Of a stretch of 39,932 nucleotides of DNA, positions 1 through 39,932 are shown piece by piece. This stretch comes from Parachlamydiales bacterium (GTDB taxonomy: Bacteria; Chlamydiota; Chlamydiia; Chlamydiales; Parachlamydiaceae): positions 1 to 39,932 of the forward strand of contig JAGVJP010000131.1 of assembly GCA_020051075.1 (NCBI GenBank). Reading direction: 5' to 3'. The position numbers were made by a program, and so were the translations under genes. How positions within the stretch are numbered: position 1 is the first letter of the stretch; the number at the start of each line of letters is the position of its first letter. The notes beneath the pieces are model-generated. The model ran no database searches. It had not been told where the DNA came from and saw only the letters and a program-made list of their open reading frames with translations.

Positions 1-96
1 ATGCCTAAGGGGAAATGGGTAAAAGCAGCTTAAACGGTAGGCAAAGCGGTACATGCTGGATGGATTTTTTTTTAATCCCTATTATGCAACAACGCC

Positions 97-174
97 CTTT
101 CGCACTCCAAACGCTTCGCGCTGAAAAAATGGGTAATGGTAAGGCCTGACGGCCTGAGGACAGTTCACACCTAT
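97..174. repeat. Repeat family A segment (CTTTCGCACTCCAAACGCTTCGCG...), inverted copy of 39812-39881
   Basis: 97-174 is the reverse complement of 39812-39881 apart from an extra GGCCTGAC. The core 24-mer also occurs at ~8414 and ~14095. Confidence 0.85.
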
Positions 175-422
175 TTATGAGCTATGAAAGAGCGACACAT
201 CATTATGGATAAGCAGGATACAAGTTCTCGCCAAAAATTAACCACACTCGCCCAGAGGCCGTCAGGACTGGAACTACATTCCATCGTGACCTGTAAGTGA
301 ATAACAGTCTGTTATTGGCAATAGCTTTTGACCTCCCCCTCTTTTTATTTTTCTTAATCTTGCCTAAAATCAGCAAAAATGGCTAAATATTTAATCCTCC
401 AGCTCTGTCAAGGAAGTATTTA

Positions 423-1178
423 ATGAAAGATTCAGATAAATTTCATCTGATGATCGTGGGCGATGTGCACGGACACTATGAAGATTACCTCGAAACGATA
501 CGGCTGGCGAACTACTCATTACAATTAGGGGATTTGGGGTTCGATTACACTCCACTGATACGGAGCGGGGAATGGGATCCGGAGAAACACAAATTCCTCC
601 CCGGCAACCACGATAACTATACCGTTAAAGAAGTTCATGGCGTCGATCCTCGGTCAGCCCAAATTCTAGACCCTTATAGCAAATATGTTGTCGTTAATGA
701 AAAAGTCTATCTCTACACCCATCTGCCAAAAAATTTCGTCGGAAACTATGGCATTTGGAGAGTGCCGACAACACATCCAGAGGCCAAGCAAGATTTTCTG
801 TTCTTTGTCAGAGGTGCTTGGAGCATCGACTTCGCCAATCGCACGTTGGGTGTTGACCTATGGGAAAACGAAGAACTCACAGAGGATGAGTTGAAACGTG
901 CTGTGAAGATGTATGAAGAGGTTAAACCGTCGATCGTCATCACTCATACGTGTCCCCATTCTGTTAAAGAGCATCTCCATTTTTATGGCCCTCCCGTGAA
1001 GACGAGGACTAGCCTGTATCTGCAGCAGATGCTCGACATCCATCAACCGAAGTTGTGGGTGTTTGGACATCATCACCAAGAGTTTGACAAGGTGATTGGC
1101 GAGTGCCGCTTCGTCTGCCTTGAGGAGCTGGCATTCCTCTGCTTGGACGAAAACCTCGACCCAATCCCTTTTCAGTAA
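423..1178 (+). CDS. Calcineurin-like metallophosphoesterase
   Basis: Metallophosphoesterase motifs in the expected order: GDVHG, LGDLG, GNHD, ITHTCP, FGHHH. Confidence 0.85.
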   Translation: MKDSDKFHLMIVGDVHGHYEDYLETIRLANYSLQLGDLGFDYTPLIRSGEWDPEKHKFLPGNHDNYTVKEVHGVDPRSAQILDPYSKYVVVNEKVYLYTHLPKNFVGNYGIWRVPTTHPEAKQDFLFFVRGAWSIDFANRTLGVDLWENEELTEDELKRAVKMYEEVKPSIVITHTCPHSVKEHLHFYGPPVKTRTSLYLQQMLDIHQPKLWVFGHHHQEFDKVIGECRFVCLEELAFLCLDENLDPIPFQ

Positions 1179-1233
1179 ATGAAGAAGCCCAGTTATTTAA
1201 ACATCAAAACTACATAACCAAATATGATATCAT

Positions 1234-1670
1234 ATGAACACGATTTTGAAAGAAGAAGTTAAGCGAGTCTTTTGCAACTGCGAGGGGGACAATGACGTTG
1301 AAGACCTCATCGAGCGCCTCCGTGGAGCACCCAAAGAATCCCTTCATCAGCTTCTGATTAAAATGATTATGTTTAAATCCCTCCCCTTGGTACAGCTCGT
1401 GGTCGAATCTGGCGCTGAAATCGAAGAGCCCATTGGAGAAGGAATCACCCCATTGCTTTATGCCTGCCAAGAGGGGCAGCTTGAGATCGTCGACTATCTT
1501 GTAAAATTGAATTCCTCCTCCAACAAGGATTAGATATCAACGCAAGAGATCACAGCGGCAACACTCCTTTGGATCTTGCAATAGGCTTTGAAGTCCCTTC
1601 TCAATTCATTGAATTTTTTCAAAGTCATGGAGGGATTGCTATGACAGAAAATTCTTCATTGACATATTAG
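1234..1670 (+). pseudogene. Ankyrin-repeat protein disrupted by frameshift/internal deletion
   Basis: ORF 1234-1533 has an Ank motif (GITPLLYACQEGQLEIVDYLV). A second Ank repeat (EFLLQQGLDINARDHSGNTPLDLAI) continues in a different frame from ~1509 to a TAG at 1668-1670. Confidence 0.75.
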
Positions 1671-1688
1671 TGCAATATGCACTATGCT
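1659..1688 (+). promoter_or_regulatory. Sigma70/66-type promoter P1 (TTGACA-N18-TATGCT) with palindromic operator TAGTGCA-ATA-TGCACTA (1668-1684)
   Basis: Perfect -35 at 1659-1664 and -10-like hexamer at 1683-1688. The same architecture and palindrome recur at 3403-3432. Confidence 0.8.
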
Positions 1689-1696
1689 TATCTTTT

Positions 1697-1789
1697 GCTG
1701 GGCCGATGCAGGTGGTTTATCGGGTACGTTAAATGCTGCGGAAACGTGAGCGAACGTTAACCATTGGCGTATACATGCCCAGCTTTTTT
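1697..1789 (+). ncRNA. Y-RNA-like ncRNA 1 (putative Ro60/Rsr-binding RNA)
   Basis: The 5' GCUGGGCCGA pairs with the 3' UGCCCAGC leaving a bulged C, followed by U6. Upper stem GGUGGUU/AACCAUU, UUAUCGGGU motif, inner GCG-GAAA-CGU hairpin. Starts 8 nt after the -10 and is homologous to 3707-3805. Confidence 0.75.
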
Positions 1790-1790
1790 C

Positions 1791-1919
1791 TTGCATCAAT
1801 CACCACAGAGCCTGTGAGATCACAGAGAAGTTATGAGAAAGTTGAGAAATCATCAAACTCGTTTCTCCCTATCTCACACCTCCTCAGTGACCTCACTGGC
1901 TCTGTGGTGATAGATGCAA
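1791..1919. repeat. Palindromic miniature element (ACCACAGAG family) between ncRNA 1 and rtcB
   Basis: Terminal arms TTGCATCAATCACCACAGAGCC / GGCTCTGTGGTGATAGATGCAA with further imperfect pairing inward. A related half-element is at 37941-37970. Confidence 0.75.
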
Positions 1920-1950
1920 CAACGCCAAAGAATACCAAAAAAGGTGCCAC

Positions 1951-3366
1951 ATGAAACCTATCGAATTTCAACAGATGCTTGAAGAAGTCAGGCTCACACA
2001 CAAAGAACGGGATGAAGCCTGGAAAACTTTTAAACAAGTGAGTCCTGAAGCTGCCGTCGATTTCGTTCAGAAAATACACGAAATGAGGATTGAACTGCAA
2101 GGCAGTGTGAAACTTCGAGACACCGCAGTCCCTTTTCATATCTGGGGCTTGGAACATATCGACAGCACAGCTTTAGAACAGATGGAAGGAGCTGCTCGTC
2201 TGCCCATCGCTCTGGCCGGTTCTTTAATGCCAGATGCTCACAAAGGCTATGGATTGCCTATCGGCGGGGTCTTGGCGACTGAAAACGCCGTAGTCCCTTA
2301 TGCCGTTGGCGTCGACATCGCCTGCCGCATGATGATGACAGTCTATCCCACCTCACCAGATGCGCTGAAGAAGCCAAACTCACCTGAATTTCAACACCTG
2401 CAGAAAGCTTTAATTGATCATACAGTATTTGGAGCGGGTGCAGATGGCGTGCACGATGGAAAAATCGAACACCCGATCTTGGACCCATCTCACTGGCAAG
2501 GCACCAGGCTCATCCGCGATTTGCGCCTCACCGCTATCCGTCAAATTGGCACAAGCGGAACGGGCAACCACTTTGTCGAATGGGGTGAATTCGAAGTGCT
2601 CGATGCTGCCAACACTCTGAAACTAAAACCTGGAAGCTATTTAGCTTTGCTATCCCACAGCGGTTCCCGCGGCGTCGGCTATAAAATCGCGGAACATTAC
2701 ACTAAAATCGCCATGGAGCTGATGCCAGACCTCGATGAATCGGTGAAGCATTTAGCATGGCTCCCTCTCAATAGAGAGGAGGGACAAGAATACTGGAATG
2801 CGATGCAATTAGCAGGAGAGTTTGCTTCTGCAAACCATCACGTCATCCATGCCAGAATCGCTAAAGCAGCAGGACTCGAGAGCATCGCTTCCATTGAAAA
2901 CCATCATAACTTTGCTTGGGTGGAAAAAATTATTGTGGATGGAATCGAAAGAGAGGCGATTGTGCACCGCAAAGGGGCAACACCTGCAGGAAAAGGGGTT
3001 CTAGGAGTGATTCCAGGGACGATGGCAGACGTCGGTTTCGTTGTGGTAGGAAAGGGGAATCTTGAATCGTTGAACTCCGCATCTCATGGAAGCGGACGTC
3101 AAATGAGCCGGACAAACGCTCTCAAGACCATTACTCATCAACAGCATGCAGATTATTTAACTGAACGGGGCGTCACCTTGATTGGCGGAGGCCTGGACGA
3201 AGCTCCTCATGCCTATAAATCGATTCAAAAGGTGATTGAAGCCCAAAGCGATCTGGTTGACATCATCGGCACCTTCCAACCCCGTATCGTCAGGATGGCG
3301 GAAGACAAGCCTTTGCATCATATTAAACCAGCACCAGAAGGTGTTGTCGATGCAAAAGGGGATTAA
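1951..3366 (+). CDS. rtcB: RtcB family RNA ligase (3'-phosphate/2',3'-cyclic phosphate to 5'-OH)
   Basis: Signature motifs MPDAHKGYGLPIGG, VGVDIAC, GTSGTGNHFVE, HSGSRGVG, HHNFAW, HRKGAT, SHGSGRQMSR, DEAPHAYK. Confidence 0.95.
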   Translation: MKPIEFQQMLEEVRLTHKERDEAWKTFKQVSPEAAVDFVQKIHEMRIELQGSVKLRDTAVPFHIWGLEHIDSTALEQMEGAARLPIALAGSLMPDAHKGYGLPIGGVLATENAVVPYAVGVDIACRMMMTVYPTSPDALKKPNSPEFQHLQKALIDHTVFGAGADGVHDGKIEHPILDPSHWQGTRLIRDLRLTAIRQIGTSGTGNHFVEWGEFEVLDAANTLKLKPGSYLALLSHSGSRGVGYKIAEHYTKIAMELMPDLDESVKHLAWLPLNREEGQEYWNAMQLAGEFASANHHVIHARIAKAAGLESIASIENHHNFAWVEKIIVDGIEREAIVHRKGATPAGKGVLGVIPGTMADVGFVVVGKGNLESLNSASHGSGRQMSRTNALKTITHQQHADYLTERGVTLIGGGLDEAPHAYKSIQKVIEAQSDLVDIIGTFQPRIVRMAEDKPLHHIKPAPEGVVDAKGD

Positions 3367-3402
3367 ATGACTGCGAAAAGTTATTTTTTATTAAATTCCC
3401 TG

Positions 3403-3432
3403 TTGACAAATTAGTGCATTATGCACTATATT
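3403..3432 (+). promoter_or_regulatory. Sigma70/66-type promoter P2 (TTGACA-N18-TATATT) with palindromic operator TAGTGCA-TTA-TGCACTA (3412-3428)
   Basis: Same -35, same 18-bp spacer and same palindrome in the same register as 1659-1688. Confidence 0.8.
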
Positions 3433-3447
3433 TTATTTTTCCGGACT

Positions 3448-3611
3448 ATACCGGCATCTAGTTGAAATTGCCCATCTGGACTGCGCCAAAGCCCCGGGGT
3501 TGAATGATCGTAAATCACCCCATATTGACTTAATATTGGGTGATTTACGATCATTCAACCGCGGGAGCTTTCGCGCAGTCCAGATGGGCAATTTCAACTA
3601 GATGCCGGTAT
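3448..3611. repeat. 164-bp near-perfect palindrome (MITE/palindromic-element-like) in the leader of the Y RNA-rsr transcript
   Basis: 3448-3486 pairs perfectly with 3573-3611 (39 bp) and 3498-3520 with 3538-3560 (23 bp). About 76 bp of stem in total, with 3 mismatches, one bulge, a 5-nt loop and TA at the ends. Confidence 0.9.
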
Positions 3612-3620
3612 TAACGTGTT

Positions 3621-3684
3621 TCATCTGGGCCGGAGTATGTTGGTTACCGCTAAATCTCCAACTTACACAATCATGCCTAGATGG
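3621..3684 (+). ncRNA. Y-RNA-like ncRNA 2 (minimal, ~64 nt)
   Basis: CAUCUGGGCCG pairs with UGCCUAGAUG (bulged C). Upper stem GUAUGUUGG/CCAACUUAC; the loop starts UUACC. Same GGGCCG...CAUGCC frame as ncRNAs 1 and 3. Confidence 0.65.
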
Positions 3685-3706
3685 CTTTATACGTTTAGTA
3701 GATTTT

Positions 3707-3805
3707 GTTGGGCCGAATAAGGTGGATTATCGGGTGCACTGAAGTCGCGCGTCTAGTTACGCGAGGACATGTGTTTGCCATCTTTAAACCATGCCCAACT
3801 TTTTT
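3707..3805 (+). ncRNA. Y-RNA-like ncRNA 3
   Basis: GUUGGGCCGAA pairs with UGCCCAAC, followed by U6. Upper stem AAGGUGG/CCAUCUU, UUAUCGGGU motif, inner stems GCAC/GUGU, GUC/GAC and CGCGU/ACGCG. Compensatory changes relative to ncRNA 1. Lies directly upstream of rsr. Confidence 0.78.
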
Positions 3806-3845
3806 ATTCGCAATGGGTATTCCGTTGCCAACAATGAGACAAAAC

Positions 3846-5486
3846 ATGAGCTATAAAAACCTTATCCAGAATGCAGTGCCAACATTGAAAGGGAAAACCC
3901 CTGAATCTGTGCCTCTTCCAGGACAGGTTCAAAACGAAGCGGGAGGTTACTATTTCGCCATCGATCAATGGGCACAGCTTGATCGATTCCTGATTTTGGG
4001 AACAGATTCAGGAACCTACTACGTCAATCCTGCTCAACTGACGAAAGCGAACGCACAGATCATCCAGACGCTGCTTAAAACGGACGGGGTCAAAGTCGTT
4101 GCACGAATTGTCGAGGTCAGCGTAGACAACCTCGCTCCTAAAAACGATTCTGCCCTCTTCGCCCTTGCTCTTGCAGCCTCATGCGACGATCAACTCACCC
4201 GTCAAGCTGCTCTCGCAAACCTTCACAGAGTCGCACGCACAGGCAGCCATCTTCTGCAGTTTGCCGGTTATATCAACCATTTACGCGGCTGGGGCCGTGC
4301 CTTGCGCAATGCTGTTGCAGATTGGTTCACCGATATGCCTTTAGATCAGCTGACTTTGCAAGCGATCAAATATGAGCAGAGAGAAGGATGGTCGCTCCGC
4401 GACCTCTTGAGACTATCACACCCTAAATGTACTGACGATCCTGACCGAGCAGCTTTGTTCAACTGGATTGTAAAACCTAAAAATCCAGAAGCCATTGCAG
4501 CAGCGCGGAAGCAACGTCTGATCGAAGGCAAATATCAAGCACAAGAGACAACATCTGAACAAGAAATAAGCCAAATTGTCCGCACATACTCATTGCCACG
4601 AGAAGCTTTGCCTACAGAAGCTCTGAACAGTCAAGAGGTTTGGGATGCGCTGTTAGTCGATATGCCCATGACTGCGATGATTCGAAATTTAGGTAAAATG
4701 AGCGAAGTCGGCTTGCTTCAACCTTTTCATCCTGCTTCTCAGTATGTTGTCCAACGCCTGGGCGATCAGGAGCAATTAGTCAAAGCACGCATCAGCCCCT
4801 TTCAACTCTTGTTGGCCTTGCGTACCTATGCTAGAGGTAAGGGAGTCTTAGGATCGCTGACCTGGACACCTGTCCCATCCATCGTCACCGCTTTGGATGA
4901 GGCTTTCGAACTCTCCTTTTCCACAGTCGTGCCAACAAACAAACGCATATTGGTCGGGATCGACGTTTCAGGTTCGATGGGGTGTTCATGCACCGGCTCC
5001 CCAGTGCTATCTTCTGTAGAGGCTGCTGCTGCTGTCGCTTCATTCCTAGTGCGGACAGAAAAGGAAGTGCATACGATGGCTTTTGATACGAAAGAGCGGG
5101 AATTCCCCATCACTCCAAAACAACGACTCGACGATATCATCTTAAGCGTCTCTCAATGGGGAGGGGGAACAGACCTCTCGATTCCGGTCACCTATGCCTT
5201 GAAGAGACAACTTAATGTCGATGCCATCATCATCCTCACCGATAACGTAGGCTGGGCGGGCGATCGGCATAACGTCCAAGCCTTGAACGAATATCGCTCT
5301 AAAATTAACCCTCAGGCGAAATTGGTCGTTATGGCAACTTCTGCAAATGGAGGCATCATCTGTGATCCCAAAGACCCTCTATCATTAGGTGTCGTTGGGT
5401 TCGATGCATCCGCTCCCCAGGTCGCAATGGAATTCATCGGCGGTAATCAGATGAAGCCTTCTCGACGAGGTCTTAATGACGCCTGA
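3846..5486 (+). CDS. rsr: Ro60-related protein Rsr (TROVE + vWA domain)
   Basis: QVQNEAGGYYF, QLDRFLILGTDSGTYY, GWGRALR, KYEQREGWSLRDLLRLSHPK, MPMTAMIRNLGKM, vWA MIDAS DVSGSM, GGTD and TDN motifs. The start is most likely ATG 3846 (or 3834), not TTG 3705. Confidence 0.95.
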   Translation: MSYKNLIQNAVPTLKGKTPESVPLPGQVQNEAGGYYFAIDQWAQLDRFLILGTDSGTYYVNPAQLTKANAQIIQTLLKTDGVKVVARIVEVSVDNLAPKNDSALFALALAASCDDQLTRQAALANLHRVARTGSHLLQFAGYINHLRGWGRALRNAVADWFTDMPLDQLTLQAIKYEQREGWSLRDLLRLSHPKCTDDPDRAALFNWIVKPKNPEAIAAARKQRLIEGKYQAQETTSEQEISQIVRTYSLPREALPTEALNSQEVWDALLVDMPMTAMIRNLGKMSEVGLLQPFHPASQYVVQRLGDQEQLVKARISPFQLLLALRTYARGKGVLGSLTWTPVPSIVTALDEAFELSFSTVVPTNKRILVGIDVSGSMGCSCTGSPVLSSVEAAAAVASFLVRTEKEVHTMAFDTKEREFPITPKQRLDDIILSVSQWGGGTDLSIPVTYALKRQLNVDAIIILTDNVGWAGDRHNVQALNEYRSKINPQAKLVVMATSANGGIICDPKDPLSLGVVGFDASAPQVAMEFIGGNQMKPSRRGLNDA

Positions 5487-5754
5487 TGCATTAAGAGCGA
5501 TTGGAGAAGCCTTATTTGGCAAATGGGGATGGCAAACAAAATTAGCCAAAGCTTTACGCGTCGATGGAAGCACAGTGAGACGGTGGATTTCTGGAACGAC
5601 GACAATCCCAGGGCCAGCAGAAGTTGCCCTGGAATTGTTGTTGAGCTCTCATCAACGCAACATCAAAGACACTGCCAGTAGACCCAACACATCCGGCTCA
5701 TCCGGCACACCCAACACACAGAAACGACATCGTCCTGCCCATATCAAAAAATAA
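5476..5754 (+). CDS. Small Cro/XRE-like helix-turn-helix protein, candidate regulator of the rtcB/rsr promoters
   Basis: WQTKLAKALRVDGSTVRRWISG is a typical HTH. The start overlaps the rsr end by 11 nt, consistent with translational coupling. Confidence 0.75.
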   Translation: MTPDALRAIGEALFGKWGWQTKLAKALRVDGSTVRRWISGTTTIPGPAEVALELLLSSHQRNIKDTASRPNTSGSSGTPNTQKRHRPAHIKK

Positions 5755-5777
5755 TACTACTGTCCAAACCCATTCCT

Positions 5778-5980
5778 GCAACAAGATGAACAGGATAGGC
5801 AACATGGCAACTTCGCAGCATGGAAAAACAGGATAGGCAAGATCGCTTCGCGGCAAGATAGGCAGGATAGAGAATGCTTTCCATTGAATAAAATGCTTCT
5901 CCATCCTTCTCATCTTTCCCATCCTGTCAATTTCTCAGGATAGAAACGATGGAAAAGATAGGTATACTTGCATGCTTGCC
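5778..5980. repeat. Cluster of repeat family B (CAGGATAGGCAAGATCGCTTCGCGGCAAGATAGGCAGGAT)
   Basis: Same motif as 9228-9262 (inverted), 20149-20488 and 12837-12910. Confidence 0.75.
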
Positions 5981-6010
5981 TTCATGTGAAGTTTTCAATA
6001 TTGTTATCTT

Positions 6011-6082
6011 ATTATGCTCGAAATTGACAAATGTCGATTTTGAGCATAATGAATTGACATAAAAATTCTGCTCATTTATAAT
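6011..6082 (+). promoter_or_regulatory. Consensus promoter TTGACA-N17-TATAAT (6054-6082) with a 40-bp imperfect palindrome upstream (6011-6050); probably a leaderless mRNA
   Basis: Perfect -35, -10 and 17-bp spacer. The ATG at 6090 is 7 nt after the -10. Palindrome ATTATGCTCGAAATTGACA-AA-TGTCGATTTTGAGCATAAT. Confidence 0.8.
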
Positions 6083-6089
6083 AAGAGTC

Positions 6090-7514
6090 ATGAAACCATT
6101 TGTCGGAAGAGATAACGAATTACAAAAGCTCGAGGACCTACTAAAAACAGGTCGAGCACGCCTCGCCATCATAAAGGGGCGTCGTCGCATCGGAAAAAGT
6201 CGGCTTGCCGAAGAATTCGGAAAAGATAAAATATTCCTCCCTTTCAGTGGACTGGCTCCTGCTAAAGGGGTGACAGCACAGGATCAACGTGATGCCTTTG
6301 CCCGCCAATTAACAACTTTATTTCATCTTCCTCCTTTCACTTTTACCGACTGGAGTGATGGTTTTGCACACCTCTCGCAGCATCTTACAGAAATGCCCAC
6401 CGTCATTCTCTTCGATGAGATTTCGTGGATGAGTTCAAAAGATCCAACATTTATCTCTAAACTAAAAGTTTGGTGGGATCTTGTCTTACAGAATCATCCC
6501 TCCGTCATCCTTATTTTATGCGGGTCCATTTCGACTTGGATTGATAAAAACATCATTAACAGCACTGCTTTTTTTGGACGAATTTCTCTCTATCTGGAAT
6601 TAGTAGAGTTATCCATCCCACAATGCAGGGAATTATTAAACCTTCAAGGATTCAAAGGTTCCGACCTTGATTTTTTTAAGATTCTTAGTGTCACTGGTGG
6701 GATTCCTTGGTATCTAGAACAGATTCAAAGCAATTTAAGTGCTGATGAAAATATCAAGCGCCTTTGTTTTGAGAAAAACGGCCTTCTCGTACATGAATTC
6801 AACAGGATTTTCAATGATCTTTTTCACTCAAGAGGAGAGGTTTATAAGAAGATTATTAAATTATTAAGTCAAGGGATGAAAGATCGGGCAACCCTCCAAA
6901 AAGCAATGGATTACTCACCAAGTGGAACATTAAGCCAACACCTTAAGGCTCTTGAAATCTGTGGGTTTGTCAGCAAGCATCCTGATTGGTCCTTAAAAAC
7001 GGGGAAACCAGGAAAACAGGCTCTTTATCGACTTTCTGACAACTACCTTCGCTTTTACATCCATTACATAGAACCCAACCTCCCAAAAATTGAACAAGGA
7101 TCATTCCTAGATGTCCCGCTCTCTAGTTTGCCTGGTTGGGAACCGCTGCTTGGCTTCCAATTAGAAAACCTTTTGTTGAAAAACAGATCTCTCATTTATC
7201 GTGCACTTGGAATTCATGCTCAAGATATCGTCATTGACAATCCCTATTTTCAAAAAGCGACAGACCGTAAGAAGGGATGTCAAATTGACTATCTTATTCA
7301 GATGCATTCACACACTCTTTTTGTCTGTGAAGTTAAAATGCGCCGTCGTGAATTAGGTCTTGAGGTTATCGAGACAATGAAAACAAAAATCGCCTCTCTT
7401 GCTTTGCCCAAAGGATTCGGCATCTCGCCTGTCCTTCTCCATTTAGGACCTATCTCCGATGCCCTCTTAAGCAACCCATATTTCTATCGCATCATCGATA
7501 TTGCCGATTTATAA
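6090..7514 (+). CDS. AAA+ ATPase ('archaeal ATPase' type) with wHTH and C-terminal PD-(D/E)XK-like (DUF234-like) domain
   Basis: FVGRDNEL N-terminus, Walker A GRRRIGKS, Walker B ILFDE, LCGS, TGGIPWYL, YRLSDNYLRFY, QIDYLI...FVCEVK. Confidence 0.85.
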   Translation: MKPFVGRDNELQKLEDLLKTGRARLAIIKGRRRIGKSRLAEEFGKDKIFLPFSGLAPAKGVTAQDQRDAFARQLTTLFHLPPFTFTDWSDGFAHLSQHLTEMPTVILFDEISWMSSKDPTFISKLKVWWDLVLQNHPSVILILCGSISTWIDKNIINSTAFFGRISLYLELVELSIPQCRELLNLQGFKGSDLDFFKILSVTGGIPWYLEQIQSNLSADENIKRLCFEKNGLLVHEFNRIFNDLFHSRGEVYKKIIKLLSQGMKDRATLQKAMDYSPSGTLSQHLKALEICGFVSKHPDWSLKTGKPGKQALYRLSDNYLRFYIHYIEPNLPKIEQGSFLDVPLSSLPGWEPLLGFQLENLLLKNRSLIYRALGIHAQDIVIDNPYFQKATDRKKGCQIDYLIQMHSHTLFVCEVKMRRRELGLEVIETMKTKIASLALPKGFGISPVLLHLGPISDALLSNPYFYRIIDIADL

Positions 7515-7563
7515 TCCTACCAACATCTAGTCGAAATGAAGGTCATGACACATCACTTCATTT

Positions 7564-8244
7564 TTATTTTTTACGGGCAATGATTTCGAAAATATGGGAA
7601 TGGGTCTGACGTCCAGTACCGCTTTGACCATCTTCTTCAAATTCTTTAAAAGATTCCACATCAAAATCTTGAAAAAGACTCAGCACTTCTTCCCGTTTCA
7701 GAAAAGTCATTTCTTTCACCTCTTGCTCGGGAAAACCAAGATAGTTTAGTCCAAAAAAATGCCCTGCAAATCTCCCTCCAGGAATAAGTTTTTGTTTGAC
7801 ATGACTCCAAACTCTTTTAAATTCTGATTGATTGCAAAAAGGTAAAGAGTAAGAAGCATAGATGAAATCAACATCCGGTAGTGCATCCCAAACTGATTCT
7901 TCCTCAAATTTATTCACGACCGAAGTTAACTTCTCGGGTTCTTTGATGTCATTTCGTTTATTTATTATTTGAATGGCTTGGTGTTCACTATCTATAGCCC
8001 ATACTTCCCAGCCCTTATTAAGCAGGAAAACTGCTTCATTGCCTACACCGCACCCTAAGTCAATGGCTTTACCTTGTTTTTTGAAAAGATTAAGTGCTTC
8101 TACAATAATCTCTCGGGGAGGTTGACCCATTTTGTTTTTATAATATCTGTCCCACTTTCCTTGTTTAAGGATTCCCAATCCAAGGAAAAGGATAACTAGT
8201 AAAGTAAAAATTATAGATATTTTCTTCCACTTCGTCATGTTCAT
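7564..8244 (-). CDS. Class I SAM-dependent methyltransferase (TehB-like) with N-terminal hydrophobic segment
   Basis: Motif I AIDLGCGVG, VWAID, LIPGGRFAG. Confidence 0.8.
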   Translation of the reverse strand: MNMTKWKKISIIFTLLVILFLGLGILKQGKWDRYYKNKMGQPPREIIVEALNLFKKQGKAIDLGCGVGNEAVFLLNKGWEVWAIDSEHQAIQIINKRNDIKEPEKLTSVVNKFEEESVWDALPDVDFIYASYSLPFCNQSEFKRVWSHVKQKLIPGGRFAGHFFGLNYLGFPEQEVKEMTFLKREEVLSLFQDFDVESFKEFEEDGQSGTGRQTHSHIFEIIARKK

Positions 8245-8280
8245 TCACTTTTACTCATTAATGTTTCTAACATCATATAG

Positions 8281-8612
8281 GAAGGGACAAGGGACAAAAA
8301 GGGGTAATTGCAGAAGTCGAACTTGAAACAGTCCCAAAAGCTCTCGCCGAAAACCGACGCTTATCATCTCACAGGTGCTTGCCAACATTGTTTGGCGAAA
8401 AAGCGAAAGAAGACTTTCGCACTCCAAACGCTTCGCGTAACACAAATGTGGCTTCGCGAAGCGTTTGGAGTGCGGAAGCCCTCTTCCGCTTTTGCAACAA
8501 ACCATCTTATCAAGTACCTATGAGCAGTTAAGAAATGTTTTAGCGATAGCTCATGGAATTGGTTCTGGCCCGAACTTATGCAATTACCTCTTTTGGTTCC
8601 TTGTCCCTTTCC
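8281..8612. mobile_element. Nested miniature elements: ~230-bp MITE-like element (8339-8572, family A core) inside an AAGGGACAA-type inverted repeat
   Basis: 8339-8572 aligns with 14020-14255. It has imperfect terminal IRs (AGCTCTCGCCGAAAA / TTTTAGCGATAGCT) and a central hairpin at 8398-8493. Outer arms 8282-8319 and 8571-8609 are complementary. Confidence 0.7.
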
Positions 8613-8638
8613 TTTAGGTCCCTTTACCGGTTATCTAG

Positions 8639-9133
8639 TTATGGTTTGACGCCAACATATACATCTAGAACAATGTTTTGGTGATCGGCGGCTCTTTCGT
8701 CATAGATCTCAAAATCAGTTTGATAGCTTCGCTGTCCCCCTAATTCTGTTGGCGTCATTTCCCAAATGGCTTTCCAAGAATTTACAAGCACATCTGGCAG
8801 TGGCGCTGGCTGTGTTGTAAACTTTGCGTATCTTTGCCGAGGAATATTTAATGGGCTGAACCCTTCCGGCAATGGATGATCAAACGCCTTCACCTCCTCG
8901 CCAATGAAATAAGTATAGGCCCCTTTATAATCACTTGCGTAATTTGTATATGCGCAAAATGTGGTTCCAGGGTTTATGCGATGGGGAATTTTTTCAAAAA
9001 GAGCTTGATGAAAGTACTGCTGGACACAGGGGAAAATCTTCCCTTGCATCTTATCAAGCTCCTGAACATAGCTTGTACGGACGCAAATGCCCACAAGCTT
9101 GATTTCCTCTCTTTCTATTCCTATTTGCTGCAT
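8639..9133 (-). CDS. GyrI-like small-molecule-binding (AraC effector-binding) domain protein
   Basis: KLVGICVRTS, YTNYASDYKGAYTYFIG, IPRQRYAKFT, W..IW, DFEIYDER, LDVYVGVK. Confidence 0.85.
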   Translation of the reverse strand: MQQIGIEREEIKLVGICVRTSYVQELDKMQGKIFPCVQQYFHQALFEKIPHRINPGTTFCAYTNYASDYKGAYTYFIGEEVKAFDHPLPEGFSPLNIPRQRYAKFTTQPAPLPDVLVNSWKAIWEMTPTELGGQRSYQTDFEIYDERAADHQNIVLDVYVGVKP

Positions 9134-9227
9134 TGTTAGAGCTCCCGGTTCATTTAGCCATGGGAGTGTATCAGAGTGCAGAGAGTGGAAACAAGTGATA
9201 ATTTTGGAGCTTTCCTATCATCATGCT

Positions 9228-9262
9228 TATCCTGCCGCGAAGCGATCTTGCCTATCCTGTCT
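9228..9262. repeat. Repeat family B, inverted single copy
   Basis: TATCCTGCCGCGAAGCGATCTTGCCTATCCTGT is the reverse complement of the motif at ~5828-5860. Confidence 0.75.
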
Positions 9263-9477
9263 TTTAGTTTTTTTATACTGGGAAGTTGCAAGTTGCCGAT
9301 TTTATTAGCCCTTCAAAAACCCAATTTAATATGATTAAATGATCTACAATCAAAATGCTCTGAAAGATGTCAAAATGCGGGTGTCCAATGACGATGGATA
9401 GGGAATAAATCTTTGTAGTTATTCCTCGATTGGTGATATAACTTTTTCCTTCTTTCAAAATTTCTTCAGAGGAGAAA

Positions 9478-12183
9478 ATGACTCCATCCGATTTTCAAGC
9501 GATATGCGACTCCATTAAAGAGTTAAATCGAGACGAGATCGATAAAAACCTCATCGTTGCTCGCAATTTCTACGGACTCGATCTCAGCGAGATCGAACTG
9601 ATTGCTCGCTGCAACAACCTGACTCGATTGAATCTGGAAGATATTCTTCTCACCGACGAGGATATCGAGAAGTTTCCTGCAAGCTTGCAAGACCTTAATC
9701 TAGACATCTCCCTAAGATCGCAATCTCTTCACGCAAACAACTGCATGCTCAAGACCCCCAATTTTCAACGCTTTGTTCATTTGCAAGAGTTCCGCTTATC
9801 TGCTTTCATTTGCTTTGAGAAGCCTTCCCTTCAAAAATTCCATTTATCCGGACTGCCTGAACTGCGTAAGCTAGAACTCGACGTACCCATCGACGATCTC
9901 GCATTGGAAAACCTCGATCAACTTGAAGAACTTTATCTATCCGAGACCACTCTAACGTACTTCGATGTGAGGAAGTTCTGCAGGCTACAAAAACTCTCTC
10001 TCCATTCCGACAGCTTCCATCACCTCAAATTGAATGGGCTTTCTCAATTGGAAGAACTCTCGCTATGTGGATGTTCTAACCTGCAAGAACTCGATCTGAA
10101 TGGACTCTCGGAACTTCGAAAACTCGATATCAGCTCTTGCAGAAGCCTCGCAGATCTCGACTGCGCAGGCCTCGATAAACTCTCAGAGATAAGGTTCCCC
10201 AACGATCAATTCATTTTTCGCTGCAGAAACATGACCTGCGCCCTTCACCTCTCCGGTGAATGGGTCACCGATGAGGCGATCGACCAACTCCCTTGTTTCA
10301 TCCGTGAATTGAACATCGAAAGTCGAGAGTTGAAAAATCCCAACTTTGGGCGGTTTTCTCGGTTGCAAAAACTCACCCTCGATTGTTGCTACAGCCTTAT
10401 CAGCCTCAATTTGTCAGGACTAGCTGAACTCAAAGAACTGATTCTGGGTAATTACACCACTCCACAACATTTTGACGGCTCCGGCTTGTCGCAGCTTGAA
10501 AAATTGGAGTTTAACAACTGCAGCAAATTCCAAGACCTCCAAATCAACCACCTTTCCAACCTGAAAATCCTAAAACTTCGACAATGTAGTTTTCTTCACG
10601 ATTTTGACTTATCGCCCTTTCCTCTCTTGGAAGAGCTCTGCCTGGAGAGCTGTGACAACCTCGTCGCTCTCCATCTCGCAGCTCTGCCCCATCTGCAGAA
10701 GATCGAACTCCTCCGTAGCAACAACATCAAAACGCTCGACTTCAGTGGACTCTCTGAACTAAAAATCCTTCGCATCGATGCTTGCAACCTGCTGCAAGAC
10801 CCCAATTTCCAAAGTCTTTCTCAATTGGAAGAATTATCCTTATCTCAGTGTGAAAACATCCGACGTCCTTATTGGCAAGGTTTCCCGGAATTGAAAATCC
10901 TCAAGCTCGAAAACTGCTGTAACCTCGAAGATCCTGATTTCCAAGGACTCACCGAATTGCAGGAGCTCAACCTTAGAGGAAGCCCGGTCAAGACAATCAA
11001 TCTTCAAAATCTGAAACACTTGAAAATTCTCGATCTAGTCAGTTGTTCTCTTGAAGAGCTGAATTTATCGGAACAACCAGAATTGGAACAACTTTCTCTC
11101 ATCACTTCCTCCTTCAGTGACTCTCGAAACACTCTCCGACATGTCACTTTAAGAGCTCTCCCCAAACTCAGCTCCCTACAACTATCTTGGGGTAAGGTTC
11201 TTGAAACCCTCAGCTTAGCAGACATTCCAAACATCCACTTTCTTGATCTTTGCTACTTAAAAAATCTCCAATCGTTAAATTTAACTGGACTGATTCACTT
11301 GCGAACACTCAACCTCTCAGGGTGCAAAGAGCTTAGTGAATTTACTTTCGACCAGCTTCCAGAACTTGAAACTCTCGATCTAAATCGATGTGACAACCTT
11401 CGAAGTCCTGTATTTTCTACGCTATCCAGCCTTAAAAATCTCGATCTCAGTGCTTGCCACTCTCTGCAAAACCCTGCCTTTCATCAATTGACCTTTTTGG
11501 AACATTTAAATCTTGAACACTGCTCAGCTATCCAGGAGCTCGATCTACAAAAACTCTCCGTCTTACAGATACTCAACCTCGAAGGCTGCACTGCTCTCTC
11601 CCATCTTCATATTGCAGGATTAGCTGAACTGAAAAAGGTTTGTCTAAAAAAATGCCTCTCTTTGCAAGACCCAGACTTAGAGGGGTTGATCCGACTTGAA
11701 ACTTTGGATCTCACTGAATGCATCCATCTTCGAAATCCAGTGTTTCAAGCGATGCCACAGCTGAAGAGGCTTCGTCTTGAAGGTTGCATCAACCTCCGCA
11801 ACCCCATCTTCCACAAACTGCCTCGATTGAAAAATCTTCACTTTCTCGGCTGTTTGCAGCTGCAAGATCCTCGAATTCACGCCCTCACTGAGTTGGAAAA
11901 AGTTGTTTTCAAGAATTGCATTCATCTGCAGAATCCCGAATTCCACTGGCTTCCTGAGTTAGAAACGATCGTATTCAAAAACTGCCTTAAACTTCAAAAC
12001 CCACAATTCCACGAACTTCTGAAATTAGAATCTCTAGATTTAAGTCACTGCAGCAGTCTTCAAGCCCCCTCGTTTAGAAGTATACCCAACATTGCACATC
12101 TTAACCTCATGGGCACGCCTCTGGAAAGTCAATCAGACAAAATCATACAGCGTTTACGGAGCAATACACATGCAGATCTCTGA
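9478..12183 (+). CDS. Large leucine-rich-repeat protein (Cys-containing ~22-aa repeats), putative effector
   Basis: Many LxxLxLxxCxxLxxPxFxxL repeats across 901 aa. Confidence 0.9.
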   Translation: MTPSDFQAICDSIKELNRDEIDKNLIVARNFYGLDLSEIELIARCNNLTRLNLEDILLTDEDIEKFPASLQDLNLDISLRSQSLHANNCMLKTPNFQRFVHLQEFRLSAFICFEKPSLQKFHLSGLPELRKLELDVPIDDLALENLDQLEELYLSETTLTYFDVRKFCRLQKLSLHSDSFHHLKLNGLSQLEELSLCGCSNLQELDLNGLSELRKLDISSCRSLADLDCAGLDKLSEIRFPNDQFIFRCRNMTCALHLSGEWVTDEAIDQLPCFIRELNIESRELKNPNFGRFSRLQKLTLDCCYSLISLNLSGLAELKELILGNYTTPQHFDGSGLSQLEKLEFNNCSKFQDLQINHLSNLKILKLRQCSFLHDFDLSPFPLLEELCLESCDNLVALHLAALPHLQKIELLRSNNIKTLDFSGLSELKILRIDACNLLQDPNFQSLSQLEELSLSQCENIRRPYWQGFPELKILKLENCCNLEDPDFQGLTELQELNLRGSPVKTINLQNLKHLKILDLVSCSLEELNLSEQPELEQLSLITSSFSDSRNTLRHVTLRALPKLSSLQLSWGKVLETLSLADIPNIHFLDLCYLKNLQSLNLTGLIHLRTLNLSGCKELSEFTFDQLPELETLDLNRCDNLRSPVFSTLSSLKNLDLSACHSLQNPAFHQLTFLEHLNLEHCSAIQELDLQKLSVLQILNLEGCTALSHLHIAGLAELKKVCLKKCLSLQDPDLEGLIRLETLDLTECIHLRNPVFQAMPQLKRLRLEGCINLRNPIFHKLPRLKNLHFLGCLQLQDPRIHALTELEKVVFKNCIHLQNPEFHWLPELETIVFKNCLKLQNPQFHELLKLESLDLSHCSSLQAPSFRSIPNIAHLNLMGTPLESQSDKIIQRLRSNTHADL

Positions 12184-12844
12184 TGAAAGCCTCTCAGAAA
12201 GATGCAAAGACATCAAAGAGTTGGACCAAAAAGAACTCAATGCAATCCTCTCCCAATATCCTCATCTAACCTCAAGGCAGTTACTCGCCCATTGCACAAA
12301 TCTGCTCAAGCTGCAAATCAGCGACAATGCCATCGACGATCAGATGATTGAACAACTTCCAGCTTCTTTGACCTCTCTCGAAATAGAGAGCAACATGCTA
12401 CAAAACCCAAACTTTCAACGCTTTTCAAACCTGCAAACACTCCGACTGCCCAACTGCATCAGCCTAGAAGAGCCGAACTTCAACAGCCTCTCAAACTTGC
12501 ACACACTGTATCTTGGAGGGTGCATCAACCTTGACAATATCACCTTCCACGACCTGCCAGCGTTAAAGAAACTATACCTGAATGGCTGCGTCTCTCTTCA
12601 AAATCTGATCTTCCACAACATGGATCAGCTGCACACACTCGATTGCGATGGCTGTATCACTCTCCACACTGCCGATCTGCAGAATCTATCTGGAATAAAA
12701 ACCGTTGAATGCAATGGCTGTATCAACTTACGAGGCCTTCACCTGCCTAAACTTGCGCAGCTAGAAGTCCTCAGCCTCAACCATTGCATCAATTTACAGA
12801 AACTAGCTCTAGAAAACTCCCCTGAATCACTGCAAACAGGATAA
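12170..12844 (+). CDS. Leucine-rich-repeat protein, short paralog of 9478-12183
   Basis: ATG 12170 with GGAG upstream, overlapping the previous stop. The N-terminus (CKDIKELD...CTNLLKLQI...IEQLPASL...NPNFQRF) parallels the upstream gene. Confidence 0.85.
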   Translation: MQISDESLSERCKDIKELDQKELNAILSQYPHLTSRQLLAHCTNLLKLQISDNAIDDQMIEQLPASLTSLEIESNMLQNPNFQRFSNLQTLRLPNCISLEEPNFNSLSNLHTLYLGGCINLDNITFHDLPALKKLYLNGCVSLQNLIFHNMDQLHTLDCDGCITLHTADLQNLSGIKTVECNGCINLRGLHLPKLAQLEVLSLNHCINLQKLALENSPESLQTG

Positions 12845-12910
12845 ACAAAAAGGACAAAACAGGATAGGCAGGTATACGCATCAGGCTACCTATCCTGTTT
12901 TATCCCTTAT
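12837..12910. repeat. Family B-related hairpin between convergent genes (possible terminator)
   Basis: AAAACAGGATAGGCAG ... CTACCTATCCTGTTTT inverted arms. Confidence 0.6.
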
Positions 12911-12925
12911 GTTCGTTATATCCCT

Positions 12926-13375
12926 CTACAATCCCTTTTGCCACCACCAATGTGTCAAAGGAACATTGTTAGGGGATTCTGGCCAAAAGAAATGCATGTC
13001 TATTTGATCCATGAACTCTACGAGTTCTTCATCATCTATCTTACCCACCGTCGAACCCAACATGGTGTTAAAGGACTCAATATTTGTACGCACCTTGCAT
13101 GCAAGATCCCAGTCGGGATCTTTCCATGAATGGCCCTCGATATCGCGCATTTGCTCATGAACATAATAATAGTCAAAGCGGCCCACAGACTTTCTCAACA
13201 CCTCATGGTAGGGACGGCTCCACTCTTTAGCCTCGTCGAGATGACTTTTGAAATATTCCAAAAAAAGTGTTCCTATGCCATCCATGAAGCGTTCTATGAG
13301 TGCTTCCTTTTCTTCGCCCTCAATCCAGAATTTGTTCTGCTCAAAGAGGTCTAGAAGCTGTTCTTTATAATCCAT
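12926..13375 (-). CDS. Hypothetical acidic protein ending in P..VP.THWWW
   Basis: 149-aa ORF with AAGG upstream and natural composition. No family recognised with confidence. Confidence 0.65.
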   Translation of the reverse strand: MDYKEQLLDLFEQNKFWIEGEEKEALIERFMDGIGTLFLEYFKSHLDEAKEWSRPYHEVLRKSVGRFDYYYVHEQMRDIEGHSWKDPDWDLACKVRTNIESFNTMLGSTVGKIDDEELVEFMDQIDMHFFWPESPNNVPLTHWWWQKGL

Positions 13376-13406
13376 AAGACCTTTTTAACAATATTGATAT
13401 CGAGAA

Positions 13407-13958
13407 TTATTCGTTTACAACCTGTCCACCATTCACAACGCCTGAGAATATCGCAGTCGGAGCGACGCACACGATGCCATCTTCTCTTTCAAATGTAATC
13501 GTCCCTGTGATTTCGGTGGTTCCGTCAAGGAATACGTGCTGCTGCTCATTAGGACGATCACTATTCTTTAAAACAATGATATGATTGGCCGTTGTGTTCA
13601 TTAATCTGATTGCTGGAGTTGCTGCTTGGATATCGCTTAGAAACGAATCTGAAACATTGATTACTCCATAAAGAGTCAAAGGCCCTTTAACAGTTGAGTT
13701 TTCTAAAACACAATGCCCATAGACCGTCAGGGATCCCTCTACAACAGAATCTATTAAAGACAAGGGACCATATACTGTTAAATTCTTGACATGATAGCCA
13801 ATTTTAGAAAAAGGTCCATAATAGGTTGTCGAATCTTGCAATCCTTCCTGATGACTTTCAGACGGAATAAATGCCTGCCAATCATACGCTGATAGTGAAA
13901 CAACCCGACAGATCATTAAAAATGTTATAACGACAATAATGTTTATAGATCTATTCAT
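13407..13958 (-). CDS. Hypothetical exported protein with beta-helix-like L-x-V-Y-G repeats
   Basis: Signal-peptide-like N-terminus; repeats NLTVYGPLSL / SLTVYGHCVL / PLTLYGVINV. Confidence 0.7.
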   Translation of the reverse strand: MNRSINIIVVITFLMICRVVSLSAYDWQAFIPSESHQEGLQDSTTYYGPFSKIGYHVKNLTVYGPLSLIDSVVEGSLTVYGHCVLENSTVKGPLTLYGVINVSDSFLSDIQAATPAIRLMNTTANHIIVLKNSDRPNEQQHVFLDGTTEITGTITFEREDGIVCVAPTAIFSGVVNGGQVVNE

Positions 13959-14019
13959 ACTTCATCCTTAAAAAAACGAATTAAACGGAATTTATATCAT
14001 TGTCGTAAGTAAGTATCAA

Positions 14020-14255
14020 GAACTCTCGCCAAAAACTGACGTTTATCATTTCACAAATGTTTGCCAACGTTATTTGGTGAAAAAGCGAAAGAAGACTTTC
14101 GCACTCCAAACGCTTCGCGTGACACAAATGTGGCTTCGCAAAGCGTTTGGAGTGCGAAAGTCCTCTTTCGCTTTTGCAACGAACCATTTTGCCAAGAACC
14201 TGTGAGCAGTTAAGAGATGTTTTTGGCGATAGCTCATGGAATTTGTGCTTGCCCG
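14020..14255. mobile_element. ~230-bp MITE-like element, second copy of 8339-8572
   Basis: Colinear high similarity to 8339-8572. Central hairpin AAAAGCGAAAGAAGACTTTCGCACTCCAAACGCTTCGCG...CGCAAAGCGTTTGGAGTGCGAAAGTCCTCTTTCGCTTTT. Confidence 0.8.
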
Positions 14256-14260
14256 CCTTA

Positions 14261-15265
14261 TTAATAATAAACAGTACAACCCCGTTGCTCAAGCTCTTGA
14301 AACCAGTCTGGGATCTCCAAGTTCTTATTCAACCTGACATCCAACTTCTCCAAGTTGACAAGATGGCGAATACTAGAAGGCAAAAAGGTTAATTGATTGT
14401 CCCGCAAATCCAAAAAACGAAGCGATGTTAACTTCCCGATGGTTGCGGGAATAGAGGTCATTTTATTGGTTCTTAAGTCAAGATCGGTCAGCTTCTGTAG
14501 ATCACCTATGGTTTCTGGAAGTGCTGTCAAAGCATTATTTTCTAACATCAATTTTCTCAAATTTCTTAAAGAACCAATCGATTGGGGTAGAGACTGGATT
14601 TTATTGTTCATCGCATACACCTCTTTCAACTGTTTCAGTTCCCCAATTGAATCAGGCAAGGAGACAATGTTGTTATTTTGCATACGCAACTCGACAAGAC
14701 CATCTAAGCTGCCAAACCAGTCCGGAAGAGCATCAAAACCATTATGAGTGATGTTTAAATAAGCAAGAGACTTCAAGTTCTTTAATGATTCAGGCAACCT
14801 TGTCAGATGGTTGCTGGCAAGATAGAGAAAGCAGAGATTGAACAAATCGCCTAACTCATCGGGCAACCTGCATAACTCATTGTAATTTAAGTCCAATACT
14901 TGCAGATTCTTCAGATTTCCAATCTCGGCAGGCAGAGAAGAGATGCTGTTTTGACTTGCATTGATCCTTTCTAAATGGGTCATTTGCAAAAGCGGCTTGG
15001 GGAATGTCGTGAGCCGATTTTTATAAATATTGAACCTTTTAAGAGAGGTCAAATGAACGATGTCCGCTGGGACCTCCTCGATTTGATTATCGTCAAACCA
15101 TATCTCTTCAAGCTCGCTTTCAATATAAACCTCTTCAGGAATGGTTGATAATTGCTGACTGCTGAGATTGAGTGTCATGGATGGCTGTCTCAGTGGTTCT
15201 TTAACGGCATAGACCGAGGATGATAGCATTGCTAGGGCAAGACAAATGATGATTATGTGATTCAT
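14261..15265 (-). CDS. Leucine-rich-repeat protein (23-aa LP..IG.L..L..L.L..N type) with Sec signal peptide
   Basis: Regular 23-aa LRRs; N-terminal MNHIIIICLALAMLSSSVYA. Confidence 0.9.
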   Translation of the reverse strand: MNHIIIICLALAMLSSSVYAVKEPLRQPSMTLNLSSQQLSTIPEEVYIESELEEIWFDDNQIEEVPADIVHLTSLKRFNIYKNRLTTFPKPLLQMTHLERINASQNSISSLPAEIGNLKNLQVLDLNYNELCRLPDELGDLFNLCFLYLASNHLTRLPESLKNLKSLAYLNITHNGFDALPDWFGSLDGLVELRMQNNNIVSLPDSIGELKQLKEVYAMNNKIQSLPQSIGSLRNLRKLMLENNALTALPETIGDLQKLTDLDLRTNKMTSIPATIGKLTSLRFLDLRDNQLTFLPSSIRHLVNLEKLDVRLNKNLEIPDWFQELEQRGCTVYY

Positions 15266-15526
15266 AGCTGAGAAAGTTTTTGAAACATCATAGCATAAAA
15301 ATCATTACAGAAAAGAAGTAAAAATCCAAAGCGAGTTAGCAACTGATGCGTATGGGATGGGAAGGATAGGACAGGATGATAGTGTAGTGTAAATTTTCTT
15401 CCTTGCGTCTTCTTTGTTTCTTTGCGTTAAAAAAGGGGGGAAGCAGGAGAGCACGAACTTTGGAGCTTGCAATTTGGGAATTTAATCGTTTATCTTATCA
15501 GAGATTTTTTTCAGAGGCGCGCCGAA

Positions 15527-17311
15527 ATGAAAAACACCTCTATATCTTCCCACAGTCTCATTTCCTTTATTTGGAAATTTGTCCGTATCCAACGGTGGAA
15601 GTTCTTCTTTATTTTCTTGCTTTCCTTAACATGGTCGATCGATTCCACAGTGTGGCCTTATCTCTTAGGGTTAATTATAGACACATTGACCCACTATGAC
15701 ATGGATCGATCCAACGCCTGGATGCCTTTAAAATGGCTTCTGGTCGCAGGCGTTTGTTTATGGATCTTGGTAGAAATTTGCTTTCGCACCCGCGATTTTA
15801 TTCGTGTTCGAGCTCTTCCTAAGCTCGAAGCCGATATCCGTATGGCGATGTTCGACCACATCCAATACCACTCGCCTAAATACTTCAATGAACACTTTGC
15901 AGGAAGCCTATCCAACAAAATCAGCGACATGACGACTCATGTGACGTCGATCCTTCAAAATCTGATGGTTTTTATCCCTGCTGTCGCTTCTTCTATCCTG
16001 ATTATTTTGTTTTTTTCCCGCGTCAACCCCCTCTTCGCGACGATTTTGGCCGTTTGGATTATCCTCCATATCTGTATCTGCATCTTTTTTAATGCACGAT
16101 GCGTGAAATATTCTAACGAACACGGTGAGGCTCGCAGCAACCTTGCAGGCAAAATCGTCGACAGCTTCACCAACAATTTTGCAGTTAATCTCTTCTCCCG
16201 CTTTCAATTTGAGAAACTGCGCATTGCCTCCTCCCAGAAAATAGAACAGGAAAAAAACACTCGCGCACAATACTCCATCGCAGTGATGCTTTTATCGCTA
16301 ACAATCCTATTTCTGATAGGGATCATCACCTTAAACGGATTCCTGATCCTCTATTGGATGCAAAGCAAAATCTCCACTGGCGAAGTAATCCAGGTGTTTA
16401 ACACCACCTTCAATGTGGTCATGATCTTATGGGTTGCAGGAGATGTGATGCCGCAATTTTTCAAATCGGTAGGGATTGCACGCCAAGCCCTCTCTGTCAT
16501 GAATGATCCGCAAGATGTCATCGACCCTCCCAATGCCCCCTCTCTCGTCGTCAATCAAGGAGAAATCATCTTCGAGAATGTCTTTTTCCAATATGGAGAG
16601 AAAACGCTGTTCGATAACAAAAATGTCCATATTAAAGGTGGGGAAAAAGTCGGCCTCGTCGGGTATTCGGGAGCTGGGAAGTCAACGTTCGTCAATTTAA
16701 TTTTGAGATTCTATCCCATAAAAAAAGGGAAAATCTTGATTGATGGACAAGATATCGCCCATGTCACATTCGATTCCCTTCGCAGGCAGGTTTCTCTGAT
16801 CCCGCAAGACCCTCTTCTTTTTCACCGTACACTAGAAGAAAACATCCTCTATGGCAACGTCGAGGCATCTCACGATGAGGTGATTCATGCAGCCAAATTG
16901 GCTCACTGCGACGAATTTATCAAAAGATGTCCTAAAGGGTATGATTCCCTTGTGGGGGAACGGGGAACGAAGCTCTCGGGGGGCGAACGCCAAAGGATCG
17001 CCATTGCACGTGCGATTCTTGCCGCTTCACCTATTCTTATTCTCGATGAAGCTACATCCTCGCTCGACTCTGTCACTGAAAAGTTTATTCAGGAAAGCTT
17101 AGACTGCCTCATGGAAAACCGGACTACCCTCGTCATTGCCCACCGCCTCTCAACGCTTGCCAGAATGGATCGCATCCTCGTCTTCGATCAAGGAAAAATC
17201 GTGGAAGAAGGAACCCATCGTGCATTGATGTCCAAAGAGGGCCACTATGCACGGATGTGGCAGATGCAAGCAGGAGGGTTTTTGCCAGACATTCCAACTG
17301 ATTTCAGATAA
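15527..17311 (+). CDS. ABC exporter, fused permease/ATP-binding protein (MsbA/MdlB-like)
   Basis: N-terminal TM domain, Walker A GYSGAGKST, LSGGERQR, ILILDEATS, IAHRLST. Start probably ATG 15527. Confidence 0.92.
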   Translation: MKNTSISSHSLISFIWKFVRIQRWKFFFIFLLSLTWSIDSTVWPYLLGLIIDTLTHYDMDRSNAWMPLKWLLVAGVCLWILVEICFRTRDFIRVRALPKLEADIRMAMFDHIQYHSPKYFNEHFAGSLSNKISDMTTHVTSILQNLMVFIPAVASSILIILFFSRVNPLFATILAVWIILHICICIFFNARCVKYSNEHGEARSNLAGKIVDSFTNNFAVNLFSRFQFEKLRIASSQKIEQEKNTRAQYSIAVMLLSLTILFLIGIITLNGFLILYWMQSKISTGEVIQVFNTTFNVVMILWVAGDVMPQFFKSVGIARQALSVMNDPQDVIDPPNAPSLVVNQGEIIFENVFFQYGEKTLFDNKNVHIKGGEKVGLVGYSGAGKSTFVNLILRFYPIKKGKILIDGQDIAHVTFDSLRRQVSLIPQDPLLFHRTLEENILYGNVEASHDEVIHAAKLAHCDEFIKRCPKGYDSLVGERGTKLSGGERQRIAIARAILAASPILILDEATSSLDSVTEKFIQESLDCLMENRTTLVIAHRLSTLARMDRILVFDQGKIVEEGTHRALMSKEGHYARMWQMQAGGFLPDIPTDFR

Positions 17312-17352
17312 GCCTTTGGAAATGGTATTTCATATGCTAGAGCACTATAGTT

Positions 17353-19365
17353 CTATGCAGAGAGTGCAATAGGCTCCTCTCTCATAGACTGCTGCAAACG
17401 GAGCCGCCTCTGTAATACTCTCCATTTAATCAGCTCACCTTTATAGAAGAGGAGAAATTTGATAGCTTCCGCATGATCTTCAGTGCCAGCAGATTCTTTC
17501 GCTTTCATCTTGGACGTAAACGTTTCGATAGCGACTTGTATTGCAGCAAGCTTAGGCTTTGTCAAGCTATGGGCATAGATCGCTTTGAGCATCTCCCAAT
17601 CTGGAGCAATCGGACATTCACCTCTTAGATGGGTCAAAAAATATTCATTCAAGTGCGCCAATCTGGCGTCGGCAGTACACAAATGCTTGATTTCTTTAGC
17701 TATTGCTGCGGCTGCCTCTGGATCTAACCCTTTAATCTTACGTAGTAAACGTCTAATCACCGCGAGCATAATAGACTGCAAGTTGTAATAACTGCAGTTT
17801 CCTACAGTTTGAGCTTTTTCGCGGAAGTATTCTTTGGCATCGGTCATTTTAAAACTGAAAGCTTTTAATAGCAAACTTCCGTCAGATTTACCTGCTTGAC
17901 GGCTGCAGGATTTTACAATCTTTAACATTTCCCTTTTATCGACCTTCAAGACATTTATCCCTGGAAAACCGTAAGCGAATAAGCCACGGTTGCATATCTC
18001 GATGAAGTATTGAGAGGATTCTGGATCTTTTGAAACGACCACACCCCAAAAATGCCCTGATGATTTTTTCGAAGACCCTTCTGGAAGTTTTCTACGTGTG
18101 CTCATGAGAAAAACCACCATCTCTCCACTGTCTAGGCAACGTACGCCTTCTTTAGAGAGCTCGCCAGTTTTTATCTCAATGCGGTTCCCTCGATGTTGAA
18201 AGCCGTCACTTATCAAAGAAACAACACTACCCATCGACTGAGAAGCTTTCTTTAGATCATCTTCACTGAGTTGGTCAAGGGCTTTTTTTGCGTTGTCGGA
18301 AAGGCGATCCCATATGCTGCCTTGTTTGTTAAGCAAATCGCTCTGCAATTCTCTGTAAAACCCAGTGCTGCGAAAGATAAAATCACTGACGGTGAATTCT
18401 TTGAAGTAGCCAGAGCGCTTCAGCGATACTGAGGAATCAAAACTTTCCATCGTAAAACTCCCCGGGACTGAAAACTTATGAGATAGCATCACCCTGCCGT
18501 TAAATTCCCGCAGCCATGCTTGATCTTCCTGAGTTGTCTGCATTAGAAACGGCCCCATCTTAGGACGATTTTTCAAGGCAATGAGCAGAGGAGAATACTT
18601 GCCGCGAAAGTGTCGGGTATTAGCGCCCTTATGCAGCAATAAGATAGCCAAATCACAGTAGGAATGTTTACAAGCATACATTAACGGGGAACACCCATTT
18701 AAAGTCAAGTTAACGACTGGAGGATAAATTTCTATGGCCTGCTCAGCAAGTCTGAGATCATTTGTTCTGACTGCTTTCCAAAGTTTTGCCTGTGAAAAAA
18801 CTGAAACTTCTTTTGGCACTGCATCTAAGAAGGGCTTCATTACAGCTCCATAATCGATAGCGAGTGAAACAGGGGAATTTCCATTAAGTTCTACGTTAGG
18901 ATTGCTTCCATGCTTCAGAAGCAGAAGGGCAATCTCACAGCGTCCTCGTTTGCAGGCTTCTAATAGTGGAGAATCTTGCCCTTGGCCCTGGACTATCGCA
19001 GGGTATAAGGCGATTGCCTGCTCAGCGAGATCAAGATCATCCGTAGCAAGAGCCTCACATAGCTTTTCCTTAGCTTCGACAAGGCGCCAGATCGCTGGCT
19101 TAGCAGCCGAAAATATTGTCTTGGCAGCTTTAAGCTTATGTTCATTTTTTTCGAGTTTCTTAAATTTCTCGATGATGGATCTGATGTCATCGACTGCGCA
19201 CAAAGTATCATCACTTCCAAAATTAAGTGCTGCCTGTATTGCCGATATCACATCACTAACAGATAGATTTCGCTCTTGCAGTTCGAAGAGGCTATTTCCG
19301 GTCAAACACCGGTTCATCATGTCATAATAATCTTTGGGCGAACCCAATGCAGTGCTTAAAATCAT
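17353..19365 (-). CDS. Ankyrin-repeat protein with putative C-terminal cysteine protease-like domain
   Basis: Ank repeats (DSPLLEACKRGRCEIALLLLKHGSNPN; GCSPLMYACKHSYCDLAILLLHKGAN); C-terminal GHFWG...ICNRG...QTVGNC. Confidence 0.8.
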   Translation of the reverse strand: MILSTALGSPKDYYDMMNRCLTGNSLFELQERNLSVSDVISAIQAALNFGSDDTLCAVDDIRSIIEKFKKLEKNEHKLKAAKTIFSAAKPAIWRLVEAKEKLCEALATDDLDLAEQAIALYPAIVQGQGQDSPLLEACKRGRCEIALLLLKHGSNPNVELNGNSPVSLAIDYGAVMKPFLDAVPKEVSVFSQAKLWKAVRTNDLRLAEQAIEIYPPVVNLTLNGCSPLMYACKHSYCDLAILLLHKGANTRHFRGKYSPLLIALKNRPKMGPFLMQTTQEDQAWLREFNGRVMLSHKFSVPGSFTMESFDSSVSLKRSGYFKEFTVSDFIFRSTGFYRELQSDLLNKQGSIWDRLSDNAKKALDQLSEDDLKKASQSMGSVVSLISDGFQHRGNRIEIKTGELSKEGVRCLDSGEMVVFLMSTRRKLPEGSSKKSSGHFWGVVVSKDPESSQYFIEICNRGLFAYGFPGINVLKVDKREMLKIVKSCSRQAGKSDGSLLLKAFSFKMTDAKEYFREKAQTVGNCSYYNLQSIMLAVIRRLLRKIKGLDPEAAAAIAKEIKHLCTADARLAHLNEYFLTHLRGECPIAPDWEMLKAIYAHSLTKPKLAAIQVAIETFTSKMKAKESAGTEDHAEAIKFLLFYKGELIKWRVLQRRLRLQQSMREEPIALSA

Positions 19366-19579
19366 AGATAATTATTTTAAATTTAGTTAGATAAAAAAGT
19401 GTATTTGTTTATTTTATCATGCTTGTAATTAATTAGCAATTAATTACAATCACAACTAAATAAAAAAAATAATTTAACTATCTGTTAGATTGGAACATTA
19501 GACCAAAAGAGATAATTGAGAAAATTGGGACTAAACCAGTGCCGTAAGCTATCTCCAAAAGTAGCCACACTCGCCTAGG

Positions 19580-19795
19580 CTAGGATGAGATTGTTATGAA
19601 TAAACATCCGGATGCTTCCAATGCTTCTTCATGTAATAATCGATTAGCGGCTTCAAGCGGAAATCCCGGACAAGCGCCTGTCACAGTAATGCAGTCTTTT
19701 GCTGCTATTGCACACCCAAGTTCATAGGCGATTTTTTTATGAGCAGTTGAAAGTCTACCAGAAGCTGATCCCATGACTCCAATCTTTAACTTCAT
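19580..19795 (-). pseudogene. Truncated LOG/SLOG-family (TIGR00725-like) nucleotide-binding protein
   Basis: KIGVMGSASG...AYELGCAIAAKDCITVTGACPGFPLEAA is the SLOG N-terminus. The ORF ends at 71 aa, far shorter than the family norm. Confidence 0.65.
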
Positions 19796-19885
19796 TTTGT
19801 CCCCTGATAAACAAGCTGTTATTTTAGCTTGATTTTAAACTTAAAATTATAAAATGTAAAAATAAAAAGCAAAAAGGGGGCAACC

Positions 19886-20095
19886 ATGTCTATAGTGAAA
19901 GTGATCGAAGTGATCAGCGAAGGCAACACAATTGATGAGGCTTTGAAGGCAGGTGTGACAGAGGCAGCGAAAACAGTAGAAAATATTACGCAAATCAATG
20001 TCGTCCACATTGAAGGAATTGTCGAAAATCAAAAGGTTAAGAAATTTCGGATAAACTCAAAAATCAGCTTTGTTGTTCATCATCCAAAGGGATAA
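19886..20095 (+). CDS. Dodecin-family protein
   Basis: MSIVKVIEVISEG.TIDEALKAGVTEAAKTVENI...FRINSKISFVV, 69 aa; GGGGG RBS. Confidence 0.85.
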   Translation: MSIVKVIEVISEGNTIDEALKAGVTEAAKTVENITQINVVHIEGIVENQKVKKFRINSKISFVVHHPKG

Positions 20096-20148
20096 AGTTC
20101 TTAGAGAAAAATCTGAAAAAGATAGCCGACAGCTAATCTCCAATCAAC

Positions 20149-20488
20149 AGGATAAACAAAGGGACAAAACAGGATAGGCAGGATCGCTTCGCGGCAGGAT
20201 AGGCAAGATAGAGCAAAAAAATTTTACAGGATGGGAAGGATAAGAAAGATAGTGATGGGTTAGATGCAATAATTCGGAAATGAGAAATTAAAAAAACAAG
20301 ATTGTTCGTTACCCATAACAAGGCGAATTTATTGATTAATTCAACCTTTTTCTTGTTCTTTAACTTAAAGATATCCTCATCATCACGATCTTTCCTATCC
20401 TTCCCATCCTGTAAATTTTTTTGCTCTATCTTGCCTATCCTGCCGCGAAGCGATCCTGCCTATCCTGTTTTGTCCCTTTGCTTATCCT
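20149..20488. repeat. Large inverted repeat of family B (~108-bp arms, ~123-bp spacer) between convergent genes
   Basis: 20149-20257 is nearly the exact reverse complement of 20381-20488. Confidence 0.9.
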
Positions 20489-20490
20489 TG

Positions 20491-21621
20491 CTACAAGATG
20501 CGGCGGCGGAAGAAGAGGGTAGCACCAGTTAGGGTGAAAATGGCAATCAACGCCATCGGCCAGATGTTTTCGAACACGATCGTTGCAGGCATCTCTTTTA
20601 AAAATACCCCTTTAGCAACGACTAAATAGTAGCGGAGAGGATTCAACAAAGTGGCATTCTGCAGCCAGACAGGCATATTTTCAATGGGAGTGGCATATCC
20701 TGACAACGTCACCGCCGGAGTCATAAAAACAAAAGAACCGAGAATCGCCTGCTGCTGTGTCATGGAGAGCGACGAGATAAACAAACCCACTCCGACGATG
20801 GATGAGATGAAGACAGTCATCGCAAGATAAAGCAACCAGAGAGAACCGACAAAAGGAATCTGAAAAATAAAGACAGCAGCAACGATGATCACTGTCCCTT
20901 CGATCAGTCCGATGATCAAGGCAGGGATCGTTTTGCCGATCATGATTTCAAGAGGCAGGAGCGGAGAGACGAGAAGCTGGTCGAACGTACCTAATTCTCT
21001 TTCACGAGCTATTGACAACGCTGTGATCGTCAGCGCAATGAGCATCGTCAAAATCCCTGATAAATTGGGAACGTTAAACCAATAGTAGAGAAGATTGGGG
21101 TTGAACCAATTGCGCGGAAAGAGTTGAGTATTTTGCTGGTCGATGCCTACCCTTGCAGTAAAGTCGAGGTTGTATTGGCTGATGATATTCAAAGCATAGC
21201 CTTGGACAATCTGAGCAGTGTTGGACCGCCTTCCATCAAGGATCAGCTGGATATCGACTTTTTTCTTTGCACGGAGCCGCCGAGAAAAGAGTTCATCGAT
21301 GTGGATGACCATGATCGCACGCTGGTTGTCGATCACATCGGCAATATCTGCTACCTTTTCTAAATAGATGATATGGTTGAAAGTGGGAGAGCCATGAAAT
21401 CGCTGGAGCAGTTCGAAGGACTCAGCGCCAGCATCGCGGTTGAGGATCGCAATCGGAACGTTTTTGACATCGAGGGTGGCGGCCATTGAAAACACAGCGA
21501 GCTGAATAATCGGAGGGACAATCAAGACAAAACGGCTCTTCTTATCGCGCCAGACCGCTAAAATCTCCTTTACAATCAACGTTCTGATCCTCTGCCACAT
21601 CTTCCTTACACCGTTTGCCAT
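20491..21621 (-). CDS. ABC-2 type permease (YbhR-like)
   Basis: RIRTLIVKE, ARERELGTFDQLLVSPL, LSGYATPIENMP; in an operon with YbhS/F/G-like genes. Confidence 0.9.
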   Translation of the reverse strand: MANGVRKMWQRIRTLIVKEILAVWRDKKSRFVLIVPPIIQLAVFSMAATLDVKNVPIAILNRDAGAESFELLQRFHGSPTFNHIIYLEKVADIADVIDNQRAIMVIHIDELFSRRLRAKKKVDIQLILDGRRSNTAQIVQGYALNIISQYNLDFTARVGIDQQNTQLFPRNWFNPNLLYYWFNVPNLSGILTMLIALTITALSIARERELGTFDQLLVSPLLPLEIMIGKTIPALIIGLIEGTVIIVAAVFIFQIPFVGSLWLLYLAMTVFISSIVGVGLFISSLSMTQQQAILGSFVFMTPAVTLSGYATPIENMPVWLQNATLLNPLRYYLVVAKGVFLKEMPATIVFENIWPMALIAIFTLTGATLFFRRRIL

Positions 21622-22793
21622 TAATCTAAACGTTTAGCCGTTTTTAGAGAAGTGATAATGTATATGATCGATCCAAGGAGAATCATTGCGATGGAATTCG
21701 GAATAATCAAGGTCCAGACGTTGCCAACCAGAAAGAAGGTTTGAAGAAGCGAGACAAAATAGCGGGCAGGGATGAAGTGAGTCACCATCTGGATCATCCA
21801 GGGCATGCTTCCAATTTCAAAGATGAAGCCTGAGAGGATGAAACTAGGTAAAAAAGCGGCGACCATCGCGAGTTGTGCAGCGACAAACTGGTTGCGGGCG
21901 ACTGTTGAGATCAATAACCCTGTTCCAAGAGCTGTTAATAGGAATATGCTGGCTACGCCTGCGAAAATGACAAAAGAGCCTCTAAAAGGAACATCATAGA
22001 AAAATACTGCGATGATCACACAAATCGACATCGAGAACATCCCGAGGAAGAAGTAAGGGATCATCTTTGCGATGATGATTTCAAGGATACCTACAGGCGT
22101 CGCCATCAGCGCCTCCATCGTCCCCCGTTCCCACTCCCTTGAAATGACCAATGCGGTGAGGAGGGTGCCAATCAACGTCATAATGATCGCCAAAGAACCA
22201 GGAATAAGGAAGTTGCGGCTTTCGAGTTCTTCATTATACCAGAAGCGGGGCTGAGGGATCACGAGGGGAAGCCCTTTGAGGTCAAAGCTGATCGCCTCTT
22301 GCTGCAGAAAATTGGACCAAGCCCCTTGAACGTAGTTTTGAACGAAATTTGCGGTGTTGGGTTCGCTCCCATCAGCAATCACCTGGATAGGGGCAACTTC
22401 ATCTTGACGAAATCTGAAGGCTGAAAAATTTTGCGGGATGACGACGATACCCCTGACTGTCCCTCGAATCATGTCGTCATAAAAAAACCTCCTGTCACGT
22501 TCTATACGGACATTGAAGTATTTGGAGTCGATAAGGCTTTCGGCAAAACTTTGAGCGTCAGGGGCTGTATCTTCCAACACAACTCCAACGCGAAGTTTAT
22601 CCATGTCTAAAGAGACGCCAAATCCATAAATGAACATAAGAAGCAGTGGAAGGAAAAAGCAGATCAGAAAGGTGCTGGGATCTCGTCTGATCTGGTAGAC
22701 CTCTTTAAAGATTAAAGCCTTGATCCGCCGAAGACTGCCTCGACGGCTCGAAACGAGTCGATCAGATTCTGCTGGTTCAATTTGCTGCATCAT
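21621..22793 (-). CDS. ABC-2 type permease (YbhS-like)
   Basis: KEVYQIRRDPS, SREWERGTMEALMATP, LSGFIFEIGSMP. Confidence 0.9.
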   Translation of the reverse strand: MMQQIEPAESDRLVSSRRGSLRRIKALIFKEVYQIRRDPSTFLICFFLPLLLMFIYGFGVSLDMDKLRVGVVLEDTAPDAQSFAESLIDSKYFNVRIERDRRFFYDDMIRGTVRGIVVIPQNFSAFRFRQDEVAPIQVIADGSEPNTANFVQNYVQGAWSNFLQQEAISFDLKGLPLVIPQPRFWYNEELESRNFLIPGSLAIIMTLIGTLLTALVISREWERGTMEALMATPVGILEIIIAKMIPYFFLGMFSMSICVIIAVFFYDVPFRGSFVIFAGVASIFLLTALGTGLLISTVARNQFVAAQLAMVAAFLPSFILSGFIFEIGSMPWMIQMVTHFIPARYFVSLLQTFFLVGNVWTLIIPNSIAMILLGSIIYIITSLKTAKRLD

Positions 22794-24522
22794 ATTTCTC
22801 TATCAGATCGATGAAGGCATCCTCAAGGGTTGGGCGAGGGTTTGCCGAACTAGCAGCTTTTTCCTTTAATTCGTCTGGTGTACCGACCATAATCAGCTTG
22901 CTCCGATAGACCAATCCGATCCTGTCACAGTACTCTGCTTCGTCCATGAAATGGGTGGTGACCATCACTGTAACCCCTCTTTCTACAAGGCCGTTGATGT
23001 GATTCCAAAATTCACGCCTTGTGATGGGGTCAACGCCCGATGTTGGCTCATCTAAAAAGAGGACCTCAGGTCTATGCATCAGGGCGCATGACAACGCGAG
23101 CCGCTGCTTAAAACCTAAAGGAAGGTTATCAGAAGACTCATTCAGATAGGGCTTCAAAGCAAAAATATCGATCATCTCTTCCATGACCTCTTTTCGGTGT
23201 TTCCCTCTTAAATTATAAATGCCTGAGAAGAACTCGAGGTTTTGCATGACGCTTAGATTCCCGTATAGTGAGAATTTCTGCGCCATATAGCCGATGTGGG
23301 AGCGTGCTTCACTTGGAGCGATCTCCAAGCTAAGGCCATTGACATAAGCACTCCCTGATGTCGGTTTCAGCAATCCGCATAACATCTTGAACGTTGTAGA
23401 CTTCCCCGCTCCATTAGGGCCTAATAATCCAAAAATTTCTGCAGAAGGGACTGTGAATGTGATGTGATCGGCAGCAGTGAATGATCCAAAACGTTTGACG
23501 AGACCCTCTGCCTGGATGACGGCTTCCGCCTTGACAGGTACTTCCGGAGTCAGGTCGGCTAAAACTGATCCTCCTCCAGGCCCTCCTCCTAGGATGTCTA
23601 TGAACGCATCTTCAAAACGGGGTGGGATCTGCTCTAAACTCATCTGATCGCCGCCAGAAAGAGCGTTAAAATTCAGTGAAGAAGCGTTCTCATTTGCTTT
23701 AAGGACGATCCTCAAGTCTTTTCCTTGAATGGTTCCGTCGATAACAGAGGGGAGCTTTAAGATGTCGGACAACACCAGACGGCGGCTTGCTCCCAGATTT
23801 GTTAACTTAAACGTCCTTCCCTCGACCCGTTTTGTCAGCTCCTTCGGCGACCCGCTGTAGAGGAGCTTTCCTTCGTTGAGGAGGAGGACGGAATGGCACC
23901 GCTCAGCCTCTTCCAAGTAGGCGGTGCTCCAGACAACAGAAATCCCTTCTTCTAAAAGGTCGTGGACCATCCTCCACAGCTCCCGCCGTGAGATGGGATC
24001 AACCCCAACACTTGGCTCGTCGAGGAGAAGCAGCGCCGGCTTCTTGACGAGTGTGCAGGCGAGTCCAAGCTTCTGCTTCATCCCACCCGACAACGCTCCA
24101 GCTAAACGGGTGGTGAAGGGCTCTAACCCGGTGAAGGCGAGAAGCTTCTTAAATGTTTCCTGGCGCTGTTCTCCTAGTGTTCCCCTCAAATCTGCATAGA
24201 GGACAAGATTTTGCATCACCGTCAGATCTTCATAGAGTCCAAATTTCTGCGGCATATAGGCAATCAGATCGTGGATGGCACGTGTTTCTGTGACAGTTTG
24301 ATATCCATCGACAACAATATCTCCTTCAGTGGGGATGAGCAGTCCGGCGATCAATCTGATCAACGTCGTTTTGCCAGCGCCATCCGGACCTGCTAACCCA
24401 ACGATTTCACCTTTTGGGATAATGGCGTTGATGTCGACGAGTGCTGGAGGAAGGTTTTTGTCAAAAGATTTTGAGAGATGGCTGATCGTGACAAGAGGCT
24501 GAGGCTGGGGGTGGCCATTCAC
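22777..24522 (-). CDS. ABC transporter ATP-binding protein with two NBDs (YbhF-like)
   Basis: GPDGAGKTT / LSGGMKQK and GPNGAGKST / LPLGFKQR. Confidence 0.92.
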   Translation of the reverse strand: MNGHPQPQPLVTISHLSKSFDKNLPPALVDINAIIPKGEIVGLAGPDGAGKTTLIRLIAGLLIPTEGDIVVDGYQTVTETRAIHDLIAYMPQKFGLYEDLTVMQNLVLYADLRGTLGEQRQETFKKLLAFTGLEPFTTRLAGALSGGMKQKLGLACTLVKKPALLLLDEPSVGVDPISRRELWRMVHDLLEEGISVVWSTAYLEEAERCHSVLLLNEGKLLYSGSPKELTKRVEGRTFKLTNLGASRRLVLSDILKLPSVIDGTIQGKDLRIVLKANENASSLNFNALSGGDQMSLEQIPPRFEDAFIDILGGGPGGGSVLADLTPEVPVKAEAVIQAEGLVKRFGSFTAADHITFTVPSAEIFGLLGPNGAGKSTTFKMLCGLLKPTSGSAYVNGLSLEIAPSEARSHIGYMAQKFSLYGNLSVMQNLEFFSGIYNLRGKHRKEVMEEMIDIFALKPYLNESSDNLPLGFKQRLALSCALMHRPEVLFLDEPTSGVDPITRREFWNHINGLVERGVTVMVTTHFMDEAEYCDRIGLVYRSKLIMVGTPDELKEKAASSANPRPTLEDAFIDLIEKYDAAN

Positions 24523-25397
24523 GATTCATCCCGCCCTTTCGGATTGAGTAGTTTAACCGTCACAGGCATGCCTTGACGGAGCCCTTGATCAGGATTATCT
24601 GCAATGATCCTGAGGCGGTAAACTAGGTCTGTGCGAAGCTTAGTTGTTTCGACAGTTTTTGGAGTGAACTCTGCCACGGGAGAGATAAATCCGATATGTC
24701 CATGGTAAACTTTGCCGCCATGAGTGTCGGTGTGTATCTCTGCAGGCATGTTGGGGTAGATCCTCCCTAAATCCGGCTCGGAGACATAGGCACGCACCCA
24801 GACAGGCGATAGCAGTGAAAGAGTGTAAATTGGATCTGCTTCTTTGAGGACTGTTCCAGGTTCTCTGATTCTTGTCAGAATGATCCCATCTGAAGGACAG
24901 AATATCTCTGTTTCTCTCAAGTTCGTTTGAGCAACGCCAAGAGCAGCTTCAGCTTCGCGGAGGTTGGCTAAGTAAACATTTTTTGATGAGATAGCTTGGT
25001 CGACATCTTCTTGAGAGACAGCACCGGTTTCAAATAACTCTAAACGCCTTTTCCATAGCAAAATGGCAGTCTCTAACGATGCTTTGACCGACTCGATGCG
25101 CGCTTCAGCTTCTCTGACCAAATCCTCGTAGGGCTGCTTATCCAGATAGGACATGAAGCTCCCCTTCTGCACAAGTTCCCCTTCTTCATAGAACATCTCT
25201 TGGACACGTCCATTCACACGAAAGCCTAAATCGACTTGACGAATATCTACATTGCCATAGAGGGTGAGGTGTTTATTCTTATCTGAAGGAGAAAAAAGGT
25301 TTGGATAGACTGCTTTGATACCAGCCAAACACAAAACAATGAAGATGAGGATAAGGAGGATACGAGTCATCAAAAAACATCTGTTGTAAACCTTCAT
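24519..25397 (-). CDS. HlyD-family membrane fusion protein (YbhG-like)
   Basis: LTLYGNVDIRQVDLGFRVNGR, ISPVAEFTPKTVET..LRTDLVYRLRI. The start may be the downstream Met (MTRILL). Confidence 0.9.
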   Translation of the reverse strand: MKVYNRCFLMTRILLILIFIVLCLAGIKAVYPNLFSPSDKNKHLTLYGNVDIRQVDLGFRVNGRVQEMFYEEGELVQKGSFMSYLDKQPYEDLVREAEARIESVKASLETAILLWKRRLELFETGAVSQEDVDQAISSKNVYLANLREAEAALGVAQTNLRETEIFCPSDGIILTRIREPGTVLKEADPIYTLSLLSPVWVRAYVSEPDLGRIYPNMPAEIHTDTHGGKVYHGHIGFISPVAEFTPKTVETTKLRTDLVYRLRIIADNPDQGLRQGMPVTVKLLNPKGRDES

Positions 25398-25460
25398 ACG
25401 AGGCAGTCTAAAAAAACATTTGATAACACAAGTCTCGAAAAAGTAAAAGTAATTTTTCTT

Positions 25461-25489
25461 TTGTCAATAATTTCTCCTTAAGCTATGAT
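25461..25489 (+). promoter_or_regulatory. Sigma70/66-type promoter TTGTCA-N17-TATGAT for 25559 gene
   Basis: Near-consensus hexamers with a 17-bp spacer, ~70 nt upstream of the ATG. Confidence 0.55.
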
Positions 25490-25558
25490 GTAGAATCTTT
25501 ATTCTGTTAAAACATTTTTTCAATCACTACAAAATAACCCCTATCAAAAGGTAATTAT

Positions 25559-26884
25559 ATGGAACCAAGTAATTTAAGTATTAATTCTACTCAGCAGTCT
25601 GCTTCACAATTTTTTCAAGGAAGTGTTGCCTCTCTTAAAAGTTGGGGCAGCCGCGTTTGCCAACAACTGCACCATCATCGCGAGATTTTACACACCTATT
25701 CTCCCAAAACAAAAATTGGTTTGCTCATCGCCGTCAACACCGTCTTCTTTTTTGTGATCAGAATGTTCGTCAACTATTTGGAAGAGCGTGGAAATCGCAC
25801 AAACCCAGAAAAAACTGGATTGCATGCCACAATCAGCCCAGTTGTCTTTGGTGTCGCGATCGCCGGCCTCAACGTCGGGTTGTCCAAGCTTGGTCGATAC
25901 CAACTGCCCGCTTTAACTCTTTATGCCATCACCATCTCTAGCGTGGCTGTCTATCTCATTTTAAAAAGACCTCGACCTCTTCTAGCTCCCATCCAAGATG
26001 AGATCTCACTTGAACTTGTACAAATCAACAAGCATACAGAGACTCTGAATCGGGACCGGACAGAACTTCAACGGCAAGCAAGCATAATTACTGCGAGGTT
26101 GACAACCCCCCCACAAACCTCTACGTCTACTCCAGCTCTTCCTCAAACTCCTCCCCCCGCCTCTATCCCAACTCTTCCTCAACCAGTGACACCAGCTCTG
26201 CCACAATCCCCATCACGAGAAGATCAGGCAGAACTTCAAAGAATTCAAACAGATCTTGCGCAAAACGAACAGACTCAACGCAGTCTCACTGAGCTAGCGG
26301 GAACACTACAGCAAGAAGCTGCAGTAATATCCGAGGTCGCACGAAATGCAACCCCTATCCCTGCCGATCCAAGGACTCCTGAAAGAGTGAACCTACTCCG
26401 CGCAAGTCTGCGAACTCGTTTCGAGAGAACATTGACTCAATCTAGTTTAGTCCCTTCCCAAAGTGGGCTGAATCTGCCTCAAAGTGCGCCTCCAAGCACT
26501 CCAACGCGTTCTGACAGCTCTCCACAAGTCTCTGGAACTCCTGGGACTCAGACCCCGCCAGCAACACCAACTCAGACTAGTTCAACCTCTAGCTCTGATA
26601 TCACACCAGTACCTGAAACTCCTTCTACTCCTGGAACTCAAACTCCTCAGACACCACCAGCAACACCGACTCAGACAAGTTCAACCTCTAGCTCTGATAT
26701 CACACTAGAACCTGAAACTTCAATTTCCACCGAAACTGTGCAACCTGAAATAGCAAATCCTAGCAATGTTTTGAGGTCACAACAATCATTAACCAGTTGG
26801 TTAGTCACAGGAGCCATAAACAATTTTGGTCCTACCATTATGTCAAATGTTGCTTCAACAGCATTCAATTTCTTGACAAGATAA
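25559..26884 (+). CDS. Putative inclusion-membrane (Inc-like)/T3SS effector: hydrophobic segments, coiled coil, S/T/P-rich tail
   Basis: S/N/Q-rich N-terminus, hydrophobic stretches at aa ~53-135, coiled-coil-like segments, and an internal tandem duplication. Confidence 0.7.
   Translation: MEPSNLSINSTQQSASQFFQGSVASLKSWGSRVCQQLHHHREILHTYSPKTKIGLLIAVNTVFFFVIRMFVNYLEERGNRTNPEKTGLHATISPVVFGVAIAGLNVGLSKLGRYQLPALTLYAITISSVAVYLILKRPRPLLAPIQDEISLELVQINKHTETLNRDRTELQRQASIITARLTTPPQTSTSTPALPQTPPPASIPTLPQPVTPALPQSPSREDQAELQRIQTDLAQNEQTQRSLTELAGTLQQEAAVISEVARNATPIPADPRTPERVNLLRASLRTRFERTLTQSSLVPSQSGLNLPQSAPPSTPTRSDSSPQVSGTPGTQTPPATPTQTSSTSSSDITPVPETPSTPGTQTPQTPPATPTQTSSTSSSDITLEPETSISTETVQPEIANPSNVLRSQQSLTSWLVTGAINNFGPTIMSNVASTAFNFLTR
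26537..26720 (+). repeat. Intragenic tandem duplication (~90 bp unit; TPGTQTPPATPTQTSSTSSSDITxxPET x2)
   Basis: Units begin at 26537 and 26627; the second carries an extra 9 bp. Confidence 0.85.
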
Positions 26885-27152
26885 AGGTCACATTCCGCTT
26901 CGGTTGATGTAACAAAAGCACTCCGTCTTCGAGAGAATGAACAAGGTCATTGCAAATTGAGTTGCAATGGCCTTGTCTCTTATAGGTGGATGTTCTCTTG
27001 CTTAGGCACGAAGTGCTGGCTATCCAAATTTCGCGTTTACACCAAGATTGAACTTCCGTTTAAATCACTCCTCAGCTATTCTGTAATAAATTTTTTATGT
27101 ATAAAGTTATTATTTGAGTTTTATACAAATCTATTCATCTGAAGGTAATTAT

Positions 27153-28694
27153 ATGAAATTTAGTGTGTTAAATATTAACTTGAATCAGCAAGCTTGTTCT
27201 CATGCTTTTCAAGGGAATTTTGAGTCTCTTAAGAATTGGGGCAACCGCATTTTTCAGGTGATGCAAAATCATCCTTACGCGCTACATAAACACTCTCCTC
27301 AGGTTATCTCTGGGGTGCTACTCACAATCAATGGACTTTTCTTCTTGACGATGCGCAGCTTTGCCAACGCCATCGAAGCTTCACTCAACAAAAGATTTCC
27401 AAACATTCCAACGATCCATCTAATGATCAGTTCTGCTTTACTCGGAGGCACTGTTGGATCCTTGAATCTCGCTCTTTTCAAGCTCGCACGCCTCCCTGCA
27501 TCTGTTGATCTCCTTTATGCGATCAGCATTGCCTCTGTAGCACTCCACCTTATTCTTAAGCCACCAACCCTTTCTAGCACAAACAAAACATTGTTACCCT
27601 CACACCCCCTTTCACCCCCAATCTCTACTCGGCCTAGCGATCAACCTAAACCACCATTGTTACATGCACAAGTGCCACCACAGCCGCCTATCTTCCAACC
27701 TCCACGACATCAACAAGGATTTCCAGAGGCTGAAAAACAACCAAAGTCTCTTCTAACACAACAGCCTCCCGAAAGACCTCCAAGCGCAGATTTTTTGACT
27801 CCAATGCCATCACCTCCCCACTTAAAACAGTTTCATACACCAACATTTTCCCCTCGAAACCCATCGAAAGCTCCAACAACACCTGCAACTATCCCCCCGT
27901 TGAATGTAAAAGATGTTGAAGAGGTTGAAATCAAAGTACTAGAGGAACTCAATCGATTAGAAATAGAAAAAAATAAATACCTTGGTTTTTCAAACAGATA
28001 TGAAATATTAATTCAGCAGCTCCACGTCAAACATAGAACTGAATTAAGAAATAGAGATGGGTTTGCATCTTCTCAGACTAGTGCGAAACTTCTCGAGGCA
28101 CAAGAAGGCCTTGCTAAGGCTAAGGAATTGGCACATAACCTTGACAACAAGATAGCGGAGCAAAGACAACTGCTTGAAAATATCCGATTGAAAAAGAACA
28201 AAGCATCTTTAAGCGAGACTCGGAGCGGCCCCGGAACCCCTGCAGCAAAGTTTCGACAACATTTGTTACAAGCTGCCAGTTCTCATAACGAAATTCAAGA
28301 GCCTTTTGGTCTGCGATCGCGTATGACTGCTCTAGAACTCGATCAAACCTTGAATTCTCCAGAACGAGAAGAAAATCTCAGCGGAGACCAACCACCTCCC
28401 TATGAGCTCACCCCAGAACCGATCGCCACAGAAGACACCCTTCATAACGATCGACAGATTTTCAGTGTTTCCGGCATTTTCTATAACGACGAACAACCCA
28501 ATGAAGACATTGTTTTTAACGATTCAGATTTCGAATACGAAGATGAGGAAGGAAACGTCTATGCCGTGTTCGAATTGTACGGGAAAGAATATCTAGTCGA
28601 TCAAGCTGCCGAATGTTTTGATAGGTCAGGAAATTATATGGGGAATCTCGTGGAAAGAACCTTTGGAAGCGATTTCAACGAGAATCTATCCTAA
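27153..28694 (+). CDS. Putative Inc-like/T3SS effector, N-terminal paralog of 25559 gene; Pro-rich, coiled coil, acidic C-terminus
   Basis: Start ATG 27153. Shares the upstream AAGGTAATTATATG and ~135 N-terminal aa (FQG...SLK.WG.R, H..SP, LN..L.KL.R..., LYAI.I.SVA..LILK.P) with 25559. Confidence 0.7.
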
Positions 28695-28784
28695 GCACTC
28701 CTCTTTTTTAACGCAAAGAAGTAAGATAATTCTGGATAAACAAACAACAAGCTTGTCACTTGCTGCTGCTTATCCAGAATGCAC

Positions 28785-29129
28785 TTATGCGGCCTTAATT
28801 TTGATATCGACACCTGCGGGGAGGGTCAATGTCTTCAAAGCATCGATCGTTTTGCTTGAAGGATTGAGAATATCAATCAAGCGGCGATGGGTGCGGATTT
28901 CAAACTGTTCACGCGATTTGCGGTCGATATGAGGAGAGCGCAAAACGGTGTACTTCTCACAACTTGTTGGGAGAGGGATCGGACCAGCAATCGCTGCTCC
29001 AGTTCGTTTTGCTGTTTCCACAATATCGGCTGTTGAACGATCCAAAAGCCGTTGGTCATAGCCTTTAAGGCGGATGCGGATTTTTTGTTTCACTGCAGCG
29101 GATTTAGGCTGCTTTTCTTGTTTTGCCAT
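28785..29129 (-). CDS. rpsJ: 30S ribosomal protein S10
   Basis: [37 protein letters not shown]. Confidence 0.98.
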
Positions 29130-29137
29130 AATAACCT

Positions 29138-31225
29138 TTATTTCCTAATAATATCTTCCTGAATTTTTGACGGAACGCGTTCAAAGTGGCTAGGCTCCAT
29201 CGCATAGGTAGCACGGCCAGACGACAGCGATCGGAGCAACGTAGAATAACCGAACATTTCACTTAAAGGAACTTCTGCACGGATGATGACTGCCCCTTTG
29301 TGGTTTTCCTGTCCGAGGATCTGTCCACGACGACGGTTGAGGTCGCCGATCACATCTCCCATATTCGCTTCAGGAGTGGTGACATCGACCTTCATGATCG
29401 GTTCGAGGATCACCGGCTTACATTTCTTCGCCGCATCTTTCAACGCCATCGATCCGCAGATTTTGAAGGCCATCTCGCTTGAGTCGACATCGTGGTAAGA
29501 ACCAAAGACGATCTCTACGCACACGTCGACAAGGTTATATCCGGCAAGAACACCTGTTGCCAGCCCTTCTTCAATCCCTTTTATCGTCGGAGCGATATAC
29601 TCTCTTGGAATGACGCCGCCAACAATTTTGCTGACAACCTCGTTTCCTTTTCCTTTTTCGTTTGGACGGATCTCCAACTCCACGTGCGCATACTGTCCAC
29701 GTCCACCAGACTGCTTAACAAATTTTGTTTGACTGCTGCCAGGAATCGTGATCGTCTCTTTGTAAGCCACTTGCGGCTTGCCGACATTAGCTTCGACGCT
29801 GAATTCCCGCTTCATTCGGTCATGCAAAATCTCCAGGTGGAGCTCGCCCATCCCTGCAATGATTGTCTGTCCAGTCTCTTCGTTGGTCGAAACTCGGAAG
29901 GTTGGGTCTTCAATAGAAAGAGAGGATAATGCCGTCGCAAGTTTTTCTCGATCGCCCTTGGATTTGGGTTCAATCGCCATCGAGATCACAGGCTCAGGGA
30001 ATTCCATCTTTTCGAGCAAGATCGGACGTTTAGGCGAGCAGAGAGTATCTCCTGTCGTCGCTTTTTTCAGTCCGATACAAGCGGCGATATCGCCGGTATG
30101 GAATTCGTCTCTTTCTTCCCGCTTGTTTGCGTGCATCTCGAGAAGCCGAGAAATCCGCTCTTCATCCCCTTTTGTGGAGTTGAGAACAGCTGTCCCTTTC
30201 GTGAGTGTTCCTGAGTATACCCGGACAAACGTGAGTCGGCCCACATAGGGGTCGGTCATGATTTTAAACGCAAGGGCAGCTAAGGGCTGGTCGTCATCAG
30301 GAGTGAGGAGGATCTCTTCATCAGTATTGAGGTCATGCGCTTTGATGTTTCCTCGATCTAGAGGAGAAGGCATCCAAGCGACGACAGCATCCAACAGCTG
30401 CTGCACCCCTTTGTTTTTGAAAGCCGAGCCGCATAAAACTGGGTTAAACTTGTTTGCACAAACCCCTTTTCTGATGGCAGCGTTGATCTCATCAGGTGTC
30501 AACGAATCAGGATTTTCAAGCACCTTGTGCATGAAGCTTTCATTTTCTTCGTCGATGGTGGCGAGCTCTTCTAACAGCTCTGAACGCATCTGCTTACATT
30601 TTTCAACCAGGTCTTCAGGAATCGGAGTGACGTCCCAATCAGCACCAAGCGTTTCATCATGGAAGATATAAGCTTGCATCGTGATGAGGTCGACCATCCC
30701 TTTGAATTCTGCTTCAGCGCCAATGGGGCACTGAACTGGGATAGCGTTGGCATGAAGTTTGTCGCGCATGGTGTGGACAGCGTCGAAGAAGTCGGCTCCC
30801 ATCCGGTCCATTTTGTTGACGAAGGCGATCCGTGGAACGCCATATTTATCTGCTTGACGCCAAACTGTTTCTGACTGAGGTTCGACCCCCGAGACTGAAC
30901 AGAAAAGAGCGACAGAGCCATCGAGAACGCGCAGTGAGCGTTCGACTTCGATCGTGAAGTCGACGTGGCCAGGGGTATCGATGATGTTGATCTTAGCCCC
31001 TTTCCAAAACACTGTCGTTGCAGCTGAGGTGATTGTGATCCCCCTCTCTTGCTCCTGAACCATCCAGTCCATCGTGGCAGCGCCTTCGTGCACCTCGCCA
31101 ATTTTGTGAGAACGTCCAGAATAGTAAAGAATCCGTTCTGTTGTCGTCGTCTTACCCGCATCGATGTGAGCCATGATGCCAATATTACGGACATTCTTAA
31201 TACTTTCTTTTTCCGGTCTTGCCAT
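29138..31225 (-). CDS. fusA: Elongation factor G
   Basis: [40 protein letters not shown]. Confidence 0.99.
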
Positions 31226-31240
31226 TGAAATTTCCTCCTG

Positions 31241-31714
31241 TTACCACTTGTAGTGTGCGTAGGCTTTATTCGCCTCGGCAACACGATGGGTGTCATCTTT
31301 TTTCTTTATAGTGGTTCCTTCATTCTTAAAGCAAGCGGTTAATTCGTCAGCAAGAGCATCTTCCATCGAACGTCCTGGCTTTGCCCGGGAATGGTTGATG
31401 ACCCAGCGCATCGCCATCGAGGCACGCCGGTTTGCAGGAATTTCCATAGGCACTTGGTATGTCGCCCCGCCGATACGGCGAGATTTCACTTCAAGTGTTG
31501 GTTTTGCGTTTTCTAACGCTTGTTCGAAAGCTTCCAATGGGTCATCTATTTTGACCCTTTTGGAAAATTTATCTAGGGCGTTATAGACAATGCGGCGGGC
31601 AACAGATTTTTTCCCTTGCTGCATGATCTTATTGATAAACTTTGACAAGATCGTACTTTTATAAATAGGATCTGGCTCTGTTTCTCGTTTTTCTGCTTTG
31701 TGTCTTCTTGACAT
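31241..31714 (-). CDS. rpsG: 30S ribosomal protein S7
   Basis: EVKSRRIGGATYQVP, THRVAEANKAYAHYKW. Confidence 0.99.
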   Translation of the reverse strand: MSRRHKAEKRETEPDPIYKSTILSKFINKIMQQGKKSVARRIVYNALDKFSKRVKIDDPLEAFEQALENAKPTLEVKSRRIGGATYQVPMEIPANRRASMAMRWVINHSRAKPGRSMEDALADELTACFKNEGTTIKKKDDTHRVAEANKAYAHYKW

Positions 31715-31877
31715 CGTTTCCTCATCAATGAGCGATTAATAAATCATTTTTGAAGAAGATCTTACAGTTCACCTGAAATCAGCCGAAGCATTTCTGCTGC
31801 TGATCTCTGTGCGTGATTGACGTTTTCGTGAAAACGCGAATCGCGAACCAGGATATTCATGATGCAATATCCTAGCG

Positions 31878-32252
31878 TTACTTCTTAGGACGTTTCGCCC
31901 CGTATTTCGATCTTCCTTGTTTACGGTCTTTAACAGCCGCACAGTCTAATGCTCCTCTCACAATGTGATAGCGAACACCTGGTAAGTCTTTAACTCGTCC
32001 ACCTCTGACAAGAACGATACTGTGTTCTTGGAGGTTGTGCCCTTCACCGCCGATATAAGCGATGACTTCTTGCCCGGTTGAAAGACGAACCCAAGCCACT
32101 TTACGGAGTGCTGAGTTAGGCTTCTTTGGGGTCTTTGTTTTGACTTGCAAGCAAACACCACGTCTTTGCGGACATTTCACAAGAGCAGGTGACTTGCTTC
32201 GTCGTTTCTTTGGAACTCGTGGTTGTCGTACGAGTTGTTGAATAGTCGGCAT
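31878..32252 (-). CDS. rpsL: 30S ribosomal protein S12
   Basis: [31 protein letters not shown]; start at ATG 32252. Confidence 0.99.
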
Positions 32253-32428
32253 ATTAGCCTTCTCCTTATTCAAAAGTTAGGGTAAGCGTTTTGCTTAATT
32301 TTCTTTACGATTAGATACTAAATAGGAGTCTGAACATTGATTGTTGCCTTCTTCTGAAGGCGATCAATGACAAAAAATTTCTCGATAATGAGGAAATTAA
32401 ATTGAAGACAGCTATAAATTCTGGCCTA

Positions 32429-32457
32429 AGTATAGGGAAACGGATCATTTTTGACAA
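32429..32457 (-). promoter_or_regulatory. str operon promoter TTGTCA-N17-TATACT
   Basis: Near-consensus hexamers on the minus strand, ~180 nt upstream of rpsL. Confidence 0.65.
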
Positions 32458-32480
32458 AGAAAAGAAATTAGATTAAGACC

Positions 32481-32710
32481 TTTTGTGCTCCTACCCGATT
32501 GTCCCCTTTCGTGCCCGTGCCCGTGCCCCTGCCCCTGCCCGATTTTTCCTCTTTCGTGCCCGTGCCCCTGCCCTATTGTCCCTTTTTTTAGAACAATCCC
32601 TCATCCGAATTTGCGAGAGAAACTCTGATATATCACAACCGTCTGCGACAAATTCGGGCACGGGCAGGGGCACGGGCAGGGGCACGAAAGGGAACAATCG
32701 GGCACGAAAG
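32481..32710. repeat. Inverted repeat built of (G/C)TGCCC hexamers (family C)
   Basis: CCCGATTGTCCCCTTTC(GTGCCC)n ... (GGGCAC/GGGCAG)nGAAAGGGAACAATCGGG. Confidence 0.85.
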
Positions 32711-32791
32711 ATCTTAGCAAATTAATAGTAGAAATAAATCTTACCTCGGCATATACGGACAGGAATAAGGGATAAACTTCTCAGCAGGGAG

Positions 32792-33961
32792 ATGCTCATG
32801 ACGTTGAAGCAAAAGGAACTCAATTCTTCAGAAGAATTAGAACCCATTAAAGGCAAAGTTGGCGCATCGATTTTAGGACCTAAAAATCGGGCGCGCGAAG
32901 AGGAAAATCCCGATCTCTTGAGGCCGCCTCGCACAGATCACGGCACCTTGCCAAATTTTCACTGGTCCTTTGCTGATAGCCATATGAGACTAGAAGAAGG
33001 CGGATGGGCAAGACAAACGACAACGCGCGAATTGCCGAGCTCTCCCCAGTTATCTGGAGTGAATATGCGCCTCAAAGCTGGAGGAGTGCGTGAAATGCAC
33101 TGGCATCGAGCAGCTGAATGGTCCTACATGCTGAAAGGGCAAGCGCGAATCACTGCCGTCGATCAGGCGGGACGGGTTTTTCAAGATGATGTCGCCGAAG
33201 GGGATCTGTGGTATTTCCCAGCTGGCATCCCCCATTCGATTCAAGGTCTCGGAGAAGAAGGATGTGAATTCATCCTTGTTTTTGATGATGGCGACTTTTC
33301 CGAGGATTCGACATTTCAACTCACCGATTGGTTAGCGCATACCCCTCGAGAAGTTCTTGCAAAAAATTTCAATGTATCAGAAGAAGTGTTTGCGAATATC
33401 CCAAAGGAAGAGCTCTATATCTTTCCGGCTCCGCTCCCCGGTCCGCTGAACTCACAACCGGCCCTTGGCAATGGACCTGTTCCGCAAAAGTTCAGTCACC
33501 GGATGATGGCGCAGGAGCCGCTCCGCACAAAAAGCGGCACTGTCAGAGTCACTGATTCTTCCATTTTCCCGATCTCGAAGACGATAGCAGCTGGATTAGT
33601 CGAAGTGGAACCGGGAGGGATGCGGGAATTGCACTGGCATCCTAACAGCGATGAATGGCAGTTTTATATCTCCGGCTCTGCCCGGATGACAGTGTTTGCT
33701 GCTGAAGGAAATGCACGCACCTTCAACTTTCAAGCGGGAGATGTCGGTTCAGTTCCCTTCCCCTTGGGGCACTACATCGAGAACACCGGCAACACAACAC
33801 TCCGCTTTCTAGAGATTTTTCGAAGCGACCACTTTGCGGATATTTCCCTTGCCAATTGGCTGGCATTTACCCCTCATGACCTTGTGAGAGCTCATTTAAA
33901 AGTGGACGAGTCCTTCCTGAAACAGATCCACACTCATAATGGCCCTGTGGTGCCAGCTTAA
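32792..33961 (+). CDS. oxdC: Oxalate decarboxylase family bicupin (OxdC-like)
   Basis: Two Mn-binding cupin motifs, REMHWHRAAEW and RELHWHPNSDEW; lid FSEDSTF; GGWARQ; HYIENTG. Confidence 0.88.
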   Translation: MLMTLKQKELNSSEELEPIKGKVGASILGPKNRAREEENPDLLRPPRTDHGTLPNFHWSFADSHMRLEEGGWARQTTTRELPSSPQLSGVNMRLKAGGVREMHWHRAAEWSYMLKGQARITAVDQAGRVFQDDVAEGDLWYFPAGIPHSIQGLGEEGCEFILVFDDGDFSEDSTFQLTDWLAHTPREVLAKNFNVSEEVFANIPKEELYIFPAPLPGPLNSQPALGNGPVPQKFSHRMMAQEPLRTKSGTVRVTDSSIFPISKTIAAGLVEVEPGGMRELHWHPNSDEWQFYISGSARMTVFAAEGNARTFNFQAGDVGSVPFPLGHYIENTGNTTLRFLEIFRSDHFADISLANWLAFTPHDLVRAHLKVDESFLKQIHTHNGPVVPA

Positions 33962-34187
33962 GGACATATCTGTTTTCAGGGCATGTCATAATTTCTTCTA
34001 GCGTCATTGGTGCTGGTATGTGTTCATGCATCTCTTTCAGCAAGTTGATATGGCTAATCAGTGCTTCTTGAACCATTAATTTAGCTTCTTCAAGAGTTTT
34101 ACCCGCCGAAATACATGCCGGAAAATCGGGAAAACTCACTCCATAGTCTGAATTCTCTTCTTTATGAATGAGTGCAATATAGTTCAT
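33867..34187 (-). pseudogene. HicB-like antitoxin, N-terminal domain only (probably truncated)
   Basis: YIALIHKEENSDYGVSFPDFPACISAGKTLEEA...EAL..H...IPAP. The last ~95 nt overlap the oxdC 3' end in antisense. No C-terminal DNA-binding domain and no hicA are visible. Confidence 0.65.
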
Positions 34188-34188
34188 G

Positions 34189-34815
34189 TCATTTTCCTCT
34201 CTCTATTGTCTTCAGCTCGGAGATGTCTTTCAACCCAAAGTGTTTCAAGAATTCTTTCGTGGTTGCATAAAGGGTGGGGCGTCCTGGCGCATCGAGCTTT
34301 CCGACAGGTTCGACAAGCTGCCGTTCGAGCAGCTGCATCAACGTGCCGGAGGAGTCGACTCCACGGATCGCATCAATTTGGGGACGAGTGATCGGCTGCC
34401 GATAGGCAATGATCGCAAGAACTTCTGTAGACGCCGGCGACAGTTTTTCGGCGCGGCGTTGGCGGTAGAGCAAGTCAAGATAAGGGGCATACTCTTCGTG
34501 CGTGCGCAACACGTAGCCTTGGGCGATTTCATCTAGCTTGAAAGAGCGCTGCTGGGAGAGGTATTCTTGTTTGAGCTCTTCGATGACAGCACGGAGCTGG
34601 CGTGGGCGGAGAGGGGTGATCGTGTCGGTCACTTCCCGGATTTTTGCAAGGGGCAAAGGATCGGCGCTTGTAAAAATGAGCGCTTCAACAACACGTTTAA
34701 GGTGCTGCTTCAGCTGCTGATCGATCTGAACCCAAGGGGTCTCTAGTTCATTCGCTTCTTCGCCATCCATGTTAATACTGTTTTCTTCTTCAAGAAAATT
34801 GAGCTCTTTGGTCAT
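34189..34815 (-). CDS. scpB: Segregation and condensation protein B
   Basis: VEALIF, LS.ASTEVLAIIAYRQPITRPQIDAIRGVDS, GRPTLYATTKEFLKHFGL. Confidence 0.95.
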   Translation of the reverse strand: MTKELNFLEEENSINMDGEEANELETPWVQIDQQLKQHLKRVVEALIFTSADPLPLAKIREVTDTITPLRPRQLRAVIEELKQEYLSQQRSFKLDEIAQGYVLRTHEEYAPYLDLLYRQRRAEKLSPASTEVLAIIAYRQPITRPQIDAIRGVDSSGTLMQLLERQLVEPVGKLDAPGRPTLYATTKEFLKHFGLKDISELKTIERGK

Positions 34816-35573
34816 TTGTAGTCGTCCTGATTATTTTTTTTCGCATCTCCGCCGCTGACTTGTGCGGCAAAGATCACGATTTCACCACTCGGCTGTTCCC
34901 GACCGACAGCCAGCTCTCCGCTTTTGATGAGTTCTAAAAGAGCGAGAAAAATCACAATCATCTCTAAACGGCTTTGATGGGGTTGAAGCAGGTTGGATAA
35001 AAATAAAGACCCTTCTTCTTTTAAAAATAGCCGGATCGACTGGATTTTATCGCTCACCCTCCAATTTTCTTCTTGAATAGGAGAAGGGTGCTGAGAGGCG
35101 CGCAGGATCATATCCTGGAATAGCTGAGAGAGCTCTTCTAATGAAACATGATCAATCCCAAGAGGTTTTCTCCATTCAGGCTTTTCAATGCCCCGGAAGT
35201 AAAACCCTTGTTGCTGCTCCTGGCGGAGGTTGAGTTGTTTGGCCGCTTGTTTAAAACGGCAGTAATCGATCAAGTGATGGATGATTTCAAATCGGGGATC
35301 CTCTATCTTTTCTTCAAACTCAGCCGTTTGTTCTTCGCGAGGAAGCAGTGTTTTGCTCTTTAACCAGATCAGGTAGGAGACGCCTCCAATAAATTCAGCC
35401 CCTTCGTCGAGAAGGTCTTCTTCGTCCGCGTGATGATGAGAAAGAAATTGCTCAATGAGCTTTTGGATCGGCACGTCATAGATATCCATTTCCTCCTTTT
35501 GGAGCAGACAAAGGAGAAAGTCGAGAGAGCCCTCGAAATTTGACAATGAAAAATAATCTTTTTGCAATACCAT
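34812..35573 (-). CDS. scpA: Segregation and condensation protein A
   Basis: NFEGSLDFLLCLLQKEEMDIYDVPI, LKSKTLLP, IVIFLALLELIK. Confidence 0.93.
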   Translation of the reverse strand: MVLQKDYFSLSNFEGSLDFLLCLLQKEEMDIYDVPIQKLIEQFLSHHHADEEDLLDEGAEFIGGVSYLIWLKSKTLLPREEQTAEFEEKIEDPRFEIIHHLIDYCRFKQAAKQLNLRQEQQQGFYFRGIEKPEWRKPLGIDHVSLEELSQLFQDMILRASQHPSPIQEENWRVSDKIQSIRLFLKEEGSLFLSNLLQPHQSRLEMIVIFLALLELIKSGELAVGREQPSGEIVIFAAQVSGGDAKKNNQDDYK

Positions 35574-35668
35574 GAAATAACCTATTCAAAACACAGTAGA
35601 TTAATGGAGATCAGGGTTGTTTTCAATTAGAAAACAGCCTATCTTAGCGTTTTACAGGAGAGATCGTT

Positions 35669-37723
35669 ATGATGGATTGTTATCGGCTACTGATGCTCAT
35701 TTTGCTCCTCTTCTCATTTCCTTTAAAAGGACATGAGCAAGACCTATTGCAGTTATCTAATGTCAATGAGATCATGGGGCAAATATTTAGTAAGCACCTA
35801 GAATCTCAGACGATTACGACAAAAATCATTCAGAGCTCTATCGATAATTACCTCGATCAATTCGATCCTAATGGGCTCTACCTGCTCGAACAGGAAGTCT
35901 CGCCGTATCTTGCTTTGAGTCCTGCTGAGATCAACCAAATCATCGATCAGTATAAAAAACGAGATTTCATTGTTTTCAATAAGCTCAATCAACTCATTCA
36001 AAATGGAATCAATCGAGCAAGAGGACTTCGTCAAGAGCTTGAGAACCATAGTCAGGCGCTCTTCGCCACTCAACTCCCCCCTTCAAAAGATAACGAAGAA
36101 AGAAAATTTGCCGAAAATACCGCCCAGCTTAAGCAAAGATGGTTGATAAACCTGCATGAAGAATTTGAATCACGAAAAAATCGGACTGGAGCTAATTTAA
36201 CTGCAGCTAAGCAGCTTGAAATCGTCAAAGCTTATGAAGAAAAGTTGCAAGACGCAGAAAACAAATATCTCTATGTGAACGAGAACGGAGAACCTCTCTC
36301 CCCTCAGGAACAAGAAAATTTATTTGCTATCCATATATTGAAAGCCTTGGCCAGCAGTTTAGACTCCCATACAACCTTCTATATGGCTAATGAAGCTTAT
36401 GACATGCGTGTCAGACTTCAAAAAGAGTTCAATGGGATCGGAATCCTAGTCAAAGAAACCGACAATGGACCGACGATCAAACATATCCTTAAAGGGGGCT
36501 CTGCTGAGGAAAGTGGAAAAATAAAAGAGGGCGATATCATTGTAAAAGTCGATGGAAAATCGGTCGCAGGACTCTCCTTTGATGAGGTGATGGGGCTGAT
36601 TCATGGGGAAAAAGATGGTAAGATCAGCCTCACAGTAAAAAGAAAAGGGGAAAATGGCGGCGCTGATCAGGAATACACTGCAATTCTGCCGCTAAAAGAA
36701 ATTATTGTCGACAATGGCAGAGTCGACGTCTCCTCTCAACCTTTTGGCAATGGTATCATTGGCATCATCACCCTGCATGCTTTCTACCAAGGGAAAGACA
36801 TATCGAGTGAAAAAGATGTGCGGGAGGCAATAGATAAACTGCAAAGTCAAAGGGATTTGCGAGGCTTGATTTTAGACTTGCGAAACAATAGCGGAGGATT
36901 CCTCTCCCAAGCTGTCAAAGTAGCCGGACTTTTCATCACCGATGGCGTCATCGTCATCTCAAAATATTCAAATGGCGAAGAAAAAATCTATCGCGATGTC
37001 GATGGGAAAACTGCTTATGATGGTCCGTTGATTATCCTCACCTCAAAAGCAACAGCTTCTGCTGCCGAAATCGTCGCCCAAGCTTTACAAGATTATGGCG
37101 TAGCCCTTGTCGTCGGAGATGAACATACCTATGGCAAAGGGACCATTCAAACACAAACGGTCACTGACAATCAAAGTAGCTCTTATTTTAAAGTGACTGT
37201 CGGGAAGTACTACACCGTATCAGGGCGTACCCCTCAAAAAGAGGGCGTTAAGGCTGATGTGCTCGTCCCTGGACATTGGAACAAAGAAGACATTGGAGAA
37301 AGCAGCTCAGACTCCATTAGCAATGATATCATCCCTCCAGTTTATGTCGATACTCTATCCGATTTACCTCCTGACATTAAACGATGGTACATGAAATACT
37401 ACATCCCCCATTTACAAAAACCAGTCACCGCTTGGCGCAATTTCCTCCCGGCCCTTCGAAAAAATAGCGAAAATCGGATTGCTCGCAATAAGAATTATCA
37501 GTACTTTCTGAATGGTCCACAAGCTCATATCGATGGAACAGCAGATGAGGATGAGGACTGGGAGGCAACGAAAAAAAATAAAACTTCAGGTGTCGACGAT
37601 CTCCAATTACAAGAAGCTGTGAATGTATTGAAAGATATGATCTATCTTGCCAGTGCCAATAAAGTCGGCGTGGAGCCAAGTCCGCCCGATGCGGAACCTA
37701 ACAAGGTGAAAACCAATGATTGA
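35669..37723 (+). CDS. tsp: Tail-specific protease (S41A, PDZ domain)
   Basis: Signal peptide, LDSHT, GIGI PDZ, ILDLRNNSGG, ASAAEIVAQALQDY, TYGKGTIQ, DLQLQEAVNVLKDM. Confidence 0.92.
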   Translation: MMDCYRLLMLILLLFSFPLKGHEQDLLQLSNVNEIMGQIFSKHLESQTITTKIIQSSIDNYLDQFDPNGLYLLEQEVSPYLALSPAEINQIIDQYKKRDFIVFNKLNQLIQNGINRARGLRQELENHSQALFATQLPPSKDNEERKFAENTAQLKQRWLINLHEEFESRKNRTGANLTAAKQLEIVKAYEEKLQDAENKYLYVNENGEPLSPQEQENLFAIHILKALASSLDSHTTFYMANEAYDMRVRLQKEFNGIGILVKETDNGPTIKHILKGGSAEESGKIKEGDIIVKVDGKSVAGLSFDEVMGLIHGEKDGKISLTVKRKGENGGADQEYTAILPLKEIIVDNGRVDVSSQPFGNGIIGIITLHAFYQGKDISSEKDVREAIDKLQSQRDLRGLILDLRNNSGGFLSQAVKVAGLFITDGVIVISKYSNGEEKIYRDVDGKTAYDGPLIILTSKATASAAEIVAQALQDYGVALVVGDEHTYGKGTIQTQTVTDNQSSSYFKVTVGKYYTVSGRTPQKEGVKADVLVPGHWNKEDIGESSSDSISNDIIPPVYVDTLSDLPPDIKRWYMKYYIPHLQKPVTAWRNFLPALRKNSENRIARNKNYQYFLNGPQAHIDGTADEDEDWEATKKNKTSGVDDLQLQEAVNVLKDMIYLASANKVGVEPSPPDAEPNKVKTND

Positions 37724-37776
37724 TAAATTTCGTTGCACTAAATAAAACGATAGACTATCGTAACTCTCTTCAGTTT

Positions 37777-37849
<73 letters not shown>

Positions 37850-37857
37850 CTTCCTCG

Positions 37858-37887
37858 GGAAAAGGTGTTGCGCCTTTTCCTTTTTTT
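37858..37887 (+). terminator. Intrinsic terminator after tRNA-Phe
   Basis: GGAAAAGGTG-TTG-CGCCTTTTCC followed by T7. Confidence 0.8.
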
Positions 37888-37940
37888 ATCCCATAATCTT
37901 CTGTAACTTTTGACGCTCCCCCTTATTAAGCCACATGTTT

Positions 37941-37970
37941 ACTCTCTGTGTTCTCTGTGCCTCTGTGGTT
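37941..37970. repeat. Half-element of the CACAGAG repeat family (CTCTGTGTTCTCTGTGCCTCTGTGGT)
   Basis: 9-bp periodic CTCTGTG, related to the arms of 1791-1919. Confidence 0.55.
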
Positions 37971-38044
37971 CATGAGAATTAGCGCCGTTGCCCTCTAGTT
38001 CCGATCACTTTCTCTCAACCTCTCTTTTTTCCTATGAATTTTTA

Positions 38045-38073
38045 TTGATTTCAATCAGCAGGTCCGATAGAAT
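38045..38073 (+). promoter_or_regulatory. rplU operon promoter TTGATT-N17-TAGAAT
   Basis: Near-consensus hexamers, 17-bp spacer, ~50 nt upstream of rplU. Confidence 0.55.
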
Positions 38074-38125
38074 CTGCATTAATCAAACTTCAGAAAGCTA
38101 ATTACTTACTCGAAAAGAGGTCAAA

Positions 38126-38455
38126 ATGTACGCCATAATCAAAACAGGTGGAAAACAGTATACAGTAAAGAAAGGGAGCGTCATCGATGTCGAACTCCTC
38201 GATGCAAACCCTGGCGATAACGTCCAGTTTGAAGTCCTATGCATTGGCAATGGAGATCAAACCCAGGTCGGCAACCCAATCCTCCCTAACCAAGCCGTTT
38301 TTGGCGAAGTGGTGGGGCTTGTTCATGCTGAGAAAATCACTTCTCTAAAATATAAACGAAGCCATAATCAGTGCCGCCGATGGGGCCATCGTCAGAAAAA
38401 TACACGGTTGAAAATTACAGATAAGGGAATTTTCGAAAACCAAGATCAGAAATAA
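38126..38455 (+). CDS. rplU: 50S ribosomal protein L21
   Basis: MYAIIKTGGKQY, GHRQ..T.LKI. Confidence 0.97.
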   Translation: MYAIIKTGGKQYTVKKGSVIDVELLDANPGDNVQFEVLCIGNGDQTQVGNPILPNQAVFGEVVGLVHAEKITSLKYKRSHNQCRRWGHRQKNTRLKITDKGIFENQDQK

Positions 38456-38467
38456 GGAAGGTTAATC

Positions 38468-38743
38468 ATGGCACATAAGAAAGGGCAAGGTTCAAGCCGC
38501 AACGGAAGAGATTCCCACTCAAAAAGACTCGGATTAAAAGTCGGCTCAGGACAGCTCGTCACCGCTGGCAGCATCCTCGTTCGTCAAAGAGGAACGAAGT
38601 GGCATCCTGCTAAGAACGTTGCTAAAGGCAAAGACGACACATTGTTCGCATTAACTGATGGGATCGTCGCTTTCCGAAAGTCCGACAAAACGTTCGTTTC
38701 AATCGAAGCTATAGAGCCTAACATCTCTTTATCGGCAGTCTAG
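38468..38743 (+). CDS. rpmA: 50S ribosomal protein L27
   Basis: [31 protein letters not shown]. Confidence 0.98.
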
Positions 38744-38767
38744 GCTAAATCCACTTAATCGAGCTTT

Positions 38768-39787
38768 ATGTTTGTTGACCGCGTCCTCATTCAATTTTCA
38801 GCTGGCAAAGGCGGCAACGGCGTTGTCGCCTGGCGGCGAGAGAAATTCATCCCCAAGGGGGGCCCTTCAGGAGGCAATGGCGGCAAAGGCGGCTCGATTA
38901 TCTTAGAAGCCAATGCTCAACTCCCTTCGCTTGACTGGTTCCGTCATCGGAAACACCTAAAAGCAGAAAATGGCGCCGACGGCGGGGGAAACTGCCGGCA
39001 AGGGCGCAATGGAAAAGATCTCATCCTTCAAGTGCCTTGTGGAACACTCGTCAAAGACAACCGCAGCGGTACTGTTCTTCATGACTTCACGAAAGATGGC
39101 GAGCGCTGGACGCTCTGTCAAGGCGGACGTGGAGGAAGAGGCAACGACAGCTATAAAACCCCGACCAATCGCGCTCCGAATCAATGTACTCCAGGGACCG
39201 AAGGAGAACAGAAAGAGCTTGAACTTGAGTTGAAGCTCATCGCCGATGTTGGCCTTGTCGGCTTCCCCAATGCAGGCAAATCGACGCTCATTTCATCGCT
39301 TGCCGGTCTTCGGGTTAAAGTCGCTGCCTATCCATTTACGACGCTCCAGCCCAATTTAGGCTATATTGAGCTCGAAAATTATACAAGAATCTACATCGCC
39401 GACATCCCAGGGATCATCGAAGGAGCGAGTCATAATCGCGGGCTTGGACTGGAATTTCTGCGCCATATCGAACGGACGAAGCTGCTGATCTATATTTTAG
39501 ATGCCTCAGGGATTGATGGAAGAACTCCTGACGAAGATTATCGCGTTTTAAGAGAAGAGATGGAAGCGTATAATCCCGAACTGCTCAATCGCCCATTCCT
39601 TGTTGCACTCAATAAAATCGACACAGAAGAAGCTCAAGACCATGTCGAACACTTCAAGCAAAAATACTCATTTGCTCCCAACACCCTCTTTGAGATTTCA
39701 GCAGCTTTTGGGATGGGATTAGACCTCCTCATGCAAGAAATCGCCAAGCGAGTAGACAACTCTAACAAAGCAGCTTCTCCTTTTTGA
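38768..39787 (+). CDS. obgE: GTPase ObgE/CgtA
   Basis: Gly-rich Obg fold, LKLIADVGLVGFPNAGKST, YPFTTL, DIPGIIEGA, NKID. Confidence 0.98.
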   Translation: MFVDRVLIQFSAGKGGNGVVAWRREKFIPKGGPSGGNGGKGGSIILEANAQLPSLDWFRHRKHLKAENGADGGGNCRQGRNGKDLILQVPCGTLVKDNRSGTVLHDFTKDGERWTLCQGGRGGRGNDSYKTPTNRAPNQCTPGTEGEQKELELELKLIADVGLVGFPNAGKSTLISSLAGLRVKVAAYPFTTLQPNLGYIELENYTRIYIADIPGIIEGASHNRGLGLEFLRHIERTKLLIYILDASGIDGRTPDEDYRVLREEMEAYNPELLNRPFLVALNKIDTEEAQDHVEHFKQKYSFAPNTLFEISAAFGMGLDLLMQEIAKRVDNSNKAASPF

Positions 39788-39811
39788 CCCACTCTAAAGT
39801 AACGTTCAGAG

Positions 39812-39894
39812 ATAGGTGTGAACTGTCCTCAGGCCTTACCATTACCCATTTTTTCAGCGCGAAGCGTTTGGAGTGCGAAAGTCCTCTTTCGCTT
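39812..39894. repeat. Repeat family A segment, inverted copy of 97-174
   Basis: ATAGGTGTGAACTGTCCTCAGGCCTTACCATTACCCATTTTTTCAGCGCGAAGCGTTTGGAGTGCGAAAG. Confidence 0.85.
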
Positions 39895-39932
39895 TATTCT
39901 AGATCAATTTTTGGGACATTCGTGTCTTTTGA

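Follow-up and report, generated by a model that had tools for sequence, protein, structure and literature searches.

A candidate HTH autorepressor of Ro60/Y RNA operons in a chlamydia, other bacteria and viruses

Results

Organisation of the locus

The locus lies in the window, by which we mean the whole 39.9 kb stretch of DNA, from an environmental chlamydia, that was analysed, and comprises two predicted promoters with a palindromic operator in each, three Y-type RNAs, the RNA ligase gene rtcB, the Ro60 orthologue gene rsr and a small HTH gene (Table 1). Re-inspection of the window confirmed the layout given by an earlier sequence-only reading, with all the listed parts on the + strand in the positions first assigned to them. 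The same contig carries rpsL-rpsG-fusA and scpAB.

Table 1. Positions of the features of the rtcB-rsr locus in the window
Feature	Position	Strand	Remarks
P1, predicted sigma70-type promoter	1659..1688	+	-35 TTGACA 1659-1664, -10 TATGCT 1683-1688
Operator 1 (predicted)	1668..1684		Perfect palindrome TAGTGCA-N3-TGCACTA; fills P1 spacer, overlaps -10
Y-type RNA 1, 87 nt	1697..1783	+	GGGCCGA 5' motif, terminal and upper stem, UUAUC loop start, then T6
Hairpin repeat 1, 135 nt	1788..1922		Dispersed genome repeat, outside regulon
rtcB, RNA ligase, 471 aa	1951..3366	+	PF01139, E 3e-80
P2, predicted sigma70-type promoter	3403..3432	+	-35 TTGACA 3403-3408, -10 TATATT 3427-3432
Operator 2 (predicted)	3412..3428		Perfect palindrome, in P2
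Hairpin repeat 2, 164 nt	3448..3611		Miniature inverted-repeat element, an insertion that separates P2 from Y RNA 2
Y-type RNA 2, 64 nt	3621..3684	+	Short lead RNA; motif-plus-stem search
Y-type RNA 3, 93 nt	3707..3799	+	Motif-plus-stem search; then T6
rsr, Ro60 orthologue, 546 aa	3846..5486	+	TROVE and vWA_Ro60; DxSxS (MIDAS) motif intact
Small HTH gene, 92 aa	5476..5754	+	Proposed autorepressor; overlaps rsr stop by 11 nt

The top named relatives of the rtcB subfamily are environmental chlamydiae. The RtcB motifs PDAH, DIAC, GNH, HSG, HN and SHG, which we take to hold the metal ligands and the guanylylated histidine, align with the Pyrococcus enzyme. In four loci the operator is shared, back-to-back, by an rtcB of a second subfamily. 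Rsr has full-length TROVE and vWA and matches Deinococcus Rsr (E 3e-102) and animal RO60 (E 7e-99); against the NCBIfam Rsr equivalog model it scores 445 bits, where the cut-off is 900, and it is nested among proteobacterial Rsr proteins.

Sigma70-type promoters had been proposed before both units, and each unit does have a TTGACA followed by an 18-nt spacer, with 10/12 consensus positions in P1 and 11/12 in P2; both promoters are predictions, and promoter-like sites by themselves are not above chance (9 seen, 6.3 expected). The P1 geometry recurs in relatives. At up to two mismatches the palindrome has 2 matches in the window, where 0.06 are expected, and 3 in the whole 2.94 Mb genome; the only exact genomic copies are the two in P1 and P2, as had been claimed. 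Transcription would start near 1695 and 3439, and the locus may act as the stress module that was suggested.

Searches of the genome (99.9% complete, 5.7% contamination) with PF06956 and PF01137 found neither RtcR (CARF plus bEBP; the E. coli control was positive) nor RtcA, in agreement with the first reading. A sigma54 gene is present. The -24/-12 promoter, also reported as missing, had no + strand match in 679-3942, and one - strand match where 3.35 were expected.

Two hairpins had been included in the regulon. Both are real, but they are repeats dispersed over the genome and not parts of the regulon: the first is absent at the matching place in the closest relative, L017, and the second has 9 genomic copies with both ends. 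A role as regulatory RNAs of the module was rejected on the same ground, and their Rfam miRNA matches are below the gathering scores. The upstream metallophosphoesterase and the downstream ATPase were also rejected as members, as neither had a tblastn match in any relative locus.

Y-type RNAs

The three Y-type RNAs, as many as the first reading had counted, are the sole matches to a motif-plus-stem search of the window. Their 5' Ro60-binding motif (as given in PMC4201824) sits in the terminal stem, on the same strand as the adjoining Ro60 gene; expression of the RNAs and binding by Ro60 are predicted. For Y-type RNA 2, the model ceN72, a nematode stem-bulge RNA, scored weakly (E 0.038) and did not reach its gathering score. 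An anchored partner-swap test, chosen over MAFFT plus RNAalifold, showed that the terminal helix is conserved on its two strands and that these co-vary; with 27 short RNAs, MAFFT plus RNAalifold misaligned the 3' ends and yielded no structure. Single-RNA folding modestly beats shuffles (z -1.1 to -2.9).

Y-type RNAs 1 and 3 are without the tRNA-like module. A YrlA search (RF02553) of window positions 1-8000 gave no match, the RNA units of the window and of the four loci closest to it all lack a T arm, and the genome yielded no YrlA; YrlA-like matches elsewhere in it were rejected as tandem tRNA genes (4 of the 5 loci scanned; 5 matches, two in one cluster). The relatives match RF02553 below its gathering score, and 22/84 of their RNA units have both T- and D-arm motifs. 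Several ARAGORN tRNA calls in the arrays of relatives overlap Y RNA units and were excluded from the tRNA counts.

The known bacterial Y RNAs YrlA, YrlB, Yrn1 and Yrn2 have a GNCGAAN0-1G-like 5' motif and a YUAY loop start (PMC4201824). The RNAs described here share the 5' motif, the loop start and the arrangement in arrays 5' of rsr on the same strand. They differ from YrlA in that the terminal helix is conserved on each of its strands, which PMC4201824 reports for Deinococcus and animal RNAs and not for YrlA.

The small HTH protein

The HTH protein has a conserved core of about 62 aa and a variable tail, an all-helical model and no sensor or effector domain. The core is 75-89% identical across phyla. 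Domain searches gave only weak Cro, YdaS and HTH_3 matches, below cut-off, and PHROGs 3626 and 12690, of unknown function, match 46/46 members. The nearest folds belong to autorepressors: Aca10 (Z 8.7; rmsd 1.4 over 54), Aca2, Aca1, HigA2 and MqsA. These matches lie within 1 Z unit of one another, effectively a tie, and their Z scores are of a size common among small helical proteins. Foldseek gave no match at E 0.001, and a PDB sequence search gave nothing below E 0.5 and no match to the solved Aca proteins. A complex prediction for Rsr and the HTH scored 0.00, which is uninformative either way. Three metatranscriptome runs were uninformative: their contigs were short and came from relatives or repeats, one of them (193 nt) spanning the junction of rsr and HTH with 22 differences.

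Distribution and co-occurrence

The HTH-Ro60 module is not specific to chlamydiae; it is rare in their phylum, where Rsr is present in 3/401 genomes, mostly alphaproteobacterial, and also viral. HTH matches in the class of G401 likewise number 3/401. Among 52 loci of HTH relatives, mostly from Alphaproteobacteria, the gene directly 5' of the HTH is TROVE and not acr in 45 (38 by tblastn, one of these only a C-terminal fragment, and 7 by Pfam), with viral cassettes L129-L132 standing outside the acr test. These 45 loci span two distant TROVE clades. The palindrome, with up to two mismatches, was found in 41/51 relative loci, mostly between -35 and -10. A TTG lies 8 or 9 nt 5' of it at 52/60 sites, and the spacer is therefore 17 or 18 nt; the -10 of the relatives is weak (T at position 6 in 16/52), and a Y RNA core lies 13-17 nt 3' of the palindrome at 43/60 sites.

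The HTH, the palindrome and the RNAs had been expected to co-occur in related genomes, and they clearly do so across the loci of the relatives. The earlier notion of an RtcB-Ro60-Y RNA module holds for HTH, palindrome, Y RNA and TROVE, but not for rtcB, which is present in just 11/52 loci. What stays constant is the operator, the Y RNA array, TROVE and the HTH; rtcB is optional.

The palindrome occurred in 0/15 TROVE loci without the HTH, and in a control that started from TROVE, 14 of the 22 TROVE-bearing genomes among 351 had neither HTH nor palindrome, 4 had a close HTH with the palindrome (one a 3-mismatch variant) and 4 had helix DRSSVSRW with TGTTGCA-N3-TGCAACA instead; the control loci spanned about 3.2 kb, so a more distant palindrome could be missed. 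In L013 and L019 no Y RNA was found and TROVE was not found in the genome, yet two operators lie directly before the HTH gene. The palindrome therefore follows the HTH, not Ro60.

The palindrome alone is not specific, as TROVE is downstream in only 8/63 metagenome matches, and in some it precedes unrelated genes. Six viral contigs carry TROVE-HTH, and other viral cassettes have an identical palindrome, different cargo and distant HTH matches. An operator-tRNA-array setting was seen in L024 and L033.

Two HTH subfamilies with altered recognition helices sit with altered palindromes. Helix DDRTVRRW goes with TAGG(G/A)CA-N3-TGACCTA in 2/3 loci, the third being cut by a contig end, and with helix DRSSVSRW the palindrome lies over the -35 (TTGCAT), which fits repression. 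Both variant operators were defined from the few loci bearing them, and since the genomes are kin they count as two events, not six. With helix DGSTVRRW, 8/52 loci were without an operator at up to one mismatch within 3.2 kb; three are cut by contig ends, one has an operator at two mismatches and four are unexplained.

Discussion

The small HTH protein is very probably the cognate autorepressor of the Ro60/Y RNA operons, built like the Aca repressors, because TROVE and palindrome co-occur with it, the controls without HTH have no palindrome, and helix and operator change together. A dimer would sit on TAGTGCA-N3-TGCACTA, between -35 and -10 in both promoters, and block RNA polymerase. Once repression is lifted, the Y RNAs would be the first products, as they would begin close to the start site and do not have to be translated. 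Read-through beyond their U-tracts would then supply RtcB and Ro60 together with further repressor, so that a negative loop closes. On the Y RNAs, Ro60 would bind the terminal stem with its bulge and, together with RtcB, handle broken or misfolded structured RNA. Taken as a whole, from autorepression of P1 and P2 to RNA handling, we consider this model probable.

Given repression, the likeliest, still tentative, route of release is loss of the repressor on stalled translation, since the HTH has no sensor domain; such a loss was proposed for TrcR of Anabaena (PMC10272220). Steady-state feedback with a burst on entering a new cell is less likely, a protein partner or protease somewhat less so again, and titration by RNA would be the least likely of these routes.

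It is also conceivable that there is no stress signal and only feedback of the Aca type: a mobile cargo would be expressed in a burst in a new cell and then held at the level set by the HTH, and would serve counter-defence or homeostasis, for example against host RNases, and not an inducible stress response. The layout of promoter palindrome, cargo and small HTH last matches acr-aca operons (PMC9410881), and the patchy spread in phylum and class, the nesting of the chlamydial Rsr among proteobacterial ones, the viral TROVE-HTH contigs and the viral cassettes with other cargo all agree with it. We nevertheless regard it as unlikely. A native-looking chlamydial rtcB has been brought under a second operator, rtcB of the other subfamily shares the operator in four loci, and this recruitment, together with the rpsL-rpsG-fusA contig, makes the locus look like a domesticated host regulon.

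The HTH might bind RNA too, so that Y RNA, either free or released as Ro60 takes up damaged RNA, would titrate it and the module would sense Ro60 occupancy. For Aca1 and Aca2, which bind RNA hairpins that begin immediately after the start site, titration was proposed (PMC13551039). In the module described here the Y RNA starts at the corresponding place, the HTH has Ro60 as its neighbour nearly everywhere, and the core identity across phyla exceeds what a lone operator may require. Aca10, the nearest fold, bound no RNA in the EMSAs of PMC13551039, however, and L013 and L019 keep the HTH and its operators without a detected Y RNA or TROVE, which makes this reading rather improbable. Just as improbable is a bolder form, in which an Aca-like HTH from mobile elements would be the missing regulator for a large class of Ro60/Y RNA operons and read both DNA and RNA: Y RNAs made just behind the operator, or set free from Ro60 as damaged RNA arrives, would titrate the repressor, and Ro60 on the nascent Y stem before the U-tract would set read-through into rtcB and rsr. 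If true, the Y RNAs would be the sensor of an RNA-damage circuit without a CARF or WYL domain.

MerR sites occupy the promoter spacer, and MerR spacers are long. The palindrome also sits in the spacer and precedes unrelated genes in some metagenome matches, but that the HTH is a MerR-like activator, or a passenger with a palindrome bound by another host-encoded regulator, is very improbable with spacers of 17-18 nt, an HTH without effector domain, and a palindrome that overlaps the -10 or -35 and tracks the HTH across five phyla, changing with the recognition helix.

Repression by the HTH, the reading we prefer, can be compared with known systems. The rsr-yrlBA-rtcBA operon of Salmonella, which is controlled by RtcR and sigma54 (PMC7790460), also combines RtcB with a Ro60 orthologue and several Y RNAs, whereas here neither RtcR nor RtcA was found in the genome, the promoters are of predicted sigma70 type with a palindromic operator, a small HTH is last in the operon, and the RNAs are without the YrlA tRNA-like module. 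TrcR of Anabaena PCC 7120, as described in PMC10272220 and PMC8421152, is likewise an RtcR-independent, small autoregulated repressor with a site overlapping the promoter of rtcB, and its regulon has a tRNA-array link, seen here in L024, L033 and L034. It differs in belonging to the ribbon-helix-helix proteins, in binding direct repeats and in governing a wider regulon, in contrast to the all-helical HTH, 17-bp inverted repeat and two genomic sites found here; the word TROVE is absent from the main texts of both papers. The Aca1, Aca2 and Aca10 systems (PMC9410881, PMC13551039 and PMC8434428) share the small HTH in last place, the promoter palindrome, a similar fold and an RNA element right behind the start site. 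They differ in cargo, which here is Ro60 and Y RNAs and not acr, and the identity in structural alignments is 17-24%.

The HTH regulator is undescribed; in the literature covered, which was incomplete and had one key review outside it, we found no account of HTH control of Ro60/Y RNA operons. Little is settled about how bacteria turn on Ro60/Y RNA genes when RtcR is absent, and the signal would reveal the purpose of the ribonucleoprotein. The question becomes testable with one protein, an operator of 17 bp, start sites predicted from the sequence and natural variants of specificity, and cultured alphaproteobacteria are among the carriers. The chlamydial switch seems to precede Ro60 genes in other bacteria and viruses as well, and our results suggest that RNA quality control has recruited Aca-like repressors. 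They also add many Y RNAs to those called by Rfam; among these are a set that lacks the tRNA-like module and a second RNA type, which goes with a distant TROVE clade.

Organisation of the locus

All parts of the P1/rtcB/P2/rsr/HTH module proposed in the sequence-only reading were found in their places, and the same palindrome, TAGTGCA-N3-TGCACTA, fills the spacer of both promoters. It has two matches in the window at ≤2 mismatches against 0.06 expected, and in the whole genome (2.94 Mb) two exact copies and one more site at 2 mismatches. The claimed absence of rtcR, rtcA and a -24/-12 promoter held as well, since neither RtcR nor RtcA was found in the whole genome and no sigma54 site was found on the + strand in 679-3942; a sigma54 gene is present in the genome. 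The contig also encodes rpsL-rpsG-fusA, scpAB and obg, and the RNA-repair unit is therefore chromosomal. The closest named relatives of the rtcB, rsr and HTH proteins are all Parachlamydiaceae records. A second, more canonical rtcB, without operator, lies elsewhere in this genome (G000:C17:38141-39439).

Features of the module and its surroundings in the window
Feature	Position	Strand	Remarks
Ankyrin ORF, short	1234-1533		repeat sequence seems to run on in another frame to ~1600
P1, sigma70-like promoter, predicted	from 1659	+	
Y-type RNA 1	1697-1783	+	
Hairpin before rtcB, 135 nt	1788-1922		
rtcB	1951-3366	+	full length, catalytic motifs present
P2, sigma70-like promoter, predicted	from 3403	+	
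Hairpin behind P2, 164 nt	3448-3611		
Y-type RNA 2	3621-3684	+	
Y-type RNA 3	3707-3799	+	
rsr	3846-5486	+	full length, MIDAS motif present
HTH ORF, 92 aa	5476-5754	+	overlaps rsr stop; only weak Cro-type matches
Short repeat behind HTH	5789-5943		
ATPase region	6002-7514		sigma70 promoter at 6054-6082

The two hairpins had been taken as parts of the regulon, but they are inserted miniature repeats, ruled out as components by their dispersed genome copies and their absence at both corresponding places in the closest relative, L017. They represent two families of miniature inverted-repeat elements: the 164-nt hairpin has nine genome copies with both ends, eight of them of 162-166 nt, and the 135-nt hairpin three, with partial BLAST matches on >20 contigs. 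No long element sharing their ends was seen within 3 kb. The repeat behind the HTH gene belongs to a third short family, with direct and inverted copies, and fits many metatranscriptome contigs in part.

The HTH protein and the promoter palindrome

In the structure model of the HTH protein, residues 3-67 form four helices at a pLDDT of about 90, and the tail is loose. The closest fold neighbour is Aca10 (Z 8.7, rmsd 1.4, 54 aligned), an anti-CRISPR-associated repressor; SO3848, AcrIF25, HigA2, NE0471, Aca2 and MqsA score within one Z unit of it, followed by Aca1 and Aca7. The best Foldseek match is Aca2 (E 0.1). Since such Z scores are common among small helical proteins, the modelled fold is of the Cro/XRE autorepressor type, with no finer placement. 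The wider family comprises 126 representatives at E 1e-10 and matches PHROGs without assigned function. The operon layout is that of acr-aca operons, as outlined in parts of PMC9410881 and PMC13551039.

When the HTH alignment was scanned against GTDB genomes, 52 loci turned up, with titles naming Alpha- and Gammaproteobacteria, Chlamydiota, Bdellovibrionota and Verrucomicrobiota, among others. The co-occurrence proposed as a check was seen in most of these relatives: a TROVE gene lies directly upstream of the HTH in 45 of the 52 loci, the palindrome is present in 41 of 51 (one duplicate removed), and a Y core follows the palindrome by 13-17 nt at 43 of 60 sites, with TTG 8 or 9 nt 5' of the palindrome at 52/60. 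Among the seven loci without upstream TROVE, one has a vWA tail only, at a contig edge, one is an unscanned second copy, one is cut off, one is a weak match, one has the HTH between rtcB and RlaP, and two have it before an SPFH-DUF4178 operon. In the latter kind (L013:7918-11233, L019:2680-6066) the HTH, with two operators immediately 5' of it, heads an SPFH/Band-7 and DUF4178 operon, and TROVE was not found in either genome.

In a reverse control we started from TROVE in the 351 genomes of the order of another genome, G401. TROVE occurred in 22; 14 of these had neither HTH nor palindrome, four had a close HTH and the palindrome (three duplicating first-set loci, one a 3-mismatch variant), and four had the recognition helix DRSSVSRW and carried TGTTGCA-N3-TGCAACA. 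With the helix DDRTVRRW a third palindrome was found in 2/3 loci. The variant palindromes were derived from the very loci that carry them and the carriers are kin, and they therefore count as two independent changes. Two results speak against the HTH as the cognate regulator: 8/52 loci of the DGSTVRRW class lack a site at ≤1 mismatch, and a search starting from the DNA pattern had TROVE downstream in only 8/63 metagenome and 0/4 viral matches, about 20 belonging to one repeat-like family. The same promoter palindrome also occurs in viral or prophage-like cassettes with small uncharacterised ORFs (L129-L132, L106), two with a distant HTH match; all these cassettes are candidate acr-aca-like operons.

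Y-type RNAs

A motif-plus-stem search of the window returned exactly the three RNA units proposed. Over the window and 53 loci, 84 units had the 5' motif and a pairing 3' end, and every one lies on the strand of the HTH gene. T- and D-arm motifs are both present, in the order of the bacterial Y RNA YrlA, in 22/84, and two units in L027 match RF02553 below gathering score, which links the stem with the Y RNAs already described in bacteria. Pairing was also compared with 500 rounds of swapping 3' partners among 102 distinct units, not chosen by pairing and with kinship among them uncontrolled: the outer stem had 4.47 of 6 pairs as compared to 2.75 swapped (maximum 3.04), and the upper stems 6.95 as compared to 4.76 (maximum 5.03). 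YrlA-like matches elsewhere in the genome were rejected, their positions being tandem tRNAs.

In Rfam none of RNAs 1, 2 and 3 reached the gathering score. RNA 2 has a weak match (E 0.038) to the model of nematode stem-bulge RNAs, which are described in part of PMC4726728 as homologous to Y RNAs, with a UUAUC loop motif in common. The T arm was found in 0/11 units of the window and the loci L005, L017, L022 and L028. PMC4201824 reports a tRNA-like RNA in every species studied and expects more variants, and the RNAs of these five loci, without the tRNA-like module, are one such further variant. In the same loci a run of 6-8 T comes after each unit that directly precedes a protein gene (7/7), which suggests attenuated read-through into the protein genes.

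A second kind of Y-like RNA array, with a 5' motif resembling GTGGTG...GGTT(A/T)CTTCG, 3' TTCCC and in many cases T/D arms, lies upstream of TROVE in L046, L047, L049-L051, L053, L054, L024, L033, L145 and L155-L157. It accompanies a shorter, distant TROVE clade (~440 aa) with the same HTH.

Distribution

Within the phylum, Rsr was found in 3/401 genomes and the promoter-operator pattern in 2/401; in G060, the remaining genome with Rsr, both the HTH and the palindrome are missing from the surroundings of the gene. The membership of rtcB stands for this locus but not generally, as only 11/52 HTH loci have it, in two subfamilies about 30% identical. In four loci rtcB is divergent and the operator is flanked by TTG on both sides. 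RlaP and a kinase-phosphatase-ligase protein also occur behind the HTH. In three loci the operator-Y RNA-TROVE-HTH cassette lies within long same-strand arrays of 13-23 tRNAs (L024:4635-10605, L033:4981-10849, L034:463-2927), a setting that recalls cryptic stress tRNA operons. TROVE-HTH is present in 6/8 viral loci, four of these with the operator. L053 and L054 are two copies of the TROVE-HTH cassette ~52 kb apart in one genome. A tree of 39 Rsr rows, excluding loci without a long match, placed chlamydial and alphaproteobacterial proteins together in a well-supported 11-row group, which is consistent with horizontal transfer.

Relation to known systems and regulation

The view that the module had no earlier description stands in part: no report of the HTH, the operator or a chlamydial Ro60 was found in full-text literature searches, which beyond the papers cited here covered listings, but an HTH of this kind may be mentioned by Burroughs and Aravind in 2016, reportedly in a survey of Ro/RtcB gene neighbourhoods. 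A locus combining Ro60, Y RNAs and RtcB was already known from PMC7790460, a text without the term 'HTH'. Neither 'TROVE' nor 'RtcB' is in the text of PMC13551039 or PMC8434428, and the supplements of PMC4201824 other than file 6 had no match to six organism terms. Repression of rtcB independent of RtcR was already known in cyanobacteria. Judged from sequence, the comparison gives good support for the module being a new regulatory variant within a known kind of Ro60/Y RNA/RtcB system.

The HTH probably binds the site over the promoter and represses its own unit, in which case the Y RNAs would be the first products, followed by RtcB, Ro60 and the repressor. As the HTH has no sensor domain, release would most likely come through loss of the protein as translation stalls. 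The same idea was proposed for TrcR of Anabaena, which, according to portions of PMC10272220 and PMC8421152, represses rtcB and a tRNA array. Rival explanations are that the HTH gives signal-free feedback on mobile cargo, that it is titrated by RNA, or that it acts as an activator.

On either side of the module, the short ankyrin ORF is possibly a broken gene, and a 28-nt inverted repeat lies beside a perfect sigma70 promoter, 5' of an archaeal-type ATPase gene with an HTH region, which is possibly autoregulated.

What the first reader, a model, noticed from the sequence alone, without database searches (positions are those of the whole stretch)
1697..3805. Three paralogous short Y-RNA-like genes with covariation and no tRNA-mimic domain
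Seen: RNA1 (1697-1783) GCUGGGCCGAUGCAGGUGGUUUAUCGGGU...CAUGCCCAGC-U6; RNA3 (3707-3799) GUUGGGCCGAAUAAGGUGGAUUAUCGGGU...CAUGCCCAAC-U6; RNA2 (3621-3684) CAUCUGGGCCGGA...CAUGCCUAGAUG. In each, the 5' and 3' ends pair around a bulged C. Compensatory changes support the fold: C-G becomes U-A at closing-stem position 2, ACGU/ACGU becomes GCAC/GUGU, and the apical hairpins differ in sequence but both pair. Established: Ro60 binds a bulged-C helix formed by the ends of Y RNAs (vertebrate GGCUGGUCCGA), whereas the widespread bacterial YrlA class has a tRNA-like module with a T-loop. I find no T-loop (GUUCRA) here. Inference: these are metazoan-style, end-paired bacterial Y RNAs that a YrlA model would probably miss.
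Basis: partly seen in the sequence, partly recalled or inferred. Interest (0 to 1): 0.88.

Follow-up and report, generated by a model that had tools for sequence, protein, structure and literature searches.

The report
Three hairpin-type bacterial Y RNA genes
Three small RNA genes beside the Ro60-like gene rsr and the RNA ligase gene rtcB are real bacterial Y RNAs that lack the usual tRNA-like part; they are new members of a known RNA family that standard annotation misses.

Summary
RNA1 (1697-1783), RNA2 (3622-3683) and RNA3 (3707-3799) share a 7-bp closing stem, an unpaired C, a second ~9-bp stem and a UUAUC/UUACC box. They flank rtcB and lie upstream of rsr on the same strand.

A covariance model built from 17 such RNAs found 145 matches in 68 of 77 rsr loci, all co-oriented with rsr. 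94% of stem cells pair, and 14 of 17 pairs show compensatory change. In the window's own genome the model hits only these three.

None has a T-arm. Rfam YrlA and YrlB miss all three, and only sub-threshold Y RNA or nematode sbRNA hits appear.

The novelty is overstated. Hairpin-type bacterial Y RNAs (YrlB, Yrn2) are published. Here 79 of the 145 matches lack a T-loop, and this scan noted the short class before on other DNA.

What is specific to this locus:
- All five chlamydia-related rsr loci examined carry only T-less Y RNAs (10 of 10).
- Each array starts at a conserved sigma-70-like promoter that holds a palindromic operator. This co-occurs with a small Cro-like gene after rsr.
- A U-tract follows the Y RNAs 18-46 nt before rsr (and, in a relative, rtcB), so these genes must be read through.

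Expression and Rsr binding are untested.

The parts
1659..1688 (+). Sigma-70-like promoter A (TTGACA, 18 nt, TATGCT) with the palindromic operator TAGTGCA-N3-TGCACTA at 1668-1684. The -10 box ends 8 nt before the first base of RNA1.
   Evidence: The same box sits before the first Y RNA in 12 related loci and in L082.
1697..1783 (+). RNA1, an 87-nt hairpin-type Y RNA. P1 is 1697-1703 with 1777-1783. The unpaired C is 1704. P2 is about 1707-1715 with 1761-1769. UUAUC is 1717-1721. An apical hairpin carries a GAAA loop.
   Evidence: R1 58.0 bits; folds; no T-arm.
1784..1789 (+). U6 tract directly after P1 of RNA1. Inferred to be a partial intrinsic terminator.
   Evidence: sequence only.
1788..1922 (.). 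Palindromic dispersed repeat (MITE-like) inserted between RNA1 and rtcB. It is not part of the Y RNA system.
   Evidence: 31 BLAST matches in the own genome, counting self and both strands.
1951..3366 (+). rtcB, RNA 3'-phosphate ligase, 471 aa.
   Evidence: Pfam RtcB 3.1e-80. 79%, 69% and 83% identity to rtcB in L010, L009 and L082.
3403..3432 (+). Sigma-70-like promoter B (TTGACA, 18 nt, TATATT) with operator TAGTGCA-N3-TGCACTA at 3412-3428.
3448..3611 (.). Second palindromic dispersed repeat (MITE-like), of a different family, inserted between promoter B and RNA2.
   Evidence: 39 BLAST matches in the own genome, counting self and both strands.
3622..3683 (+). RNA2, a 62-nt minimal Y RNA (model core 3624-3681). 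It has a 9-bp P1, an unpaired C at 3631, P2 with one U-U mismatch, a UUACC box, and no apical hairpin.
   Evidence: R1 54.5 bits. Rfam sbRNA RF01656 26.7 bits, Y_RNA 14.4 and Deinococcus_Y_RNA 12.9, all below cut-off. Fold z-score -3.95.
3707..3799 (+). RNA3, a 93-nt hairpin-type Y RNA. P1 is 3707-3713 with 3793-3799. The unpaired C is 3714. P2 is 3719-3725 with 3778-3784. UUAUC is 3727-3731. It has a long imperfect apical hairpin.
   Evidence: R1 56.6 bits; folds.
3800..3805 (+). U6 tract after RNA3, lying 40 nt before the rsr start codon.
3846..5486 (+). rsr, the Ro60 ortholog (TROVE ring plus vWA), 546 aa.
   Evidence: Pfam TROVE 4.2e-45 and vWA_Ro60 9.6e-46. NCBIfam Rsr 3.9e-133, at 444.7 bits below that model's cut-off of 900.
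5476..5754 (+). 92-aa ORF overlapping the rsr stop. It is a Cro/YdaS-like helix-turn-helix protein and the candidate regulator that binds the operator (inferred).
   Evidence: Its N-terminal 51-69 residues are 68-89% identical directly after rsr in 13 related loci and in L082. Pfam gives weak hits to YdaS_toxin, HTH_3 and P22_Cro at E 0.002-0.008, below cut-offs.

Best explanation
RNA1, RNA2 and RNA3 are genes for bacterial Y RNAs of the hairpin type, meaning they have no tRNA-like module.

Each RNA pairs its 5' and 3' ends into the conserved Ro-binding module: a 7-9 bp stem, an unpaired C, G-A, a ~9 bp second stem and a UUAUC box. Through this module it is expected to bind the ring protein Rsr, which is encoded just downstream (binding is inferred, not shown).

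By analogy with studied Y RNAs, the bound RNA would gate Rsr's RNA-binding surface. Its distal hairpin or single-stranded box would link Rsr to a partner. PNPase is the known partner elsewhere and is encoded in this genome (this step is inferred).

Transcription is read from the sequence as follows. Two copies of one sigma-70-like promoter, each with an embedded palindromic operator, start transcription at or next to the first base of RNA1 and upstream of RNA2-RNA3. The closing stem plus U6 ends part of the transcripts as free Y RNA. Read-through carries on into rtcB and into rsr plus the small HTH gene. No promoter-like site was found between the Y RNAs and these genes, and there is almost no room for one before rsr.

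The small HTH protein probably represses both promoters through the operator (inferred from co-occurrence).
For: Synteny: RtcB and Rsr are identified by Pfam, and the three RNAs lie on the same strand.

Homology and covariation:
- Model R1, built from 17 T-less RNAs, gives 145 matches in 68 of 77 sources. All 145 are co-oriented with rsr.
- On that alignment 94.1% of cells pair, against at most 48.2% when partners are slid. 14 of 17 pairs change on both sides. 0 of 500 shuffles reach the observed values. Because this alignment is fitted to the model it leans towards the structure.
- On the plain MAFFT alignment of the 17, 86.8% pair and 11 of 17 pairs are compensatory.
- The unpaired C is present in 144 of 145, and the UUAUC columns are conserved in 131-145 of 145.

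Specificity: only these three match in the own genome.

Rfam: the only Rfam rows on these RNAs' own strand are Y-type families, all below cut-off. A homologous 65-nt RNA in L021 reaches the sbRNA gathering score, 39 against 38.

T-less status.

Promoter and operator. The first Y RNA starts 6-9 nt after the -10 box in most of the 15 aligned sites.

Read-through: in the chlamydia-related loci the gap from Y RNA to start codon is 18-46 nt and begins with U6-U9. The exception is the RNA1-to-rtcB gap here, which holds the repeat insertion.

Partner and regulators: PNPase is present at 979 bits. RtcR and RtcA were not found in this 99.9%-complete genome.

Literature: Y RNA tethers Ro60 to PNPase, and bacteria carry two or more Y RNAs, at least one of them a long hairpin (PMC4201824 passages; preprint 10.1101/312249 passages).
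Against: - There is no expression or binding data. No RNA-seq run holding this DNA was listed.
- Single-sequence fold z-scores are weak for RNA1 (-2.07) and RNA3 (-1.64). RNA3's unconstrained minimum-energy fold does not use the family P2; its centroid does.
- Each RNA departs by one position from the published motif GNCGAAN0-1G (against the passage).
- No Rfam family reaches its cut-off.
- RNA2 has a U-U mismatch in P2 and no apical hairpin. A repeat insertion cuts it off from its promoter, and it has no counterpart in the closest relative L082, so it may be decaying.
- The effector module is not conserved in sequence across relatives. RNAalifold recovered only P1 on a MAFFT alignment of 13.
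- The terminator, read-through and repressor steps are read from sequence only.
Confidence: 0.85

Rival explanations
1. The elements act mainly in cis. They would be structured 5' leaders or attenuators of the rtcB and rsr mRNAs: the Y fold plus U-tract would form a terminator whose efficiency Rsr binding could tune. On this reading they are not free-standing stable RNAs.
For: In the chlamydia-related loci each Y RNA array ends in U6-U9 only 18-46 nt before the start codon of rsr or rtcB, leaving no room for a promoter. The exception is RNA1-to-rtcB here, whose 167-nt gap holds the repeat insertion. The promoter scan found no site between RNA3 and rsr. In L082 a 58-nt Y RNA lies between the operator-promoter and rtcB.
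Against: Homologous RNAs in other loci lie in arrays of two to five without U-tracts. Published relatives accumulate as stable Rsr-bound RNAs processed from operon transcripts (PMC4201824 passages). The two roles are not exclusive.
Confidence: 0.12
2. RNA2 is a decaying, non-functional copy. Only RNA1 and RNA3 would be working Y RNAs.
For: RNA2 has a U-U mismatch in P2 and lacks the hairpins that its closest relatives carry in L006, L007, L008, L011 and L012. A 164-bp repeat separates it from promoter B. The closest relative L082 has one Y RNA at this position, not two.
Against: It scores as well as the others with R1, at 54.5 bits, and has the best fold z-score, -3.95. Minimal Y RNAs of 58-70 nt are the commonest size class, with a median of 66 nt among the 79 T-less matches. 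L082 itself has a 58-nt one.
Confidence: 0.25
3. They are ordinary dispersed repeats or remnants of a mobile element that happen to lie near rsr.
For: Two true dispersed palindromic repeats do lie in the same intergenic regions, at 1788-1922 and 3448-3611.
Against: The Y RNA motif occurs nowhere else in the genome. It is conserved next to rsr across several phyla, with compensatory changes.
Confidence: 0.01

Closest known systems
Hairpin-type bacterial Y RNAs: S. Typhimurium YrlB (Rfam RF02565) and D. radiodurans Yrn2
   Same: They are encoded beside rsr on the same strand and their 5' and 3' ends pair into a long stem carrying the Ro-binding motif. They have no full tRNA-like domain and co-exist with other Y RNAs in the locus (PMC4201824 passages).
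   Different: There is no detectable sequence-model relationship: RF02565 gives no match at the three RNAs at E<=10. In all three studied species a tRNA-like Y RNA is also present. Here, and in four related chlamydia-type loci, none was found.
YrlA (Rfam RF02553), the tRNA-mimicking bacterial Y RNA
   Same: The Ro-binding module is the same: closing stem, unpaired C, GAAG, second stem and UUAUC. The YrlA-type model R2 aligns the two ends of all three RNAs at 34.1, 29.6 and 23.1 bits.
   Different: There is no T-arm, D-arm or acceptor-like stem, and 53-75 model positions are skipped. RF02553 does not match them.
Metazoan Y RNAs (RF00019) and nematode stem-bulge RNAs (RF01656)
   Same: They have a similar size and end-paired architecture with a bulged C, followed by a second stem and a UUAU box, as in the Rfam consensus lines printed. 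They end in a run of U.
   Different: All hits are sub-threshold: RNA2 gives 26.7 and 14.4 bits against cut-offs of 38, RNA1 gives 13.6, and RNA3 gives none. They would be made from a bacterial sigma-70-type promoter. The U-run here is read as a bacterial terminator, not a Pol III stop.
Salmonella rsr-yrlBA-rtcBA operon under RtcR and sigma-54
   Same: rsr, Y RNAs and rtcB are clustered and co-oriented, and the Y RNAs are co-transcribed with the protein genes (passages).
   Different: RtcR and RtcA were not found in this genome. Control seems instead to be by a sigma-70-like promoter with a palindromic operator and a small Cro-like protein. The Y RNAs lie upstream of the genes, not between rsr and rtcB.

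Membership tests
Y RNA (Ro60/Rsr-associated ncRNA, broad sense) | Encoded within a few kb of the Ro60/Rsr gene on the same strand (PMC4201824: within 4 kb, same strand) | tested here: met
   RNA2 and RNA3 lie 163 and 47 nt upstream of rsr, and RNA1 lies 2.06 kb upstream. All are on the + strand.
Y RNA (Ro60/Rsr-associated ncRNA, broad sense) | 5' and 3' ends pair into a stem with a bulged C and a conserved 5'-strand motif (GGUCCGA in animals, GNCGAAN0-1G in bacteria) | tested here: met
   Stem, unpaired C and second stem are present and covary. Each RNA departs from the strict bacterial motif at one position: GCCGAUG, GCCGGAG and GCCGAAUAAG.
Y RNA (Ro60/Rsr-associated ncRNA, broad sense) | Physical binding to Ro60/Rsr and Rsr-dependent accumulation | not testable with these tools
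   No RNA-protein tool is available, and no RNA run was listed.
YrlA (RF02553) | tRNA-like effector module: T-arm with a UUCRA loop, D-arm and a closed acceptor-like stem | tested here: not met
   T-arm regex gives 0 in the three RNAs and 0 in window 847-6986. ARAGORN gives 0 genes. R2 skips the tRNA-like positions.
YrlA (RF02553) | Rfam gathering score of 69 bits | tested here: not met
   No match at the three RNAs at E<=10. Five of the six genome matches fall on regions where ARAGORN finds tRNA genes, and one (C74) was not examined.
YrlB (RF02565) | Rfam gathering score of 97 bits | tested here: not met
   No match on contig C76 at E<=10.
Rfam Y_RNA RF00019, sbRNA RF01656 and Deinococcus_Y_RNA RF01053 | Gathering scores of 38, 38 and 80 bits | tested here: not met
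   RNA2 scores 14.4, 26.7 and 12.9 bits. RNA1 scores 13.6 bits to RF01656 only. RNA3 has no row.
Dispersed repeat / MITE | Many copies scattered through the genome | tested here: not met
   The three copies are all at this locus. The two neighbouring long hairpins do meet this test.

The most novel reading that the evidence does not exclude
In this lineage the Y RNA genes may double as Rsr-responsive attenuators. Every protein gene of the module (rtcB, and rsr with the HTH gene) is reached only by reading through a Y RNA whose closing stem abuts a U-tract. Rsr binding to the nascent Y RNA could then set how much ligase and Rsr mRNA is made. That would be a protein-RNA feedback loop built from the Y RNA itself, working without any tRNA mimic.
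Probability: 0.15. Interest if true: 0.7.

Novelty: new member of a known kind. Interest (0 to 1): 0.4.

Why it matters
These three genes would be missed by standard annotation. Rfam's YrlA, YrlB and Y_RNA models all fail on them.

They also show that an Rsr-RtcB module can exist with hairpin-type Y RNAs only. In all three bacteria studied so far, one Y RNA carries a tRNA-like domain, which is thought to be the effector-binding part. A lineage with none of these (10 of 10 Y RNAs in five chlamydia-related loci) is a natural test of what that domain is for.

The conserved operator and small HTH gene point to a control circuit for rsr that does not use RtcR and sigma-54.

None of this changes the picture of what Y RNAs are. 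It adds members, a wider distribution for the short class, and a regulatory variant.

Tried and rejected
- Rfam at gathering thresholds found only a tRNA at 37777-37849.
- RNA-seq evidence: no RNA holder was listed for window 1600-5600, and the 11 listed runs are DNA with small shares.
- I first took the two long hairpins (1788-1922 and 3448-3611) for processing signals or part of the RNA system. They are dispersed palindromic repeats with 31 and 39 BLAST matches in the genome. Their miRNA-family hits in Rfam come from long perfect hairpins and are artefacts.
- RNAalifold on a MAFFT alignment of 13 longer T-less RNAs recovered only P1. The distal hairpins are too variable to align, so covariation there rests only on the pairwise comparison of RNA1 and RNA3.
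- I first assumed that Rfam holds no YrlA model, because nothing matched in L021, L008 or L012. A note from this scan named RF02553 and RF02565. Both exist and both miss the three RNAs.
- The 2020 Annual Review on bacterial Ro60 (PMC10870794) is not held. It may already describe the spread of short Y RNAs.
- Searches for Y RNA or Ro60 together with Chlamydiae or Parachlamydia found no paper holding those taxon words among the 15 listed of 40.
- The name of the window's organism could not be established. 'Chlamydia-related' rests on the record titles of L009 and L010 and on rtcB identity.
- The extra R2 hits of 28-33 bits in genomes G184, G287 and G433 were not checked one by one. In the own genome the equivalent hits are tRNA genes.
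Full report
**Locus**

The first 6 kb of the window read as follows, all on the + strand:
- a metallophosphoesterase gene (423-1178);
- a frameshifted ankyrin gene (1228-1670);
- RNA1 (1697-1783);
- rtcB (1951-3366; Pfam RtcB 3.1e-80);
- RNA2 (3622-3683);
- RNA3 (3707-3799);
- rsr (3846-5486; TROVE 4.2e-45 and vWA_Ro60 9.6e-46);
- a 92-aa ORF that overlaps the rsr stop (5476-5754).

**Observation**

RNA2 is one base tighter on each side. Each RNA pairs its ends around an unpaired C. The C-G to U-A change in the closing stem and the ACGU/ACGU to GCAC/GUGU change are real.

No T-arm is present. The T-arm regex gave 0 hits in window 847-6986, and ARAGORN found 0 genes in 1-8000.

The motif is not scattered:
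- The pattern gave 3 hits in the 2.94-Mb genome, all here, with 0 in the reversed control.
- Of 28 generic candidates, only these 3 have the UUAYC box.

Fold z-scores alone are modest: -2.07, -3.95 and -1.64.

**Comparative evidence**

A scan of one genome per species for Rsr relatives returned 75 loci. A simple scan showed the same module upstream of rsr in most of them: three variable bases, GGGCCGAAG, a stem, GGUUAUC, then CUUGCCC and the three complementary bases.

I aligned 17 T-less examples, including the three from the window, and wrote in two helices. On this plain MAFFT alignment 86.8% of cells pair, against at most 52.3% when partners are slid. 11 of 17 pairs change on both sides.

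The covariance model R1 built from that alignment found 145 matches at E<=0.01 in 68 of 77 sources. All 145 are on the rsr strand. On the model-fitted alignment, which leans towards the structure:
- 94.1% of cells pair, against at most 48.2% when slid;
- 14 of 17 pairs are compensatory;
- 0 of 500 shuffles reach the observed values.

The unpaired C is present in 144 of 145. The UUAUC columns are conserved in 131-145 of 145.

In the window's own genome R1 finds only the three RNAs. With filters off on the window, the next best score is 7.8 bits.

**Two classes in rsr loci**

Of the 145 matches, 66 carry a T-loop-like motif (median length 125 nt). These also show a D-arm-like GUAGCUCA..GGUAGAGC and a closed stem, so they are YrlA-type. 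The other 79 carry none (median 66 nt; 76 of them are 96 nt or shorter). 40 loci hold both classes.

T-less Y RNAs are therefore common companions of rsr. The window's RNA2 belongs to the minimal size class. RNA1 and RNA3 belong to an 86-101 nt class seen in the closest Rsr clade.

**Testing 'a YrlA model would miss them'**

Rfam's YrlA model (RF02553, cut-off 69) and YrlB model (RF02565, cut-off 97) give no match at the three RNAs at E<=10. Five of RF02553's six matches in the genome fall on regions where ARAGORN finds tRNA genes; the sixth, on contig C74, was not examined.

My own model R2, built from 29 T-arm-bearing RNAs, does find them at 34.1, 29.6 and 23.1 bits. It does so only by aligning the two ends and skipping 53-75 central positions. 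True YrlA-type RNAs score 49-78 bits with R2.

The only Rfam rows on the RNAs themselves are sub-threshold Y-type families. RNA2 gives sbRNA RF01656 at 26.7 bits, Y_RNA at 14.4 and Deinococcus_Y_RNA at 12.9. RNA1 gives RF01656 at 13.6. A homologous 65-nt RNA in L021 just reaches the sbRNA cut-off, 39 against 38.

**A lineage with only T-less Y RNAs**

Rsr is rare among the window's relatives. It was found in 2 of 201 sampled genomes of the order and 3 of 401 of the phylum, counting the window's own genome.

I examined five chlamydia-related loci:
- the window;
- L082 (genome G287), same family;
- L083 (G184), same order;
- L009, titled Chlamydiales;
- L010, titled Parachlamydiales.

Together they hold 3+2+1+2+2 = 10 Y RNAs, and none has a T-arm. 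Whole-genome scans of the four other genomes with R1 found Y RNAs only at rsr. R2 gave nothing above 33 bits; those weak hits were not checked one by one.

In the same Rsr clade, nine non-chlamydial loci do carry a T-arm-bearing Y RNA: L006, L007, L008, L011, L012, L013, L015, L017 and L020. L014 and L016 are unclear.

**Transcription and control (read from sequence)**

Two near-identical sigma-70-like promoters stand at 1659-1688 and 3403-3432: TTGACA, 18 nt, then TATGCT or TATATT. Each holds TAGTGCA-N3-TGCACTA between the hexamers.

The exact 15-nt core of this palindrome lies just upstream of the first Y RNA in 12 related loci and in L082, and with one mismatch in L013. It occurs in none of the other fetched loci. 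In 15 aligned sites the 7+7 palindrome is invariant, and in most sites the Y RNA starts 6-9 nt after the -10 box.

The same set of loci, and only that set, carries a homolog of the 92-aa ORF directly after rsr: 13 loci plus L082, at 68-89% identity over the first 51-69 residues. That ORF has weak Cro/YdaS/HTH_3-type matches at E 0.002-0.008. RtcR and RtcA were not found in this 99.9%-complete genome.

I infer a small repressor acting on its own operon. This is not shown.

In the chlamydia-related loci the last Y RNA before each gene is followed at once by U6-U9, and the start codon comes 18-46 nt later. The exception is RNA1-to-rtcB here, where a repeat is inserted. No promoter-like site was found in the RNA3-rsr gap. 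rsr and rtcB must therefore be reached by read-through.

Gene order differs between relatives. L009 and L010 run promoter, Y, Y, rsr, HTH, rtcB. The window and L082 place rtcB upstream behind its own promoter-Y RNA unit.

**What the long hairpins are**

The hairpins at 1788-1922 and 3448-3611 are two families of palindromic dispersed repeats, with 31 and 39 BLAST matches in the genome. They are inserted between RNA1 and rtcB and between promoter B and RNA2. L082 lacks them.

**Mechanism**

Binding of Rsr through the closing stem, the unpaired C and the second stem is inferred by homology with studied Y RNAs. In those, Ro60 contacts mainly the 5' strand of this helix (PMC4201824 passages).

In D. 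radiodurans and S. Typhimurium the distal part of the Y RNA links Rsr to PNPase (passages). PNPase is encoded here. Whether a plain hairpin can do the same job is open. Chen et al. suggest that such extra Y RNAs let Ro60 join other partners.

**What is known and what is new**

Hairpin-type bacterial Y RNAs are published for three species. The authors report that BLAST with YrlB found orthologs only in Salmonella (section 5 of PMC4201824). I could not see the 2020 review. This scan has already noted a widespread short Y RNA family on other DNA.

The window's RNAs are therefore new members of a known kind. The points that go a little further are the chlamydia-type loci with no tRNA-like Y RNA, the operator-HTH circuit, and the leader position of the Y RNAs.

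Noticed in passing
window 1659-1688 and 3403-3432; window 5476-5754; L006-L017, L020, L082: An invariant palindrome, TAGTGCA-N3-TGCACTA, sits inside a sigma-70-like promoter before the first Y RNA. It co-occurs almost perfectly with a small Cro-like HTH gene right after rsr (12 exact matches and 1 near match in 13 loci, plus L082, and none in the other loci). This is probably a repressor-operator pair that replaces RtcR/sigma-54 control.
   Followed up: partly
window 1788-1922 and 3448-3611: Two different palindromic dispersed repeats (MITE-like, about 135 and 164 bp) have 31 and 39 BLAST matches across the genome. They are inserted into the Y RNA-rtcB and promoter-RNA2 spacers, and they give spurious plant and animal miRNA hits in Rfam.
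   Followed up: yes
window 1228-1670: An ankyrin-repeat gene is split over two frames (1228-1533 and 1485-1670). This is a frameshift or a sequencing error. Its end overlaps the -35 box of promoter A.
   Followed up: partly
L021:4736-4805 (and similar RNAs about 100 nt upstream of rsr in most Verrucomicrobia loci): A conserved ~65-nt T-less Y RNA lies directly upstream of rsr in dozens of Verrucomicrobia loci. The L021 copy reaches the gathering score of the nematode stem-bulge RNA family RF01656 (39 against 38 bits).
   Followed up: partly
L021, L008, L012: T-arm-bearing YrlA-type RNAs in these loci are not reported by Rfam at gathering thresholds, so the public YrlA model is narrow. L021 also has seven tRNA matches around rsr.
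   Followed up: no
L009, L010 versus window, L082: The position of rtcB differs. It lies after rsr-HTH in L009 and L010, but upstream with its own duplicated promoter-Y RNA unit in the window and L082. The window's RtcB is 69-83% identical to those of these loci, but only about 30% identical to the RtcB of the alphaproteobacterial loci whose Rsr is 70-71% identical.
   Followed up: partly
own genome C74:3773-3902: A weak RF02553 (YrlA) match of 20.9 bits at E 0.09. It was not examined. The other such matches are tRNA genes.
   Followed up: no
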